From NCBI GenBank assembly GCA_963693055.1, contig OY843751.1, positions 2,784,001-2,848,000 of the forward strand: 64,000 bases of DNA, read 5' to 3'. Within the stretch, counting starts at the first letter, position 1. Each line of letters opens with the position of its first letter. This stretch comes from a bacterium (GTDB lineage: Bacteria > Zhuqueibacterota > Zhuqueibacteria > Residuimicrobiales > Krinioviventaceae). Both the position numbers and the translations under genes were made by a program. Below the pieces are notes generated by a model. That model was not told the DNA's origin and did not search any database. It saw nothing but the letters and a program-made list of their open reading frames with translations. Of this stretch, positions 1 to 64,000 are shown piece after piece.

Positions 1-2
1 AA

Positions 3-1472
3 AATTTACGGGTAACTCACTATAGAAATGGAGACCCTATTTCAAATATGACAAATAATGAGGAATGGGTGGGTTTATCGACCGGTGCCTACTGTTATTA
101 TGATAATGATGGTAGCAACGCCTCTTCTTTTGGTACACTATATAACTGGTTTAGTGTAAATGATGAACGAAACATTGCACCTGACGGCTGGCATGTTCCT
201 ACAGATGAAGAATGGCAAATGTTGGTTGATTATCTAGACAATGACGATGGAGCCGGAGGAAAACTCAAAGAAATCGGTACTCTTGAGTCAGAAAATGGAT
301 TATGGCATGAGCCTAATACAGGAGCAACCAACATAAGTGGTTTCAATGCACGCCCCTGTGGACAACGCTATTACAAAGATGGTAGCTATAGATTTATTAA
401 TTACTATAATTTTTATTGGTCTTCTACAGATTATCAAAATAGTTATAATAATGCATGGGGTAGAAGCTTGAGGTATAATGCTGAAAGAGTTTCTAGAAAC
501 GATTATAGCAAAAATTATGGATTCTGTATTCGTTTAATAAGAAATGAATCCAATCAACCAAGCTTGACTGGGATTAATATAATTCCAAACGATACTACTT
601 TTTACAATATGCAAACATTTGATTTTGATTGTTTAATACACTATAGTGATGGTTCAACTCAAAATGGAAATTGGGCAGTTAACTGGACGATTGCTTCAGG
701 AGAAGCCGGTAGTATTAATAACCAGGGGCACTTTATAGCTGACAGTATAGCAGCAGGTAAAGTAACTATTCAAGCTGAATATAATGGTTTTATAGATTCG
801 GCAACGGTGACAGTTATGCATGAAACTGGTACAATGACAGATATTGACGGCAATGTCTATCAAACTGTACGAATTGGTAATCAATGGTGGTTAGCAGAAA
901 ACCTTAAAGTAATTCACTATCGTAATGGTGACCCAATACCTAATGTTACAGATGGTACAGAATGGGGACACCTAACTACTGGTGCCTATTGTTATTATGA
1001 AAATGATAGTAGCAATGCTCAGAACTATGGTACCCTGTACAATTGGTATGCTGTAAATGATGAACGAAACATTGCACCTGAAGGGTGGCATGTTCCTACG
1101 GATGATGAATGGAAAGAGTTGGAAATGTACCTTGGTATGAGTCAAAACGAAGCGAATTATACTGGTTGGGGGCGTGGTTCAGATGAAGGTAGTAAACTCA
1201 AAGAGACAGGAACTATTGAAGATGGCACTGGCTATTGGTATGGACCTAACACAGATGCGACTAATGAAAGCGGATTCAGTGCGCGTGCAGGTGGTTCGCG
1301 AAATAGTACAAGTGGTGATTTCAACATGATAGGTAAATGGACCCAGTATTGGACTGCAACGGAGTATAACAATTACGCCTGGTTCAGAGACCTGGATTAT
1401 GGTAACGAAAAAATAAACCGAAATCATTGGTATAAAATTGACGGTTATTCTATACGTCTTGTTCAGGATTGA
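3..1472 (+). CDS. FISUMP (Fibrobacter succinogenes major paralogous) domain protein, two domains flanking an Ig-like domain; 5' end lies outside the window
   Basis: Two copies of NL.V.HYRNGDPI...GAYCYY.ND...YGTLYNW.AV...IAP.GWHVPTD.EW...G.SIRL; the frame is open from position 3. Confidence 0.85.
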   Translation, partial: NLRVTHYRNGDPISNMTNNEEWVGLSTGAYCYYDNDGSNASSFGTLYNWFSVNDERNIAPDGWHVPTDEEWQMLVDYLDNDDGAGGKLKEIGTLESENGLWHEPNTGATNISGFNARPCGQRYYKDGSYRFINYYNFYWSSTDYQNSYNNAWGRSLRYNAERVSRNDYSKNYGFCIRLIRNESNQPSLTGINIIPNDTTFYNMQTFDFDCLIHYSDGSTQNGNWAVNWTIASGEAGSINNQGHFIADSIAAGKVTIQAEYNGFIDSATVTVMHETGTMTDIDGNVYQTVRIGNQWWLAENLKVIHYRNGDPIPNVTDGTEWGHLTTGAYCYYENDSSNAQNYGTLYNWYAVNDERNIAPEGWHVPTDDEWKELEMYLGMSQNEANYTGWGRGSDEGSKLKETGTIEDGTGYWYGPNTDATNESGFSARAGGSRNSTSGDFNMIGKWTQYWTATEYNNYAWFRDLDYGNEKINRNHWYKIDGYSIRLVQD

Positions 1473-1545
1473 GTAAAAGCAGCATGTATTAAGAACTACT
1501 TTGAATAGTTAATAAATGGATTGGCAGATTTGAGCAATAAGGACA

Positions 1546-1598
1546 CGCGCCTGGTTCGGGAGTAGGAGGTCGGAAGTTCGAATCTTCTCGCCCCGACT
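1546..1598 (+). mobile_element. tRNA-Pro 3' fragment (att site between tandem islands), not an intact tRNA
   Basis: CGCGCCTGGTTCGGGAGTAGGAGGTCGGAAGTTCGAATCTTCTCGCCCCGACT has the anticodon loop, T-arm and acceptor 3' strand, but no 5' acceptor strand or D-arm upstream; next to an integrase. Confidence 0.8.
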
Positions 1599-1600
1599 GT

Positions 1601-1644
1601 AAAACAAGAGGTTAGCTAAATGTTTAGCTGACCTCTTGTTTTTT
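1601..1644 (+). terminator. Intrinsic terminator-like hairpin after the att/tRNA fragment
   Basis: AAAACAAGAGGTTAGCTAAA-tg-TTTAGCTGACCTCTTGTTTTT inverted repeat with T-tract. Confidence 0.7.
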
Positions 1645-1686
1645 ATAGAGATATCTTAGTCATGATATGGTCCAAACGGTCTTTCA

Positions 1687-2750
1687 CTATCTCGCCTTAA
1701 ACTTTTTAATATTCATCGCTTTCAATTCATCATCCGTCTTTGCATAAATCATCGTAGTAGCAATATCAATGTGTCCCAGGAATTCTTTGACTGTTGAGAT
1801 TGGTACATCATCTTTTAAACAGTACGTTGCAAAGCTATGCCGAAGTGAGTGAGCATTAAAGTAATCCAGTCCTAATGCTATACGTGCTCGTCCAAACGCC
1901 TTCGTAATGCTGGTTTTATCAATGATCTCAAACTGCTTATTATCATTTTTTAAGTACGATACTCGTCTGTCTAACAGTTCAGAGGCCTCAGCGCAGAGTG
2001 GCATATTACGGGTTTTATCGCCTTTTCCTGTTAATCTGACAAAAGGCACCATTTCACTTTTGATATCATCAACATATAAATCCTGAACATCGATATTAAA
2101 TGCTTCACCTCTACGGGCTCCGGTCCATAAACATAGATTAAAGATATCAAGCTGCCAGGATGGTTTATCTGTAAGATACTCCCGGATCAACGTGATATCA
2201 TCTTCTTTCAAATACCTGAACTGTTTATGACTTGGATCTTGTAGTTTACTGATGCCTTTCCATGGGTTCTTGCGTATTATCTGTTCCTTGACTGCCCAGT
2301 TAAAAGCTGTTTTGATATTTCTGAGATATGAGTTTAGCGCACCAGCTTTAAATGGTTTCCCATTTTTAGCTTTTGAGTTTTTTAATGTGACGATAAAATT
2401 AATAGCAACTTCATTGGTAACATCAGACAGAGATATCACAGTCCAAACGCTCACATAATAAATTTAGGACCAGAATATCATGATCCAGAGTGGCCTTTTT
2501 CAAATTACCAATTTGTACCAGCTTCCTCCGATGTTCGATGAACCGCTCACGGAACTCTCCAAGAGTAACACTTGACCTCTGACGGTCCGCAAAGAAATCA
2601 TCAAGATTAAACTTGCCCAATGCAATGTCACGTTTAACCTGAAATAGGATCTCCTGGGCTGTTTTTAAATCGGCTTTGATCGTGATGGCTTTTTCTGATT
2701 TATCGTCAAATAAAAATGAGAGCTTTGGGTATTTCCTGCCTTTGTGCCGT
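1687..2750 (-). pseudogene. Tyrosine recombinase/integrase, frameshifted near 2450 and truncated at the N-terminus by an IS4 fragment
   Basis: Catalytic motifs TGARRGE, GKGDKTR, HSLRHSFAT, LGH..IATTMIY in ORF 1687-2454; N-terminal and core-binding part lies in another frame (ORF 2423-2791). Confidence 0.8.
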
Positions 2751-3244
2751 TGTGCTCGAGTCCATGATATAGAGTTTGGAGCCCAAATCAAGCTTATATT
2801 GGGGCGCTAAATTTTGTACTTGTTTAAGAAAGATATAAAATAGTTCTTCATAAATTTCAAAAGGTCGTTTATTGTTAGCGTCTGCCAGTGTGGAACGTTT
2901 CAGAGGTTTGCTGCCGAGATGATAGAACTTGTTTATTTGAGAATTTGAACTGAAAACGATATCGCGCAGTGAATGACGGCTACCGAGCTGACCGAATAAA
3001 ATATGCACAAACTGATCCCAACATGTCAATGTACGGGATCGATAATCGCCATTGTGTTTTTTTACAACTTTTTCAAATTCAAGTCGAGAAATTATGTTTA
3101 GCATTTGTCGAAAAATTGTTTTATTATATGCCATGCCCGATAACCTTTTGTTTTGTTAGATTTTGTGTGCAAACAAATATAACAATTATTTTGGTTTTTC
3201 GGGCTATTTTTGTTTATATGTATTCTTTTAACCGGACACTAATG
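2749..3244 (-). mobile_element. IS4-family transposase 5' remnant (DUF4372 N-terminus) with terminal inverted repeat
   Basis: MAYNKTIFRQML...TCWDQF..LFGQL..RHSLRDI...KRSTLADANNKRP...IMDSST, then broken; IS end CATTAGTGTCCGGTTAAAA (minus, 3226-3244). Confidence 0.8.
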
Positions 3245-3309
3245 ATGTTAAACAATACATTCGCCCCCAATATGAGGCAAGAGACGATTCCGGTGTCATT
3301 ATAGGCTTT

Positions 3310-4364
3310 TTGCCGTACCGTCCCATTGAAAAAGGCATAGCAGTGCCCGGTTTGTTGGCCCACATTTTAATGAGCAAGTTTGTTGACCACATTCCCTTGA
3401 ACCGTCAGATTACTCAATTCAAACGTCAGGATGTTCGGATTCCCGGCTCAACCATAAACGATTGGCTCAGTGCAAGCTGTGATGCTTTGCTGCCGCTTGG
3501 TCGGATTTTACAGGAACGGACATTGCAATGCAGCTATCTTCAGGCCGACGAAACAACGATCAGAGTGCAGGACCCGCGCAAAAACGGCAAAACGCATACC
3601 GGATATTTTTGGCTTTATCACAATCTTGAGCAGCGGCTGCTGTTTTTTGATTATCGTCCGGGACGAAATCGCGCCGGACTCTCAGAAATTTTACAAAATT
3701 TCACTGGCTGCCTGCAAACAGATGGCTATCGCAGCTATGATGAGATCGTCGCAAAATACAATATGATTCGACTCGGCTGTATGGCACATGCCCGTCGAAA
3801 ATTTTATGATGCTCGTGACGGCAGCCCTGAACCCTGCGAATGGATGCTGAAACACATCGGTGAGTTGTATGATATTGAACGTCGTGCCAGGGATAAAAAT
3901 TTAAACGTCAAAGAACGATTTGAGCTGAGGGAAAAGCATGCCCGTCCAATTCTGGAGTCTATTAAAAAATGGCTGAACGAAAAAACTTTGAGCATATCTT
4001 CCCATACTGATCTTGGTGTTGCTATTTCATACATGTTGAAGCAATGGCCGCGATTAAATAATTATCTTTTGGATGGTCGCTTTGAAATTGATAACAATCT
4101 CATCGAGAATGCCGTTCGTCCGGTAGCGATAGGGCGTAAAAACTGGCTTTTCGCAGGTTCGCATGAAAACGCCAAACGCATGGCTTTGATTTATTCATTG
4201 TTAGGAACTGCAAAATTGCACGATGTTGAACCCTATGCTTACCTAAAAGATATTCTTACGCGTATAAATGGACATTCTATGAAACACCTTGATTAACTTT
4301 TACCTCTTCTATGGTCATTGAGCAATAATTGAAAAAATCAAGGTGTTGTTCACCGAATAGATAC
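3310..4364 (+). mobile_element. IS66-family TnpC transposase remnant (5'-truncated, premature stop at 4296) with right terminal repeat
   Basis: KFVDHIPLNRQ, QADETT, LQTDGY, GCMAHARRKF, IDNNLIENAVRPVAIGRKNWLF; end GGTGTTGTTCACCGAATAGATAC at 4342-4364. Confidence 0.85.
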
Positions 4365-4452
4365 GATTTTTCTATAAAAGGTTAAGTTAATTTCTGGAGA
4401 AAATATGGTATCAATAATTTTAGTGATAAGGTCAAAAATGTTGATTTCCCCC

Positions 4453-4485
4453 AAAAAAAAGCTCCCGGGAATAATTCCCGGGAGC
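4453..4485 (-). terminator. Intrinsic terminator of the minus-strand secreted-protein operon
   Basis: GCTCCCGGGAAT-ATTCCCGGGAGC hairpin followed by T8 on the minus strand. Confidence 0.8.
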
Positions 4486-4515
4486 ACGTCCACCCTTGAG
4501 TTGTAAATTTAAATA

Positions 4516-5616
4516 TTATTTCATCAACAGCACCTTGTGCGACTGTACGCCCTGTACGGTCTTCATGACCACCTGGTACATACCGGTTGCGGATTGCTGT
4601 CCCGCGTCGTTCAGGCCGTTCCAGGATGTGTGATAGCTGCCGGCGGACTGATTGCCGTCTACCAGGGTGGCTACCTTGCCGCCCAGAATGTTGTAAACCG
4701 CAATTTCTACCGTACCGGCTTTTGCCAGGTCGTAACTGATTTTGGTGACAGGGTTAAATGGATTGGGATAGGGGGCCAGTAAAGCCGTGGTACCCGGTAC
4801 TTTGATCAGCTCTACATTCAGAGTACCCAGCTCATTGATTTCACCGTTGACGCTGACATCAGACAACCGGTAGCTGTATGATTCACCGGCTTGTAAACCA
4901 GCGTCGGTATAAGCATAATTGGACCGTTCGCTGGTGGTGCCTTTGCCCTGCAACGTAGTGTGGGTAATGTATGAAGCGATTTTGACCCAATCCGTTGTTG
5001 CGCCGCGCCGTTCCAGGATGAAACCCAGGTTGTTGCTTTCGCTCTCGGTGGCCCACAACAGGTTTACTGAATTGCCATCTTGCTTTGCTGAAAATGTGGC
5101 CAGTTCTACCGGAAGCGATACATCACTGCCTCCGTAATAGGATTCTATGGTAGACTGATCGGCGGCATCCATTATAGCCGATGCTATGGTATTCCAGCTT
5201 AGGCCCGAGTTCTGGCCTGCATCATCAATGTTCAACCGGACGGTGAACAAGTGATAATCGGTATCCTGGGCAATTGCCCAGCTTGAACCAAAACCAAAAG
5301 TAATGGTTACATAGATGTAAGGAGAATTAACACCGTTGGTAATGGAAAAACCATTTCCTGAACTCAAATTAGGATTAGTATAGGTAATGGTTGGCGAACT
5401 GAGCGCATTTTCATTATGATTGAGATAGAGGCTGCAATCGCCCAAATTATTGTAGGACCAGTCGCTAGTACGTGTCATGTGGATTTCGAAATAAAGGTAT
5501 CCGCCGCTTACGTGTTGATTGCTGATGGTCAGGTCTACGGTTTGGGAAAAAGATACTCCCAGTAATGATGTTACTAATAATAGCATTGCAAAACAAATTA
5601 TTTTAGTGAATTTCAT
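4516..5616 (-). CDS. Secreted protein with an SLPVEL..F Ig-like domain and a T9SS type-A/FlgD-like C-terminal sorting domain
   Basis: Signal peptide; SLPVELATFSA..W.TESE.NN.GF; PYPNPFNP.TKISY...YNILG..V.TL...W.G. Confidence 0.8.
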   Translation of the reverse strand: MKFTKIICFAMLLLVTSLLGVSFSQTVDLTISNQHVSGGYLYFEIHMTRTSDWSYNNLGDCSLYLNHNENALSSPTITYTNPNLSSGNGFSITNGVNSPYIYVTITFGFGSSWAIAQDTDYHLFTVRLNIDDAGQNSGLSWNTIASAIMDAADQSTIESYYGGSDVSLPVELATFSAKQDGNSVNLLWATESESNNLGFILERRGATTDWVKIASYITHTTLQGKGTTSERSNYAYTDAGLQAGESYSYRLSDVSVNGEINELGTLNVELIKVPGTTALLAPYPNPFNPVTKISYDLAKAGTVEIAVYNILGGKVATLVDGNQSAGSYHTSWNGLNDAGQQSATGMYQVVMKTVQGVQSHKVLLMK

Positions 5617-5629
5617 GATATCTCCGCAT

Positions 5630-8600
5630 TTAGTTAACCGCTGATGATGTTTTGTCCATATTGGTATTGATCAGATCTTTATCGGCATTGGTTACAATAC
5701 TGTCCATGTTAATATCGCCGTCCTGGTAGCCGTTGGCATCCATATTACTGTTGACCGGGTCCTTGTCTGCATTGGTGATCAAGGCATCGCCATTGGGATT
5801 ACCTGAATACATACCAAACACGCCTTCTTTGAGCGTGGCTGCGTTTGATTCAAGTGTGTTACCAATGTTTGATGTGAAATCATACACCCCCATAGAACTG
5901 CTGAAGGTTTGTGCACTTGCGCTTTCAATGCTCAGATGATTGCGATGTTTGACCACAATGTAATAATTGCCTTCCGCTACTTGTGATGACAAGTCAAGAA
6001 TGGTCTTGTTTGTATCATCGTCCACCAGGCAGCCGTCTTTACGTAAAAAATAAGAACGGCCGTAATCGGCAACGCCGGTTATTGTTGAGCGTAGTTCCAT
6101 CCATACCCAATCAACCACGCTGTCCGGTACACTGGTTACTGTACGGCTATCGGAATAAGGTGAAGTCGTGGGAATACTGCTTGCCAGGTTGGTGGTCATG
6201 ATCGGATCAGTAGCGTCTGCATCGTATGCGCCTTGTAATAATACTTTGACGCCGGTTACGACCATGTTATTACTGAGGTAATATTGTTTAGCCGTACCGT
6301 TATTGCCTTCTCCATAAGCGCCTGCAATAAAATCCATATGGCTGTCATTGTCAATATCGCCCAAACCGGCAGCGCTGCAACCAAAATTGTCATCCACATT
6401 GCCGGTTATGATTGCGTCGGCAACATTGTCCATACTTGCGCCGCCCAGATAAATGTACAAACGCCCTTGGTCATTCCCATATCTTGCATTGGTCGCAATC
6501 AGGTCGGCATAACCGTCACCATTCAAGTCATTTGCCCTGGAAAATACAAGTGGATTTGCATCAATCATTTCAGATTTAAAGACCAGGTCTGGGGTGTTTT
6601 CCGCGCTGTTATTGCCATAATAAAGATATGCATATGAAGTATCGCCAACGGAAACACTTAACGGGTCTCTGCTGACCATCACATCATCAAAACCATCATT
6701 ATTTACATCACCAACCATTTCAGCGTATGAACCAAAATAACATGCGTATTCTTGTCCTAGAAAGGTAACGTCTGCGGTGGTGTCAGCGGATGGTCCACCA
6801 TAGTAAATGTATACCTCCCCGGAGCTGTTATAGCCGGCCCGTTCACCGCCAATCAACAAGTCGGGATATCCGTCGTTGTTAAAATCATCACCCCCGGACA
6901 GAGAACTACCCATGCTGTCGTATGAATCTCCTATAATGGTCATATCTGCTGTATTATCAGGTACGTCTGAGCCCAAATATATGTTTACACTTCCTGTTCT
7001 GTTATCAAATTCTGGGGTCCCAATTGCATAGTCATCATAGCCGTCGTTATTAAAATCACCAAGGCCGGTTATGGTTTCGCCAAAATATTCTCCGGATGAA
7101 GGGGGTGTAAATACCTGGTCAGCTATGTTGTCCATATTGGCGCCGCCCAGGTAAAGAAAAACTTTGCCATCATAGTTTTCCGCACGATATGCTGCAACCA
7201 GAACATCATCATAGCCATCATTGTTTACATCGCCAACGCCGGCTACCGCGTAACCATAATATCCCTCTTCAGTATTTTCTGTTAATTGAACATCGGCTGT
7301 ATTGTCCATTCCCGGACCGCCGTAATAGATATAAGCAGCCCCGGCAGAGTTATAGCCGGTTGCCCCGGCAATTATATCATCATAGCCGTCACCATTCACA
7401 TCTCCTGCGTTGGCAACCGAACGGCCAAAGTTGTTTTCTGTACCTGGAATGTAACCTATTGCTCCCACTATGGTCAGGTCAATGGTTTCATTAGGCTCGC
7501 TATTGCCCAGGTAAATGTAAAATGTATTGGTATCATCTACGTTGGTAAAAACGGCAAAATCAGCACAATTATCATTGTTCATATCACCACCCGCAATTAC
7601 CCCCCCCAACCGTTCTCCAGAATTACCTTCCATGAGTAGATCATAATGGATATTCATTGTACTACCGCCTAAATAAACATAGACAATACCCTGGGTGTTG
7701 CTACCTTCTGCAGTTACTGCAATGTCATCATAGCCGTCATTGTCTATATCTCCAACGCTGCAAAGCGTTTGACTAAAATTGTCGTCTGTATTATAACCAT
7801 CTATAATAAGTGCAGGGATTGTACTAAAGGTTGAATTGCCATAATAAATATATACCCGACCGGTTGATTCATTATAACCTGTAGAACCAACAACAAAGTC
7901 ATCATAGCCGTCGTTATTTATATCTATATTACCGGCCATGGTACAACCAAATTGGTCGCCTTCATTTTCACCGACCAGGGTTTGCGCAGGCGTGCTGCTC
8001 ATGCTGGCGCCGCCCCAAAAGAGCAAAGCTTCACCTGTTTCATTGTTTGCTCTATCAGTGCCAATAAGCACATCATCATAATTATCTTTATTGACATCTC
8101 CTACACCGGCTAAACTGATGCCAAAATTATCTGACTCGTTCGCACCATCCCAGGTTTGAATTGGGGTGCTGCTCAATAAAGCACCACCGGGATAAACGCT
8201 AACCCTGCCGGTAAGGCTATTATAGGTAATTGAACCAATTAAAAAATCATCATAACCGTCATAGTTTACATCACCCGCGCTTGCAAGAGAAAGCGGGTAC
8301 CTAAAAGTTTCCATTTCTGTATCCGGATTTATTATCAGGTCCGGAGTAGAATCCATGGTGGGCCCACCAAAATAGACATGAATACGACCACTACCCTGTT
8401 CCATAGCAGCATGGACCAGCAGATCGTCATAACCATCGTTATTTAAATCTCCGGCCCTGGCTATAGTGAAACCGAAATAATCATTACTGTTTTCACCGTT
8501 CAGGGTTATATCTACGGTGGCGTTGGGCGTTGCACCACCATAAAAGATGAAAACACTACCGGTCTCATTTGCGGTGGGCGCTCCTATGACCAGGTCATCG

Positions 8601-8758
8601 TAAGCGTCGCCATTAACATCTGCGTATGTCATGGATTGGCTATTCCAGTTTACCGGTTGTTGCGCATTTTCTTCCGAAAAGGTTTGTACCAGGTTGGTTT
8701 GTGCATAGAGCGCTTGTAAAAAAATTAGTAAAAAAAGTGTGATTTGTTTGATCTGCAT
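5630..8758 (-). CDS. FG-GAP/integrin-alpha repeat beta-propeller protein with dockerin-like C-terminus
   Basis: About 14 repeats of FG..a.aGDvN.DGYDD..vGA; C-terminal VKVLLQGAY...KHRNHL...GDINMD..VTNADK; signal peptide. Confidence 0.85.
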   Translation of the reverse strand: MQIKQITLFLLIFLQALYAQTNLVQTFSEENAQQPVNWNSQSMTYADVNGDAYDDLVIGAPTANETGSVFIFYGGATPNATVDITLNGENSNDYFGFTIARAGDLNNDGYDDLLVHAAMEQGSGRIHVYFGGPTMDSTPDLIINPDTEMETFRYPLSLASAGDVNYDGYDDFLIGSITYNSLTGRVSVYPGGALLSSTPIQTWDGANESDNFGISLAGVGDVNKDNYDDVLIGTDRANNETGEALLFWGGASMSSTPAQTLVGENEGDQFGCTMAGNIDINNDGYDDFVVGSTGYNESTGRVYIYYGNSTFSTIPALIIDGYNTDDNFSQTLCSVGDIDNDGYDDIAVTAEGSNTQGIVYVYLGGSTMNIHYDLLMEGNSGERLGGVIAGGDMNNDNCADFAVFTNVDDTNTFYIYLGNSEPNETIDLTIVGAIGYIPGTENNFGRSVANAGDVNGDGYDDIIAGATGYNSAGAAYIYYGGPGMDNTADVQLTENTEEGYYGYAVAGVGDVNNDGYDDVLVAAYRAENYDGKVFLYLGGANMDNIADQVFTPPSSGEYFGETITGLGDFNNDGYDDYAIGTPEFDNRTGSVNIYLGSDVPDNTADMTIIGDSYDSMGSSLSGGDDFNNDGYPDLLIGGERAGYNSSGEVYIYYGGPSADTTADVTFLGQEYACYFGSYAEMVGDVNNDGFDDVMVSRDPLSVSVGDTSYAYLYYGNNSAENTPDLVFKSEMIDANPLVFSRANDLNGDGYADLIATNARYGNDQGRLYIYLGGASMDNVADAIITGNVDDNFGCSAAGLGDIDNDSHMDFIAGAYGEGNNGTAKQYYLSNNMVVTGVKVLLQGAYDADATDPIMTTNLASSIPTTSPYSDSRTVTSVPDSVVDWVWMELRSTITGVADYGRSYFLRKDGCLVDDDTNKTILDLSSQVAEGNYYIVVKHRNHLSIESASAQTFSSSMGVYDFTSNIGNTLESNAATLKEGVFGMYSGNPNGDALITNADKDPVNSNMDANGYQDGDINMDSIVTNADKDLINTNMDKTSSAVN

Positions 8759-8772
8759 GCATTGCTCCTTGT

Positions 8773-9624
8773 CTAAATTGTACGATGTTCGTGTAAAATG
8801 ATTTCCAGTTTGCTTTCAGGCTGTATTGCTGAATTTATATTGTTTTTGTTTTTATCATATTGGGCTGCTTTTTTCCTTACACCCCATTCCAGCAAAACGC
8901 CCAAATCCCGGGCAACCAGTAAATGATTTGAGATGCTATGTAATTTGGGTAATGTTATGGTAGAACCTTGAATATTCATTTCCTGGTCTTGAGATATGGA
9001 TATTTTACATTCCACGGCATCAATAATTTCCCCCTTGTACATGACGCGACCGGTTTCAAGACGCTCAATTTCAACATACATTTGTGGTCCCTGACTTTGC
9101 ATGCCTGTTATTTCATTATAATAAAGGGGGCGGGTGGTGCTGGTGAGAACGGTATCCAGTTCGGATAGTTGCGCAGGCATCAGTATTATTGGTGGATCGT
9201 AAATAGTATACAACCGGGACGAGTCAGCGGATTTGATACCGGCCAGCAGCACGTTACCGTTGTCGAAACGAAAGTATTCCTGCACGACTTGGCCACTGTG
9301 ATGACCGGCTACCTGGTCAACGCTACCCATTATAGATGATTTACCGATTGAAGCAATATAGGATGTTTGGGAAATGGTGGAATTGTTTGTTCCATTATTT
9401 AACGGTGGTTCCGGCAGCGTCCACACACCGTTAATGGTATGCAATATATCACGGGTATTGGCAGTATCGGTTTGCCATTGTATGTGTTTAACCTGGTTGC
9501 CTGATTCCGGCCACCACCTTGAAGTTTTGGATTTACTGCATCCGCAAATTATGAGGGCCACCGGAATGATATAAAAGAATAACAAAACACAACTACGCGT
9601 ATTGACCATTTTGAATTGTAACAT
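8773..9624 (-). CDS. Hypothetical lipoprotein
   Basis: Lipobox-like LIICGC; co-oriented and closely spaced with the FG-GAP gene. Confidence 0.55.
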   Translation of the reverse strand: MLQFKMVNTRSCVLLFFYIIPVALIICGCSKSKTSRWWPESGNQVKHIQWQTDTANTRDILHTINGVWTLPEPPLNNGTNNSTISQTSYIASIGKSSIMGSVDQVAGHHSGQVVQEYFRFDNGNVLLAGIKSADSSRLYTIYDPPIILMPAQLSELDTVLTSTTRPLYYNEITGMQSQGPQMYVEIERLETGRVMYKGEIIDAVECKISISQDQEMNIQGSTITLPKLHSISNHLLVARDLGVLLEWGVRKKAAQYDKNKNNINSAIQPESKLEIILHEHRTI

Positions 9625-9948
9625 GGTACCTGTACCTGTTCAGGAATGAATAGATTTATCTATTTTTCGGTGGGTTTAAATTATGAGATGTGTTAAAAAA
9701 TTGACGTTTGGGTTATATCATGGTTTTTTTTTAGGATATAACTATTCGGCATTCTTGATGAACATAATCCGGATATTGTCACGTTGTACTCTTCATCTTT
9801 TACAGCCGGTTTGTATTTGGACCGGCAATAAACCCATCACGTTGCGGATTAAATTACATAAAACAGGGATGTGAAAACAAGTCGATATATTGCAAAATGC
9901 AGGACATATATTGCATGCAAGATGAGGACTATTGAATTTTATGGTGTA

Positions 9949-12768
9949 TTATAATTGCGATGTAAAATTAGAGGGGGCCACGCCAAACTGTTTTTTAAAG
10001 CATTTGCGGAAATAATCAACGGTGCCAAAACCCGTGGCAAAGGCTATTTCTGCAATGGTACCGGATTTTGCTTCTAATAATTGTACGGCCCGTTTTAACC
10101 GGACTGATCGAATAAAGGCGCTTGTAGACATGCCGGTAAGGGCGTGCAGTTTGCGGTGCAATTGGGAATGCGACAAGCCAACCTGGCGGCTGTACCATTC
10201 TATATTTATGTTTTCATTCTCTATATTATTTTGAATGATGTTAATGGCGCGTTGTAGAAATTGCTCATCAGCGGATGTGACGGCTATTTCTGTAATGGAT
10301 GTATTAATATTGTTTGAGAACCGCTGGCGTAGCAAGCGTCGTTGCTCAATCAGGTTATGGCTGCGGGTCATTAATTCAGCCGCGTTGAATGGTTTGACCA
10401 GGTAATCGTCCGCGCCCAGTTCCAGCCCCTCCAGTTTACTTTCACTGGTTGAGCGCGCTGTCAGTAAAATGACGGGTATGTGGCTGGTCCGCTCGTCTGA
10501 TTTCAACTGTTTACACAGATCAAATCCGTCCATAACCGGCATCATCACGTCGCTAATGACCAGGTCTGGCACATGTTCGGCCGCTTTGGCAAAACCGGAT
10601 TGTCCCTCTGCTGCGGTTATTATTTCAAAATCGTTTTGCAAAATACCGCTAATATATTGACACATGTCATCATTATCTTCCACAATCAGCAGCAGCGGGG
10701 CATTGGCATTCTCCGCTTGCTGTGCTGCCACCTGCAGGGTATGGGACAGTTTAATCAATGGGGTCGGCAATGTTGTTTTGGTCCATATGTTCTTTGTTAT
10801 GTTTGTAGTACCGGCGTCCAGTTCCGAATCCGATAAATGCGCCCGGCCCTTGAACAGTTTTACGGTAAAAACGGACCCCTGGCCCGGGGTGCTTTTTACG
10901 GTCAGGTCGCCGTGGTGCAGCTTTACCAGTTCACGGGTAAGGGCCAGACCGATACCGCTGCCGTACTGGATGCCAGGGGTTTGTTTGGACTGGTAGAACC
11001 GGTCAAATATATGTGGTAAATCTTGCGGTAATATACCGGTCCCCGTGTCTGCAACGGTGATTTCTACCTGATCATTTTCTGTTATGGTAACATCTACATG
11101 TCCACCTGACGGGGTGAATTTGATGGCGTTTGACAGCAGGTTGCTGATGATCTTTTCCATTTTGTCTTTATCAAAATACAAGTGGATACGGCTCGGGGTA
11201 GTATGTAGCGCCAGGTACTGTTGTTTTTCTTTCGCCAGGGCATAAAAAGACTGGCAAATATTATTAACAAACGGGACCAGATCGGCGGGCTGCGCCTGTA
11301 ACGGCATTTTACCTGACTCTAGCCGTGAAATATCCAGCAACTGGTTTACCAGGTGCAGCAACCTGTCGCTGTTGCGCAGCAGCATTTGTAATTTTTGGGG
11401 GTTTTCGCGGTCTTGCGGATGATCAAAGATTTGGCGTGCGGCCCCCATGATCAGGGTAAGGGGGGTGCGAAATTCATGGGATATATTGGCAAAGAACTGC
11501 GATTTCATCCGGTCCAGTTCCTGCCATTTTTCCGTTTCCAATTGATTCAGGGACATGGCATTTTGTAAGCGCTCACTTTGAATGGTAGCTTGCATGGCGT
11601 CTTGCCGGGCCAGTTCTTTTTGCTTGTGGGCATCTATATATTGTTCGGCAATGATCCAGAACAAACTGGCAACAAACAACAAGAAGCCAATATGAATCCA
11701 ACTGATGTTATAATTGTGTATACCGGAATTTTTGTGAATATAATAGGCCAATATTTCAATACTGATGGCGCTAATAGCTGTTATTAATCCGTAAAACAGG
11801 ATTTTGACCTGTTTGCCGCCCTTTTTCAGACTTTTAATGATCAGGTACATAGTGATCATTAATATACTAGCGGTTAGTATGAGAAACGTGTTGTAAATTA
11901 ATTCCAGATTCAATTTAACGGGAAGCAATACAAAAATAAAAATAATAATGCCGTAGAATAATTCTATCTGCCAGAATTTTCTGGAAATAGGTTTATAACG
12001 TGGAATGATGATCTGTTCCGTTAACATGAATGCGCCAACAGGGCCAAGCAAAAGAGAGAACAAGTCCAGTATGAAAAAGGTAAAAGGCGCATTAAACATG
12101 TATTGTAAATACAAGGCATTACTGCCTGTGAATACACCCATACTTAATAGAAATAATGACATGCCCAGTAGCAATTGCCTGCCGTGTAAAAACAGGTTCA
12201 GACCCAATATGGACAATCCCAGGATTAAAAATAAAGCGGACAGTAACAATTCATCCAGGTTGTGTACAAACAGTCTTTTCATAATATTCATGGTTGAGGC
12301 CAACAGAATAGGGGGCGAAATACCAATACGGTCGCCATTGGACCAGAGCCGTATGTACAGGGTACGTCCGGAAATTTCATCGGGCAGTTGAATGGGGTGC
12401 TGCCGCCAGCCGTGAAAGTGGTCGTCGTTGAGGGATATGAAATTACCAAACTGGTAGACCAGGTCCTGGTCCAGGTAAATCTGGCACTCAGGTCCCATCC
12501 CGACAAAATAGATACCGGGATTTTTGTCCTTCCATTCCGGGATCTGCACTCGCAGCCACATGGCCTTGATGCCGGGCTGGGAAAGCTCGTGCGGTCCGGA
12601 TACTGGCTGCCAATCCTCCGCGTTCAGGCTGTCATGCAGCCAAACCAGGTTGCCGGTACTATCTACCGGCGAGTCGCCAATACGATATTGCCATCCGGTA
12701 TTCAGGTTAAGGTATTGATGGTCGGAGTAGGTGTTGTCTTGGTAACTACAAGAGGTTAGCAACAACAA
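9949..12768 (-). CDS. Hybrid sensor histidine kinase/response regulator with AraC HTH and 7TM input (start uncertain)
   Basis: FFANISHEFRTPLTLI, NLLSNAIKFT, DTGTGI, GSGIGL, receiver SDVMMP.MDG, AraC C-terminus. Confidence 0.9.
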   Translation of the reverse strand: MLLLTSCSYQDNTYSDHQYLNLNTGWQYRIGDSPVDSTGNLVWLHDSLNAEDWQPVSGPHELSQPGIKAMWLRVQIPEWKDKNPGIYFVGMGPECQIYLDQDLVYQFGNFISLNDDHFHGWRQHPIQLPDEISGRTLYIRLWSNGDRIGISPPILLASTMNIMKRLFVHNLDELLLSALFLILGLSILGLNLFLHGRQLLLGMSLFLLSMGVFTGSNALYLQYMFNAPFTFFILDLFSLLLGPVGAFMLTEQIIIPRYKPISRKFWQIELFYGIIIFIFVLLPVKLNLELIYNTFLILTASILMITMYLIIKSLKKGGKQVKILFYGLITAISAISIEILAYYIHKNSGIHNYNISWIHIGFLLFVASLFWIIAEQYIDAHKQKELARQDAMQATIQSERLQNAMSLNQLETEKWQELDRMKSQFFANISHEFRTPLTLIMGAARQIFDHPQDRENPQKLQMLLRNSDRLLHLVNQLLDISRLESGKMPLQAQPADLVPFVNNICQSFYALAKEKQQYLALHTTPSRIHLYFDKDKMEKIISNLLSNAIKFTPSGGHVDVTITENDQVEITVADTGTGILPQDLPHIFDRFYQSKQTPGIQYGSGIGLALTRELVKLHHGDLTVKSTPGQGSVFTVKLFKGRAHLSDSELDAGTTNITKNIWTKTTLPTPLIKLSHTLQVAAQQAENANAPLLLIVEDNDDMCQYISGILQNDFEIITAAEGQSGFAKAAEHVPDLVISDVMMPVMDGFDLCKQLKSDERTSHIPVILLTARSTSESKLEGLELGADDYLVKPFNAAELMTRSHNLIEQRRLLRQRFSNNINTSITEIAVTSADEQFLQRAINIIQNNIENENINIEWYSRQVGLSHSQLHRKLHALTGMSTSAFIRSVRLKRAVQLLEAKSGTIAEIAFATGFGTVDYFRKCFKKQFGVAPSNFTSQL

Positions 12769-13034
12769 AGTCAGAATTAGGGATATTTTGAATAGCGTGT
12801 TCAGTATTGCTCCGGAATGGTGGGATTGTCTAATTTGCTTTGTAAATTAACAATAAATGTTCAATTTTACAATAACATTTAACGGGTGGTATTTGTACGG
12901 ATAACGACATTTGATTTTTCATGCTTTTTCGCTGTTTTAATAAGGTGGTTAAGGAAGCCGCAGGTCCGCTTACTAGAGCACCGCAGGTCAGCCTCAGGCT
13001 GATCGAATCTTTTTACCCCATCCATAAACTTCAT

Positions 13035-13073
13035 AAAAAAAAAGGTCGGGAATTCAGATTCCAGACCTTTTTA
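13035..13073 (-). terminator. Probable terminator of the CRISPR transcript
   Basis: Minus strand reads AAAAAGGTCTGGAAT-ctga-ATTCCCGACC then a T-tract; lies downstream of the array in its inferred direction. Confidence 0.6.
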
Positions 13074-13291
13074 TGTTTTAACCGCCGTTTGACCCCTATT
13101 TGACCACAATCGTCTATCATATTTAAAAAAGCAGTTGACAAACGACTTAAATGCAACACAAAGCCACCAGGTTTGAATGGAGTGCCGTGTTGAGTTTTAA
13201 AATTTTCAGAATTGAGAATATCAGTAATAAAGTCAAGTATTTTATCTTTGATTAACAGGGAAGCAATTATTGATCCGCCAAAGTAGTTTAT

Positions 13292-14445
13292 ATATCCCAT
13301 CGTATTGAGTAGGTCGTTAATGGAAAACGTTAGACGAACTCGATCTTTCAAAAATGTCAAAGAGCGGGGGAGTTGTCAGTAATCGGTAATCAGTTTTCAG
13401 AACCGCCAAGAGTCCCTATTGTATTCCATGTTTTTGTAGAGCTGACAGCTATAAGCTGATAGCTAACAGCTTGAAGCCAATCCCATCGTATTGATTAGGT
13501 CGTTAATGGCAAATGTGAAACGTTAGACGAACTCAATCTTGCAAAAATGTCAAAGAGCGGGGGAGTTGTCAGTAATTGGTAATCAGTTTTCAGAACCGCC
13601 AAGGACCCTATTGTATTCCATGTTTTTGTAGAGCTGACAGCTATAAGCTGATAGCTAACAGCTTGAAGCCAATCCCATCGTATTAATTAGGTCGTTAATG
13701 GCAAATGTGAAATGTCAGACGTCAGACGATCTGTACCTTTTATCTAAATCCCGAACTTTTCATAAAGCTATCAGTTCTCAACTATCAATTGTCAGTTTTT
13801 TCGTTTCACTTTTGACGTTTCACGTCTCACTTGAAGAATGATGTCCGTTGTGTAGCGATGAATCCTCTAAATACTGACGACTGATCACTGATGACTTGGC
13901 AGCCAATCCCATCGTATTGATTAGGTCTATTTACAGTCGCATTTGACCTGGTGTGCAGATCTCTCTCTCGTTCAGCGTCTCAATCCCATCGTATTGATTA
14001 GGTCGTTAATGGCAAACGTGAAACGTTAGACGAACTCGATCTTGCAAAAATGTCAAAGAGCGGGGGAGTTGTCAGTAATCGGTAATCAGTTTTCAGAACC
14101 GCCAAGAGGCCCTATTGTATTCCATGTTTTTGTAGAGCTGACAGCTATAAGCTGATAGCTAACAGCTTGAAGCCAATCCCATCTTGGTTAATAGGTCTTT
14201 TTCAATATATCTGGTCGCTGGGCTGGTCATTGGGCTGGGCTATGGGCTGTCTCAATCCCATCGTATTGATTAGGTCGTTAATGACAAACGAGAAACGTTA
14301 GACGAACTCGATCTTGCAAAAATGTCAAAGAGCGGGGGAGTTGTCAGTAATCGGTAATCAGTTTTCAGAACCGCCAAGAGGCCCTATTGTATTCCATGTT
14401 TTTGTAGAGCTGACAGCTATAAGCTGATAGCTAACAGCTTGAAGC
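13292..14445. repeat. Five long non-coding inserts inside CRISPR repeats: type 1 at 13292-13477 (186 bp), 13478-13669 (192 bp), 13981-14173 (193 bp), 14253-14445 (193 bp); type 2 at 13670-13903 (234 bp)
   Basis: Near-identical units starting CAATCCCATCGTATTGATTAGGTCGTTAATG and ending GCTAACAGCTTGAAGC (type 2 ends GACTTGGCAGC), each followed by a new CAATCCCATC. Confidence 0.9.
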
Positions 14446-15026
14446 CAATCCCATCTTGGTTAATAGGTCTTTTTCAATGTTCAAAATATTTTTATTTCGA
14501 ATTATCTTTGTGGCTACTTCGTCTCAATCCCATCTTGGTTAATAGGTCTTTTTCAATGTTCAAAATATTTTTATTTCGAATTATCTTTGTGGCTACTTCG
14601 TCTCAATCCCATCTTGGTTAATAGGTCTTTTTCAATATTTTCAAAATTGCCAGCTGGGGTGATGCTAATGGTTATGTCTCAATCCCATCTTGGTTAATAG
14701 GTCTTTTTCAATAAAAATATTGGCATGGGCACTGAAAAAAAACACGTCCAGTCTCAATCCCATCTTGGTTAATAGGTCTTTTTCAATTCTGATACTGCAA
14801 AATGGCAGGTTTTACGTGTAGATACTTCGTCTCAATCCCATCTTGGTTAATAGGTCTTTTTCAATACGTTGAACAGCAGCAAGTCGAATTATTAAAAGAA
14901 ATATTAAAGTCTCAATCCCATCTTGGTTAATAGGTCTTTTTCAATAAATTTAGAAAATGCAAATTTAAGAAATGCAAATTTAGAAAATGGTCTCAATCCC
15001 ATCTTGGTTAATAGGTCTTTTTCAAT
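13292..15026 (-). CRISPR. CRISPR array, 37-bp repeat ATTGAAAAAGACCTATTAACCAAGATGGGATTGAGAC (minus strand), 7 intact repeats plus 3 insert-interrupted repeat positions, 9 spacers of 38-44 bp; no cas genes in the window
   Basis: Identical GTCTCAATCCCATCTTGGTTAATAGGTCTTTTTCAAT at 14521, 14600, 14676, 14751, 14829, 14909, 14990; split repeats at 14249-14478, 13977-14206 and 13292-13936; degenerate end on the left, AT-rich leader on the right. Confidence 0.95.
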
Positions 15027-15330
15027 AGACCCTGTTTTGAGGCCAATATTTTCAAGTACTTACAAGGGTGTTTTAAATAACCTCGATTTTTTGGTAATTC
15101 TAGATCCATATTTTTCTCCTTTCTGTATGTTTTCTGATGACTTAAGCATATGATTTTATTGCAATAATAACACTTTGGATAACCTATACCGCAAAATACG
15201 ACAAAATTTTCGGCACAAGAGTTGCAACGGGGCCATTTATGGTTTTATAAAATTGTTTTTGGCGCATTGTATACGCAAATTATTAATACCTTCGTTATTC
15301 AGGTCTAAAATTGTCAAAGAACGATTTTAT
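15027..15330 (-). promoter_or_regulatory. CRISPR leader with boxA-like antitermination motif
   Basis: AT-rich non-coding flank next to the homogeneous repeats; ATAACCT direct repeats about 100 bp apart; GTTCTTTGACA on the minus strand at 15312-15322. Confidence 0.65.
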
Positions 15331-15956
15331 TTATGTATTATTGTTTATCAAAAACATTGAATCATTTTTTTTAAGAATTCCCCTGGTTAGTACTGCACTG
15401 CAGCGAATTGAATTCTTGTTTTATATTATAAAGATCAGCGAATATGCCCAATATTGGTGATCTGTAGAATCCTTTTTTAAAATCATCCCCCCGGTTTCCA
15501 TTTCTCGACCTGGACACATGTTTTAGTATGAGAAAAGTATTTGTTAAACATCATATCGCCCATGCTATAATATAGTTGTATTATACTTTAATCTGATTTT
15601 TGGTGCCTTTTTTTAAGCACTTTTAAAAATAGACATAACAAAATAATACATATCATTTATATTGAAAATGCAATATACAGGAACCCACTCCATAAATAAA
15701 CCCCTTAATTCTATGAATTTTTTAATATAAAAATTAAATTATATAATCCAAACAATATATTGGTTTTTTTGTCAATATCTATTCACTCGAAAAGATGAGG
15801 GAGGGCTTGATTATTAAAATTATGGTCAGGATTGTATTTTGACCATTATTGGTCAGTGGTCAAATAGTGGTCAAACAAGGTAAAACTGCCTGGATTGTGA
15901 GAAATTTCAAAAATCTCACAAATAAAAACAATACTTTACAGTTAAAGATCATCTAT

Positions 15957-16023
15957 TTTGGGAGCAGGAGGTCGGAAGCTGAAAGACCGCCTATTGGCTG
16001 TTTCGAATCTTCTCGCCCCGACT
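15957..16023 (+). mobile_element. tRNA-Pro(TGG) 3' fragment (island boundary) carrying a 23-nt insertion in the T-arm
   Basis: TTTGGGAGCAGGAGGTCGGAAG[ctgaaagaccgcctattggctgt]TTCGAATCTTCTCGCCCCGACT; direct repeat of the 1557-1598 sequence; TGGTCA arm-site-like repeats at about 15824-15873. Confidence 0.8.
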
Positions 16024-16056
16024 AAAAGCCTGAATTTGAATACGTTCAGGCTTTTT
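16024..16056 (+). terminator. Terminator downstream of the tRNA-Pro fragment
   Basis: AAAAGCCTGAA...TTCAGGCTTTTT. Confidence 0.75.
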
Positions 16057-16092
16057 CAGTAATTAGAGTAATTTATATTGATTGGATTAAAA

Positions 16093-17274
16093 TCAGGAAT
16101 CATAATTTAATTCCGCATCCTGATCATCATTAAAAAGATAATAGCTTAAACCCAGTAATAAATAAGCTTCCTGTCGTATCATGGTTCTGTCATCGTTTAA
16201 TTTAAATTTAAAACTTCCATCTGGTTTTTTATATTCAACAAGTTGAGGAAGGATGGTTTCTGTTATCGCTTCATATTTCTTTTCTCTGGCAAAGGTATAG
16301 ATGAGCATTCCCAGGCTCCACAATCGAGAATTAAATTCTTTATTTTGATATCCCTTTTCATTGTATTCATACCAGGTGTTGCGTTTGTAAAATTTTGAAG
16401 AATGGTTGATAATTTTATTCCAATCTACATTTACATTACCACCATAATCTCTATAATTCCGAATTCCTTCCACAATATAACACATATGCAATAAATCATG
16501 CGGTCTCGGACTGTATGATCCATAATCCCAAAAGATGTTTCCATTGTTATCTTTTTGAGCGTTTTCCATCAAAATATCAATTATATGTTTACTCTTTTTG
16601 TTTAAACAATTTTTCAATTTGTCGTTTTGGGTAATATTGGCAAATCGTTTCATTTGTCCTGCCAGGTAAACAGCAGGATTGTAAGAGTCATAGCCCAAAT
16701 CATTAGGATTAAAAGAGTAACCTGGAATATCCAAAGGGGAATGATTGCAATCATCCAGATAGGGGGTAAAGCATTGAGTCACAATGTCTATTATTTTACG
16801 AGATACAAGTGTATCTGTTTCCAATTCATACCAGTCAAGCAATCCATTCAATGCAAAAGCGGTTGTTATAGTATACTCTTGATGTGGTTGATTGGTTGTT
16901 TGGTCGGCAAACGCGTCCCATGGATCTGCCAGGCCAAAACCGTGTATCCCATTATCATTCAAATCCGAATTGTTTAGTAACCAATGACTGCATACACGAG
17001 CAATTTCTAATGCCAGTGAATCCTGAGTGAATTTATACCGGTTGCATTCCGCGCTCAGTATTAATCCATAAGCCATGGGTCTGTCTTTATTAATTGAATT
17101 AAACACATCCATGCCGCGTCCTGGATACTCTTTATCAAGATTATTAATAATAGTGTTATATGCTTGTAATGCATTAAAAGAAACGGGGTTTTTAAGGGAA
17201 TTATTTTTGAAAATTAAACAAGCAGAAAAGAATAATAATGACAATAAAAAGAACGAAAAAAAGGGTTTTTTCAT
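16093..17274 (-). CDS. Hypothetical lipoprotein, probable (alpha/alpha) toroid fold
   Basis: Long ORF, lipobox FFSAC, helical pattern similar to six-hairpin glycosidase-like proteins. Confidence 0.5.
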   Translation of the reverse strand: MKKPFFSFFLLSLLFFSACLIFKNNSLKNPVSFNALQAYNTIINNLDKEYPGRGMDVFNSINKDRPMAYGLILSAECNRYKFTQDSLALEIARVCSHWLLNNSDLNDNGIHGFGLADPWDAFADQTTNQPHQEYTITTAFALNGLLDWYELETDTLVSRKIIDIVTQCFTPYLDDCNHSPLDIPGYSFNPNDLGYDSYNPAVYLAGQMKRFANITQNDKLKNCLNKKSKHIIDILMENAQKDNNGNIFWDYGSYSPRPHDLLHMCYIVEGIRNYRDYGGNVNVDWNKIINHSSKFYKRNTWYEYNEKGYQNKEFNSRLWSLGMLIYTFAREKKYEAITETILPQLVEYKKPDGSFKFKLNDDRTMIRQEAYLLLGLSYYLFNDDQDAELNYDS

Positions 17275-17536
17275 TTTCCCCCCAGATATATTTCATTAAT
17301 AGTAAATGGCGCAAGAATTTTAGAGCATTATAAATTTTTTAATAGCCCCTGGCATACCATGGTAATTTAAATAAAAAAAATAAAATTTTAATGATTATAG
17401 TAAATTATAACTAATTTATATGTTTAATTCAAGTCTTTTTTTATTATAAATTTCTAATAATGAATGGAATATTCTTAACCCCTTACCAATCTTATACTTG
17501 AAAGTATTGATAAATGTTCAAATTAAAGAATTTATG

Positions 17537-18592
17537 CTAGTAAAGTTTTACTTTAGGTGACTGTACCATTAATGCTTCTATTACCTGGGCAATGAATTGC
17601 GGGTCTTGTGCAAATTTGAGATACGCATGTTCTGAATCAACAGATGTATCCCATATTGTATGCCATCTCAGAAAGCGGTTATCACCGGGATTGTCGGGAG
17701 TCCATTGATCTGCTTTTAAAAATATGCGGGGCGTTCCTGTTGTGTTCAACTCCCAATGTTCTGATGCACCACGTACAGCAAAAAGAGCTGCGGTTTGATC
17801 TGAACTGTGAGAGTCTCCAATTTCAAGGCCCCGTTTAGCAAAAGATATTCGATACGCTTCCCGAACTGGATTGTCAAGAGGAGTGTCGTCCAACCCGGCT
17901 CCGGTTTGTACTTTGGCGCCAACTTTACCGGAAAAGACAATGGGAGTAGGCCAATTTTCAACAACATATTTACCGGATTCGTATGCCGCAGCAATAACCT
18001 GGTTTCCCAAAAGATTCATTTGAGGACGGTAATTTGATGTGTCTGGAGGATCCCAACCACCACCCATCAATACCAGTTGTTTGACTTTATGATTAACGAG
18101 CTGGTATCCATCTTTATCCTGCAGTAAATCACACAGATTAGTTGTCCAGCCAACAGAAAGGATGGTTACGGATTTTTCATCAGCGTTTAATAAGGTTTTT
18201 TTGTAAACATCCAAAGCAGGAGGGACGTCTTTTCTTGATATTTTATCCTTGGGAAATTTTGGATTTAGAGCGATAGACCTGGTATATTCCATTTTTCCAC
18301 CGAACCAACGGGATATAGCATCATCTTTTTTATATGCACCAATAGGGATGTCGGGACGTCCATACCAGGTATTGATTGCATCAATCACTCCAACCCCATA
18401 TTCATCGGAGGTATTGTGCATTACCGCAAGTAAATTACATTCACCATTATCTGATAAAGCATGTAATATACCCAGTGCAGCGGCATCATCAATATCCGAT
18501 TCCATATCGGTTTCAAATATGATATTGATCTGCGCATAAGCTGAAATAGTTAGAAAAAAAATAACATTGATTAAAATCCTAATAATTCGCAT
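17537..18592 (-). CDS. Secreted nucleoside hydrolase-like (IU-NH family) protein
   Basis: IIFETDMESDIDDAAAL, SVGWTTNL, LVLMGG, D.TAAL.AVRG motifs; signal peptide. Confidence 0.75.
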   Translation of the reverse strand: MRIIRILINVIFFLTISAYAQINIIFETDMESDIDDAAALGILHALSDNGECNLLAVMHNTSDEYGVGVIDAINTWYGRPDIPIGAYKKDDAISRWFGGKMEYTRSIALNPKFPKDKISRKDVPPALDVYKKTLLNADEKSVTILSVGWTTNLCDLLQDKDGYQLVNHKVKQLVLMGGGWDPPDTSNYRPQMNLLGNQVIAAAYESGKYVVENWPTPIVFSGKVGAKVQTGAGLDDTPLDNPVREAYRISFAKRGLEIGDSHSSDQTAALFAVRGASEHWELNTTGTPRIFLKADQWTPDNPGDNRFLRWHTIWDTSVDSEHAYLKFAQDPQFIAQVIEALMVQSPKVKLY

Positions 18593-18675
18593 GATAAACC
18601 CTGAATTTAATCCCAAAATCCTTATTCGTAATGTATAAAAATATCACAGGGAGTCAATACGAAAAATGAATTTAA

Positions 18676-19287
18676 TCAATTTTCTTCCAGTTCCAGGTGC
18701 AAGTCACTACAAAGTATATTTTCAGTTACCGGAGATTTTTTAATCCGTAAATACATATCCAGCACACCTTCAAACTCACCAATTATATTACCGGAACCTT
18801 CGTAAGCATATGAAGATACTGGCGAATATTCATATATTGCTTCATGAACGCCTACAATAGCCTCATTTCGGGATTCAACAGGTTCATACTGTTCTACTTT
18901 AACTCCGGCAGGGATTTTTTTCATAATCGATTTCATATTGTGTGCAAATTCTTCAGTATAGATATGGAAATGAAATCTAAAATAGGCAGACTCTATTTTT
19001 TTTACTGCTTCAATATGAATACCAATGGATTCCTGTGATTGGTTTACAGCCAGTTTGAATTCACGTAGAACGTTTTCAGGTATGCATATTTGGGTACTAC
19101 AATGAAGTGAGAGATACTCTTTGAATACATCTCCAAATGTTTCTTTTTTAATACCGCCTTTACGTGGGAAAAAATAGGTAAAAGATGAACCCCGTCCCTG
19201 CATGAATCCTTGTACAAAACCTTTAACGATTGGGAATGGGGTATCGAGCGAGAGAACATAAAATAGAGTTGCCATGTTACACCTCAT
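18676..19287 (-). CDS. Hypothetical protein
   Basis: 203-aa ORF with an SD-like GAGGT before the second Met. Confidence 0.5.
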   Translation of the reverse strand: MRCNMATLFYVLSLDTPFPIVKGFVQGFMQGRGSSFTYFFPRKGGIKKETFGDVFKEYLSLHCSTQICIPENVLREFKLAVNQSQESIGIHIEAVKKIESAYFRFHFHIYTEEFAHNMKSIMKKIPAGVKVEQYEPVESRNEAIVGVHEAIYEYSPVSSYAYEGSGNIIGEFEGVLDMYLRIKKSPVTENILCSDLHLELEEN

Positions 19288-19510
19288 AAATAAAGTAAAT
19301 TTTTTATTTACTCATTTGAACACCAGCAAACCCGTAGTATATCGTCTTAAATTCATAACCAATTATTTTGCAATTTTGTTCCATGTATGCTTTTAATTCA
19401 TTATAACAGCAAATAGAAATTCCAATTCATTATTTTCATTTGAATTTCTTGATATTTTTTTTATATTAATAGTTTACAGTTTAAATATATTCACAATCAA
19501 AGGAAGTTAC

Positions 19511-21970
19511 ATGGCAGACGAGTTAAATTTCAATCAGATTGAAAAGAAATGGCAAACAAAATGGGAAGAAACTGAACTCTACAAGGTTAATCTCACTGAA
19601 ACTGAAAAAAAACTGTATTGCCTGGTCATGTTTCTATATCCCAGTGGAGATAAGCTGCATATTGGGCACTGGTATAATTATGGTCCCACAGATACATGGG
19701 CCAGGTTTAAACGAATGCAGGGATATAATGTTTTTGAACCCATGGGCTATGATGCGTTTGGTCTACCAGCCGAAAATTATGCTATCAAAGTCGGTGTACC
19801 TCCACAGACAAGTACAGATAATAATATTAAATATATTCGTGGTCAGTTAAAAGCCATGGGCGCCATGTACGACTGGACCAAAGAGATCAATACCAGTTCT
19901 CCTGAATACTATAAATGGACCCAGTGGTTATTTTTGCAATTGTATAAAAATAATCTTGCTTATCGAAAAAAAGCTTCTGTGAACTGGTGTCCCGATTGCC
20001 AGACCGTGCTTGCCAATGAGCAGGTAATTGATGGTCTGTGTGAAAGATGCGATTCTGAAGTAGAAATGAAAGATCTTGAACAATGGTTCTTTAAAATCAC
20101 AGATTATGCTGAGAGACTGTTAGAAGGGCATGATCGAATCGATTGGCCGGATAAAACAATTGCAATGCAAAAAAACTGGATCGGCAAAAGCATTGGCGCC
20201 ACTATAAAGTTTAAAGTTGAAAATAAAGATTCAGAGATTGAAGTTTTTACAACACGTCCCGATACAGTTTTTGGTGTTACTTATATGGTATTGGCTCCTG
20301 AAAGCGAACTGGTATCTAATTTAACAACAAAAGATAATGAAGATGATGTAAAAGAATACATTAAACAGACCCGCAGGACAAAAGAGATTGATAGACTCTC
20401 AACTGAACGGGAAAAAACCGGAGTATTTACCGGGAGTTACTGTATAAATCCATTTACAGGAGATAAAGTCCAGATCTGGATCGCTGATTACGTTCTTGTT
20501 ACTTATGGAACCGGTGCAGTTATGGCTGTGCCTGCTCACGATGAACGAGATTTTGCTTTTGCAAAAAAATACAATTTACCCATCAAAGAGGTTATATCTA
20601 AAAAAGGAGAATCCTCTAAAGAAGAACTTGAAGCGGCTTATACAGATCCCGGTGTAATGGTAAATTCCGGACAATTTGATGGAACAGAATCTACAAAAGG
20701 AAAACAGGCTATTATCGATTATATGCAGGAAAATAACATCGGTAACGCCAAAGTAAATTATAAATTGAGGGACTGGTTGATTTCCCGACAGCGCTATTGG
20801 GGAGCACCAATACCTATTATTTATTGTGATGATTGTGGACAAGTACCGGTTCCAGAAGATCAATTACCTGTTAAATTGCCCCAGGATGTTGAATTCAAGG
20901 GTAAAGGTGAATCTCCAATGTTATCAAGTGAATCATTCCTGAACGCACCATGTCCAAAATGTGGGAAAATGGGTAAACGAGAAATAGATACGATGGATAC
21001 GTTTGTATGTTCATCGTGGTATTTTCTGAGATATCCAAATCCCGATATGGATGATAAAGCCTTTGATAAAGAACGTATTAACAAATGGTTACCCGTAGAC
21101 CAATATGTTGGTGGTGCGGAACATGCTGTAATGCATTTATTGTATGCACGATTCTTTACCAAAGCATTATATGATTTTGGTTTGATCAATTTTGATGAAC
21201 CATTCAAAAAGCTTGTGCACCAGGGTGTAATTACCGCTGCCGGTGCAAAAATGTCTAAATCTCGTGGAAACGTAGTGAATCCCGATTCATTTGTTGAAAA
21301 ATATGGCTCAGATACGTTCAGATTATATATGATGTTTATGGGCGCCTATGAAGATGGCGGTGATTGGAACGATGACGGAATTGCAGGCATATATCGGTTT
21401 ATTAAACGCGTTTGGAGATTAATTGAGCAGCTAACAGAAGAAAAACCAACAGGTAAGGATAAAGATGAGAAATATGCGCCTGTTGAGCGTCAATTACATT
21501 ATGCAATCAAGCATGCTACTCAGGATCTGGATAGGTTTCATTTTAATACTGCAATCAGTCGTATTATGGAACTGGTAAACGAAATCTATTTATATTTGCA
21601 AGAGGTGCCAATTCAGCATCAATATGAGGGATTATTAACTGATGTCGCGATTAAACTTGTTAAATTAATTTCACCATTTGCACCGCATTTATCTGAAGAA
21701 ATGTGGGAAAAACTGGGACAACCATACAGTGTGTTTAATCAGGAATGGCCAGATTATGATGAAGACAAGCTGGTTTTGGATACTATCAACCTGGGAATTC
21801 AGGTTAATGGTAAAATCAGGGCCCAGATTCAAACATCGGCAGATGCAAGTGATGATGAAATTTTAAAATTAGCTTTGGCTGATGATAAAGTATCTAAACA
21901 TATTGAAGGCAAGAACATTGTCAAAAAGTTTGTTGTTCAAAAGAAACTTGTAATTATTGTTGTAAAATAA
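19511..21970 (+). CDS. leuS: Leucine--tRNA ligase
   Basis: MFLYPSG..LHIGH, TTRPDT, GTGAVMAVPAHD, SRQRYWG, KMSKS. Confidence 0.98.
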   Translation: MADELNFNQIEKKWQTKWEETELYKVNLTETEKKLYCLVMFLYPSGDKLHIGHWYNYGPTDTWARFKRMQGYNVFEPMGYDAFGLPAENYAIKVGVPPQTSTDNNIKYIRGQLKAMGAMYDWTKEINTSSPEYYKWTQWLFLQLYKNNLAYRKKASVNWCPDCQTVLANEQVIDGLCERCDSEVEMKDLEQWFFKITDYAERLLEGHDRIDWPDKTIAMQKNWIGKSIGATIKFKVENKDSEIEVFTTRPDTVFGVTYMVLAPESELVSNLTTKDNEDDVKEYIKQTRRTKEIDRLSTEREKTGVFTGSYCINPFTGDKVQIWIADYVLVTYGTGAVMAVPAHDERDFAFAKKYNLPIKEVISKKGESSKEELEAAYTDPGVMVNSGQFDGTESTKGKQAIIDYMQENNIGNAKVNYKLRDWLISRQRYWGAPIPIIYCDDCGQVPVPEDQLPVKLPQDVEFKGKGESPMLSSESFLNAPCPKCGKMGKREIDTMDTFVCSSWYFLRYPNPDMDDKAFDKERINKWLPVDQYVGGAEHAVMHLLYARFFTKALYDFGLINFDEPFKKLVHQGVITAAGAKMSKSRGNVVNPDSFVEKYGSDTFRLYMMFMGAYEDGGDWNDDGIAGIYRFIKRVWRLIEQLTEEKPTGKDKDEKYAPVERQLHYAIKHATQDLDRFHFNTAISRIMELVNEIYLYLQEVPIQHQYEGLLTDVAIKLVKLISPFAPHLSEEMWEKLGQPYSVFNQEWPDYDEDKLVLDTINLGIQVNGKIRAQIQTSADASDDEILKLALADDKVSKHIEGKNIVKKFVVQKKLVIIVVK

Positions 21971-21991
21971 TTAATAATTTACATTAAAAAG

Positions 21992-22030
21992 AAAAAGCGA
22001 TTCATTAATAAATAATGAATCGCTTTTTTT
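21992..22030. terminator. Bidirectional intrinsic terminator
   Basis: AAAAAGCGATTCATTA...TAATGAATCGCTTTTTTT between convergent genes. Confidence 0.8.
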
Positions 22031-22120
22031 ATATATACACACAAAAGGATAAACAGGGGATTAACTACACACACAAGTTAACATAACTATTATTATGCAT
22101 ATTATTCATAATATATCAGA

Positions 22121-23545
22121 TTATCCCATAACTTCTTTTATTGCGTCACGAGCTTTGGTTTTTAATGGTGATTTAAACTTTGACCAAACAATCTCTTCAA
22201 GGTTTTCAATGGCTTTGTCGTTTTCACCAATGCTTTTCAATGCTTTTCCAAGATAATATCTTGCAGTCAGATTGTGATTATTGATCTTTACTGCATCATC
22301 TAAAAAGCTGATACTCTCTGAAACTTTGTCAAGTTTAAACAAACTTTTACCAATCAATGTTAAAACCGAACTATCTTGTTTACCCATTTCAAAAGCATTA
22401 CGGGCTGATTGTCCAGAATTTTCATATTGTTCCGCTGCATCATAAATGATTGCTGCCTGCTTGAAAAATATTGGCCGACTGTCAGATTCATAAGCAATGG
22501 CTTTATTGATTGACATAATTGCGTCATCAAAATTTCCTGTACGTGCCTGACAAGATGCCAATGAAGCCCAAACCTCAACATCTGTTTCGCGGTATTTTAG
22601 ATATTCATTGTATCTTTCGATAGATTTTTCATATTTACCATCGATAAAGTATTGATATCCTTCAGCATACAGCAAATTTATATTTTCGGGTTCTTTGGTT
22701 CTTGCAAACTGTGTTTCTTCGGTTGGAATTACTATGGCTGATTGTGTTTCCTGCTTTTCCGGTACTTGAGTTTCCAGCTTTTTGATCATTTGATTCGCAA
22801 TTTCGATCATTTTTATATCTGTCGAAATTTTAGTTACAGCCCGGTAATATCGTATTGCGCTTTCCTGATCATTTAACAAGTTGTATAATTTACCCAAGCC
22901 TAGATAAGCTTTCGGCTCTTTGGGCGACAATTCAACAACACGATCAAAGCATTTTATTGCCTTTTCATATTTTGACAACATGCTGTACAAGGCACCTAGA
23001 TTGATCAATGCCTGGATGTTTTTCCGGCTTAGAAGCAAACCATTCCGTGTAAATTCTTCTGCTTTATCATATTTTTTTTGCTTGGAATATACACTACCCA
23101 GTACAAAATATGCTCTAAAATATACCGGACAAATGCGAATTGCTTCCAGACAGCAATCTATACCTTTGTCAGAATTTTGAGCTGAAAAATAACCAAGTCC
23201 GAGATTATAATGATAATCCGGATCAACGGGGTTAATTTCAATTGCACGCAACCATAATTCAATAGCTTTATCTACTTGCTTGCTTCTAATGGCTTCAAGT
23301 GCTTGTTTATTGAGCTCATCAGCCTCTTGTATAGTTGGATTAAAAATCCATGATATAATAGCCCTGTCTTCAAGCAGCTCAATTTCCTGAAGTTTTTCAG
23401 CACCTTTGAATCGTTCTTTGAGTAACTCAGCCAGAGAAGCGCGCTGCTCGTCTTCAGAAAGTAGTTGTAATTCCTGGTATTCCTGTATAAAGTCGGCTAA
23501 AAGAATCTCAACTTTAATTATTTTGTTTTTACTTGTCTCGGTCAT
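22121..23545 (-). CDS. Tetratricopeptide repeat protein
   Basis: Multiple TPR units (YHYNLGLGY, AYFVLGSVY, ALINLGALY, ARYYLGKAL). Confidence 0.85.
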   Translation of the reverse strand: MTETSKNKIIKVEILLADFIQEYQELQLLSEDEQRASLAELLKERFKGAEKLQEIELLEDRAIISWIFNPTIQEADELNKQALEAIRSKQVDKAIELWLRAIEINPVDPDYHYNLGLGYFSAQNSDKGIDCCLEAIRICPVYFRAYFVLGSVYSKQKKYDKAEEFTRNGLLLSRKNIQALINLGALYSMLSKYEKAIKCFDRVVELSPKEPKAYLGLGKLYNLLNDQESAIRYYRAVTKISTDIKMIEIANQMIKKLETQVPEKQETQSAIVIPTEETQFARTKEPENINLLYAEGYQYFIDGKYEKSIERYNEYLKYRETDVEVWASLASCQARTGNFDDAIMSINKAIAYESDSRPIFFKQAAIIYDAAEQYENSGQSARNAFEMGKQDSSVLTLIGKSLFKLDKVSESISFLDDAVKINNHNLTARYYLGKALKSIGENDKAIENLEEIVWSKFKSPLKTKARDAIKEVMG

Positions 23546-23602
23546 TGTCCATTTCTTCGATTTTTGTTATTTCCAGCTTTTAATATACATCATTATATAC
23601 AG

Positions 23603-25633
23603 TTATTCAAGCATTTTGCCGAATTGCACCAATAACTTTTTATTTTCATAGTAATTATAAGGTCCCGGATGAGGTCCTATATGATTTCTCATATGCGTTA
23701 CAACAATATTAGTTTCAGGAATAACTGCATTTACAACATTACCAGCTCCTGACATTACAAAGCCTCCTTCCTTTTCAAACAGCCACCAAAGAAGGCCATA
23801 ACTCCCACCATCGGAATCACGTATGCCATGATATTTCCAGATTTCCGGTTTGTCATGTGCATTAAAGTAATGATGTCCTTCAAATGTTCCATCACTTGCC
23901 ATGAGTTGACCAAAGCGATTAAATTCTCGTGCTGTGGTATACAATCCTGAACTGCATCGGGAACCTTTGTCAATAAATGCATAATGTTGAGCTGCATCAG
24001 AAAAATCGCCGGCTAAACATGGCAGCAATGGTAATTCATTTGTATAATCATAAACATACATCGTTTTTTCTGTATTTAATGGACCCAGTATTCTCTCATT
24101 TAATAATACTTCAAGATCCTTGCCAGCTGCTGCTTCAAGTACTCTTTCCAGAATATGCATACCCAGGGCTGAATATAAAAACACTTTACCCGGGTTATCT
24201 CTTATTTCTATGCGGGCAAGATCCAATGGTGGCACCATTACAATTCTACCATCAACCATATTGGCATCCGGTAAAAAAACTCCTGAAGTATGAGATGCCA
24301 GGTGTCTCAGTGTTACAGATTTGCGACTGAACGGCCCATTTCCATCAGATTTGAATGCCGGTAAAAATAAACCGACCGGTTCGTCTAATTTTATAAGACT
24401 ATCCTTCATCATAGACAACATCAAGGCTGAAATATAGGATTTTGTACACGAAAACAATGGCCACATTGAGTTTTCATTTATTTCAGATTCGGGTTTTTGA
24501 GGTTCAGTACCGGTAAAATACTTTTCATAAAGAATTTCAGGCCCTTTACTCACAATCAAAGCACCTGATGTTGGTTGCAATGCATCCATTGTTTTCAATA
24601 CAGCATTTTCCAAGTCAACAATATCCGGATCATTAGCATTAAAAACGATTGGCTGCCGAGTATAATCTGCTATCGCATTATAAACCATTTCATCATCATT
24701 TTTACCATTAAATTCAAATGGATAATGTTGATTCAATTCCAGGTTCATATAACCCCATGAACATTTATTTTCAACACATGCGCGCAACGCATTAACAGCT
24801 TTAATTCCTGTTTTAGCATCTTCGTTACATACAATAGGCTTATCAAAAACTTGAAGCGCTTTTATCCTCTCAGGGATTGTTTCGGCAGGCGTATTATTAA
24901 AATGCACAAGTATATAGTCGCATGCTTTGGCCAATTGAGGATTCATCTTGCCATCACCCAATCCGCTAGTGGAAACCAGCAATTCATTGCTAATTCTTTT
25001 GGCAATATCTATTAGCTCAAGTTGCCCTTTAACTGTTTTAATTATCTCATGGTCATAGCCAGAATGCGGGTATTCATTAGCAATTTCCAGCAAAACGTTG
25101 CTATGTTGATTATCAGACACCCATTTACAAACTTTAACAACTGCATTTTTCACAGCATTAGCATCCTGAAGAATCTGGTCCTGTCTTTGATAAAAGCAGC
25201 CCAATATAACTACCATTTCATTTTTGCTGCAAGCTCGGATAACTTTGTCGACACGTTTCATGTATTCGTCATCCAGCTCTCCGTTTTTATCAAAGGCTGA
25301 ATTCACTGCTCCCTCATATCCCGGCATTCCGCCTTGAAGATTTAGCGTGAATGCTGTAACTCCTTGCTGTTTATAGAGTTTTATTGATTGTATAAAGTTC
25401 TCCGTATTGGCTTCCGGAAAAAATTCTGGCTTTGATTTGTCAGCAAAAATGCTATTCACCATTCTTGTATTGAATAACAAACCTTTTGCCGGTGTATTTG
25501 GATTTGTAACATTGCCGTTAACTGTCCAGTCTTTGTCTTTAATTGCAACAACCGTTCTTGTTGTTGATTGACAACCAATCGTGACTATTAGAATTGTTAA
25601 CAAGAAAAAACTTGAAATATTTATTTTACTCAT
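23603..25633 (-). CDS. Lipoprotein: glycoside-hydrolase-like TIM barrel fused to a beta-lactamase-family serine hydrolase
   Basis: N-half has LLEIANEY and PIVCNED; C-half has FSCTKS (SxxK), TLRHLASHTSG, PG..F.YS, YGLLWW. Confidence 0.7.
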   Translation of the reverse strand: MSKINISSFFLLTILIVTIGCQSTTRTVVAIKDKDWTVNGNVTNPNTPAKGLLFNTRMVNSIFADKSKPEFFPEANTENFIQSIKLYKQQGVTAFTLNLQGGMPGYEGAVNSAFDKNGELDDEYMKRVDKVIRACSKNEMVVILGCFYQRQDQILQDANAVKNAVVKVCKWVSDNQHSNVLLEIANEYPHSGYDHEIIKTVKGQLELIDIAKRISNELLVSTSGLGDGKMNPQLAKACDYILVHFNNTPAETIPERIKALQVFDKPIVCNEDAKTGIKAVNALRACVENKCSWGYMNLELNQHYPFEFNGKNDDEMVYNAIADYTRQPIVFNANDPDIVDLENAVLKTMDALQPTSGALIVSKGPEILYEKYFTGTEPQKPESEINENSMWPLFSCTKSYISALMLSMMKDSLIKLDEPVGLFLPAFKSDGNGPFSRKSVTLRHLASHTSGVFLPDANMVDGRIVMVPPLDLARIEIRDNPGKVFLYSALGMHILERVLEAAAGKDLEVLLNERILGPLNTEKTMYVYDYTNELPLLPCLAGDFSDAAQHYAFIDKGSRCSSGLYTTAREFNRFGQLMASDGTFEGHHYFNAHDKPEIWKYHGIRDSDGGSYGLLWWLFEKEGGFVMSGAGNVVNAVIPETNIVVTHMRNHIGPHPGPYNYYENKKLLVQFGKMLE

Positions 25634-25646
25634 CCTTCGTTCCATT

Positions 25647-26630
25647 TTAGCAAAATTTGCCGTCAGTGTAATCTTTACGAGCCCAGCATAGTGCATGTGG
25701 TCCTGCAAGATGTGCCATTCTTCCTTCAAGCGATTTATTAGATGAATCTACGTTCTCAAGACCAGCCAATTCGATTACCAACGCCACATTCTCTTCAAGT
25801 GTCTGAATTCCATAATGACCTATTAGGGCAGTTGCGATCCCCGGCTGTGACAAGGCATAACTCATTAATTCTCTTGCAGAAGCTTCTTTACCTACAATAT
25901 CCCGCATGACTTTCATGGCGAGTGTGCCAATTTTTCGTTGTCTCGCTGAGGGCAAGGCAACTTTAGCAAAGTCACCATATTGCGTAGGATTCATTGCCAG
26001 AATACAAACATCCGGATCCAATTTTTCAATAAATTCTCTGGATTTTTCTGCACTATTCATACTTGAAAAACCAATATTTCGGGCAACACCTTGTTCCTTG
26101 AGTGACCGCATCTTGTTATAAACACCTTGTTCAATACTTGAAATGTCCTCATTGGAATCAATGCTGTGTACCATCAACACATCAACATAATCAGTCTTTA
26201 AATCTTTTAAGCTTTTTTCAAACTCTTTCATTGCACCATCTACATCACGTGAATCAAATTTTGTAGAGATATATACATCTTTTCTGTATTTTGGCAAAAT
26301 CAGCCCCAAACGCTGTTCGCTGCTCATAGATGCATTAAATAAATAAGATGAGCTGGTATCAAAATAGTTAACCCCCAATTCAATGGCACGTTCAAGCAAC
26401 GGTTCCCATTCACCATCAGGATTTTTCAAGAATTGTGAGCCACAACCAAATGATAACATTGATACTTCAAGTCCGGTTGCTCCCAGAGTTCTTTTAGGCA
26501 TTAAAGCTGTTATAGTTTTTTGTTGAGACTGTTTTTTTACACAACCTGGTACCATTGAAACCGCTGCAGCTGTACTTGCGGTTTGTATAAACTGGCGTCT
26601 GGAAATATGATGATTATTTTCATTAAACAT
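25647..26630 (-). CDS. Aldo/keto reductase with Tat signal
   Basis: SRRQFI Tat motif; R.LG.TGLEVS, GVNYFDT, STKF, DYVD, MKVM. Confidence 0.85.
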   Translation of the reverse strand: MFNENNHHISRRQFIQTASTAAAVSMVPGCVKKQSQQKTITALMPKRTLGATGLEVSMLSFGCGSQFLKNPDGEWEPLLERAIELGVNYFDTSSSYLFNASMSSEQRLGLILPKYRKDVYISTKFDSRDVDGAMKEFEKSLKDLKTDYVDVLMVHSIDSNEDISSIEQGVYNKMRSLKEQGVARNIGFSSMNSAEKSREFIEKLDPDVCILAMNPTQYGDFAKVALPSARQRKIGTLAMKVMRDIVGKEASARELMSYALSQPGIATALIGHYGIQTLEENVALVIELAGLENVDSSNKSLEGRMAHLAGPHALCWARKDYTDGKFC

Positions 26631-26648
26631 GTTGTTCTCCTGTCCAAT

Positions 26649-29177
26649 TTAAAATGCAAGTAAAAAGGTCCTGAGTTGGTTTTTGCCGATTTCAAAAGTA
26701 AAGCTGTGTTCGTCTAATGAAACAGGACTTTTAAAATCTATTTGTTTCTCTATATGATTTGTTTCATTTATTGATCTGAGAGGACCTGGTAAATTAACTG
26801 TCACTTTGCCATCCCTCCCTTGCGTTTCAAAAATTCGTAAAACTAAATTGTTGGGATTCCAGTCACCTTGCTGCACCTTGATTACCGACAAAACCACATG
26901 ATCACTCTCGATACTGAAAAAAGAATGTTCAGCAGGTAAACTTTTTTGGATGGATTGGAGAGGAGCACGTTTTCCCGGTAAATCTCCAGTGTGCAGATTC
27001 TCCTGCTTTACGAGCAGTGGGCGATTAAATTCAAGAGATTGTTGAAACACATTTGCTTGCTTCCAATCACCTTGATGCGGATATACAGCATAGCCAAACG
27101 AGTGTACTCCCTCGTCCATTCTGGGATCCATATCACGTGCACCATGAACCACAGATGCTGATAATGTATTTTTGTTTACGTCAAATCCATATTTTCCATT
27201 GTTAAGTAATGCAAAGCCAGTCTGCTCAGTAGATAGATCGATCCAGTTTTGTGCCGGCCAAACAATACCATCTTTTTTTCTTTCAATATAACCATAGGGT
27301 TGTTCAAAAACCGCTATACCATTATCAATTGCAGTAGGAAACGAAACTTTGAGTAATTTATCATGCTCATGCCAGTCAACTGTCATCTCGAATTCAATTC
27401 GGGCAGAATGTGATTTTAATATCAATTTTCTTACAATTGATGAAGTATTGTTGATATAATCTGTCCATTTTAAGATGATTTTTGCAGGTCCATCACATAT
27501 CACCTGAGGTGTATTGTTTTCAGGCTTTATTTCATCTAATTTATCAGCAATGTTCAAGTTCCAACTGCTACTATTTTGTTCAACAAAAAGATTTAAAACA
27601 TTACCTTTTCCTTCTAAAATGGATTCACCAGATAAAAGATTTATTATATCAAGCTCTCCATGAGAGTCCCATGATATCTTGAAAAAATGATTTGAAACGG
27701 AATAGGTGGTATATTTTAAATCTGAATTCAAAAGAACTGGTTTTGCATTAACAACCCGATACATTTTATAACCAACCGGTGGTATATTTTCAGCAAGGAA
27801 AGACACATTTGCTGATAAACCATCTTGAGCTATATCATTAATCTGAAATAAAACAGGATTCCCGGATGAATCCATGATGCTGAAATCTTTGGTATTACGA
27901 ATAAATTCTATAGATGCATCTACAACATCAGTCCGTTTCCAGGATAAAGGATTATAAACAACCAAGGGGATTCCCTCACCTCGGGTATCAATGCGTGATC
28001 CTATGACCTCTAATCCATATTTTAATAACCTATTACCTTCCTCGTCAAGATGCTTGTAATCGTTTAAAGCATCATCAAATACATCTCCAATGGATGTGCC
28101 GGGTAGAATATCATGAAATTGGTTTAGTAAAATTATTTTCCATCCATCTCTAAAATCTACTCGAGGAAACAAGGGCTTTTTTTGCAGCATTGTACCAATT
28201 GTTGCAAATGTTTCAGCCGTAAGAAAAAGGTTTTCCATATCCCGGTTGGCTTTTTTGATACGTGCCTGTGAAACAAATGAACCTCGCCATTGGCTGGCAA
28301 AATTTGAATTTTCTTCGCCAAAAAGTCCCAATTCGCCGTGGTATGTATCAAATTTTTTATTTTTAACATCCAACTCTTGAAAATATGTTTCTGGAGTTAC
28401 ATACCTGAATTTATATTCGGGATGTTCTTTTTTTAAGCGCTCCATATTATCAATATCGGGCTTACGGGGACCGCCGCCATGATCACCCTCACCAAACAAC
28501 ACCATTACTTTATCAATATCCGAGATTGCTGACCAGGTATCTGCAATCTCTAACAATTTATTATCAATTTTCACATTATAATGATGCGGTGCCTTGTAAG
28601 CCAACACCTGAGAACCATCCGGACTCTGCCACCAGAATACTTTTTTATCATTCGGAGCTCCCCTGCCAAATACATAATATTGGATTCCGCAACCGCTGTA
28701 AATCATAGGCAAAGTTAGCGCTTGCCCGCAAAAAGAATCCGGAACCCAGGCAATATTTACAGGATCAATATTGAGATACTTTTCATTGAATTCGTTTCCA
28801 ATCAGGAATTGGCGAATCAATGATTCACCGGAAGGTAGAATGGCATCTGGTTCTATCCATTGTCCCCCGGTTACAGACCAGCGTCCCTCTTTATTTTTTT
28901 GTTTCATGAGCTCAAACAAGCCAGGGTATTTAATTCTTGCAATATCATATAGTGCCATTTGACTCTGAGCAAATGTAAGATCGGGTACAACGTCCATCAT
29001 TTTTATGACACCTTCAAACGTATCAGGAGTTACCCGATCTGCAGTTTCATTCAAACGCCATCGATATGCCATATCAATATGAGCATTACCAACGAGATCA
29101 ATTTCCCGCTTGATATCACTACCATAAATATTTGTGATTATTATTATAAAGACAAAATATTTCAAAATATTCTTCAT
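26649..29177 (-). CDS. Alpha-mannosidase, glycoside hydrolase family 38
   Basis: GNAHID.A.RW, SGESLIRQF, W.PDSF, GDHGGGP, NQFHDILPGTSI. Confidence 0.92.
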   Translation of the reverse strand: MKNILKYFVFIIIITNIYGSDIKREIDLVGNAHIDMAYRWRLNETADRVTPDTFEGVIKMMDVVPDLTFAQSQMALYDIARIKYPGLFELMKQKNKEGRWSVTGGQWIEPDAILPSGESLIRQFLIGNEFNEKYLNIDPVNIAWVPDSFCGQALTLPMIYSGCGIQYYVFGRGAPNDKKVFWWQSPDGSQVLAYKAPHHYNVKIDNKLLEIADTWSAISDIDKVMVLFGEGDHGGGPRKPDIDNMERLKKEHPEYKFRYVTPETYFQELDVKNKKFDTYHGELGLFGEENSNFASQWRGSFVSQARIKKANRDMENLFLTAETFATIGTMLQKKPLFPRVDFRDGWKIILLNQFHDILPGTSIGDVFDDALNDYKHLDEEGNRLLKYGLEVIGSRIDTRGEGIPLVVYNPLSWKRTDVVDASIEFIRNTKDFSIMDSSGNPVLFQINDIAQDGLSANVSFLAENIPPVGYKMYRVVNAKPVLLNSDLKYTTYSVSNHFFKISWDSHGELDIINLLSGESILEGKGNVLNLFVEQNSSSWNLNIADKLDEIKPENNTPQVICDGPAKIILKWTDYINNTSSIVRKLILKSHSARIEFEMTVDWHEHDKLLKVSFPTAIDNGIAVFEQPYGYIERKKDGIVWPAQNWIDLSTEQTGFALLNNGKYGFDVNKNTLSASVVHGARDMDPRMDEGVHSFGYAVYPHQGDWKQANVFQQSLEFNRPLLVKQENLHTGDLPGKRAPLQSIQKSLPAEHSFFSIESDHVVLSVIKVQQGDWNPNNLVLRIFETQGRDGKVTVNLPGPLRSINETNHIEKQIDFKSPVSLDEHSFTFEIGKNQLRTFLLAF

Positions 29178-29179
29178 GG

Positions 29180-30244
29180 TTATTCTGCTTTCCGTAAAAG
29201 TAATTCCATATCGTATCCGTTATCAAAAAAAATCATTTTATTGTCTTTAAGCATTTCTAGAATAGCATTCACAGGTGTAGCGATAGTTATTCCATAATTT
29301 AGAAAACGTACATGGCGGTTATATATATCCTGTTGATATAGTGTATTATTGTCATAATGACCGGATGCCGGATCCGGTACCAGCACATTATACAAATCCG
29401 CTGTTGCACTGGTTGCAATACCCAGGATCTCAAAATTGGGTACCCCCTGTTTAACACCTACAATCAAACCTCCACTAAATCCGTAATTAAACATGGTATC
29501 AATCAAAAAATTTCTACGATTGTTACGATCAGGTTCAGATATCATTCCCTGTGTTAGCATTTTATACCCTTTGGGGTACCCTGCGAGATATACCAATGTT
29601 CCCCACTCGAGTTTTGAAGAATCTCCAAAAGGATAAGGTATTGCAGGTACAAGATATTGTTCATCGTCTTGTAGTTCCAGCCCAAGAACAATTATATCGT
29701 TTTGAGGGTCCTGAGCTAAAATATTCAAAGTCTTGTATTCAGGCATATCCGACGAGTAATGCTTTTCACTTTGCTTAATCGAAATGCTTGAAACAAATTT
29801 TTCACCGTTACCTGAATCAAAATAGGTAACAAGTGTATCCGGATGATTAAAAATATGCGCACTGGACAATATAGCAATGTGTTTATTGTAATTATAGATA
29901 ATTGTTCCTGTGCCGTATGCAGATACATTATCGTACTTTATAGATTGAGCATTGTCATTGTTTGTATCTATTGTGGCAATATTTGATCGTATAATTTTAG
30001 ACTCGGGTTCAAAAAAAATCGTTCGATAGTTTGCAGATGAATTCATAACAATTATAGATCGAAGCAAAGTTTTAAAATAAGGAACTTTTGATCCGGTTGG
30101 AACCCGGTAGTCATAAACTGCTTGTGAAAGCTCGATATCTTTATTTTGTACTACATTACTGCATTGAAAAATAAGAACAACCGCGATAAATATGTAAATT
30201 ATTTTAAATTTTAAATCCATAAATATCCTGATATTGATATCCAT
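29180..30244 (-). CDS. Trypsin-like serine protease domain lipoprotein
   Basis: SSAH, ND, GDS, AGYP, GFSGG catalytic-triad-like motifs. Confidence 0.7.
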   Translation of the reverse strand: MDINIRIFMDLKFKIIYIFIAVVLIFQCSNVVQNKDIELSQAVYDYRVPTGSKVPYFKTLLRSIIVMNSSANYRTIFFEPESKIIRSNIATIDTNNDNAQSIKYDNVSAYGTGTIIYNYNKHIAILSSAHIFNHPDTLVTYFDSGNGEKFVSSISIKQSEKHYSSDMPEYKTLNILAQDPQNDIIVLGLELQDDEQYLVPAIPYPFGDSSKLEWGTLVYLAGYPKGYKMLTQGMISEPDRNNRRNFLIDTMFNYGFSGGLIVGVKQGVPNFEILGIATSATADLYNVLVPDPASGHYDNNTLYQQDIYNRHVRFLNYGITIATPVNAILEMLKDNKMIFFDNGYDMELLLRKAE

Positions 30245-30263
30245 ATTAAATCGGAAAGGATTG

Positions 30264-31631
30264 TTATAAAAATGCCTTCTGATCTAATAATGTGTTTTTT
30301 AATTTTTCAGTATTAATAAATGCCGGCATTTTCTTATCTTTTAATGCAATTGCTGCTGCAGTGCCCGCAGCCTGGCCAATACCCCATACAATGGGCTGCA
30401 CCCGCAATGATGAATGGGCTGCATGGTCTGAAGAAATGCATCGCGATGCAATGATGAGATTGTCAACATTCAGAGGAACAATACATCTATAAGGTATCTG
30501 GTAAAAAGTCCCATCTTTTAAATAATGGATTTCTGTGCCCGTACCTGTAGGATTATGAATATCAATTTCATATGACGCACAAACGATTGCATCATCAAAT
30601 TTGCGAGTATCGATCACATCCTCTTTTGTTAATTTGTAATGACCTATAATCCGTCTGGATTCCCGAACCCCAATCTGAGTTCCCATTTTCATCAAATAAG
30701 AATTCTCAAATCCCTTAATATTCTTTACTAGAAAACGGACCATATCATCAACCTGGCGGCGGCCTTCGATTTCAGCATCAGTAGATTCCCAACCGTCCAG
30801 AGATGATTTGCCGATAATACGGGTCGTATTGAAATGAACAACATCCTTGTGTACTGTTTTAAATTTCAATACATTTTCACGTGGATTCCTGACCGTTCCT
30901 TCAGCTTTGGCTTTATCGTACAGTGCATTAATTTCTTCTCTGGGGGGAACGCGATCAGTATCTACATTTGCCATTCGAAAGCTCATAGTCATGGGTTGAA
31001 ATGCATTATCTGCTTCCCTTCCAATCTCAAAAGGGGCCCCTGCCCATGTCGCAATATCTCCATCACCTGTCGAATCAATAAATATATCCGCACTAATATC
31101 TTCAATACCTCCCTTGTGAAAGACTTTGACTGCTTTAATAGTATTTCCATCTTTTAACACGCCAAAAGCGCTGGTATGTAAAAGCATATCAACACCAGAA
31201 TCCATCACAAAACGGTCTAAAAGCCACTTCATAGGTTCAGCATCAAAGCTCTTTCTGTTTTCAAGTATTGCTCCATTTTCAAGCATAATATCAACAAATT
31301 CTTCAAACAAGCCGCGTATGATGATTTTATCACCAGCGTTGTATTTCATATAGGGTTGTACCAATGCGCTAGTTGCCATACCTCCTAAAAAACCATATTT
31401 TTCAACAAGTAAAACCCTGGCACCATTGCGCGCTGCTGCAACTGCTGCCGGTACACCTCCAGGCCCCCCACCAATCACTACAACATCCCAATGTTTCATT
31501 TTAACCTTTTCAGGTTTGCTAGCAGTTTGCGCAAAACCTTCAATACCAGAAAATAAAAGTCCGGCAGTTGATAAGGATTTTAGAAAAAAACGTCTATCTG
31601 TTAACAGGTTCTTACTCATTATTTTTCCCAT
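30264..31631 (-). CDS. FAD-dependent oxidoreductase (PF12831-like) with Tat signal
   Basis: RRFFLK; VVVIGGGPGG, FIDSTGDGD, VRESRRIIG, IPYRC. Confidence 0.85.
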   Translation of the reverse strand: MGKIMSKNLLTDRRFFLKSLSTAGLLFSGIEGFAQTASKPEKVKMKHWDVVVIGGGPGGVPAAVAAARNGARVLLVEKYGFLGGMATSALVQPYMKYNAGDKIIIRGLFEEFVDIMLENGAILENRKSFDAEPMKWLLDRFVMDSGVDMLLHTSAFGVLKDGNTIKAVKVFHKGGIEDISADIFIDSTGDGDIATWAGAPFEIGREADNAFQPMTMSFRMANVDTDRVPPREEINALYDKAKAEGTVRNPRENVLKFKTVHKDVVHFNTTRIIGKSSLDGWESTDAEIEGRRQVDDMVRFLVKNIKGFENSYLMKMGTQIGVRESRRIIGHYKLTKEDVIDTRKFDDAIVCASYEIDIHNPTGTGTEIHYLKDGTFYQIPYRCIVPLNVDNLIIASRCISSDHAAHSSLRVQPIVWGIGQAAGTAAAIALKDKKMPAFINTEKLKNTLLDQKAFL

Positions 31632-32094
31632 TTTTTGTTTTCATGTCAATGTGCATAATGCCATCTTCATCATACGGTTCGGAATATTGTTCAAATCCAA
31701 ATATTTCATAAAAAGCTTCAAGATGTTGTTGAGCGGATAAATGTATATCCATTCCCGGATAGAGTTTTTCTGTCTGCCGAATAGCTTCTTTTAACAATAA
31801 TTTCCCTATGCCGGTACCCCTTACTTTTGATGTTGTAATAATCCTGCCAATTGATGGACCGTTGAATCGGGCTCCCGGAAAAACAATTCTTGCATAGGCA
31901 ACAAGTTGACTATCAAGAAATCCCATCAAATGCCAGGATTGTTGGTCCAAATAATCCGCTTCCTGAAACGGGCAGTTTTGCTCTACAACGAATATTGCCT
32001 GACGTTCAGCAAGAATGGTATATAATTCATCTATTGTCAAATCTACAAAAGATTTAAACTTCCATTCAATGTTGACTTGAGGTGTATGTTTCAA
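31612..32094 (-). CDS. elaA: ElaA-family GNAT acetyltransferase
   Basis: LY..L..RQ.IFVVEQNCP, IGR, AQ.HL..FY..FGF, YDEDGIMHIDM. Confidence 0.85.
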   Translation of the reverse strand: MKHTPQVNIEWKFKSFVDLTIDELYTILAERQAIFVVEQNCPFQEADYLDQQSWHLMGFLDSQLVAYARIVFPGARFNGPSIGRIITTSKVRGTGIGKLLLKEAIRQTEKLYPGMDIHLSAQQHLEAFYEIFGFEQYSEPYDEDGIMHIDMKTKNGKNNE

Positions 32095-33722
32095 TTCAAC
32101 TCCCTGACAATTATTCTGAATTCTTCATTACCTGTTAATGTAACTTTAAAACCATCCAGCAATTGGTTGCCGCTTAAAACATTACTTTCTCCATCACTGG
32201 TTGCTATTCGATAAGATTTATCCTTATCTACCGTAAACCATTCCGGAAACTGATTGATACGTGGATAGTCATCCGGTATATGCATTATCTCCTGATGACG
32301 CTTACGATCAAATAAAATCTTTCCATCCCAAATATCCGTACTGCTAACCGAGAGTAACAAATATCCTTTTTGTTTTTCAGCTCCAATCAGCACATCTTTT
32401 CTCCAGGGGAAAATCCACGTACCCTGAGTTTTCCAAAGCGCATACATGATGGATGTACGTGCAAAATTTCCATCCCCATGCCAACCCTCAACAATACCAT
32501 TCTCTTGTTGTTTGGTCCACATGATTTGAGTTTGATTGTCCATCCATTTGTCTACTCCGGGTACTGGTTCACGATTATAAAGATTCAATCCACTCTCTAT
32601 AGCATCAGCAAAACCATCCGCGCTATTATTCTCCCAGTCAAAATTGCGATAATGTTCATTCAGATTTGATAATACCTTGAGCACGGCATCACGATATTTT
32701 TTATCGTGATCAACCAGGTATACCGTATAAAAACCATTATAATTATAACCCCATGTATCACACAGATCACCGCTATTTTCACCTGTTTGTGGATTAAAGG
32801 TATTGTACAACATGCCATGCTCGTTACGTCCAACCTCCAAGACTCTGTCAAGCATGCGATGAATTGGAGCCGTATATTGTGCTTTTTTTTCAGGAGCAGC
32901 TTTGCTAATTGTGTAATAAAACTCGGTCAATCCGGATAATACCTCGCATCCATGGTCACGTAGCCTTAATTTTGTTTCTGAATCTGTAGGATGATGATCA
33001 AAAAGATAATAATTACCTAATCGTTCAGCATATTCCAGGTATTCTGCATTTCCGGTCATCCAATACAATCTAGATAAAACCTGAAGCATTTCTCCATTTA
33101 ATTCCTGATTTTCTGAGGGGATTTTCCCATATTTTGTATCAACAGGAGCATATTTCCAGATATCATTTACAATATCAATCATTCTGTCAGCCCATGGCGA
33201 TTTACCCATCCATTCTGTCAGCGGCAGCAATCCGTCTTTGACATATTCAGAACTACCAAATAAAATATCTACCATATTAACAGTGGGTTTATTAAAAGAC
33301 TTTGTTTTGAAATTGTAGGTGTCCGGTAGATTACCAACCCGACTGGTCAGCTCTTTTTCATTATAGAGCATTTCAAGCATGGTGCCTTTTAACAGGTTTC
33401 TGTCTACAAAAGAAGCTGTGAGTACCATAAAGGGATAGTTGTCTGCAGCTGCATCTTTGGCGTTCCAAATAAGAGAATCTTTGGTAAGGTTTCTGGGAAT
33501 CAAACCGGTCGCGGGATCAGCATGATCAAGCCAGCCATAAACAAAATTTTCTGATCGAACAAGTGCTTCATTTGCCAAAACAGCATTCTGTTTTACAATT
33601 TCAAATTTTTCAGATTTCAACAACTGCTTACTTTTATATTGACTACAGGATATAAACAACAAACCAACCAACAAAAGCACTCGTAATTTCATTGCATGAC
33701 TCCTGTTAAAAATGAATTTCAT
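32091..33722 (-). CDS. Hypothetical lipoprotein, probable (alpha/alpha)6 glycosidase-like
   Basis: Lipobox FISC; WNAKDAAADNYPF, LRDHGCE, EGWHGDGNFART blocks; located in a glycan gene cluster. Confidence 0.55.
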   Translation of the reverse strand: MKFIFNRSHAMKLRVLLLVGLLFISCSQYKSKQLLKSEKFEIVKQNAVLANEALVRSENFVYGWLDHADPATGLIPRNLTKDSLIWNAKDAAADNYPFMVLTASFVDRNLLKGTMLEMLYNEKELTSRVGNLPDTYNFKTKSFNKPTVNMVDILFGSSEYVKDGLLPLTEWMGKSPWADRMIDIVNDIWKYAPVDTKYGKIPSENQELNGEMLQVLSRLYWMTGNAEYLEYAERLGNYYLFDHHPTDSETKLRLRDHGCEVLSGLTEFYYTISKAAPEKKAQYTAPIHRMLDRVLEVGRNEHGMLYNTFNPQTGENSGDLCDTWGYNYNGFYTVYLVDHDKKYRDAVLKVLSNLNEHYRNFDWENNSADGFADAIESGLNLYNREPVPGVDKWMDNQTQIMWTKQQENGIVEGWHGDGNFARTSIMYALWKTQGTWIFPWRKDVLIGAEKQKGYLLLSVSSTDIWDGKILFDRKRHQEIMHIPDDYPRINQFPEWFTVDKDKSYRIATSDGESNVLSGNQLLDGFKVTLTGNEEFRIIVRELN

Positions 33723-33725
33723 TTG

Positions 33726-35630
33726 TTATGCGTAACAACGAACTTGGAATATCCTTGCTAACTTGTCTCCCTGGGTATTGTATATCTGAATTTTAATTTT
33801 TTCAATCTTAATGGGTTTAAAAGTAAAACGGCAAAGTCTAAGATAATTATTCCGCACCTGTTTCAGATTATGCCATTGATTGTTTGCATAATATTGAATG
33901 TCGAAATCTTTGACTGTTTCAGGTTGCGGGCCTCTAATTTGCTTTTTGCATTGATTATCCTGGCCGGTAAGAAATAATAATCGATTTAATCCGCTGTCAA
34001 ATGTGATCTGAATAAATGATATTTCAATTTCATCCTTCCAATTCAATTCGATCCATTGTGGCATTGCATCAATGGGTGCCTGCCATTGATGGGTTAGGCC
34101 ATCCTCAATATTGCGGTTCCATCCATCAATGATTGAAATGGCTCTACCTGTAGGTGTTTCTGCTGAAGCAGTTATCGTTGCGGTTCTTGCCAGATCTAAA
34201 GGATCGGTATTGTTTATATTTAACAGTGATTGATCGTCAAGTAATAGTTTTTGCTGAAACTTTAGCAGCAAATCGGTATTTTTAACAATACCGTTATTGG
34301 CTAAATTGTGATTTACAGAAAAAGCAGCGGCTGTTCCTACTGCCTGTCCCATAGCAGCACAGGTTGCCATTACCCGTGTGGAAGAAAAAGCAACATGTGA
34401 AGCACTAATATTTCTGCCGGCCATCCACAAATTTTTTATGTTTGTGCTGTACAAACTTCGTAAAGGTATATTATAAGGTTTTTCGAATGTGATAGAAGAA
34501 TTTGGACTCTGAGCGGTTCTGTCCATGCCTTCAGGGGGATGATCATCCATTGGCCAACCGCCATAAGAAACCCGATCATCATACATTTCTTGCGCTTCCA
34601 TCTCCTGCTGCACCATTATGTGATCACCGGTAACACGCCGACTTTCTCTTTTTCCGGGAATCATTCCAACCCAATCTAATGCCCAGTTAGCAGAATCAGG
34701 ATGCTCACCACTGTTCTTAATATAATCCCATACACCCATCACAATACTCAACAATTCCTGACGGATTTTGCGATTATCATGAATGGTATCCAACTCTCCA
34801 CCCCATTCAATCCACCAGTAACCATACTCATAAGATCCAATATGACGATGTTTAAAATCTTTTTCGGTATATGATTTAGCCCAGACTGGCTTTTCAAAAG
34901 GCATAGGACGATCATGTTGTTTCGCAAAAAACATAATCGAGTTGCCCATCGTCTTGGAATCTGTTTTATCTGGAGCAAGTGATTCACCAAATACCTGTTT
35001 ACCTTCCCTGCCACGCATATATTTTGCTCCTGCGGCAGCAGCCAAGGATGAATCTCCGGTGCAGTCTATTACATGCTTGGCACGAATTGTATAGGTCTCT
35101 TCAAGTAAAGGACTAATAGCATCAACTTTATCAATTTTATCAAATGAAACATTCGCACCAATCACTGCAGTATCTAATAATAAGGTAATATTGGGTTCAG
35201 AGATGACCTTGTCATACATGACCAGGTCCCACATTTCAAATGAGCGTTGTGGATTGGTAGCAGCTTCGGTAAGTTTTAATTCTTCTATAATGCCTGTTTC
35301 TCGCCAGTTTTGCGTCATTGTGTGATTATTGGTACCCAGAATATGCATTCTAATTTCACTGCTTCCATTACCACCCAATCTGGACCTATTTTGAACAAGA
35401 ATAACTTTGGCTCCATTTCTCGCAGCAGCTATTGCAGCGCAAACTCCAGCCATACCTCCACCGGCAACCAGAACATCGGTTTCCAGTTGAGAGTCTTTAT
35501 AAACATGAGTATCAATATTTCCTATCAGTTTTTCTTGTGAAGAATTGGCGGCAATTGACGCGCCTGTGGTTAAAAATCCTGTCGATCCTACCCCTAAAAT
35601 TTTAATAAAACCTCTGCGGTCTGTATCCAT
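33726..35630 (-). CDS. Tat-exported FAD-dependent oxidoreductase with C-terminal discoidin/CBM-like domain
   Basis: RRGFIK; GGGMAGVCAAIAAAR, LGGN.SSEIR, IDCTGD, PGKRESRR, STRVMATC. Confidence 0.85.
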   Translation of the reverse strand: MDTDRRGFIKILGVGSTGFLTTGASIAANSSQEKLIGNIDTHVYKDSQLETDVLVAGGGMAGVCAAIAAARNGAKVILVQNRSRLGGNGSSEIRMHILGTNNHTMTQNWRETGIIEELKLTEAATNPQRSFEMWDLVMYDKVISEPNITLLLDTAVIGANVSFDKIDKVDAISPLLEETYTIRAKHVIDCTGDSSLAAAAGAKYMRGREGKQVFGESLAPDKTDSKTMGNSIMFFAKQHDRPMPFEKPVWAKSYTEKDFKHRHIGSYEYGYWWIEWGGELDTIHDNRKIRQELLSIVMGVWDYIKNSGEHPDSANWALDWVGMIPGKRESRRVTGDHIMVQQEMEAQEMYDDRVSYGGWPMDDHPPEGMDRTAQSPNSSITFEKPYNIPLRSLYSTNIKNLWMAGRNISASHVAFSSTRVMATCAAMGQAVGTAAAFSVNHNLANNGIVKNTDLLLKFQQKLLLDDQSLLNINNTDPLDLARTATITASAETPTGRAISIIDGWNRNIEDGLTHQWQAPIDAMPQWIELNWKDEIEISFIQITFDSGLNRLLFLTGQDNQCKKQIRGPQPETVKDFDIQYYANNQWHNLKQVRNNYLRLCRFTFKPIKIEKIKIQIYNTQGDKLARIFQVRCYA

Positions 35631-35778
35631 AAATGGTCCTGACTAATTGAAAGAAAAGTTACAGTTTATTTTACAGATAATTTCAATATATAAAAAAGAA
35701 ACTGATAATTCAAATAATAAAAAAACTTGAAACTGCTCAATATTTACAGTATTTTAGTGTTTTATATTTGGAAATATT

Positions 35779-36795
35779 ATGGATAGATTGAAAAAACTTT
35801 ATATTGATACATTTGGACATCCTCCCAATACCATTAATCAATTAAAAGGTGATGGTTCGGATCGGCAAATTTACAGGATTGTAAAAAACAATAACAGTAT
35901 TATTGGTATACTGGGAAATAATATACCTGAAAACCATGCTTTCATCTCTTTTTCTAGACAAATGAAATCCATAGGTTTGGCTGTTCCTGACATTATAGCT
36001 GTTAATGATGATGAAACCGTATACCTTGAAACTGATTTTGGTGATATAACATTATATGATTTCATAAAGCAAGAAAACGGATTTACTGAAAATACTATAA
36101 ATGTTTATAAACTCGTTTTAACAGAATTGCCCAAATTCCAGATAAACTTGCATCTAAATCTGGATTACTCGGTGTGCTATCAGCAGGACGTTTTTGGAAT
36201 TGAAACAATTACCAACGATTTTAATTATTTTAAACAACGATTCCTTTTTCCTTTTTATAAGGAAAAAGTTGATTTTGAATTCATTGACAGTGAATTCCAA
36301 GCTCTTCTTAAAGTACTTGTTGAGGCCCCAAATGAATATTTTCTTTATCGTGATTTTCAATCACGCAATATAATGTTTGTATCAAATACCCCTCATTTCA
36401 TAGATTATCAATCCGGACGACGAGGAGCCTTACAATATGATCTGGCTTCTTTATTATACGATGCCAAAGCACGTGTACCAGAGCCGGTAAGAAAAATTTT
36501 GATTGAACATTATCAGGACGAGCTTGAAAAGTATATATCAATAGATCGAGACGAATTCATGTACTACTTTTATCCCTTTGTCTGGATCCGTATTATGCAA
36601 GCTTTGGGTGCATATGGGTTTCTATCTCAACATAAAGGAAAAACCTCCTTTTTGCAAAACATTCCATTAGCGCTGGATAATATTCAATTGTTACTCACAC
36701 AAAATACAATAATGGACAACTTTGAAAGTTTAAAAACAGTTTTTATAAATCTGGTTAATGACAATTCTCTTCATAGATTGGAAAAGATAAAATGA
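35779..36795 (+). CDS. amgK: AmgK-like anomeric MurNAc/GlcNAc kinase (APH phosphotransferase family)
   Basis: GDGSDRQIYR, YRDFQSRNIM, IDYQ, YDLASLL; adjacent to a nucleotidyltransferase. Confidence 0.7.
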   Translation: MDRLKKLYIDTFGHPPNTINQLKGDGSDRQIYRIVKNNNSIIGILGNNIPENHAFISFSRQMKSIGLAVPDIIAVNDDETVYLETDFGDITLYDFIKQENGFTENTINVYKLVLTELPKFQINLHLNLDYSVCYQQDVFGIETITNDFNYFKQRFLFPFYKEKVDFEFIDSEFQALLKVLVEAPNEYFLYRDFQSRNIMFVSNTPHFIDYQSGRRGALQYDLASLLYDAKARVPEPVRKILIEHYQDELEKYISIDRDEFMYYFYPFVWIRIMQALGAYGFLSQHKGKTSFLQNIPLALDNIQLLLTQNTIMDNFESLKTVFINLVNDNSLHRLEKIK

Positions 36796-37202
36796 AAGAA
36801 ACATTAAATATATCTATTCACAGTTTTGGGTATAAAAAATCAGGAATTCCCCGTGATGAGACTGAGAACAATGGTGGATTTGTGTTCGATTGCCGGGGAT
36901 TGCCGAACCCTGGCAGACTGGAAGCATTAAAAAAAAGCACAGGACTTGAAGAGAATGTTCGTAATTTCCTCGAGTCACATGCTACAGTAAAAGCGTTTAT
37001 TGATCTGGCATTATCGATTGTACAAATCAATATAGATAATTACATCGAAAGAGATTTTACCCATCTAATGATAAGCTTTGGTTGTACTGGCGGACAACAT
37101 CGATCAGTATATTGTGCAGATCAGGCATATAAATACCTTGTTAAAAATGGATACCAAACAACCATAATTCATCATGATAAACCTGAGGAATTCGGAAAAT
37201 GA
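36792..37202 (+). CDS. RapZ C-terminal domain protein
   Basis: SFGYK, VFDCRGLPNP, GCTGGQHRSV. Confidence 0.85.
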   Translation: MKETLNISIHSFGYKKSGIPRDETENNGGFVFDCRGLPNPGRLEALKKSTGLEENVRNFLESHATVKAFIDLALSIVQINIDNYIERDFTHLMISFGCTGGQHRSVYCADQAYKYLVKNGYQTTIIHHDKPEEFGK

Positions 37203-37945
37203 ATGCACTTGTTCTGGCTGCTGGATATGGTAAGCGCTTACGTCCAGTTACTGACTATATCCCCAAAGCATTGATTACGCTGCAAAACAAACCCCTGTTG
37301 TACATATTGTTAAAAAAACTAGAACGGCAAAAATTTACTAATATAATAATAAACGCTCACCATCTTGCCGAGCAGGTAGAAAAATATATTCAATCATATA
37401 GTAAAGAGAATAATAGCAACATCCTTGTAACAAGGGAACCTATATTAATGGACACCGGTGGCGGAATTAAAAACATGTTGCAGAAATTACCTAATGATGA
37501 ACCAGTATTGGTACATAATGTTGATATTATTTCAACACTTGACTTTAATCAATTCTATCAATCACATCTGAATTCCGGTGCGGCGGCAAGTCTTGCTGTA
37601 CAAAAACGAGATACCACACGTCCCCTGCTATTTGATGAAAATATGCATTTATGTGGCAAAAAATCCAAACACGATGGACAGTTTAATATTGTAAAATCGC
37701 CTTCAGGTACAATTGTCCAGTGGGCTTTTTGTGGAATTCAGGTAATACAACCTGAAATTTTTCTTGAATATCCCGCAAATCGGTTTTATAGCATTGATGT
37801 ATATACCAAAAACGCAGCTAAAAACAAAATCATCAAGGGCATAGATATTGGAACGAATTATTGGAAAGACCTTGGGACAAGTACAGATATTACGGAGGCA
37901 GAAAAAGAGATAGAATCGTTCCAGTTGGATATAAATTCTTTATGA
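37199..37945 (+). CDS. murU: MurU-like sugar-1-phosphate nucleotidyltransferase
   Basis: LAAGYGKRLRP.T...PKAL, N.HHL, DTGGG, W.DLGT. Confidence 0.7.
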   Translation: MNALVLAAGYGKRLRPVTDYIPKALITLQNKPLLYILLKKLERQKFTNIIINAHHLAEQVEKYIQSYSKENNSNILVTREPILMDTGGGIKNMLQKLPNDEPVLVHNVDIISTLDFNQFYQSHLNSGAAASLAVQKRDTTRPLLFDENMHLCGKKSKHDGQFNIVKSPSGTIVQWAFCGIQVIQPEIFLEYPANRFYSIDVYTKNAAKNKIIKGIDIGTNYWKDLGTSTDITEAEKEIESFQLDINSL

Positions 37946-38977
37946 CAATGAATAACTTGGCTGTTTTTTAAATAATTTACTAAATTTTTGCTGAGCAAAT
38001 TCAGAATATTGTTTTTTCTCATCATCATTCATGAATGACGCTTTTAATCCGTTTAAAACAATGTTCATCATGTCTTTTTCCCGCAAATTAAAATAAGAAG
38101 CCGCTTTTTGATATTCGCCTGTCAAAGATACTCCAAAAACTTCAGGATCGTCAGTATTAAGCGTTACCATTACTCCTTTATTATAAAATTGGGGAAAAGG
38201 ATGATCTTGTAAATTTTCACACACATTTAATTTAACATTACTTGTTAGACATTGTGTTAATGGAATATTGTTTTTCACCAAATATTCTACCAATAATTCA
38301 TCCTGAATAGCCTGTGTACCATGATCAATTCTATCAATTTCAAGTTTAGTAATCGCTTGCCATATACTTTCAGGTCCACCTATTTCCCCTGCATGTACAG
38401 TACAACTTAGATTATTCTGTTTTGCAAATTTATAGACTTGACGGAATTCTGCCATGGATCCGGTATTTTCATAACCCGACAAACCAATTCCAACAACAAG
38501 AGGATGATCAAGTTTAACAATTTCTTGAACCAGGTCCATAGCAGATTGTGCCCCAAAAGAGCGTTGAAGGTTCACAATCATCCTGGATTCAATTTGGTAA
38601 TGTTCTTTTGCTTCAATTACATTTTTGTAAATTGTATCAAGTATTTCCTTGATCGATAATCCTAAATTCTTGTATTTTTGTAATGCACAATCAAACTCTA
38701 CATACATAACCTGCTGCAAAGCCAGTGTTTCAAGTAATTCACGTGCAATTCGGCCAAGATGATCAGGGGTTTTAATATTATCAGACACTTTTTGCATACC
38801 GCGTATAAAGTTTTTCAGGTTACCATAGCGATATAGTCCCTTGATATGTATAGGATCAACATTTTGATGGTTGCAGTTGAATAAATATGAAGCAGTATCG
38901 GGTCTTATTGACCCTTCCAGATGTACATGTAGTTCAACTTTGGGCATATTTTTTATAAATTCATTCAAATTATACAC
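37940..38977 (-). CDS. add: Adenosine/adenine deaminase
   Basis: PKVELHVHLEGS, HAGE, RIDHG, TSN, NTDDP. Confidence 0.9.
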   Translation of the reverse strand: MYNLNEFIKNMPKVELHVHLEGSIRPDTASYLFNCNHQNVDPIHIKGLYRYGNLKNFIRGMQKVSDNIKTPDHLGRIARELLETLALQQVMYVEFDCALQKYKNLGLSIKEILDTIYKNVIEAKEHYQIESRMIVNLQRSFGAQSAMDLVQEIVKLDHPLVVGIGLSGYENTGSMAEFRQVYKFAKQNNLSCTVHAGEIGGPESIWQAITKLEIDRIDHGTQAIQDELLVEYLVKNNIPLTQCLTSNVKLNVCENLQDHPFPQFYNKGVMVTLNTDDPEVFGVSLTGEYQKAASYFNLREKDMMNIVLNGLKASFMNDDEKKQYSEFAQQKFSKLFKKQPSYSLS

Positions 38978-39274
38978 AAATAAATAACTCCATTGTTCAA
39001 ATTGAATTGAATAAAAGCAAAAATCAGGCTAGAGATTATTATAAATGTGAATTTTGAAATTTTTGACAAGCAAAATAAAGGTGGTTTAATATATTGTTAA
39101 ATATCAATTTACAAAAAAGTTTATATTTAAGTTGAAAAATATTTTTCTAAATAAAATAAATTCGATTACGACAATGCCTTATGTGATACAATTTTGTTAT
39201 TTAACGGACGCCTCGTTCCAATTAATAAAAAATTCTAATTACATTCTGCTCATCACATTTAATTATAACTGGAA

Positions 39275-39901
39275 TCAACTAAAAAAAAGATGCGGATACG
39301 CTCTAACTTTGCCCCAATCTTTCCAATCGTCAGATAATGTTACTAGTTTTTCAAAAGTATTGGTTATTTCATTTCGATCAACCCATTTAAATCCACTAAT
39401 GTTTTCAGATTTATCATGAACTACCGGTTCACCGTTTATATCTTTAATATTGAAAATATATGAAACGAATGGAAGTTTTTCTTGTTTGTGAGTTAGTAGA
39501 TAAAAGACCGCTCCAAGAAAAGAATAATCTGAATAAACAAATCCTGTTTCTTCATAAACTTCACGTTCAAGCGAAGGTATCAAGGCTTCATTCGCATTAA
39601 TACCTCCGCTCAATAATCTATAAACATTCTCAGGAAATTGAGTTTTTGTATGTAATAGTAATTGGCTTTGTATATTTTCCAAACCAAATACTATTTCACC
39701 TCTTCTGTCCTGTTTGTTTATTAAAAATTGAAAATAGCCATTATCAATTTCAAATTGGGTTATGTAAAATACTGAATCCGGAAAATTAAATTGTAGTTTT
39801 TTTAATTCTTTTGCATCAAGTTTAGGTGTGAAAATACTATTATCTACAATCGTCATGGGATCAATTATTTCCAGACCGGGTTCATGTATCATTCTAATCA
39901 T
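39275..39901 (-). CDS. NUDIX hydrolase
   Basis: GG....E......REVYEETG Nudix box. Confidence 0.85.
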   Translation of the reverse strand: MIRMIHEPGLEIIDPMTIVDNSIFTPKLDAKELKKLQFNFPDSVFYITQFEIDNGYFQFLINKQDRRGEIVFGLENIQSQLLLHTKTQFPENVYRLLSGGINANEALIPSLEREVYEETGFVYSDYSFLGAVFYLLTHKQEKLPFVSYIFNIKDINGEPVVHDKSENISGFKWVDRNEITNTFEKLVTLSDDWKDWGKVRAYPHLFFS

Positions 39902-39905
39902 TTCC

Positions 39906-40775
39906 TCAATTCAAAATATTTTTAACAGTTATTCCCATATCAGCAGGACTCTTGCAAACATGAACGCCTGCGGCTTCCAGAGCTGCTATTTTCTCGCTTG
40001 CTGTGCCTTTTCCACCAGAGATGATTGCACCAGCATGCCCCATTCGTCTTCCGGGAGGCGCGGTTTGACCGGCAATAAAAGAGACAACTGGTTTTTTCAT
40101 GTTGGTTTTAATATATTCAGCAGCTGCTTCTTCTGCACTTCCACCAATTTCTCCAATCATTATAACCGCATCAGTATCAGGATCATTATTAAAAAGCTCC
40201 AATGCATCAATAAACGGAGTCCCAATAATAGGATCTCCACCAATACCAATACATGTACTCTGCCCAAGTCCTAATTGAGTCAATTGGTTCACAGCTTCAT
40301 ATGTCAAAGTTCCACTTCGGGAAATCACACCAACCCTGCCAGGAGAATGGATAAATCCGGGCATAATTCCTATCTTGCATTGTCCTGGTGAGATAATACC
40401 GGGACAATTGGGGCCAATCAACCGGCTTCCCGTCTTTTTCAGGTATTCATTGACTTTGAGCATATCAGTAACAGGTATACCTTCAGTTATACAGACAATT
40501 AAATCGATACCTGCCTGAGCGCTCTCCATTATGGCATCTGCCGCAAAAGGTGGCGGCACAAAAATTACAGATGCATTTGCTTGTTGCTTATCTATTGCTT
40601 CTTCAATAGTATTATATATGGGTATCTTTTCAAAAGTTTGCCCCCCTTTGCCAGGTGTAACACCAGCTACAACCTGGGTACCATATTCAACCATTTGTTG
40701 AGTATGAAAAGAGCCTTCACCACCGGTAATACCCTGTACTACAACTCGTGTGTTTTTATTTGCTAAAATACTCAA
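39906..40775 (-). CDS. sucD: Succinyl-CoA synthetase alpha subunit
   Basis: [35 protein letters not shown]. Confidence 0.98.
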
Positions 40776-40788
40776 TGTTTTCCCCTTT

Positions 40789-41949
40789 CTAATTTAATGC
40801 TTTAACGACTTTGGTAGCAGCATCAGATAAATCTGAAGCAGGGATTATATCGAGTGAAGAATTTGCAAGAATATCAGCAGCAATATCAGCATTTGTGCCT
40901 GCAAGTCGAACAACTAGTGGCACCTTAACACCAATCTTTTTAGCGGCATTTACAATACCGTTAGCAACACGGTCACAACGTACAATACCACCAAATATAT
41001 TTACCAAAACCGCTTTAACATTCTCGTCTGAAAGAATAATTCTTAAACCATTCTCAACAGTTTCTTCTGAAGCACCACCACCAACATCCAAAAAGTTGGC
41101 AGGTTCGGAACCAGAGTATTTGATGATATCCATTGTTGCCATTGCTAAACCTGCACCATTAACCATACATCCAACCGAACCATCAAGTTTGATGTAATTC
41201 AAATTAGATTTGGAAGCCTCAACTTCAAGGGGATTTTCTTCAGCAATATCCCGCATTTCCTGAATTTCTTTATGACGATACAAAGCATTATCGTCAATAT
41301 TGAGCTTGCTATCAAGTGCGAGGATGTCACCTTCTTTTGTTAAAACCAGGGGGTTAATTTCAATCAATGAACAATCAAAATTAATCATGGTTTGATACAG
41401 AGCAATAAAAAATTGGGTTGCTTTGCGTAAAACTGTACCTTCAAATCCCAGTTTAATTGCAATACGGCGAGCTTGAAAAGGTAGCAATCCTAAACCATTA
41501 TCAATTGTTTCTTTAATAATTAATTCAGGAGATTCAGCAGCAACTTTTTCAATCTCTACACCGCCTTCTTTACTTGCCATAAAAACAAGTTGGTTTTTTG
41601 AACGGTCCAGAACAATTCCAGCATAATACTCTTTTTCAATATTTATCGCTTTGGTTATATAAATCCTTCGGACTATTTTGCCTTCTTGTCCGGTTTGGGG
41701 AGTAACCAGTTTCATCCCAAACATTTGCTCACCTTTTTCAAGAGCTTCCTCCAAAGAGTGAACAACTTTAATACCACCGGCTTTTCCTCTTCCACCGGCA
41801 TGAACCTGGGCTTTTAAAACAAGCGGCCAGGTATCTAGTTTTTTTACTGCATCTCCAAGTTCCTGAATGTTAAATGCGACTATTCCATCAACAACAGGTA
41901 CCTGATACTTTTGTAGTAACTCAACGGCCTGGTATTCATGTATATTCAT
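40789..41949 (-). CDS. sucC: Succinyl-CoA synthetase beta subunit
   Basis: [48 protein letters not shown]. Confidence 0.98.
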
Positions 41950-42221
41950 GGCCCCTCCATTAAGGATTCAACTCTAGCCAAATTAAAGATTTGTTAATGA
42001 AAAGTCAAGATACTTCATACTAAAATAATAATTACGTCTGTATTTAAGTCATTTTTAAGCAAATTTTGTATACGTCCACTACAGTGTTATTCTGTTTAAT
42101 ATTACATTTTTTTACTTAAAATGTATGCTAATATTAAAAAAAAGTGTGTTTGATATATATATTTCGTTTATATTTGTTCAATTCAAAAAATATTTGATCA
42201 TCAATCAAAAGAGGCTGGGAA

Positions 42222-44036
42222 ATGAAAAAATTGTTAGTAGTTGTTCTCTTTGTATTGTTTTGGATTCAAACTGGTATTTCAAGTGATGACATCCAAAATT
42301 ATGCAAAATCAAGAAGTAACGACCTCCGTCTGGGTGTTTATATTACAGCACACAGCGTACGAGATCACCTTTCTACAGATATGGGAAGACGAGAAGCATT
42401 ATCCCTTGTACAGTCACTAGGCATGAGTAAAGTATTTGTCGAGTTTTATCGTGGTGGTTTGGTTATTGATTCACAATTGTTAACAGACGTAAACAAATTT
42501 TTCACAGACAATGATATTGATGTCATTGGAGGAATTGCCACAGTACCGGGCGAAGGCTTTGGAATACACCAGGAAGGTCCGCTCGGATGGTTTAATTGGC
42601 AAAATGAAAAAACTCAAACTGACTTGTTGGGTGCTATGCAAATGGCTTCACATGTATTCGATAAAATTATAATTGACGATTTTGTATGTACCTCTGATAC
42701 CAGTAAAGAATCCAAAGCTGCAAAGCAAGATCTTTCATGGTCAGAATATCGCCGTAACATGTTGGTTGATATTGCATCAAATATCTTTCTCAAAGAAGTA
42801 CACAAAATTAATCCCGATTGTGAAGTAACAATAAAATTCCCACAATGGTATGATAGATTCCATCTTTTTGGTTATGATATACCCAGACAATCCGCTCAAT
42901 TTGATAATGTTTGGGTAGGTACTGAATCACGTGGTGCCCGTACACAACGCTATGGATTTGTACAACCTTATGAAGGTTATATTAATTATAGATGGATAAA
43001 CTCTATTGCCGGTAAAGTATCTGGTGCATGGTTCGATCATGGTGACTGTCAACCATTGGATTTCATCGATCAGGCATACCAAAGTGTGTTGGCCGGAGCA
43101 AATGAAATAACAATGTTTCATTATGGCGATTTTTTATGGGGCCATGGAGGTCATCATTATTTACGTTCAGAATTTGATAAACTTGCTGACCTTGCTGCAA
43201 AAGTTACAGGTAATGAAGAAACAGTTATTTATGGTTACAAACCTGCAAACAGTGATGCCGGTGGCGATCTCTATATTATGGATTTCATTGGTATGCTTGG
43301 TATTCCTCTTGTTCCAGCTTCTGAATGGCCCGAACAGGCTGAAATACTTTTCATTCCAACGCAGGCAGCTAAAGATAAAGATATTGAATCTAAAATATTT
43401 CAAGCTGTAAAAAAACAAAAAACTGTAATTATGACCACAGGATTCTTATCTGTTATGGACAGCAAGAAATTAAATAAACTTGCAGGTTTACAACATCCTG
43501 TCAAGAGTAATCCTGTAAAGGCAGAGTTTATTACATTTAATAATGTTCCACAATATGTTCAAGAAGGTTTACTGCTAGAAAGCACTCCTACATTAAAGGA
43601 AGCCGAGGCTATTATAACAGCAAACTATCAAGAAAAATTAGTACCGTTTTATTCTCAAAATCAAAACAATGTATTTGTGTTAAACTGTCATACCTTTTCA
43701 CAGGCTGATTTTGATGCAGTGGGTGAAGTATTATTGTGCCCACGAGATTTGGGATTACTTTACCTCCCCCCCAACGCCATCAGTACTTTGAGGAATTCTA
43801 TTATTGGCAAGTTGGGAATCCAAATGCAAGCGCCTACACGCGTTACTTTACAGCCAGTGGGTAAAAGTGGCTGGTTCTTGCAAAATTATAACGAAGAACC
43901 TGTAATTATTAAATTAAAAATTGATAATAGATCAGGTTCATTCAAAAATGTATTTACAGGTGAAAATATAAAAATTAGTAGTGATGGATTTGCAACAATA
44001 ATTATCCCCAAAAGATCCAGAATTTGGGTGCAATAA
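42222..44036 (+). CDS. Secreted hypothetical protein, probable glycoside-hydrolase-like TIM barrel
   Basis: Signal peptide; IIDDF, IKFPQWY, WVGTE.R motifs. Confidence 0.5.
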   Translation: MKKLLVVVLFVLFWIQTGISSDDIQNYAKSRSNDLRLGVYITAHSVRDHLSTDMGRREALSLVQSLGMSKVFVEFYRGGLVIDSQLLTDVNKFFTDNDIDVIGGIATVPGEGFGIHQEGPLGWFNWQNEKTQTDLLGAMQMASHVFDKIIIDDFVCTSDTSKESKAAKQDLSWSEYRRNMLVDIASNIFLKEVHKINPDCEVTIKFPQWYDRFHLFGYDIPRQSAQFDNVWVGTESRGARTQRYGFVQPYEGYINYRWINSIAGKVSGAWFDHGDCQPLDFIDQAYQSVLAGANEITMFHYGDFLWGHGGHHYLRSEFDKLADLAAKVTGNEETVIYGYKPANSDAGGDLYIMDFIGMLGIPLVPASEWPEQAEILFIPTQAAKDKDIESKIFQAVKKQKTVIMTTGFLSVMDSKKLNKLAGLQHPVKSNPVKAEFITFNNVPQYVQEGLLLESTPTLKEAEAIITANYQEKLVPFYSQNQNNVFVLNCHTFSQADFDAVGEVLLCPRDLGLLYLPPNAISTLRNSIIGKLGIQMQAPTRVTLQPVGKSGWFLQNYNEEPVIIKLKIDNRSGSFKNVFTGENIKISSDGFATIIIPKRSRIWVQ

Positions 44037-44070
44037 AATACATCAGTTAAGCAAATAAAAAAAATAGTTG

Positions 44071-44119
44071 GTTGACAAATCAACTATTTTTTTATATATT
44101 TAGTTGACTGCTCAACTAA
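44071..44119 (+). promoter_or_regulatory. Sigma70-type promoter overlapped by two MarR-type operator palindromes
   Basis: TTGACA(44072)-N17-TATATT(44095); GTTGA-N4-TCAAC at 44071-44084 and TTAGTTGA-N4-TCAACTAA at 44100-44119. Confidence 0.75.
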
Positions 44120-44142
44120 TATAAATATGTGAAAGGTTTTAA

Positions 44143-45498
44143 ATGAAAGATATAAATATATTAAAAGATGATAATATAGGCAGATCTCTTTTCAAGCTAT
44201 CGCTTCCGGCAATGATAGGTATGCTGGTAATGTCTATGTACAATGTTGTCGATGCGATTTTTATAGGTAAAGGTGTCGGCACAATGGGTATTGCTGCTGT
44301 AGCCATATCTTTTCCAATTCAGATGATTGTTGGTGCCATTGGTCAAATGCTGGGAATTGGTGGTGCCTCTCTTCTTTCAAGGTCTCTGGGTGCACAGGAT
44401 TATGATACATCCAACAGAATTCTTGGAAATGTTATTATTTCAACTGTACTATTTTCACTTGTAATCACAATCGTAGGTTTTCTTTTTACGGATCAGGTTC
44501 TTGTTTTTTTTGGTTCCTCACAAACAATTTTGCCCTATGCTAAAGAATATTTTATATACATTGTACCTGGTATTTTATTTCACAGTATGGCAATGGCATT
44601 GAATAATTTAATTCGGGCTGAAGGCAAAGCCAAAGTTGCCATGTTTACAATGATTATATCATCAGTCCTAAATATAATTCTGGATGCTCTTTTTATTTTT
44701 GGATTTAAGATGGGTATTAGTGGTGCTGCCATAGCTACGCTACTGGCTTATATTGCAGGTGCAATTTATTTAGCACTTTACTATCTTTCTGGGAGATCCA
44801 TGTTAAATGTTAAAATTTCATATTTAAAATTTGATTTAAAAATCAACAAAGAAATTTATGCAATAGGCATAGCTGTGTTTGCCAGACAAGCAGCAATGAG
44901 TATTCTGGTTATTATTTTAAACAATTTATTAGGCTTTCTGGGAGGAGATATTGCAATAGCAGTTTATGGTATTGTGATGCGGATTCTAATGGTAATGATG
45001 ACACCAATAATCGGTTTGGCTCAGGGGTTACAGCCTATTGCTGGTTATAATTTTGGTGCTCAAAATTATCTAAAAACCAAAGAATCTGTCAAGCTGGCTG
45101 TTTTAGTATCCTCTATTTTATCAATATCAGCCACCTTTATTATTATGGTTTTTCCAGTAGCTTTATTGAAATTATTTACAAACGATATTTTATTAATTGA
45201 CCAGGGAAAGACTGCCTTGCGCTTAATGGTACTCGCGTTTCCAGTTGTTGGGTTTCAAATTGTAGGTTCTACCTTGTACCAGGCAATTGGTAAAGCTTTT
45301 GAGAATTTAATTCTAACACTTTCCAGACAAGTATTGTTTTTGATACCTTTAGTATTTATTCTCTCTCATTATTTCAAGCTTGTTGGTGTTTGGCTATCCT
45401 TTCCAGTGGCTGATATTTTATCATTTTTACTAACCTTAATGTTTCTCATATCTTTGAACAAACAATACAACCTTAAAATAAAAATGTCAGAGGTTTAA
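44143..45498 (+). CDS. MATE family efflux transporter (MepA-like)
   Basis: LPAMIGMLV..YNVVD, RAEG, N..LD..FIF, QPI.GYNFGA; about 12 TM segments. Confidence 0.92.
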   Translation: MKDINILKDDNIGRSLFKLSLPAMIGMLVMSMYNVVDAIFIGKGVGTMGIAAVAISFPIQMIVGAIGQMLGIGGASLLSRSLGAQDYDTSNRILGNVIISTVLFSLVITIVGFLFTDQVLVFFGSSQTILPYAKEYFIYIVPGILFHSMAMALNNLIRAEGKAKVAMFTMIISSVLNIILDALFIFGFKMGISGAAIATLLAYIAGAIYLALYYLSGRSMLNVKISYLKFDLKINKEIYAIGIAVFARQAAMSILVIILNNLLGFLGGDIAIAVYGIVMRILMVMMTPIIGLAQGLQPIAGYNFGAQNYLKTKESVKLAVLVSSILSISATFIIMVFPVALLKLFTNDILLIDQGKTALRLMVLAFPVVGFQIVGSTLYQAIGKAFENLILTLSRQVLFLIPLVFILSHYFKLVGVWLSFPVADILSFLLTLMFLISLNKQYNLKIKMSEV

Positions 45499-45500
45499 TC

Positions 45501-45959
45501 ATGCATCATCAGGACAGTATTGGTAAAATGTTGGGCTTTTTGCATAGAAGCGCACAAAAATATTTTAATCATCAACTTTCAAAATATGATTTAGGAAGTG
45601 GTGCTTATATGTTTTTGATCTATCTTTTTCATAATGATGGTGCAACTCAAAATGAGACCAGCTCACATCTGGATGTAGATAAATCACATGCAACTCGGAT
45701 TTTTCACAATCTTGAAAAATTAGGATATGTCACAAGAAAGCATGATATTCATGATAAGCGTGTTTATCGTGTTTATCTCACAAAAAAGGCAATTTCCATT
45801 AGAACCGATATTAAAGAGATTATGCAATCCTGGTCTGAGATTATTACCAAAGATTTGAAAGAGAATGAAAAAGATCTGGTCAAAAAGTTATTATGGAAAA
45901 TGTCAAAAAATGTAACGGACATGAATGACGCACAAAATAAATTATGTCAAAATAGTTGA
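45501..45959 (+). CDS. MarR family transcriptional regulator
   Basis: L.VDKS..TR....LE..GYV.R...DKR...V.LT. Confidence 0.9.
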   Translation: MHHQDSIGKMLGFLHRSAQKYFNHQLSKYDLGSGAYMFLIYLFHNDGATQNETSSHLDVDKSHATRIFHNLEKLGYVTRKHDIHDKRVYRVYLTKKAISIRTDIKEIMQSWSEIITKDLKENEKDLVKKLLWKMSKNVTDMNDAQNKLCQNS

Positions 45960-46007
45960 CTATTAAAAATAAGGTTGTAAATTATAAAATAATAACAAGA
46001 GGACGAT

Positions 46008-46370
46008 ATGGATTTAAAAGACTTTCAAAAAATGGCAATCAAAATTGATCCACCAAAAAAGACACAGGCTGACAATGCAGTTGAAGAAATTGAAAAATAC
46101 ATCCTTGCTGTTAAATCACAATTAGCAGAGAACCAGGATCTTGCAGTTCTTGTACCTTTGAAAAATGGAGAGACTGTTCAGGTCCTTTCTTTTGCTTCAG
46201 AAGATGCAAATATGATTTTTGTCAATGGTTTTTGCAATTTTGAGCCTGTTTTTTTGCTGGTTCACCTGTATGATTTTCAAATTATGATAAAAATCATAGA
46301 AAATCCCCAGGAAGAAGACAAACATATCGGCTTTGAATTTTCTAAAAAAAAAATTAAAGAATCAGAATAA
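46008..46370 (+). CDS. Hypothetical protein
   Basis: 120-aa ORF with GAGGA SD; ends in a ..IGF motif. Confidence 0.55.
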   Translation: MDLKDFQKMAIKIDPPKKTQADNAVEEIEKYILAVKSQLAENQDLAVLVPLKNGETVQVLSFASEDANMIFVNGFCNFEPVFLLVHLYDFQIMIKIIENPQEEDKHIGFEFSKKKIKESE

Positions 46371-46427
46371 CAACCCAGCTCCCCACCTCAAATTTGTATT
46401 ATTAAAATAATATCTTTACCTTCAGAA

Positions 46428-46661
46428 ACGCAAACGTTTGCGTGAAAAATTTTTCTAAAAAAAGTAACTTATTAATATCCTATCAATCATGAAAAAAAAT
46501 AACTATAGATACCTAATAATAATAATTTATCTTGACAAAGAATGAAAATTACATTATTTTACTTTTATAAAAATAAAAATTTTAAAAGTAATGGTGCTAA
46601 TTTTTTCTATGTATAAAATTATTTAAAAAAATTTTTTTTCATCAGTCAGGCAAACGTTTGC
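46428..46661. promoter_or_regulatory. Two LacI-family-type operators upstream of the GWxTD/TBDR operon
   Basis: ACGCAAACGTTTGCGT (46428-46443) and GCAAACGTTTGC (46650-46661), palindromes with a central CG. Confidence 0.7.
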
Positions 46662-46971
46662 ATTATGAGTGGAATGTTTTATTTAATAATTTATTATATA
46701 TTCTTTGGGCTAAATATTTATGTTTGACAAATCTCAGAAATGTTTCCAATCTTTTATCTCCGTTGATAACGTAATGTTTGCAGGTAAATTAAATGTAATT
46801 GATTTGTATTATTTAAGTAAGATTTTACCTAAAAATTAAAAATCCTTAATATTATTCAAGTGTTAGTCATTTATATTTCTAATAAATAGAAGCAAGTTTT
46901 TCTCATACATATAGACACGATACCGATTCAATTAGACAGGTTGTATTTAGAAGCGCAGCAGGAGAAGTATA

Positions 46972-48327
46972 ATGAAAAAGCAGCACATATTAATAATTAT
47001 ATTTTATTTACTCGTATTCCCGATATGGGTCTTTCCATCTTCCCCGCAAAAAAGCACCAATACACCTATATACTTTTTTGATACAAATATATTTCAGACT
47101 TTTAGTGAAATTGCAAGAATTGAAACATACTATTCTGTAGCCTTACCTCAACTAAAATTTAAAAAGAATGACAATGGATATCTGGCAAATTTTTCAGCAA
47201 AATTAATAGTATTTTCAGAAAAGATGGATACAGTTCAAGTAAAGGTTAAAAGCACAGGCACCATTGAAAAAGATGAGAACAATATAAACAATTCTGAAAA
47301 AGGGCTAGTTGACCAAATTTTTTACAACCTTGAACCTGGTGACTATTTTGTAAAATTTTCTATAACTGATGAAAATTCAAAGAAAACAAGTGTTATCTGG
47401 GATTCATTAACAGTATCACCCGTACCTAACAAACTATCTATTAGTGATATACAATTAGCATCTTTGATTTCAGCTGAATCTAAACACCCAAATTATACAA
47501 AAGCTAATAAAACTGTAATTCCCAATCCCTCCCATCGATATCAATATCACAATTCTTTATTATATCTCTACTATGAAATTTATAATTTTGAAAAAAGTGC
47601 TGACAGTCTAAAGAACTCATTTGAGACTCAATACATAATTACTAACGCTTTTAACGATACATTAATTATTACGAATCCTTCAAAGAGTATTAAACAAGCT
47701 GAATCATTAATCAAGGTCCAGGCAATTGATATTTCAGGTTTAGAAAGTGGTGAGCATCATTTATTTATCAAGATTAAAGATTTAGCAAACAATGCATCGT
47801 CTATAGTTTCAAATCATTTTACAGTATCTAATCCCCCACTGCCTGAAACAAATATTCCATTAACAGATAAAGATCTAAAAAATTATAGAGATCAAATCAA
47901 ATATATTGCAACCCATGAAGAGTTGAAAATTTTTGATTCATTGCCAACAAATGACAAAGGTACATTTTTAATTAATTTTTGGAAAAGCAAAGATTATGAT
48001 CTTTCCACACCTGAAAATGAATTCATGATGGATTGTTTTGCAAGAATCAATTACGCAAACAAACATTTTAACAGCAATACCAATGGTTTAAATTCAGATA
48101 TGGGCAGGATTTTTATTGTATATGGTCAACCTGACGATATTGATCGTCATCATATGGAAATGAACAACAAGCCATATGAAATCTGGAGTTATTATGTTGG
48201 AGGCCAAAATCATAAATTTGTTTTTGTAGATAGAAATAATGAAAATATTTATTCATTGGTACATTCTACTTTACCTGAAGAAATAACAAATGAAGGATGG
48301 TTTGAAAGAGAAGTTGAAGGCCAATAA
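46972..48327 (+). CDS. GWxTD domain-containing protein
   Basis: FW..KD....TPENEF...RI.YAN..F...GLNSDMGRIFIVYGQPD...YEIWSY. Confidence 0.85.
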   Translation: MKKQHILIIIFYLLVFPIWVFPSSPQKSTNTPIYFFDTNIFQTFSEIARIETYYSVALPQLKFKKNDNGYLANFSAKLIVFSEKMDTVQVKVKSTGTIEKDENNINNSEKGLVDQIFYNLEPGDYFVKFSITDENSKKTSVIWDSLTVSPVPNKLSISDIQLASLISAESKHPNYTKANKTVIPNPSHRYQYHNSLLYLYYEIYNFEKSADSLKNSFETQYIITNAFNDTLIITNPSKSIKQAESLIKVQAIDISGLESGEHHLFIKIKDLANNASSIVSNHFTVSNPPLPETNIPLTDKDLKNYRDQIKYIATHEELKIFDSLPTNDKGTFLINFWKSKDYDLSTPENEFMMDCFARINYANKHFNSNTNGLNSDMGRIFIVYGQPDDIDRHHMEMNNKPYEIWSYYVGGQNHKFVFVDRNNENIYSLVHSTLPEEITNEGWFEREVEGQ

Positions 48328-48469
48328 ATTTTTAATCCGTAATTTAAAATAATAAAATTAGGAGGTGATGAAAGGAACCAAAAATTTTAATTAGTAATGG
48401 GAACCAGGGTTTATTAAAATCTTATGCCCGTTCCCAAATAACACTTAACATAATAAAATGGAGATTGCA

Positions 48470-51400
48470 ATGGCGAGTTACAAGTGGTTTAAACTACGGG
48501 TATTACTGCTGACATTTAGTTTGTTAGTATGTTTTACTGTTGAGAAAACACTTGCTGGAACTACTGGCAAAATTGCAGGGAAAATTTTCGACAGCAAGAC
48601 TAATGAAAGTCTCCCGGGCGCCAATATTACCATTGTAGGAACAACGATGGGTGCATCATCAGATGTTGATGGTAACTATTTTATCCTGAATGTTCCTCCA
48701 GGCACATATTCGGTGCGCGGTTCAATGATGGGTTATGGGCCTGTTGTACAACAAGAGGTTCGGGTTAATACTGACAGAACAACACTGTTGGATTTTGGCT
48801 TGTCCGAAGCAGTGTTGGATTTAGGTGAAGAAGTAGTCATTACATCTACCAGACCTCTTGTAGAGCAAGATGTCGTTTCAAGTCAGGTAATAGCAACTGT
48901 TGAACAAACAGAAATGCTGCCTGTTTCTAACATTATGGATGCTATAAGTCTTGAACCTGGTATTGAGGTAAATAGTTCCGAGATGAAAATTGAAATTCGT
49001 GGTGGTGGAAGCGATGAAATCAGCTTTCAAGTTGATGGTATGGAACGTAATGATAAACTGAACAATAAAGTTTTTGCAGAAACAAACTCTGCTTCAGTAT
49101 CTGAAGTACAGATCCTTACTGGTGGTTTTAACGCTGAATATGGTAACATTCGTTCAGGTTTGTTTAACGTTATCACCAAAGAAGGTGGAAAAACACTTTC
49201 CGGTTCATTTGATTATCGTACATCTCCGGGTCATCAGAAGCATTTCGGCCCCAGTGCTTATGGCGATGACCAATATGACAATATGCTTTATGGTGGCAGC
49301 AACTCTTTTGAACCCGTTTTTGATGTTGAAGGCGGTCAATTGTTTGCAGGTTGGAATGCTATTACTGAAACCAAAAATTCTGAATCTTGGATGGGAAAAA
49401 ATGACTGGACTCCTCAGCAATTACAGGAAGTTTGGAAATGGACCACTCGTGGTGTTGATTATGGTGATAACGCAGACCATTACATTGACGCTGGTCTCGG
49501 CGGTCCTGTTCCCGGTTTGGACAAATTGGGCCTCAAAGATGCAGGTTTCTTTTTAGGATACAAGTATACCCGTCAATATCCTATCTTGCCTTCCGTAAGT
49601 GAATATTATGATTCTGACATTAAAGAAGCAAAATTTTCATTCAAACCTATGGACAACATCAAAGTTGTTGTTAATGGTTTGTACGGTGAGACAATGACAT
49701 CTACCAATGGTGATGACTGGGATGAAGATCAATGGACATTCAATTATGGAAACAATGTTTCTGAAATTGAATCAGGTACTGATCTCTTTTCAAATTACAA
49801 ATACTATCTTGGATCACAAGATATGCTTTATGCAACAACCAAACAAATTGGCTTCAAGATGATTCATACAATCAATCCTTCAACTTATTATGAAGTAAAA
49901 TATAATTATTTTACTACAGAATCTGAAGCTGGACACGGTACCAAAAGAAATCTTGCAGCCGTTAAAACTATCGGCGGCGTAGCCTTTGATGAAGGTCCGG
50001 TAGGTTGGATTGATGAAACCGCATCTTTGACAGATTTGACTGGTAACTGGAGTCTGTCAGGCGGTGGTTTGGTTTCTGATACATCTTCATATGCTACTCA
50101 CAAATTCAATATCGACTTTACCAGTCAGGTTAACCAAAACAACCTGGTAAAAGCTGGTTTAGAATTTGCACAAGACCACATTATTAAAGATTTCAAAAAA
50201 CAAGGTACTATCAATGTAAACAATTACAGTACTTTTAATTTTGATAGAAAACCATCTCACTATTCTGGTTACATTCAGGATAAAATTGAGTATGGTGGCA
50301 TGATTGTTAATGCTGGTATCCGTATTGATCATTATGCTGCAAATGGTTACATCTATGATCCTACAAATATCTATTCTCTGTTGTGGGCACGTGGTGGTAC
50401 CGCAGGATACACTGATCCTGATCAATTACCAAAAGAAGCAAGTGAAGCTCATACATACTTGAGCCCAAGACTTGGTTTTTCACATCCGGTTCGCAAGCAT
50501 ACCAAATTCTTCTTTAATTATGGTGTTTTCTACTCTGAACCTACCAACACTGACCGTTACGGAATGTTTTCAGAGAGCATGCCTTTTGGCGATCCTCAGG
50601 GCGACATTAGAAGATTGGGTTACGCAAATCTTGAAGCTCCAAAAACTTCTGCTTACGAAATTGGTTTTGAACAAAGTATTGCAGATGATTACCTGATTCG
50701 TGCAAACTTTTATTCAAAAGATAATACTGAAATGATTGGTAAACTTCGTGTTGACGGCCAAGGTGGCTCTGCCTCTATTGGTGACTTTGTAAATGGTGTT
50801 TCTGCCGGTGTTGCAGGTTACGATACACGACGCAACAATATTTACCAGGATATTCGCGGTATTGAAATGAAAATCAGCAAACTGCGTGGTCGTTTTTTCA
50901 CCGGTTGGTTGAATATGGATTATCGCATTAAAACTCAGGGTAATTATGGTTACTCTTCTTTGAACCAGGATCCACTTGTTGGTTATTATGTATACAGTGC
51001 AACCAAACTTCAGCCACAATCTGAACCTGGTTTCATTGGCAACTTTTCTTTCCATACACCAATGGATTGGGGTACATTAAAAGGCAATTGGAGATTAAGT
51101 CTTATTCAACGTTGGAACAAGGGTTCAAAATACATCTACAATCCTGATGATCTCCCAGCTCGTGAAGTAAGAACCATTTATTATTGGTTGGATTCTTACT
51201 ACACATCATTAAGACTTAGCAAATCTTTCACCGTTTATAAAAACCTTTCTGCCCGTGTATATATGGATGTAAATAATTTGTTCAATTACAAAAAACTGAA
51301 CCTCGACGTATTGGCTGACAATGAAAAAGAACAATACTTTACACAATATATTGATCAAGATAACGGTCTAGGAAAAGACATTGGTGAATATGAAGATGAT

Positions 51401-51535
51401 AACGGCAATGATGTATTTACTGAAGATTGGGTTGATTCAAATGGTACTACCCGTGCACCGATTGCACCGGGAAAAGATTATGCATTATTTTATAATCCAC
51501 GTTCATTCCTGTTCGGTGTAAAGTTTGAATTTTAA
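48470..51535 (+). CDS. TonB-dependent receptor with carboxypeptidase-regulatory-like N-terminal domain
   Basis: GTTGKIAG...LPGANI, IRGG, GGFNAEYG, QDKIEY, SPRLGFSHP, C-terminal PR...GVKFEF. Confidence 0.92.
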   Translation: MASYKWFKLRVLLLTFSLLVCFTVEKTLAGTTGKIAGKIFDSKTNESLPGANITIVGTTMGASSDVDGNYFILNVPPGTYSVRGSMMGYGPVVQQEVRVNTDRTTLLDFGLSEAVLDLGEEVVITSTRPLVEQDVVSSQVIATVEQTEMLPVSNIMDAISLEPGIEVNSSEMKIEIRGGGSDEISFQVDGMERNDKLNNKVFAETNSASVSEVQILTGGFNAEYGNIRSGLFNVITKEGGKTLSGSFDYRTSPGHQKHFGPSAYGDDQYDNMLYGGSNSFEPVFDVEGGQLFAGWNAITETKNSESWMGKNDWTPQQLQEVWKWTTRGVDYGDNADHYIDAGLGGPVPGLDKLGLKDAGFFLGYKYTRQYPILPSVSEYYDSDIKEAKFSFKPMDNIKVVVNGLYGETMTSTNGDDWDEDQWTFNYGNNVSEIESGTDLFSNYKYYLGSQDMLYATTKQIGFKMIHTINPSTYYEVKYNYFTTESEAGHGTKRNLAAVKTIGGVAFDEGPVGWIDETASLTDLTGNWSLSGGGLVSDTSSYATHKFNIDFTSQVNQNNLVKAGLEFAQDHIIKDFKKQGTINVNNYSTFNFDRKPSHYSGYIQDKIEYGGMIVNAGIRIDHYAANGYIYDPTNIYSLLWARGGTAGYTDPDQLPKEASEAHTYLSPRLGFSHPVRKHTKFFFNYGVFYSEPTNTDRYGMFSESMPFGDPQGDIRRLGYANLEAPKTSAYEIGFEQSIADDYLIRANFYSKDNTEMIGKLRVDGQGGSASIGDFVNGVSAGVAGYDTRRNNIYQDIRGIEMKISKLRGRFFTGWLNMDYRIKTQGNYGYSSLNQDPLVGYYVYSATKLQPQSEPGFIGNFSFHTPMDWGTLKGNWRLSLIQRWNKGSKYIYNPDDLPAREVRTIYYWLDSYYTSLRLSKSFTVYKNLSARVYMDVNNLFNYKKLNLDVLADNEKEQYFTQYIDQDNGLGKDIGEYEDDNGNDVFTEDWVDSNGTTRAPIAPGKDYALFYNPRSFLFGVKFEF

Positions 51536-51586
51536 GTTGAAATTCAATTGCTTTTATCTTGAAAAAGAAAAAAAAGGAAACCACAA

Positions 51587-53677
51587 ATGAAACGATCATT
51601 ATTAATTACAGGCCTTTGTCTGTTATTTATCACAATGCTTTCACAGCTTGCGGTTGCCAATACCAATGAAGCTTTTATGCGTATTGGACGGTTGTGGTCT
51701 ATTGCTGAATATGACGGTGCAGAAGGTTGGACTGCTCAATACGCCTGGCCAGGGGGACGTATTCGTTTCCCGGACTCGGATGTAAAAGAAATGTTTGGAG
51801 CTAATGTACGTAAGACTGGTACTTTGGCTGGATCAAAAAACTGGACCGGCCCCAATGATGAATTATTTGCATATTGGACATCTGGTATGTACCGTACTTA
51901 TGATTATGACTACCTTCCCTATTGGAAAGATCAGCAGGAATTGACTGCTTTGTATCCGGTAGATCAACAACTTATTCAACGTTGGGCACAACCTAATGTT
52001 GTTGTAAATGGCGTTGCCGTTGCTTCTGATGGTGGCGATGATTTTACTAAACTTCATACCAATACTATAGTTGATTCTGGACTTGTAACTGAAAGAGCTA
52101 TTCGCTCAATCTGGAGATACTCTATGGGTGTTGAATATGATCGTATGATGTACGGTTACAGCACTCCCGGTCATGAAGATTATGTATTGTATGATATCAA
52201 TCTTACAAACAATGGAAAAATCTACGGTTATCCTGATGCTGAAGGTGGCGGCCCGACAATTTGGCCCTATTCAGATTGGGCATGGCAATTAGAAGGCCAA
52301 AAAATTGAAGATTTCTGGTGGTCAATGACTATGGATCCCAGACCTTCTAATTTAGGTCAAAATTCATCTTTTGGTTCTTCTGATGCTGTTAGTGAATTTA
52401 TTGCACCATTTGCTGATGAAGGTAAAGAACGTGCCTTCTGTTTATTCTATGATGGCGATGGTGAAGGCGGTGTTGTTGACTGGGGCGATCCCGGTAGTAC
52501 CGATGAATGGGTAGAATTGTTATCCCCTGCTTTCATTATTCATGGTGCTTTGTATGCTGATGAAAGTCCTAAAAACCATGTTAATGATTGGACACAACCA
52601 AAATCTACTACAATCAGACACGAACGTGATTATGATTTAGGTAAAACACCTAAAACCATGGCAGATCAATACAATGCAATATTCGTTGAAGGACAACATT
52701 GGCCGTTGAATGTTTCACATCGTGAAATTGCTTCTGATATCAAAATTCCCAGTGGCTATAACTGTTTTGGTCCTTATGATTTTGATTATAATGAATCCAT
52801 CAATATTACCTATGTTGTTGCTGCAGGTGGTATTAACCATGATCTTTGTATTGAATGGGGTAAAAAAGCAAAAGAAGCCGATTATACAGGTCCGGTAATG
52901 GATGAGCTCAAACAAGCATTCTTTACAGGTCGTGATTCTGTATTGAAAACTCTTGATCTTGCAAACTGGAATGTAAACGGTGATAAAGGTAATCATGCAA
53001 AATATGATGTTCCTGATGCTCCTCGTCCACCGGCTAATTTTATAGTTGATACTGAAGGTGATGCAATTCGTTTGACATGGACTGATGAATCTGCTAAAGA
53101 AGCTGATTTTGACACTGGTGTTAACGATTTCGCTGGCTATCGCGTTTACAAAGCAGTAGGTGCTCGCGACAGTACTTATCGAGTTATATATGATGGCAAA
53201 GATCTTACATATCTTGATACTGCTGTATCTCCAGGTTTTCAATATTTTTATTATCTGGTTGCTTATGATGATGGTACTCAAAACTGGGAAAATCCTGGTG
53301 TTTCTCTTGAAAGTGGTAAATACTACTGTTGGACTGGCTGGGCACCAGAAGGTGCAAAACCGGCTGTTGCTCCAATTACTCAAGAGAGTAAGCTTGAAGA
53401 TATTCGGGTTATTCCAAATCCATACAGTGCTGCTGGTATGAATTTCCCGGGTGAAGAAGATAAAATCAGGTTTGCTGGATTACCTGGTGAATGTACTATC
53501 AGAATCTTTACCACAAATGGTGATTTTGTTCATGAAATCATTCATAACAATGGTGGTGGAGATGAAGACTGGAATCTCCGCACTGAAGACAACCAGTACA
53601 TTGTTAGTGATGTTTATGTTTATACAGTAGAGAGCGATTTAGGCGATCATGTTGGAAAATTCATCATTATCAGGTAA
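51587..53677 (+). CDS. Secreted protein with FN3-like domain and T9SS-like C-terminal domain
   Basis: Signal peptide; P.PP...LTW...FAGYRVYK; IRVIPNPY...F.GLP..CTIRIFT.NG...WNL. Confidence 0.75.
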   Translation: MKRSLLITGLCLLFITMLSQLAVANTNEAFMRIGRLWSIAEYDGAEGWTAQYAWPGGRIRFPDSDVKEMFGANVRKTGTLAGSKNWTGPNDELFAYWTSGMYRTYDYDYLPYWKDQQELTALYPVDQQLIQRWAQPNVVVNGVAVASDGGDDFTKLHTNTIVDSGLVTERAIRSIWRYSMGVEYDRMMYGYSTPGHEDYVLYDINLTNNGKIYGYPDAEGGGPTIWPYSDWAWQLEGQKIEDFWWSMTMDPRPSNLGQNSSFGSSDAVSEFIAPFADEGKERAFCLFYDGDGEGGVVDWGDPGSTDEWVELLSPAFIIHGALYADESPKNHVNDWTQPKSTTIRHERDYDLGKTPKTMADQYNAIFVEGQHWPLNVSHREIASDIKIPSGYNCFGPYDFDYNESINITYVVAAGGINHDLCIEWGKKAKEADYTGPVMDELKQAFFTGRDSVLKTLDLANWNVNGDKGNHAKYDVPDAPRPPANFIVDTEGDAIRLTWTDESAKEADFDTGVNDFAGYRVYKAVGARDSTYRVIYDGKDLTYLDTAVSPGFQYFYYLVAYDDGTQNWENPGVSLESGKYYCWTGWAPEGAKPAVAPITQESKLEDIRVIPNPYSAAGMNFPGEEDKIRFAGLPGECTIRIFTTNGDFVHEIIHNNGGGDEDWNLRTEDNQYIVSDVYVYTVESDLGDHVGKFIIIR

Positions 53678-53734
53678 TTCGTTATGGCAGATAATGAATC
53701 TGTCATTTAAAATATTGAAACGGAGGCAAACCTC

Positions 53735-54754
53735 ATGAAGAAACTTTTTGTTTTATTTATTATACTATGTCTGTTCATGACAACGCAGCCGTCATTTGCC
53801 AAAATGCAAAAAACAGGTCAAGCAGGTATGACCTTTTTACGAGTTGGCGGTAGCGCACGGGCTTCTGGCATGGCGGATGTTTTCACCTTTGCAAAAGGTG
53901 ATTTGGCTAGCGTATTCTATAATCCGGCAGGTTTAGCGACTGTTGATGGAGCAGCTTTCTTTTTCAACAATACCAGTTGGATTGCGGATATGAATCTTTC
54001 ACACATGGCAGTATCTTATGATGCTGATACATGGGGTGTATTCGCACTTTCTTTTTCATCAATCGATTACGGTGATATCAATGGTACAGCAATTTCCACA
54101 ACTGATGCCAGAGGTTATACTGATATTAGTGTTGGTGATGTTGGTGGTATGGCGATTGGATTGTCATATGGTATTCAAATGACCGATAAATTTTCAATTG
54201 GTGGTACAGCAAAATTCATCAATCAGGCTTTAGGCCAGAATGATACTTATGTAGCTGATCTTTTGGAAACACCAGGAAAAGAAAACAAAATTGATTGTTT
54301 TGGTTTTGATTTTGGTACCATGTATGATACCGGCATTCGTAGCTTGGTATTGTCTATGTCCATTCAAAATTATTCAGGACAACAATTATACGAAAATGAG
54401 GAATTTCAACTTCCTCAAACTTATCGTATAGGAATTTCCGGTAATCTTTTTGAATTGTTACCATTGGGTGTTGAAAACCAACAATTAACTGTTGCACTTG
54501 AAGGCGTTGACCAACCAGACCGTGAAGAATTTCTGGCCACTGGTATGGAGTACAATTTACTCAACATGATTGACTTGCGCGCTGGTTACAATTTCCAAAG
54601 ACGCCAGGACAATGTTGGTGGATTAAACGCAGGTGTAGGTTTTAAATTGGAAAGCTTTAATCTTCCTTTTAATGGTAGATTTGATATTTCTTATAGCGAT
54701 TTTGGTAGCGTTTTTGATGACGTTATTCGCTTCTCAATTCAAGGTTCCTTTTAA
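53735..54754 (+). CDS. PorV/PorQ family outer-membrane beta-barrel
   Basis: FL.VG.SARA.GMA, FYNPAGL, DFG, LRAGY; C-terminal Phe. Confidence 0.85.
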   Translation: MKKLFVLFIILCLFMTTQPSFAKMQKTGQAGMTFLRVGGSARASGMADVFTFAKGDLASVFYNPAGLATVDGAAFFFNNTSWIADMNLSHMAVSYDADTWGVFALSFSSIDYGDINGTAISTTDARGYTDISVGDVGGMAIGLSYGIQMTDKFSIGGTAKFINQALGQNDTYVADLLETPGKENKIDCFGFDFGTMYDTGIRSLVLSMSIQNYSGQQLYENEEFQLPQTYRIGISGNLFELLPLGVENQQLTVALEGVDQPDREEFLATGMEYNLLNMIDLRAGYNFQRRQDNVGGLNAGVGFKLESFNLPFNGRFDISYSDFGSVFDDVIRFSIQGSF

Positions 54755-54782
54755 TGATTATAGAAGGAATTTAGTTCTACCC

Positions 54783-54813
54783 AAAGCCCTGTCTTTTGAC
54801 AGGGCTTTTTTTT
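54783..54813 (+). terminator. Intrinsic terminator
   Basis: AAAGCCCTGTC-tttt-GACAGGGCTTTTTTTT. Confidence 0.85.
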
Positions 54814-56446
54814 ATTCTAAATCCAGTACTGGCAAAATTATACGAGATGGTGTATCTTTACCATAAAACAATGTTTGTGTCGACTTTAATATATTAGTTG
54901 CCTTAAATAATGGTTCACCTGAATTCAAATTACGGTTAAATCTGGGAAACCAGGATGATGTAACAACCACTCTTATTTGATGTTTAGGATTAATTTGATA
55001 TCCTGTTGCCCATAAAGAAATATCAACTTTGCGTGTTTCTGGCGCTTTAGGATCACTAAAAATTCTAGCTCCTCCCTCCTGTATATTCAATATCTTTCCA
55101 TCGGGAAATACATCTTGTAAACATACAACAATATCTGTACTGGGTACATCGGTTTTTACAAACAATTCAGCATTAATTGGACCTAATAATATCAAAGCAG
55201 AATCTACAGGATTTGTTACAAAAGCCAGTTGGTCTTTACGTTCAATATTGTTGTTTTGCCAGGCCGGTCCAACATCTGTACCTATAATTGTCCCTCCTAA
55301 TGAAGGATACGGATCAGAAGGATCATAATTCCAAGTATATTTACCGCCAGCATTTGATTCTAGTAAAAAAGAATTGTTATCACCAAAATTAAGATTACTA
55401 AATTCAACATCTATCGGTGGCCATTGATTAAAAGAATACCATTCATTACGCTGCATTATAAAAGCATGAAATGGCTTTTCTTCAAATGGAGGTTGTATTA
55501 TATCAACTTTTCTATTTAACATATATTTATCAACCAATCTGTTCAAAACAGGAGCGACGACTTTACCATAATCTGCATTATCACCAAATTCAACTTTTGC
55601 TGCAAATGAACCATGTGCCCAGGGGCCTATAAATAAATAGCTATCTGAATTTCGTCTAGAACCCAGTGCTATAAAATCCATTATTTGGGGCATTAAAAAA
55701 ATATCATACCAACCTGCTGCAGCAAAAACAGGCATGCTGTATTCTCCTCTGTGGTCAATCTTGCCCCAATATGTATCATAATATTCATGAGATAACCAGT
55801 CGTCTGTAAATGGATTATTTTTTAAAGTAGAATCATCTGCAGCGGATAATGGTAGGTAATAATAACTCTGTTCCATTTTTTCAGGACTTATTGCATTCAC
55901 AGTTTTAGAATCAACCAATAAACCCCACCGAAAAGCCAAACCCAGAGACATTAATCCATCAGGATACAATGCATCATACATATTTGCTGTTGTAAATATG
56001 GGTGAAATCATGTCAAGCTGATCTGCTACAGCCCATTGAGTATATCCCAAATAACTTCCGCCCCATCCACATATTTTGCCGTTTGACCAGGATTGTTCTC
56101 GAATCCATTCAATTGTTTTAGAACCATCAGATCTATCATTTTTAAACGGATAAAACGTTCCGTTTGAACCAAATTTACCACGGATATCCTGACACACAAC
56201 CGCATATCCTTTTTCAATAAACTTTTCTGGCTCTTTTTTTATATTCTCTCGCCCATATGGAGTGAGATATAAAATACATGGAAACTGTCCTATTGAATCT
56301 GGTAAATAAACATCAGTTGCAAGCTTTATAGAATCACCAATACTGATGTATTCAATTGTTTTAAACATACTCCAACCCGGCGAAACAAATAAAAAAAGCA
56401 TACCAAACAAACTACAAGCAGTTACTACAAATTTTATTCTTGTCAT
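54812..56446 (-). CDS. CocE/NonD family serine hydrolase
   Basis: LATDVYLP, TPYGR, QDIRG, GGSYLG, GWYD, IGPWAH, FPRFNRN.N. Confidence 0.9.
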   Translation of the reverse strand: MTRIKFVVTACSLFGMLFLFVSPGWSMFKTIEYISIGDSIKLATDVYLPDSIGQFPCILYLTPYGRENIKKEPEKFIEKGYAVVCQDIRGKFGSNGTFYPFKNDRSDGSKTIEWIREQSWSNGKICGWGGSYLGYTQWAVADQLDMISPIFTTANMYDALYPDGLMSLGLAFRWGLLVDSKTVNAISPEKMEQSYYYLPLSAADDSTLKNNPFTDDWLSHEYYDTYWGKIDHRGEYSMPVFAAAGWYDIFLMPQIMDFIALGSRRNSDSYLFIGPWAHGSFAAKVEFGDNADYGKVVAPVLNRLVDKYMLNRKVDIIQPPFEEKPFHAFIMQRNEWYSFNQWPPIDVEFSNLNFGDNNSFLLESNAGGKYTWNYDPSDPYPSLGGTIIGTDVGPAWQNNNIERKDQLAFVTNPVDSALILLGPINAELFVKTDVPSTDIVVCLQDVFPDGKILNIQEGGARIFSDPKAPETRKVDISLWATGYQINPKHQIRVVVTSSWFPRFNRNLNSGEPLFKATNILKSTQTLFYGKDTPSRIILPVLDLE

Positions 56447-56660
56447 TTTTAATCCTTGAAATAGTTTATGGATGTTTTTGATAAAACAATCATACAAGTA
56501 GATTTATTTTGTTTAAAAATATATGAATAATTTTTATATTTATTCAAATCAATTTAATCTTGAAAGTAAAAATTTAAATAAATTCTTCAAAAAGCTTTAT
56601 TGAAATTAAACTCAAAAAAAAACAATTTCTTACTTTTGTATATTTTTTTAATTATTAGCT

Positions 56661-57008
56661 TTGGGGGTTACTTTCCATGCTCAAGATTCTGATATGGTAT
56701 TCGTTAAAGGTGGATGGTTTACTATTGGAATCGATAGTGGTAGTTTTGATGAACAACCTGCTCATAAAGTATTTATTAATGATTACTCTATTGTTAAATA
56801 TAAAGTCACCAATAAACAATATTGTGATTTTTTAAACTCAAAAGGAAATCAGATTGAATATGGAAAAAACTGGTTGGATATGGATTTTTCAAGTTGCAGA
56901 ATTGAATTGGTTGATGATATTTATAGACCCAAAAAAGGATTTGATGAGCATCCTGTTATTAAGGAATTCAATTTTGTTATCAATCATTTAAACCAAGTCC
57001 TTTCATGA
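56661..57008 (+). pseudogene. Truncated formylglycine-generating-enzyme (FGE/SUMF1) domain fragment
   Basis: MVFVKGG.F..G.....DEQPAH.V......KY.VTN.QY..FLN...HPV, then ends with no C-terminal half. Confidence 0.65.
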
Positions 57009-57594
57009 TACGTGGAATTGATTTTTCTATTCTTGAAATACGGGTTTGGGTTTGTTTTGCCGAAGAAAAATATATCGAGTACCCCCTTTGTCTTCCTGGC
57101 GTTAATGATTCAAATGCTTGTTTAAAAATCGGATCGTTATCAAACATTTCTTGTAATTCATTTATAATTACAATATTAGATTTTTTCTCTATATTTAATC
57201 CGGATTTTTCAATTTCAATAGCTTCATTAATAAATGATTTAACAATGGGTTCATTTTCTATAATTTGCTCAATGTTATTAAAACGAAATTGACGGACGGA
57301 TTGAGAATTTTCACCGGGAGCGGTTAATAAATTGTTGGCATCTTTAATTAACACACCTTTAAAAAATCCTAAAGAACAAAATTCTTTAAATGCGCTTAAT
57401 AAAATTACATTCTTATTATTTAAAGTATAACAGGGTACCCCCCATTTCACATCTTCTTTTAATTCAGATTGCAAAAGTATATTTCGTAAATATTTCAACT
57501 CGTTTTGCCAGTAAAGTGTTTTGCATTTTGGCGTCTTCCAATATTCACAACGTCCACACCCCTCTTTAATATATATATCAACTTTTGAATTCAT
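56980..57594 (-). CDS. YdeI/OmpD-associated family protein
   Basis: KWGVPCY, FFKG, FESLTPGRQRGY...AKQ..TR..RI. Confidence 0.85.
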   Translation of the reverse strand: MNSKVDIYIKEGCGRCEYWKTPKCKTLYWQNELKYLRNILLQSELKEDVKWGVPCYTLNNKNVILLSAFKEFCSLGFFKGVLIKDANNLLTAPGENSQSVRQFRFNNIEQIIENEPIVKSFINEAIEIEKSGLNIEKKSNIVIINELQEMFDNDPIFKQAFESLTPGRQRGYSIYFSSAKQTQTRISRIEKSIPRIMKGLGLND

Positions 57595-57739
57595 ATTTAA
57601 CCTTACTTAAAAAGTCATAAAATAAATCAACAAAAGTAGAATAATTTTTCTTTCAATTTAATTGAAAAATTTATTAATTTCGAACACAGCGAACAGTCAT
57701 ACCGGATTGTTAACAAAGACTTTAATTTTTCACACCCTA

Positions 57740-58158
57740 TTTACATGTGATTTTTCTATTATTAGTGTTCTATCAATTTCAAATAATCTGCCAGAGCAAC
57801 ATACACACCAGCCGTCCATCCCCATCATACCAGGAGATTCATACTCTGCATTCGAAAGTTTCCCTGTCTCGGTATCTGTTTTTCAAGTTTTCCATACTGC
57901 AGAAAAATGTCGGTGTTCACTTTAATGAATTTATTAGCAATTCTTTCTGATTCAGCTTTGTAATTATATTTATCCAAAGCCATCACTACTAGCTTCATCT
58001 TTATAAAGACTACGATCCCAATTGGCGTAAATATAGTCTAAAACCTTTTCAATATCCTTATCAGAAAAAGATTTTAGGCTGGCATTTAAAATATTTGGTG
58101 CAGTTAATAGTAAAGCTGCTCCTTTTGATATACTTTCAATAAACGTTCTTCTGTTCAT
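57740..58158 (-). pseudogene. Remnant of a Tat-exported trehalase-like (GH37) gene with a large internal deletion
   Basis: MNRRTFI Tat N-terminus; a frameshifted C-terminal GKL.EK..TG....EYESPGMMG/WTAGVY lies within 300 bp. Confidence 0.5.
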
Positions 58159-58205
58159 TGTGACCTTGATTATAGTAAGTTGTAAAAAAATAGGTTGGTA
58201 TTAAC

Positions 58206-58242
58206 AAAAAAAGCCTGAATTCAACATATTGAATACAGGCTT
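58206..58242 (-). terminator. Terminator downstream of the tRNA-Pro(GGG) fragment
   Basis: AAGCCTG.ATTCAA...TTGAAT.CAGGCTT followed by a T-tract on the minus strand. Confidence 0.75.
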
Positions 58243-58244
58243 CT

Positions 58245-58291
58245 AGTCGGGGCGAGAAGATTTGAACTTCCGACCCCTTGACCCCCAGTCA
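58245..58291 (-). mobile_element. tRNA-Pro(GGG) 3' fragment, att boundary of a prophage-like element
   Basis: Minus strand TGACTGGGGGTCAAGGGGTCGGAAGTTCAAATCTTCTCGCCCCGACT; 5' half absent; gene style changes abruptly beyond it. Confidence 0.8.
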
Positions 58292-58423
58292 GCCCGTTTT
58301 TATTGGCTCAATTCATTGTTTTTAATTAAAATATGCAAATATTGAAATGTTCAAAATTCCTTAAATGTTCCTATATGCCCCCTATGCGCCCCCTTTTGTG
58401 CTATGGCGTATAAGTGGCATGCT

Positions 58424-58924
58424 CTAAACCCCCGCCTTTATGGTTTGTTCTCTGAAAATATCAAGTAACTCATTAACCCGGTTAATATCACAATTATTGA
58501 TCTCTTGCGCTTTTTCCTTGAGTGAATCGGTTTCCTTGTCAAGTCTGGCTTTTTCGTTTTCAATCTCAAGTAGGCGGTATAAAACCCCCTCAAAGGTGCG
58601 ATAATGCCCTGACAACTTGAGCAATTCAGATTCAATAAAATTAGCAAAACGAATATCATAATTATTTAAAATATTTTTGCTTTGTTCTAGTAATTCTGGT
58701 TCAATGGAAACCGTTAATTTTATTTTGTCTTTGCTACCTGCTGTTGCCGCTTTAACTGTAGGTAAGTTTTCATAATTAACTAACATCAATAATTTGCTTT
58801 CAATAAATTTACTATATGATGTTTTTGGGGTTTCGTCTAATACTTCTTTTGCATCCCTTACAGCTTTTCGATCAAGCCACAAAGTAACCCTTTTTTTATT
58901 TGTGAAACTACTACTCATATTCAA
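58424..58924 (-). CDS. Putative DNA-binding protein with two ribbon-helix-helix-like repeats and a coiled coil
   Basis: KKRVTLWLD...AK.VL...SYSKFIESKL repeated as KIKLTVSIE...SK.IL...FANFIESEL. Confidence 0.55.
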   Translation of the reverse strand: MNMSSSFTNKKRVTLWLDRKAVRDAKEVLDETPKTSYSKFIESKLLMLVNYENLPTVKAATAGSKDKIKLTVSIEPELLEQSKNILNNYDIRFANFIESELLKLSGHYRTFEGVLYRLLEIENEKARLDKETDSLKEKAQEINNCDINRVNELLDIFREQTIKAGV

Positions 58925-59297
58925 AAACCTTTTTTTATTTTTTTACTTGCTTTTCGTCAATATTAGCCGTAACTTATTTTAACCCTTAAAGTTATTTTTC
59001 TTAATCATTTAAAGCCCCCGCAACCCTCTTGCTGGGGCTTTTTGATTTATTTTCAACCTGGGGTATTATTGTAATTTTACTTTATTAGATTTCACTGGTC
59101 ACAATTTCTATGATCTTCTGAAAAATTGGGTTGCTGCCTATTTGATTTTCAATAGTTTGTTAAGTTATTTTCTTAATCACTTTTATCTTATCTCCCTAAC
59201 TATTAAGGTATAATATGCATTGTTCAAAAATCAATATCAAGAGTTTTTTATTATTTTTGAAATGATTAAGGCCCCAATATTTCCGGGCCTTAATCAT

Positions 59298-59498
59298 TTA
59301 ATTTAAATACCCAAGTAAATCTTTACGCTGTTTATTTTCAACAGCACTATAAGAATATTTATGCCTATAGCTTGACGGGTGTTGAATACTATACCATATT
59401 TTCAAAGCATCAATTGTATTATCCGCTTCCACATAAGCGATTTCGATTAAGCAATTAACATCACTACTTTCATAAATGTTATAAATTCGATTTTTCAT
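59298..59498 (-). CDS. Small hypothetical phage protein
   Basis: GAGGG SD; flanked by GC hairpins. Confidence 0.5.
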   Translation of the reverse strand: MKNRIYNIYESSDVNCLIEIAYVEADNTIDALKIWYSIQHPSSYRHKYSYSAVENKQRKDLLGYLN

Positions 59499-59548
59499 AG
59501 TTTAGCCCTCATTTTATATATGCCACGGACAACTCCGGGGCGGTCAAA

Positions 59549-59776
59549 TTAACACCAACCACTAACCCACAGGGCATTAATGCCCGGCTCCTCAAAATCT
59601 ACGTCTGTAGTATAACCTTGACCGTCAATGATTTTTTTCAATTCATTTATTGCTTGTTCTGTTTCATGGAAAAAACCAATTTCTTTACCCAAAATATTTA
59701 CATCAAAATCAATACCAGTAAAATTTTTTGTTGCCTGTTTCATCTGGTTAATTAATTCTTGTCTTGTTTTTTTCAT
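59549..59776 (-). CDS. Small hypothetical phage protein
   Basis: GAGGG SD before MKKTRQ; downstream of the promoter/operator at 59805-59852. Confidence 0.55.
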   Translation of the reverse strand: MKKTRQELINQMKQATKNFTGIDFDVNILGKEIGFFHETEQAINELKKIIDGQGYTTDVDFEEPGINALWVSGWC

Positions 59777-59804
59777 TTTCAAGCCCTCTTTGTTTGTTTT
59801 GTTT

Positions 59805-59852
59805 CCCTTAATCATTAAGGGATAATATACAGTAATTAGATATTAATGTCAA
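59805..59852 (-). promoter_or_regulatory. Promoter with palindromic operator (copy of the phage cassette motif)
   Basis: TTGACA-N17-TATATT followed by CCCTTAATGATTAAGGG. Confidence 0.75.
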
Positions 59853-59904
59853 GCGTTTTTTTACTTTTTTTACAAATAAAAAAGCCCCTTTTCAGGGGCC
59901 AGGT

Positions 59905-60306
59905 TTAATATACATATTTAACTTTATATTTTTCTTTAATTTTTTCTTTTAATAAACGAGTCTCTGTAATGTATGGGAATAAATATTCCATTCTAGTTTT
60001 AATGTCTGGAAATATATCCCTGTTTTCATTACAATATTCAACCGCTTTTCGTTCTGCTTTAACCTGCTTTGATCTCCTGTAAATTCGTCTTGTGAGTTTT
60101 TGTAAATATTTTTCTCTATCATTTAATTGTGTTTTAAATTCTTTTACTGTAATTCTTAAAAGTTTAGCGGCACAAGTTGTACCGTATGGAAAAATTTCAC
60201 CGGTTTCATTATTTTTAAGCCATACAACCCGTTTTAATTCCTGTTTGTTGCACAATGTGCAATATGTAGCGTCATCATTAATACCTAATATTTTATATTG
60301 TTTCAT
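59905..60306 (-). CDS. Hypothetical phage protein with a Cys motif (C..C...GTTCA)
   Basis: GAGGG SD; possible zinc-binding cysteines. Confidence 0.55.
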   Translation of the reverse strand: MKQYKILGINDDATYCTLCNKQELKRVVWLKNNETGEIFPYGTTCAAKLLRITVKEFKTQLNDREKYLQKLTRRIYRRSKQVKAERKAVEYCNENRDIFPDIKTRMEYLFPYITETRLLKEKIKEKYKVKYVY

Positions 60307-60350
60307 TGTTAAACCCTCAAGTTATGGCCCCCTGTGGGGGCCGGTTATAT

Positions 60351-60539
60351 TTAATGTATTTCTGTTGGTGTTGTTGGGATTTGACCATCATATCTTGAAC
60401 CATTAAAAAACTTTACAGCCCCGGAAAATGTTTTATATTCTTTTGATTTGGTTGTGGTCATTGCTGTAAAAATTCCGCCTTGCTCTTTAATTCCGATAAA
60501 GCTGTTTAATGTGTTGTTGTTTGCTTCGTACAATTTCAT
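60351..60539 (-). CDS. Small hypothetical phage protein
   Basis: AAGGG SD; first gene after the promoter at 60568-60614. Confidence 0.5.
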   Translation of the reverse strand: MKLYEANNNTLNSFIGIKEQGGIFTAMTTTKSKEYKTFSGAVKFFNGSRYDGQIPTTPTEIH

Positions 60540-60567
60540 TGTTAAACCCTTTTTTTTATTTTGTTTT

Positions 60568-60703
60568 CCTTAATCATTAAGGTAAAATATACAACAATTG
60601 GTAATTAATGTCAAGCGTTTTTTTACTATTATTTTAAAAAAAAATAAATTTTTTCCTTGACATTTAATTCCAGATATATTATATTATACCTTAATGATTA
60701 AGG
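60568..60703. promoter_or_regulatory. Divergent promoter pair, each with the CCTTAATGATTAAGG palindrome at the start site
   Basis: Minus: TTGACA(60614)-N17-TATATT, palindrome 60568-60582; plus: TTGACA(60657)-N17-TATATT(60680), palindrome 60689-60703. Confidence 0.8.
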
Positions 60704-60732
60704 GAATTAACATAACAAAGGAAAGGGTTAAC

Positions 60733-60945
60733 ATGGAAAACGATTCACTCAAAAGCCTTAAATTAATTGCTGAACGCTTTACAGGTGAACAATTTCAAAT
60801 TAAACTGCAAAGTGACGGCTTGCATTTTACATGCAAAGAACCCGTTTCATTATTTACTTTACAGAAAGTATTGTTTGAAATGGGTTACCAAGCAACAATT
60901 CAGTTTAATAAGAAAGGAAAACAATTTTTGTTATTGCCGTTTTAA
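60733..60945 (+). CDS. Small hypothetical phage protein
   Basis: AAGGG SD; followed by terminator AAAAGCCCCGA...TCGGGGCTTT. Confidence 0.5.
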   Translation: MENDSLKSLKLIAERFTGEQFQIKLQSDGLHFTCKEPVSLFTLQKVLFEMGYQATIQFNKKGKQFLLLPF

Positions 60946-61044
60946 TTGTAAAAAGCCCCGATTTTTTCGGGGCTTTAAAAAAGGGTTGTAATTATAAAAA
61001 AAAATGATAACATTAAAATCATTAATTAAAATGAGGGTTAAACC

Positions 61045-61242
61045 ATGGAAACAATGACTTGCGTTGATGAATTATTAGAAACATCATTTAAAAAAATCTA
61101 CAACTATGACAAAGAAATACTTGATCTCGAAATTAAACGGGCAAAAGCAATAAAACTAGAATCAGAATTGAGTGAAATTTCTGTAGATGAATTTGAGCAA
61201 AGATATAAAAACTACATCAAAGAAAAAGGAATATCAAAATAA
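61045..61242 (+). CDS. Small hypothetical phage protein
   Basis: GAGGG SD; followed by hairpin CCCCCCGG...CCGGGGGG. Confidence 0.5.
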   Translation: METMTCVDELLETSFKKIYNYDKEILDLEIKRAKAIKLESELSEISVDEFEQRYKNYIKEKGISK

Positions 61243-61357
61243 AAAATACCCCCCGGTTTAATTCTTTTATTAATCCGGGGGGATTATATTTAAAAAGTAT
61301 TTTTGATTTTTACCCTTTTTAAAAACTTTTTAACCCCATCCTATCCCCTTGATTTAT

Positions 61358-63619
61358 TTATTTTCCTGTTTGCGTTCTGGCCCCAATTGTATCAACTTGA
61401 TATATAAAAGACAATCCATTAAAACGGGCATCACCTGTCATTGTATCGGTTGCTTGTCCGCCCTCTCTGGAAATAATGATAGATAAAACTGAATTGATTT
61501 CTTTGCCTGTACCAGTAATACTGGCAAAAGATGCCTCTTGTAATGTCCTTGCGACTCCACTACTGGCATCCGTTGTATTGATAACGGTAAATCCTGAATC
61601 CATAATTTCATCTACATCTGTCCATTTATACTGCACCTGCCAGTAAACCGCCCCAGTTACCGCACTCGCTGTAAACCAAGAAACAACCGGCACAATGCTT
61701 GTACCCTCTTTGTAGTCAGTCGGCAAAGTTAGGGTTAATAATAATTGTTCCGAACTGCTGTCATCAAATCGCCACGCAATTAATGACGTGTCAAAGCCAG
61801 GTTGATTTCCGCCCTGTGGAATGATTTGTGTTGTTGAGACCCCAAAGCGTTTAAAAACAATAGCATCCCCGGTAAAGACAATAGTTCCATCACTCTCAAC
61901 TTTTGTAAATCCACCGGATTCACCTAAATAAAATTCTGTACCGGTTAATGGTGAAAGCGTATCGAGTTTAGCACTCGTAAAAGTTGAATCTGCTACCCCT
62001 CCGGAACCGGTCAGATATTGGGAAACGGAATCGGCAAAGGCATCTTTATCAAGTTTATTATTTAACCCGGCTGTTAAATCGCTACCTGTAGCGTAATCCG
62101 ACAAGATAGACGTTAATTCTGTATTCTCTACTAAATACGTATCATTTGCTTGTAATGTACTTACAAAATCCGCTGTATTCAATTTGTCAGATAGTGCGCT
62201 TGTTAATTCGCTGTCTGTTGTATATCCTGAAAGCGTTGTAGATAATTCCGAATCCGTTACATAACTTGATAATGTACTTGAAAAGGTTGAACTTGTAACA
62301 TAGCTTGACAAGGCAGAACTTAATTCCGTATCCTCTGTTAAATAGTCATCATTTGCCTGTAATGTGGTCAGAAAATCACTTGTATTTAATTTTACAGACA
62401 AACCGCTTGCTAACTCTGCATCTGTAGCGTACCCACTCAAAGTTGTTGTTAGTTCACTGTCTGTTGTGTAATCGCTCAAGGTTGTAGATAATTCGGTTTC
62501 CTCAACTAAATAGGAATCATTCGCTTGTAATGTACTTACAAAATCAGTTGTATTTAATTTACTTGAAAGCCCGGAATTCAATTCACTATCTGTTGTATAA
62601 CCATCCAATGTACTTGATAATGATATACTTGTAACATAATATGATAAAGATTCTAATAATTCAGAATCCTCTGTCAAATACCCATCATTAGATTGTAATG
62701 TTGTTAAAAAATCCGCTGTATTTAATTTCCCGGAAATATCGGACGCTACAAGGTAATTGTTATCATAAACATCAAGAAAAGCTGAAAAATCCGCAGTATC
62801 TAATTTTGTAGACAAGGCCGCATTTAATTCTGTATCCTCTGTTAAATACGAATCATTTGCCTGTAATGTTGCTAAGAAATCACTTGAATTCAATTTAGCA
62901 GACAATCCACTTGTCAACTCTGCATCTGTAGCGTAACCACTCAAAGCCGTTGTTAACTCACTGTCTGTAGTATATCCTGACAAAATACTTGTCAATTCTG
63001 TAGCTTCAACTAAATAGGAATCATTTGCATATAAATTGCTCAAAAAATCAGTAATATTTAATTTCAAATCCAAACTATCCGACAATTGAGACAGAGTAAC
63101 CCCGCCCCAGGTCAACTCTGCAAGAGTTTTTGATCCGGTCACAGAATCAACAAAAACCAAATTGTTTGAACCGTCTTTGATTATGTATGTAGTATTATTT
63201 GCAATAAAAAAGGTATCGGCTAAAACGGAAATAAAAGTGGAATCAATAGCCCCGTCGCCGGTACCAGTTGCCAAATCCGACAAACTTTTTACCCCGGTTG
63301 CAGGATCTTTGAAATAAAGATTGCTCCCAGATTGCCACAACCGCATTGTTTTCGCAATATTAAAATTTAATCCTGTGCTGTCTATCTCAAAAAGCATATC
63401 GCCGGATTTATTAAAAACCCTCACAAGACAACTATCATTTGATGGGGAAATGATGACCGCCCCGGAATCAATTTCTGCAATGGTCGCACCATGCTCAACC
63501 GATTCATCTAAAAACACCGTTGTTTCTGGTCTTTTAATTACTCTTGTACTTGCGAAAACAACGGTAATAAATAATAATAAAATTAATATACCGTATCTTT
63601 TAAAACCTGATCTTTTCAT
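61358..63619 (-). CDS. Fibre/adhesin-like repeat protein with N-terminal signal peptide
   Basis: MKRSGFKRYGILILLLFITVVFA; modular repeats KLNT.DF..TLQAND.YL.E.TEL and LSGY.TD.EL; globular C-terminal domain. Confidence 0.65.
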   Translation of the reverse strand: MKRSGFKRYGILILLLFITVVFASTRVIKRPETTVFLDESVEHGATIAEIDSGAVIISPSNDSCLVRVFNKSGDMLFEIDSTGLNFNIAKTMRLWQSGSNLYFKDPATGVKSLSDLATGTGDGAIDSTFISVLADTFFIANNTTYIIKDGSNNLVFVDSVTGSKTLAELTWGGVTLSQLSDSLDLKLNITDFLSNLYANDSYLVEATELTSILSGYTTDSELTTALSGYATDAELTSGLSAKLNSSDFLATLQANDSYLTEDTELNAALSTKLDTADFSAFLDVYDNNYLVASDISGKLNTADFLTTLQSNDGYLTEDSELLESLSYYVTSISLSSTLDGYTTDSELNSGLSSKLNTTDFVSTLQANDSYLVEETELSTTLSDYTTDSELTTTLSGYATDAELASGLSVKLNTSDFLTTLQANDDYLTEDTELSSALSSYVTSSTFSSTLSSYVTDSELSTTLSGYTTDSELTSALSDKLNTADFVSTLQANDTYLVENTELTSILSDYATGSDLTAGLNNKLDKDAFADSVSQYLTGSGGVADSTFTSAKLDTLSPLTGTEFYLGESGGFTKVESDGTIVFTGDAIVFKRFGVSTTQIIPQGGNQPGFDTSLIAWRFDDSSSEQLLLTLTLPTDYKEGTSIVPVVSWFTASAVTGAVYWQVQYKWTDVDEIMDSGFTVINTTDASSGVARTLQEASFASITGTGKEINSVLSIIISREGGQATDTMTGDARFNGLSFIYQVDTIGARTQTGK

Positions 63620-63635
63620 TTTTTACCTTTCATTA

Positions 63636-63893
63636 TTAAAGTTCTGTGGCGGGAATTGCTTTTCTGGCAAAATACCGATTAAACCAAATACCATTAACGT
63701 AAACGTCATAATGTTCATTGTCTTGTATTGCAGAAACCGGGGTATAAAGCCCGTTTCCTCTGTGCGTACATGCTATAGCGTCATCTGGATAAGTCCCATT
63801 GATTGAACAAAATTCCATAGTATAAAACGCCGTGTCTGGGAGACCATTATCAAGACTTGTAATTATAACAGCCGCCTTTGTAAAACTTGCCAT
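63636..63893 (-). CDS. Hypothetical phage protein
   Basis: 85-aa ORF with AAGGG SD, co-oriented with the fibre gene. Confidence 0.5.
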   Translation of the reverse strand: MASFTKAAVIITSLDNGLPDTAFYTMEFCSINGTYPDDAIACTHRGNGLYTPVSAIQDNEHYDVYVNGIWFNRYFARKAIPATEL

Positions 63894-64000
63894 TAGTACC
63901 CTTTCCTATATTGTTAGTCTGTCATCAGGGGCTAATACTGCAATGCGATCAACACCGCCCCACGTTTCAATAAACGTTAACTCAATTTCTGTTTTTGCCG

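Follow-up and report, generated by a model that had tools for sequence, protein, structure and literature searches.

Heptamer-arm cassettes joined to repeat cores in type III CRISPR arrays

What are the inserts that lie between the repeat cores of this CRISPR array, and how could the array have come to hold several of them? Splitting the array in the window (the whole 64,000-nucleotide stretch of DNA analysed here) on its repeat core gave five non-coding units of 186, 192, 234, 193 and 193 bp, and the rest of the array has ordinary repeat-spacer periods of 75–81 bp. A preliminary description of this DNA had placed the units of 186, 192 and 234 bp at the trailer end, and had reported that the repeats at 13977 and 14249 open as GTCT-CAATCCCATC and resume as CAATCCCATC-TTGGTTAATAGGTCTTTTTCAAT beyond the insert. 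Both observations were borne out, with the repeats resuming at 14174 and 14446. The only open reading frame of at least 70 aa that touches the units, 13031–13360 on the minus strand, overlaps the last 69 bp of the terminal copy. The features are given below with their positions in the window; R1 and R2 are two variants of the repeat, and G000 is this genome.

13033..13071 (-): terminator-like hairpin with a U run, downstream of the last cassette; fold z -3.2; not among the features listed by the consensus scan
13292..13477 (-): terminal type-1 cassette of 186 bp, with a degenerate core and a gap of 7 nt
13478..13669 (-): 192-bp type-1 cassette, one of the copies stacked at the trailer
13670..13903 (-): type-2 cassette with R2 core; 234 bp; four interleaved heptamer arms, in the transcript TCAG, GTGA, CTGA and TCAC; predicted tag ATTGGCTG
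13904..13936 (-): R2-type repeat with tail TATTTACAG; handle replaced by the end of the type-2 cassette
13937..13976 (-): normal spacer, 40 nt
13977..14206 (-): second chimeric split repeat; junctions as at 14249..14478; flanking spacers differ
13981..14173 (-): type-1 cassette with R2 core, mid-array copy; 193 bp; 2 mismatches to the 14253 copy
14207..14248 (-): normal spacer, 42 nt, separating the two mid-array cassettes
14249..14478 (-): chimeric split repeat composed of host GTCT, R2 core, cassette, and R1 core with tail; putative exchange point within the shared CAATCCCATC
14253..14445 (-): type-1 cassette with R2 core, mid-array copy; 193 bp; predicted Cas6 product 14449–14257, 193 nt, beginning ATTGGCTT, the cut placed by the 8-nt tag rule
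14321..14333 (-): boxA-like motif GCTCTTTGACATT, putative function; also at 14061, 13558 and 13365
14340..14368 (-): CTGA-type heptamer arm, of the family that forms the arms around the PF05635 gene at G000 4596739
14409..14440 (-): self-complementary AGCT heptamer arm of type 1, in all four type-1 copies; folds on itself
14479..15026 (-): regular stretch of the array with seven intact R1 repeats; spacers 38–44 nt; one spacer tandem-duplicated
15027..15350 (-): AT-rich putative leader; boxA-like GTTCTTTGACAAT at 15310–15322; the rRNA spacer region has an identical motif next to tRNA-Ala
15957..16023 (+): tRNA-Pro 3' fragment; likely att end of the island carrying the array

The array, its setting and the reality of the inserts

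The ATTGAGAC end of the repeats, the AT-rich leader with its boxA-like motif and the terminator-like hairpin past the last unit point to transcription of the array from the minus strand. In that direction each half of an interrupted repeat folds the same stem, which ends GATGGG and is followed by ATTGGCTT in the upstream half and by ATTGAGAC in the downstream half, in line with the preliminary description. No cas genes adjoin the array. It belongs with type III arrays by its regular repeats, its 8-nt ATTGAGAC handle and a cognate cas6/cas10 locus: near-identical repeats at G000 2553–2566 kb surround a type III-A operon with cas6, a 789-aa GGDD ORF (the large subunit), csm2, a RAMP gene, csm4 and a CARF gene, and no cas1 was found in this locus. 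The genome's only Cas1 belongs to a type I locus, whose repeat is a different one, and the single reverse transcriptase (RT) of the genome, which on our reading of its sequence carries retron-like features, is far from any array; neither a CRISPR-type RT nor a Cas1 cognate to the window repeat was found in this genome.

The stretch that carries the window array holds an integrase, an IS66 gene and tRNA-Pro fragments; the island integrases are generic PF00589 matches, and the one same-genus genome searched matches the locus only from the tRNA fragment onward. We note that the type III-A locus (G000 2552–2582 kb) is itself an integrase-bearing island at tRNA-Met that contains phage-like genes as well as two arrays of mixed repeats, and that tRNA 3' fragments at island ends (window 15957–16023; L001 11770–11820) have short inserts in the T arm, with related CCGCC/GGCGG palindromes in the type-3 unit. 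A leader-proximal spacer (window 14946–14989) has a 15-nt internal repeat and resembles pentapeptide-repeat coding DNA.

We examined unitigs of three runs (X1, X2 and X3) of one sample, possibly the source of the assembly. The depth of the type-1 unit was 27.8 in X1 versus 6–11 for single-copy pieces, 13.5 versus 4–5 in X2 and 18.6 versus 4–9 in X3, a two- to four-fold excess in all three runs; the 34-bp junction of GTCT, core and unit had a depth of 22 versus 11 for the other left junction, and unitigs bridged 13655–13930, 13909–14006 and 14179–14278. Depths and junctions agree with the assembly and support its copy number, the copies carry private changes, and the same layout is seen in other assemblies. 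Although these data come from one sample and no unitig spans the whole stretch, the units are real and an artefact is extremely unlikely. An empty-site joint was not found among the unitigs of the sample, which drop rare variants. The stacked type-1 copies differ from the mid-array copies by 4–6 substitutions and a 1-nt or 7-nt gap. The 7-nt deletion that had been described as the one exact deletion besides point changes is present; it is not the sole indel, because the copy at 13478 carries the 1-nt gap.

Chimeric repeats and the composition of the units

The inserts had been said to rebuild the repeat hairpin on both sides. Two hairpins are present, but the left one is not a fresh reconstruction: each window unit has the 24-bp core of R2 at its left end. 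R2 is a genuine repeat, found in ordinary repeat-spacer units at G000 2565485 and 2565565, in an array 232 kb away that also holds a related 218-bp unit between two identical 24-bp R2 cores. The split repeats at 13977 and 14249 pair an R2 core on the left with an R1 core on the right, and therefore cassette and core would come from an R2 context and have been joined within CAATCCCATC. Because the second hairpin is the R2 core of another array that holds a related unit, the R2/R1 chimera is direct sequence evidence that a cassette together with a repeat core moved between two arrays. Perfect homology at the left junction extends over only 10–14 bp, which is short for RecA and counts against exchange within the core. 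A solitary R2 repeat with a changed handle, followed by half a type-1 unit, lies upstream of cas6 (G000 2562873–2563008; L002 2874–3009), and a RhuM-family ORF ends within that repeat.

The non-repeat part of the window units is a mosaic of heptamer arms, and tandem heptamer arms are present in all of them. Arms of these families also flank the four-helix-bundle (PF05635) gene that this genome has at G000 4596739, and they recur at 28 listed heptamer tracts in the genome, three of them inside the window. A BLAST search with the units gave 86 matches; the six that reached at least 45 bp in the non-repeat part each lie beside a repeat core, and the rest were repeat-linked copies and short arm matches. 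The link to CRISPR repeats that the preliminary description had proposed to check by BLASTN thus holds for the longer matches, while short arm matches also occur elsewhere in the genome. Its reading of the insert as a repeat-associated cassette, or "CRISPR intron", likewise holds up, given these matches, the recurrence in other genomes and the retention of both Cas6 stems; it had missed the borrowed repeat and the derivation of the units from a heptamer-arm family that is spread over the genome and tied to four-helix-bundle genes.

The units are likely gene-less relatives of small heptamer-arm cassettes that elsewhere carry a four-helix-bundle gene. Since the window units have neither complementary terminal arms that form one long stem nor a PF05635 ORF in a loop, their descent is argued from the arm families and by analogy. 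Type 1 has no terminal inverted pair, the arm pairs of type 2 are complementary yet interleaved, and BLAST of the units identified no transposase-bearing partner. We set aside the idea that the units are structured RNAs, as they show no single long hairpin and fold no better than shuffled sequences (z -1.4 to 0.2). An Rfam scan of the units gave sub-threshold matches only, with no family at its cut-off and no rRNA match; the best CRISPR model, CRISPR-DR8, scored 24.6 bits against a cut-off of 39. An origin as leader fragments was also rejected, since the leader shares only the boxA-like motif, and the weak sigma-70 sites at unit ends were disregarded because a promoter scan found 15 where 11.4 are expected. 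A short frame of 10–13 codons, opened by a ATGGAATAC that is conserved in types 1 and 3, lies between two arms and may be what is left of a deleted gene.

Recurrence, junctions and predicted processing

A single repeat pattern was used to collect arrays from 167 genomes of the phylum, from a genome collection and from metagenomes (among the matches listed); the pattern was too strict for the genome collection, which yielded 19 stretches, many of them redundant. After merging, 83 arrays became 62, with 38 repeat sequences, and only arrays that had at least two exact matches to the pattern and at least two normal spacers were kept, which removed L131, L133 and L147, for example. Among the matches listed, heptamer cassettes lie between cores in 12 of the 62 arrays, 10 of the 12 outside this genome, counts that are not independent because several arrays come from one metagenome series, and many arrays are also partial. 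In seven of the 12 a cassette lies mid-array, whereas a heptamer tract occurs in 1 of 1137 normal spacers. The cassette layout is recurrent across genomes. The arms differ between lineages and the cassettes share no sequence across genomes; when the unit was compared with 101 genomes in a DNA search, the matches in 8 others were confined to short pieces of repeat or arm. Viral contigs gave three single chance-like matches and no array, and a search for the altered-handle pattern in four genomes gave one match.

Two arrays, L084 and L098, have PF05635 genes inside their cassettes, above the cut-off and both in the transcribed sense (a bAvd match in L098 is below its cut-off). Empty cassettes outside this genome fold at z <= -2 in 12 of 14 cases, so that the long-stem feature is present there. 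In 22 of 30 cassettes the arms reach to within 20 nt of both cores, which leaves little or no spacer. At 3200–5260 of L084 four cassettes are stacked at the trailer between cores, two of them empty, one with the PF05635 gene and one of 1171 bp with a 134-aa gene and an HNH gene, in an integron-like stack. A GC-rich palindromic, non-heptamer unit shows the same stacked-plus-interspersed layout at 7500–8050 of L058, and heptamer arms are therefore not required for it. At about 790–885 of L086 a CRISPR-associated RT gene holds an in-frame 29-codon empty heptamer hairpin, whose arm family brackets a PF05635 gene between the RT gene and cas1; empty cassettes therefore insert away from repeats too.

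Cas6 leaves an 8-nt tag. A window unit corresponds to exactly one cut-to-cut product of predicted Cas6 cleavage, and the normal spacer on the trailer side of a cassette keeps the ATTGAGAC tag in 15 of 15 cassettes. Cas6 is thus predicted from the junction sequences to excise the inserts and to leave the neighbouring guides working. On the side facing the cassette, 18 of 30 have an altered tag and 12 of 30 retain the full ATTGAGAC handle. The 9-nt tail of the repeat on that side departs from the commonest repeat of its array in all 30, but it is near-identical among related copies, a pattern not expected of fresh integration by Cas1. Non-host letters fall only at core positions 9–24 in the 16 left copies; in the 23 right copies 11 such letters fall at positions 1–3, and another 8, from three copies, fall at positions 11–18. 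None falls at positions 4–8, a pattern that brackets the predicted Cas6 cut at 4|5 but is also what selection would leave, because positions 4–8 form the stem that Cas6 needs. We note that trailer units in L062 (7832–7993), L080 (minus strand, 3779) and L091 (minus strand, 3770) end in a repeat whose handle is changed up to core position 4, the predicted Cas6 cut.

Could the cassettes serve the array, as Cas6-matured decoy or regulatory RNAs or as boxA reload sites that would guard the transcript from Rho? Types 1 and 3 share a conserved boxA-like motif that also matches the one of the leader and the rRNA spacer (a chance occurrence of about 0.003 per 170 nt), and the half unit stands after a solitary R2 repeat upstream of cas6. 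However, the motif occurs in 5 of 30 cassettes, all five in this genome, lineages share no cassette sequence, no Rfam family reaches its cut-off, and 50 of the 62 arrays have no heptamer cassette between repeats. Putative 32-nt guides match, at up to seven mismatches, only cassette copies and six other heptamer elements; the window spacers, compared with their own genome, gave no match beyond the 16-nt chance level. The decoy or regulatory RNA put forward in the preliminary description gained little, given tags changed in just 18 of 30 cassettes, sequences wholly different between genomes and window units that fold like shuffles, and we judge a function of either kind to be quite unlikely.

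Possible routes of spread and relation to known elements

We incline, at slightly better than even confidence, to the following account. Heptamer-arm cassettes of the intervening-sequence (IVS) type, emptied and mosaic, would have joined a 24-bp CRISPR repeat core, and cassette plus core would then have been copied into other repeats by DNA-level exchange within a short shared stretch of the core. The exchange may have occurred by slippage, by template switching or through a small circle that was excised and re-entered at CAATCCCATC; blocks of cassette and spacer are also duplicated, as in L059, where a cassette and the next spacer are copied together. In the transcript Cas6 would cut at both stems and release the cassette, which would make it tolerated, and the boxA-like motif in types 1 and 3 may help read-through. 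We favour exchange within the core because DNA-level duplication is visible in the arrays and because this genome, which has no CRISPR-type RT or cognate Cas1, holds two copies that differ at 2 nt. Normal spacers are duplicated as 2 tandem, 3 block and 5 solo pairs, the solo ones at a distance. When read by hand at a threshold of 0.8, a distant near-identical copy exists for 7 of 29 cassettes (4 of 24 outside this genome) versus 10 of 1137 normal spacers; this far higher frequency suggests that cassette spread goes beyond plain slippage, through a dedicated route or selection.

Such a route might run through RNA, with Cas6 freeing the cassette RNA from cut to cut, a CRISPR-associated RT copying it, perhaps with putative arm-binding by an Avd-like four-helix protein, and the copy entering another repeat at the Cas6 cut position. 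Avd works with an RT in diversity-generating retroelements. In favour of this route, loci of this repeat family have an RT gene adjoining a cas1-type gene (RVT_1 in L058, L062, L071 and L086, with Cas1 confirmed in L058 and L086), and the unit equals the cut-to-cut product; the letters that bracket the cut, copies that spread alone with the donor retained, and the transcribed sense of both cassette PF05635 genes would also fit it. We nevertheless consider it unlikely, as selection on the Cas6 stem yields an identical pattern of letters, three right copies have non-host letters at positions 11–18, this genome has no such RT and no cognate Cas1, and an RT also stands beside arrays without heptamer cassettes (L062, L068 and L071). 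Moreover, the PF05635 gene that separates RT from cas1 in L086 has arms on either side, as any cassette does, and the RT gene there itself contains an in-frame empty hairpin. In its fullest form, to which we give the same low credence, the cassettes would be retro-mobile CRISPR parasites that use Cas6 to excise, the CRISPR-associated RT and an Avd-like four-helix protein to copy, and the repeat as a homing site, turning type III arrays into gene-cassette platforms with passengers such as the HNH pair in L084.

Alternatively, Cas1–Cas2, with RT, may have taken up each cassette as an over-long spacer whose flanking repeats eroded later. The cassettes do occupy a spacer slot, 12 of 30 keep the full handle, the window copies are more diverged toward the trailer, and a first entry may be accounted for in this way. 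Repeated capture is disfavoured because the altered ends are identical or almost so on separate copies, here together with a foreign R2 loop, which indicates that units travel with part of the repeat; normal periods in this repeat family are only 64–92 bp, and for later copies capture is already contradicted. As an account of each cassette we regard it as very unlikely.

In the mostly open-access literature searched, we found no paper on such cassettes in CRISPR arrays. The cassettes have points of contact with several described elements. Among the closest are the ORF-bearing intervening sequences of 23S rRNA (S23p, PF05635), described for Coxiella burnetii (PMC4990558): both sit in a non-coding transcript, tandem heptamers, a terminal stem and a four-helix-bundle ORF occur in the related cassettes of L084 and L098, and removal by a host nuclease, predicted here, leaves the host RNA working. 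The window cassettes are predicted by this analogy to work like an ORF-bearing or empty intervening sequence, with Cas6 acting on duplicated repeat cores instead of RNase III. They differ in that their host is a type III CRISPR array rather than 23S rRNA; the window units also lack an ORF and a single long stem, and several copies of them share one locus.

Insertions of IS elements and MITEs in CRISPR arrays (PMC4390879, PMC10359306), described as rare in PMC4390879, are likewise short non-coding elements that interrupt an array. The cassettes, by contrast, are recurrent (12 of 62 arrays), lie flush with two repeat cores, are predicted to be harmless and have no identified transposase partner. 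With regard to the target duplication of a MITE, a 24-bp or 10-bp core is repeated here, yet the core is carried by the unit, as an R2 loop in an R1 array.

The crlRNA, CreA and CreR mini-arrays and the Racr solitary repeats (10.1101/2023.03.03.530964, where type III mini-arrays are regarded as likely degraded repeats) resemble the cassettes in having altered repeats around non-spacer sequence, predicted Cas6 maturation and, here, one solitary repeat upstream of cas6. The window inserts differ in measuring 149–197 nt between repeat-length ends rather than being spacer-sized guides, and in being multi-copy, inside an array and built of genomic heptamer arms; no promoter target was found for 32-nt guides at up to seven mismatches. 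Acquisition of RNA spacers by RT-Cas1 (10.1101/2023.09.01.555893) has an echo in the RT beside cas1 in this repeat family, which could convert RNA to array DNA, but as far as the accessible text extends that system inserts at the first repeat, from templates or protospacers no longer than about 50 nt, and cut-to-cut units entering internal repeats are not described. A boxA in CRISPR leaders is described in 10.64898/2026.07.09.737519.

These observations bear on how CRISPR arrays are read, since array finders will split cassette-bearing arrays or call the units spacers. Arrays can accept inserts of 110–1200 bp, genes included, while keeping both Cas6 stems and the tag of the next guide. For a large and unexplained family of heptamer-arm four-helix-bundle cassettes, the arrays supply a defined target site and an order in time, which makes their movement testable in a plasmid-borne array.
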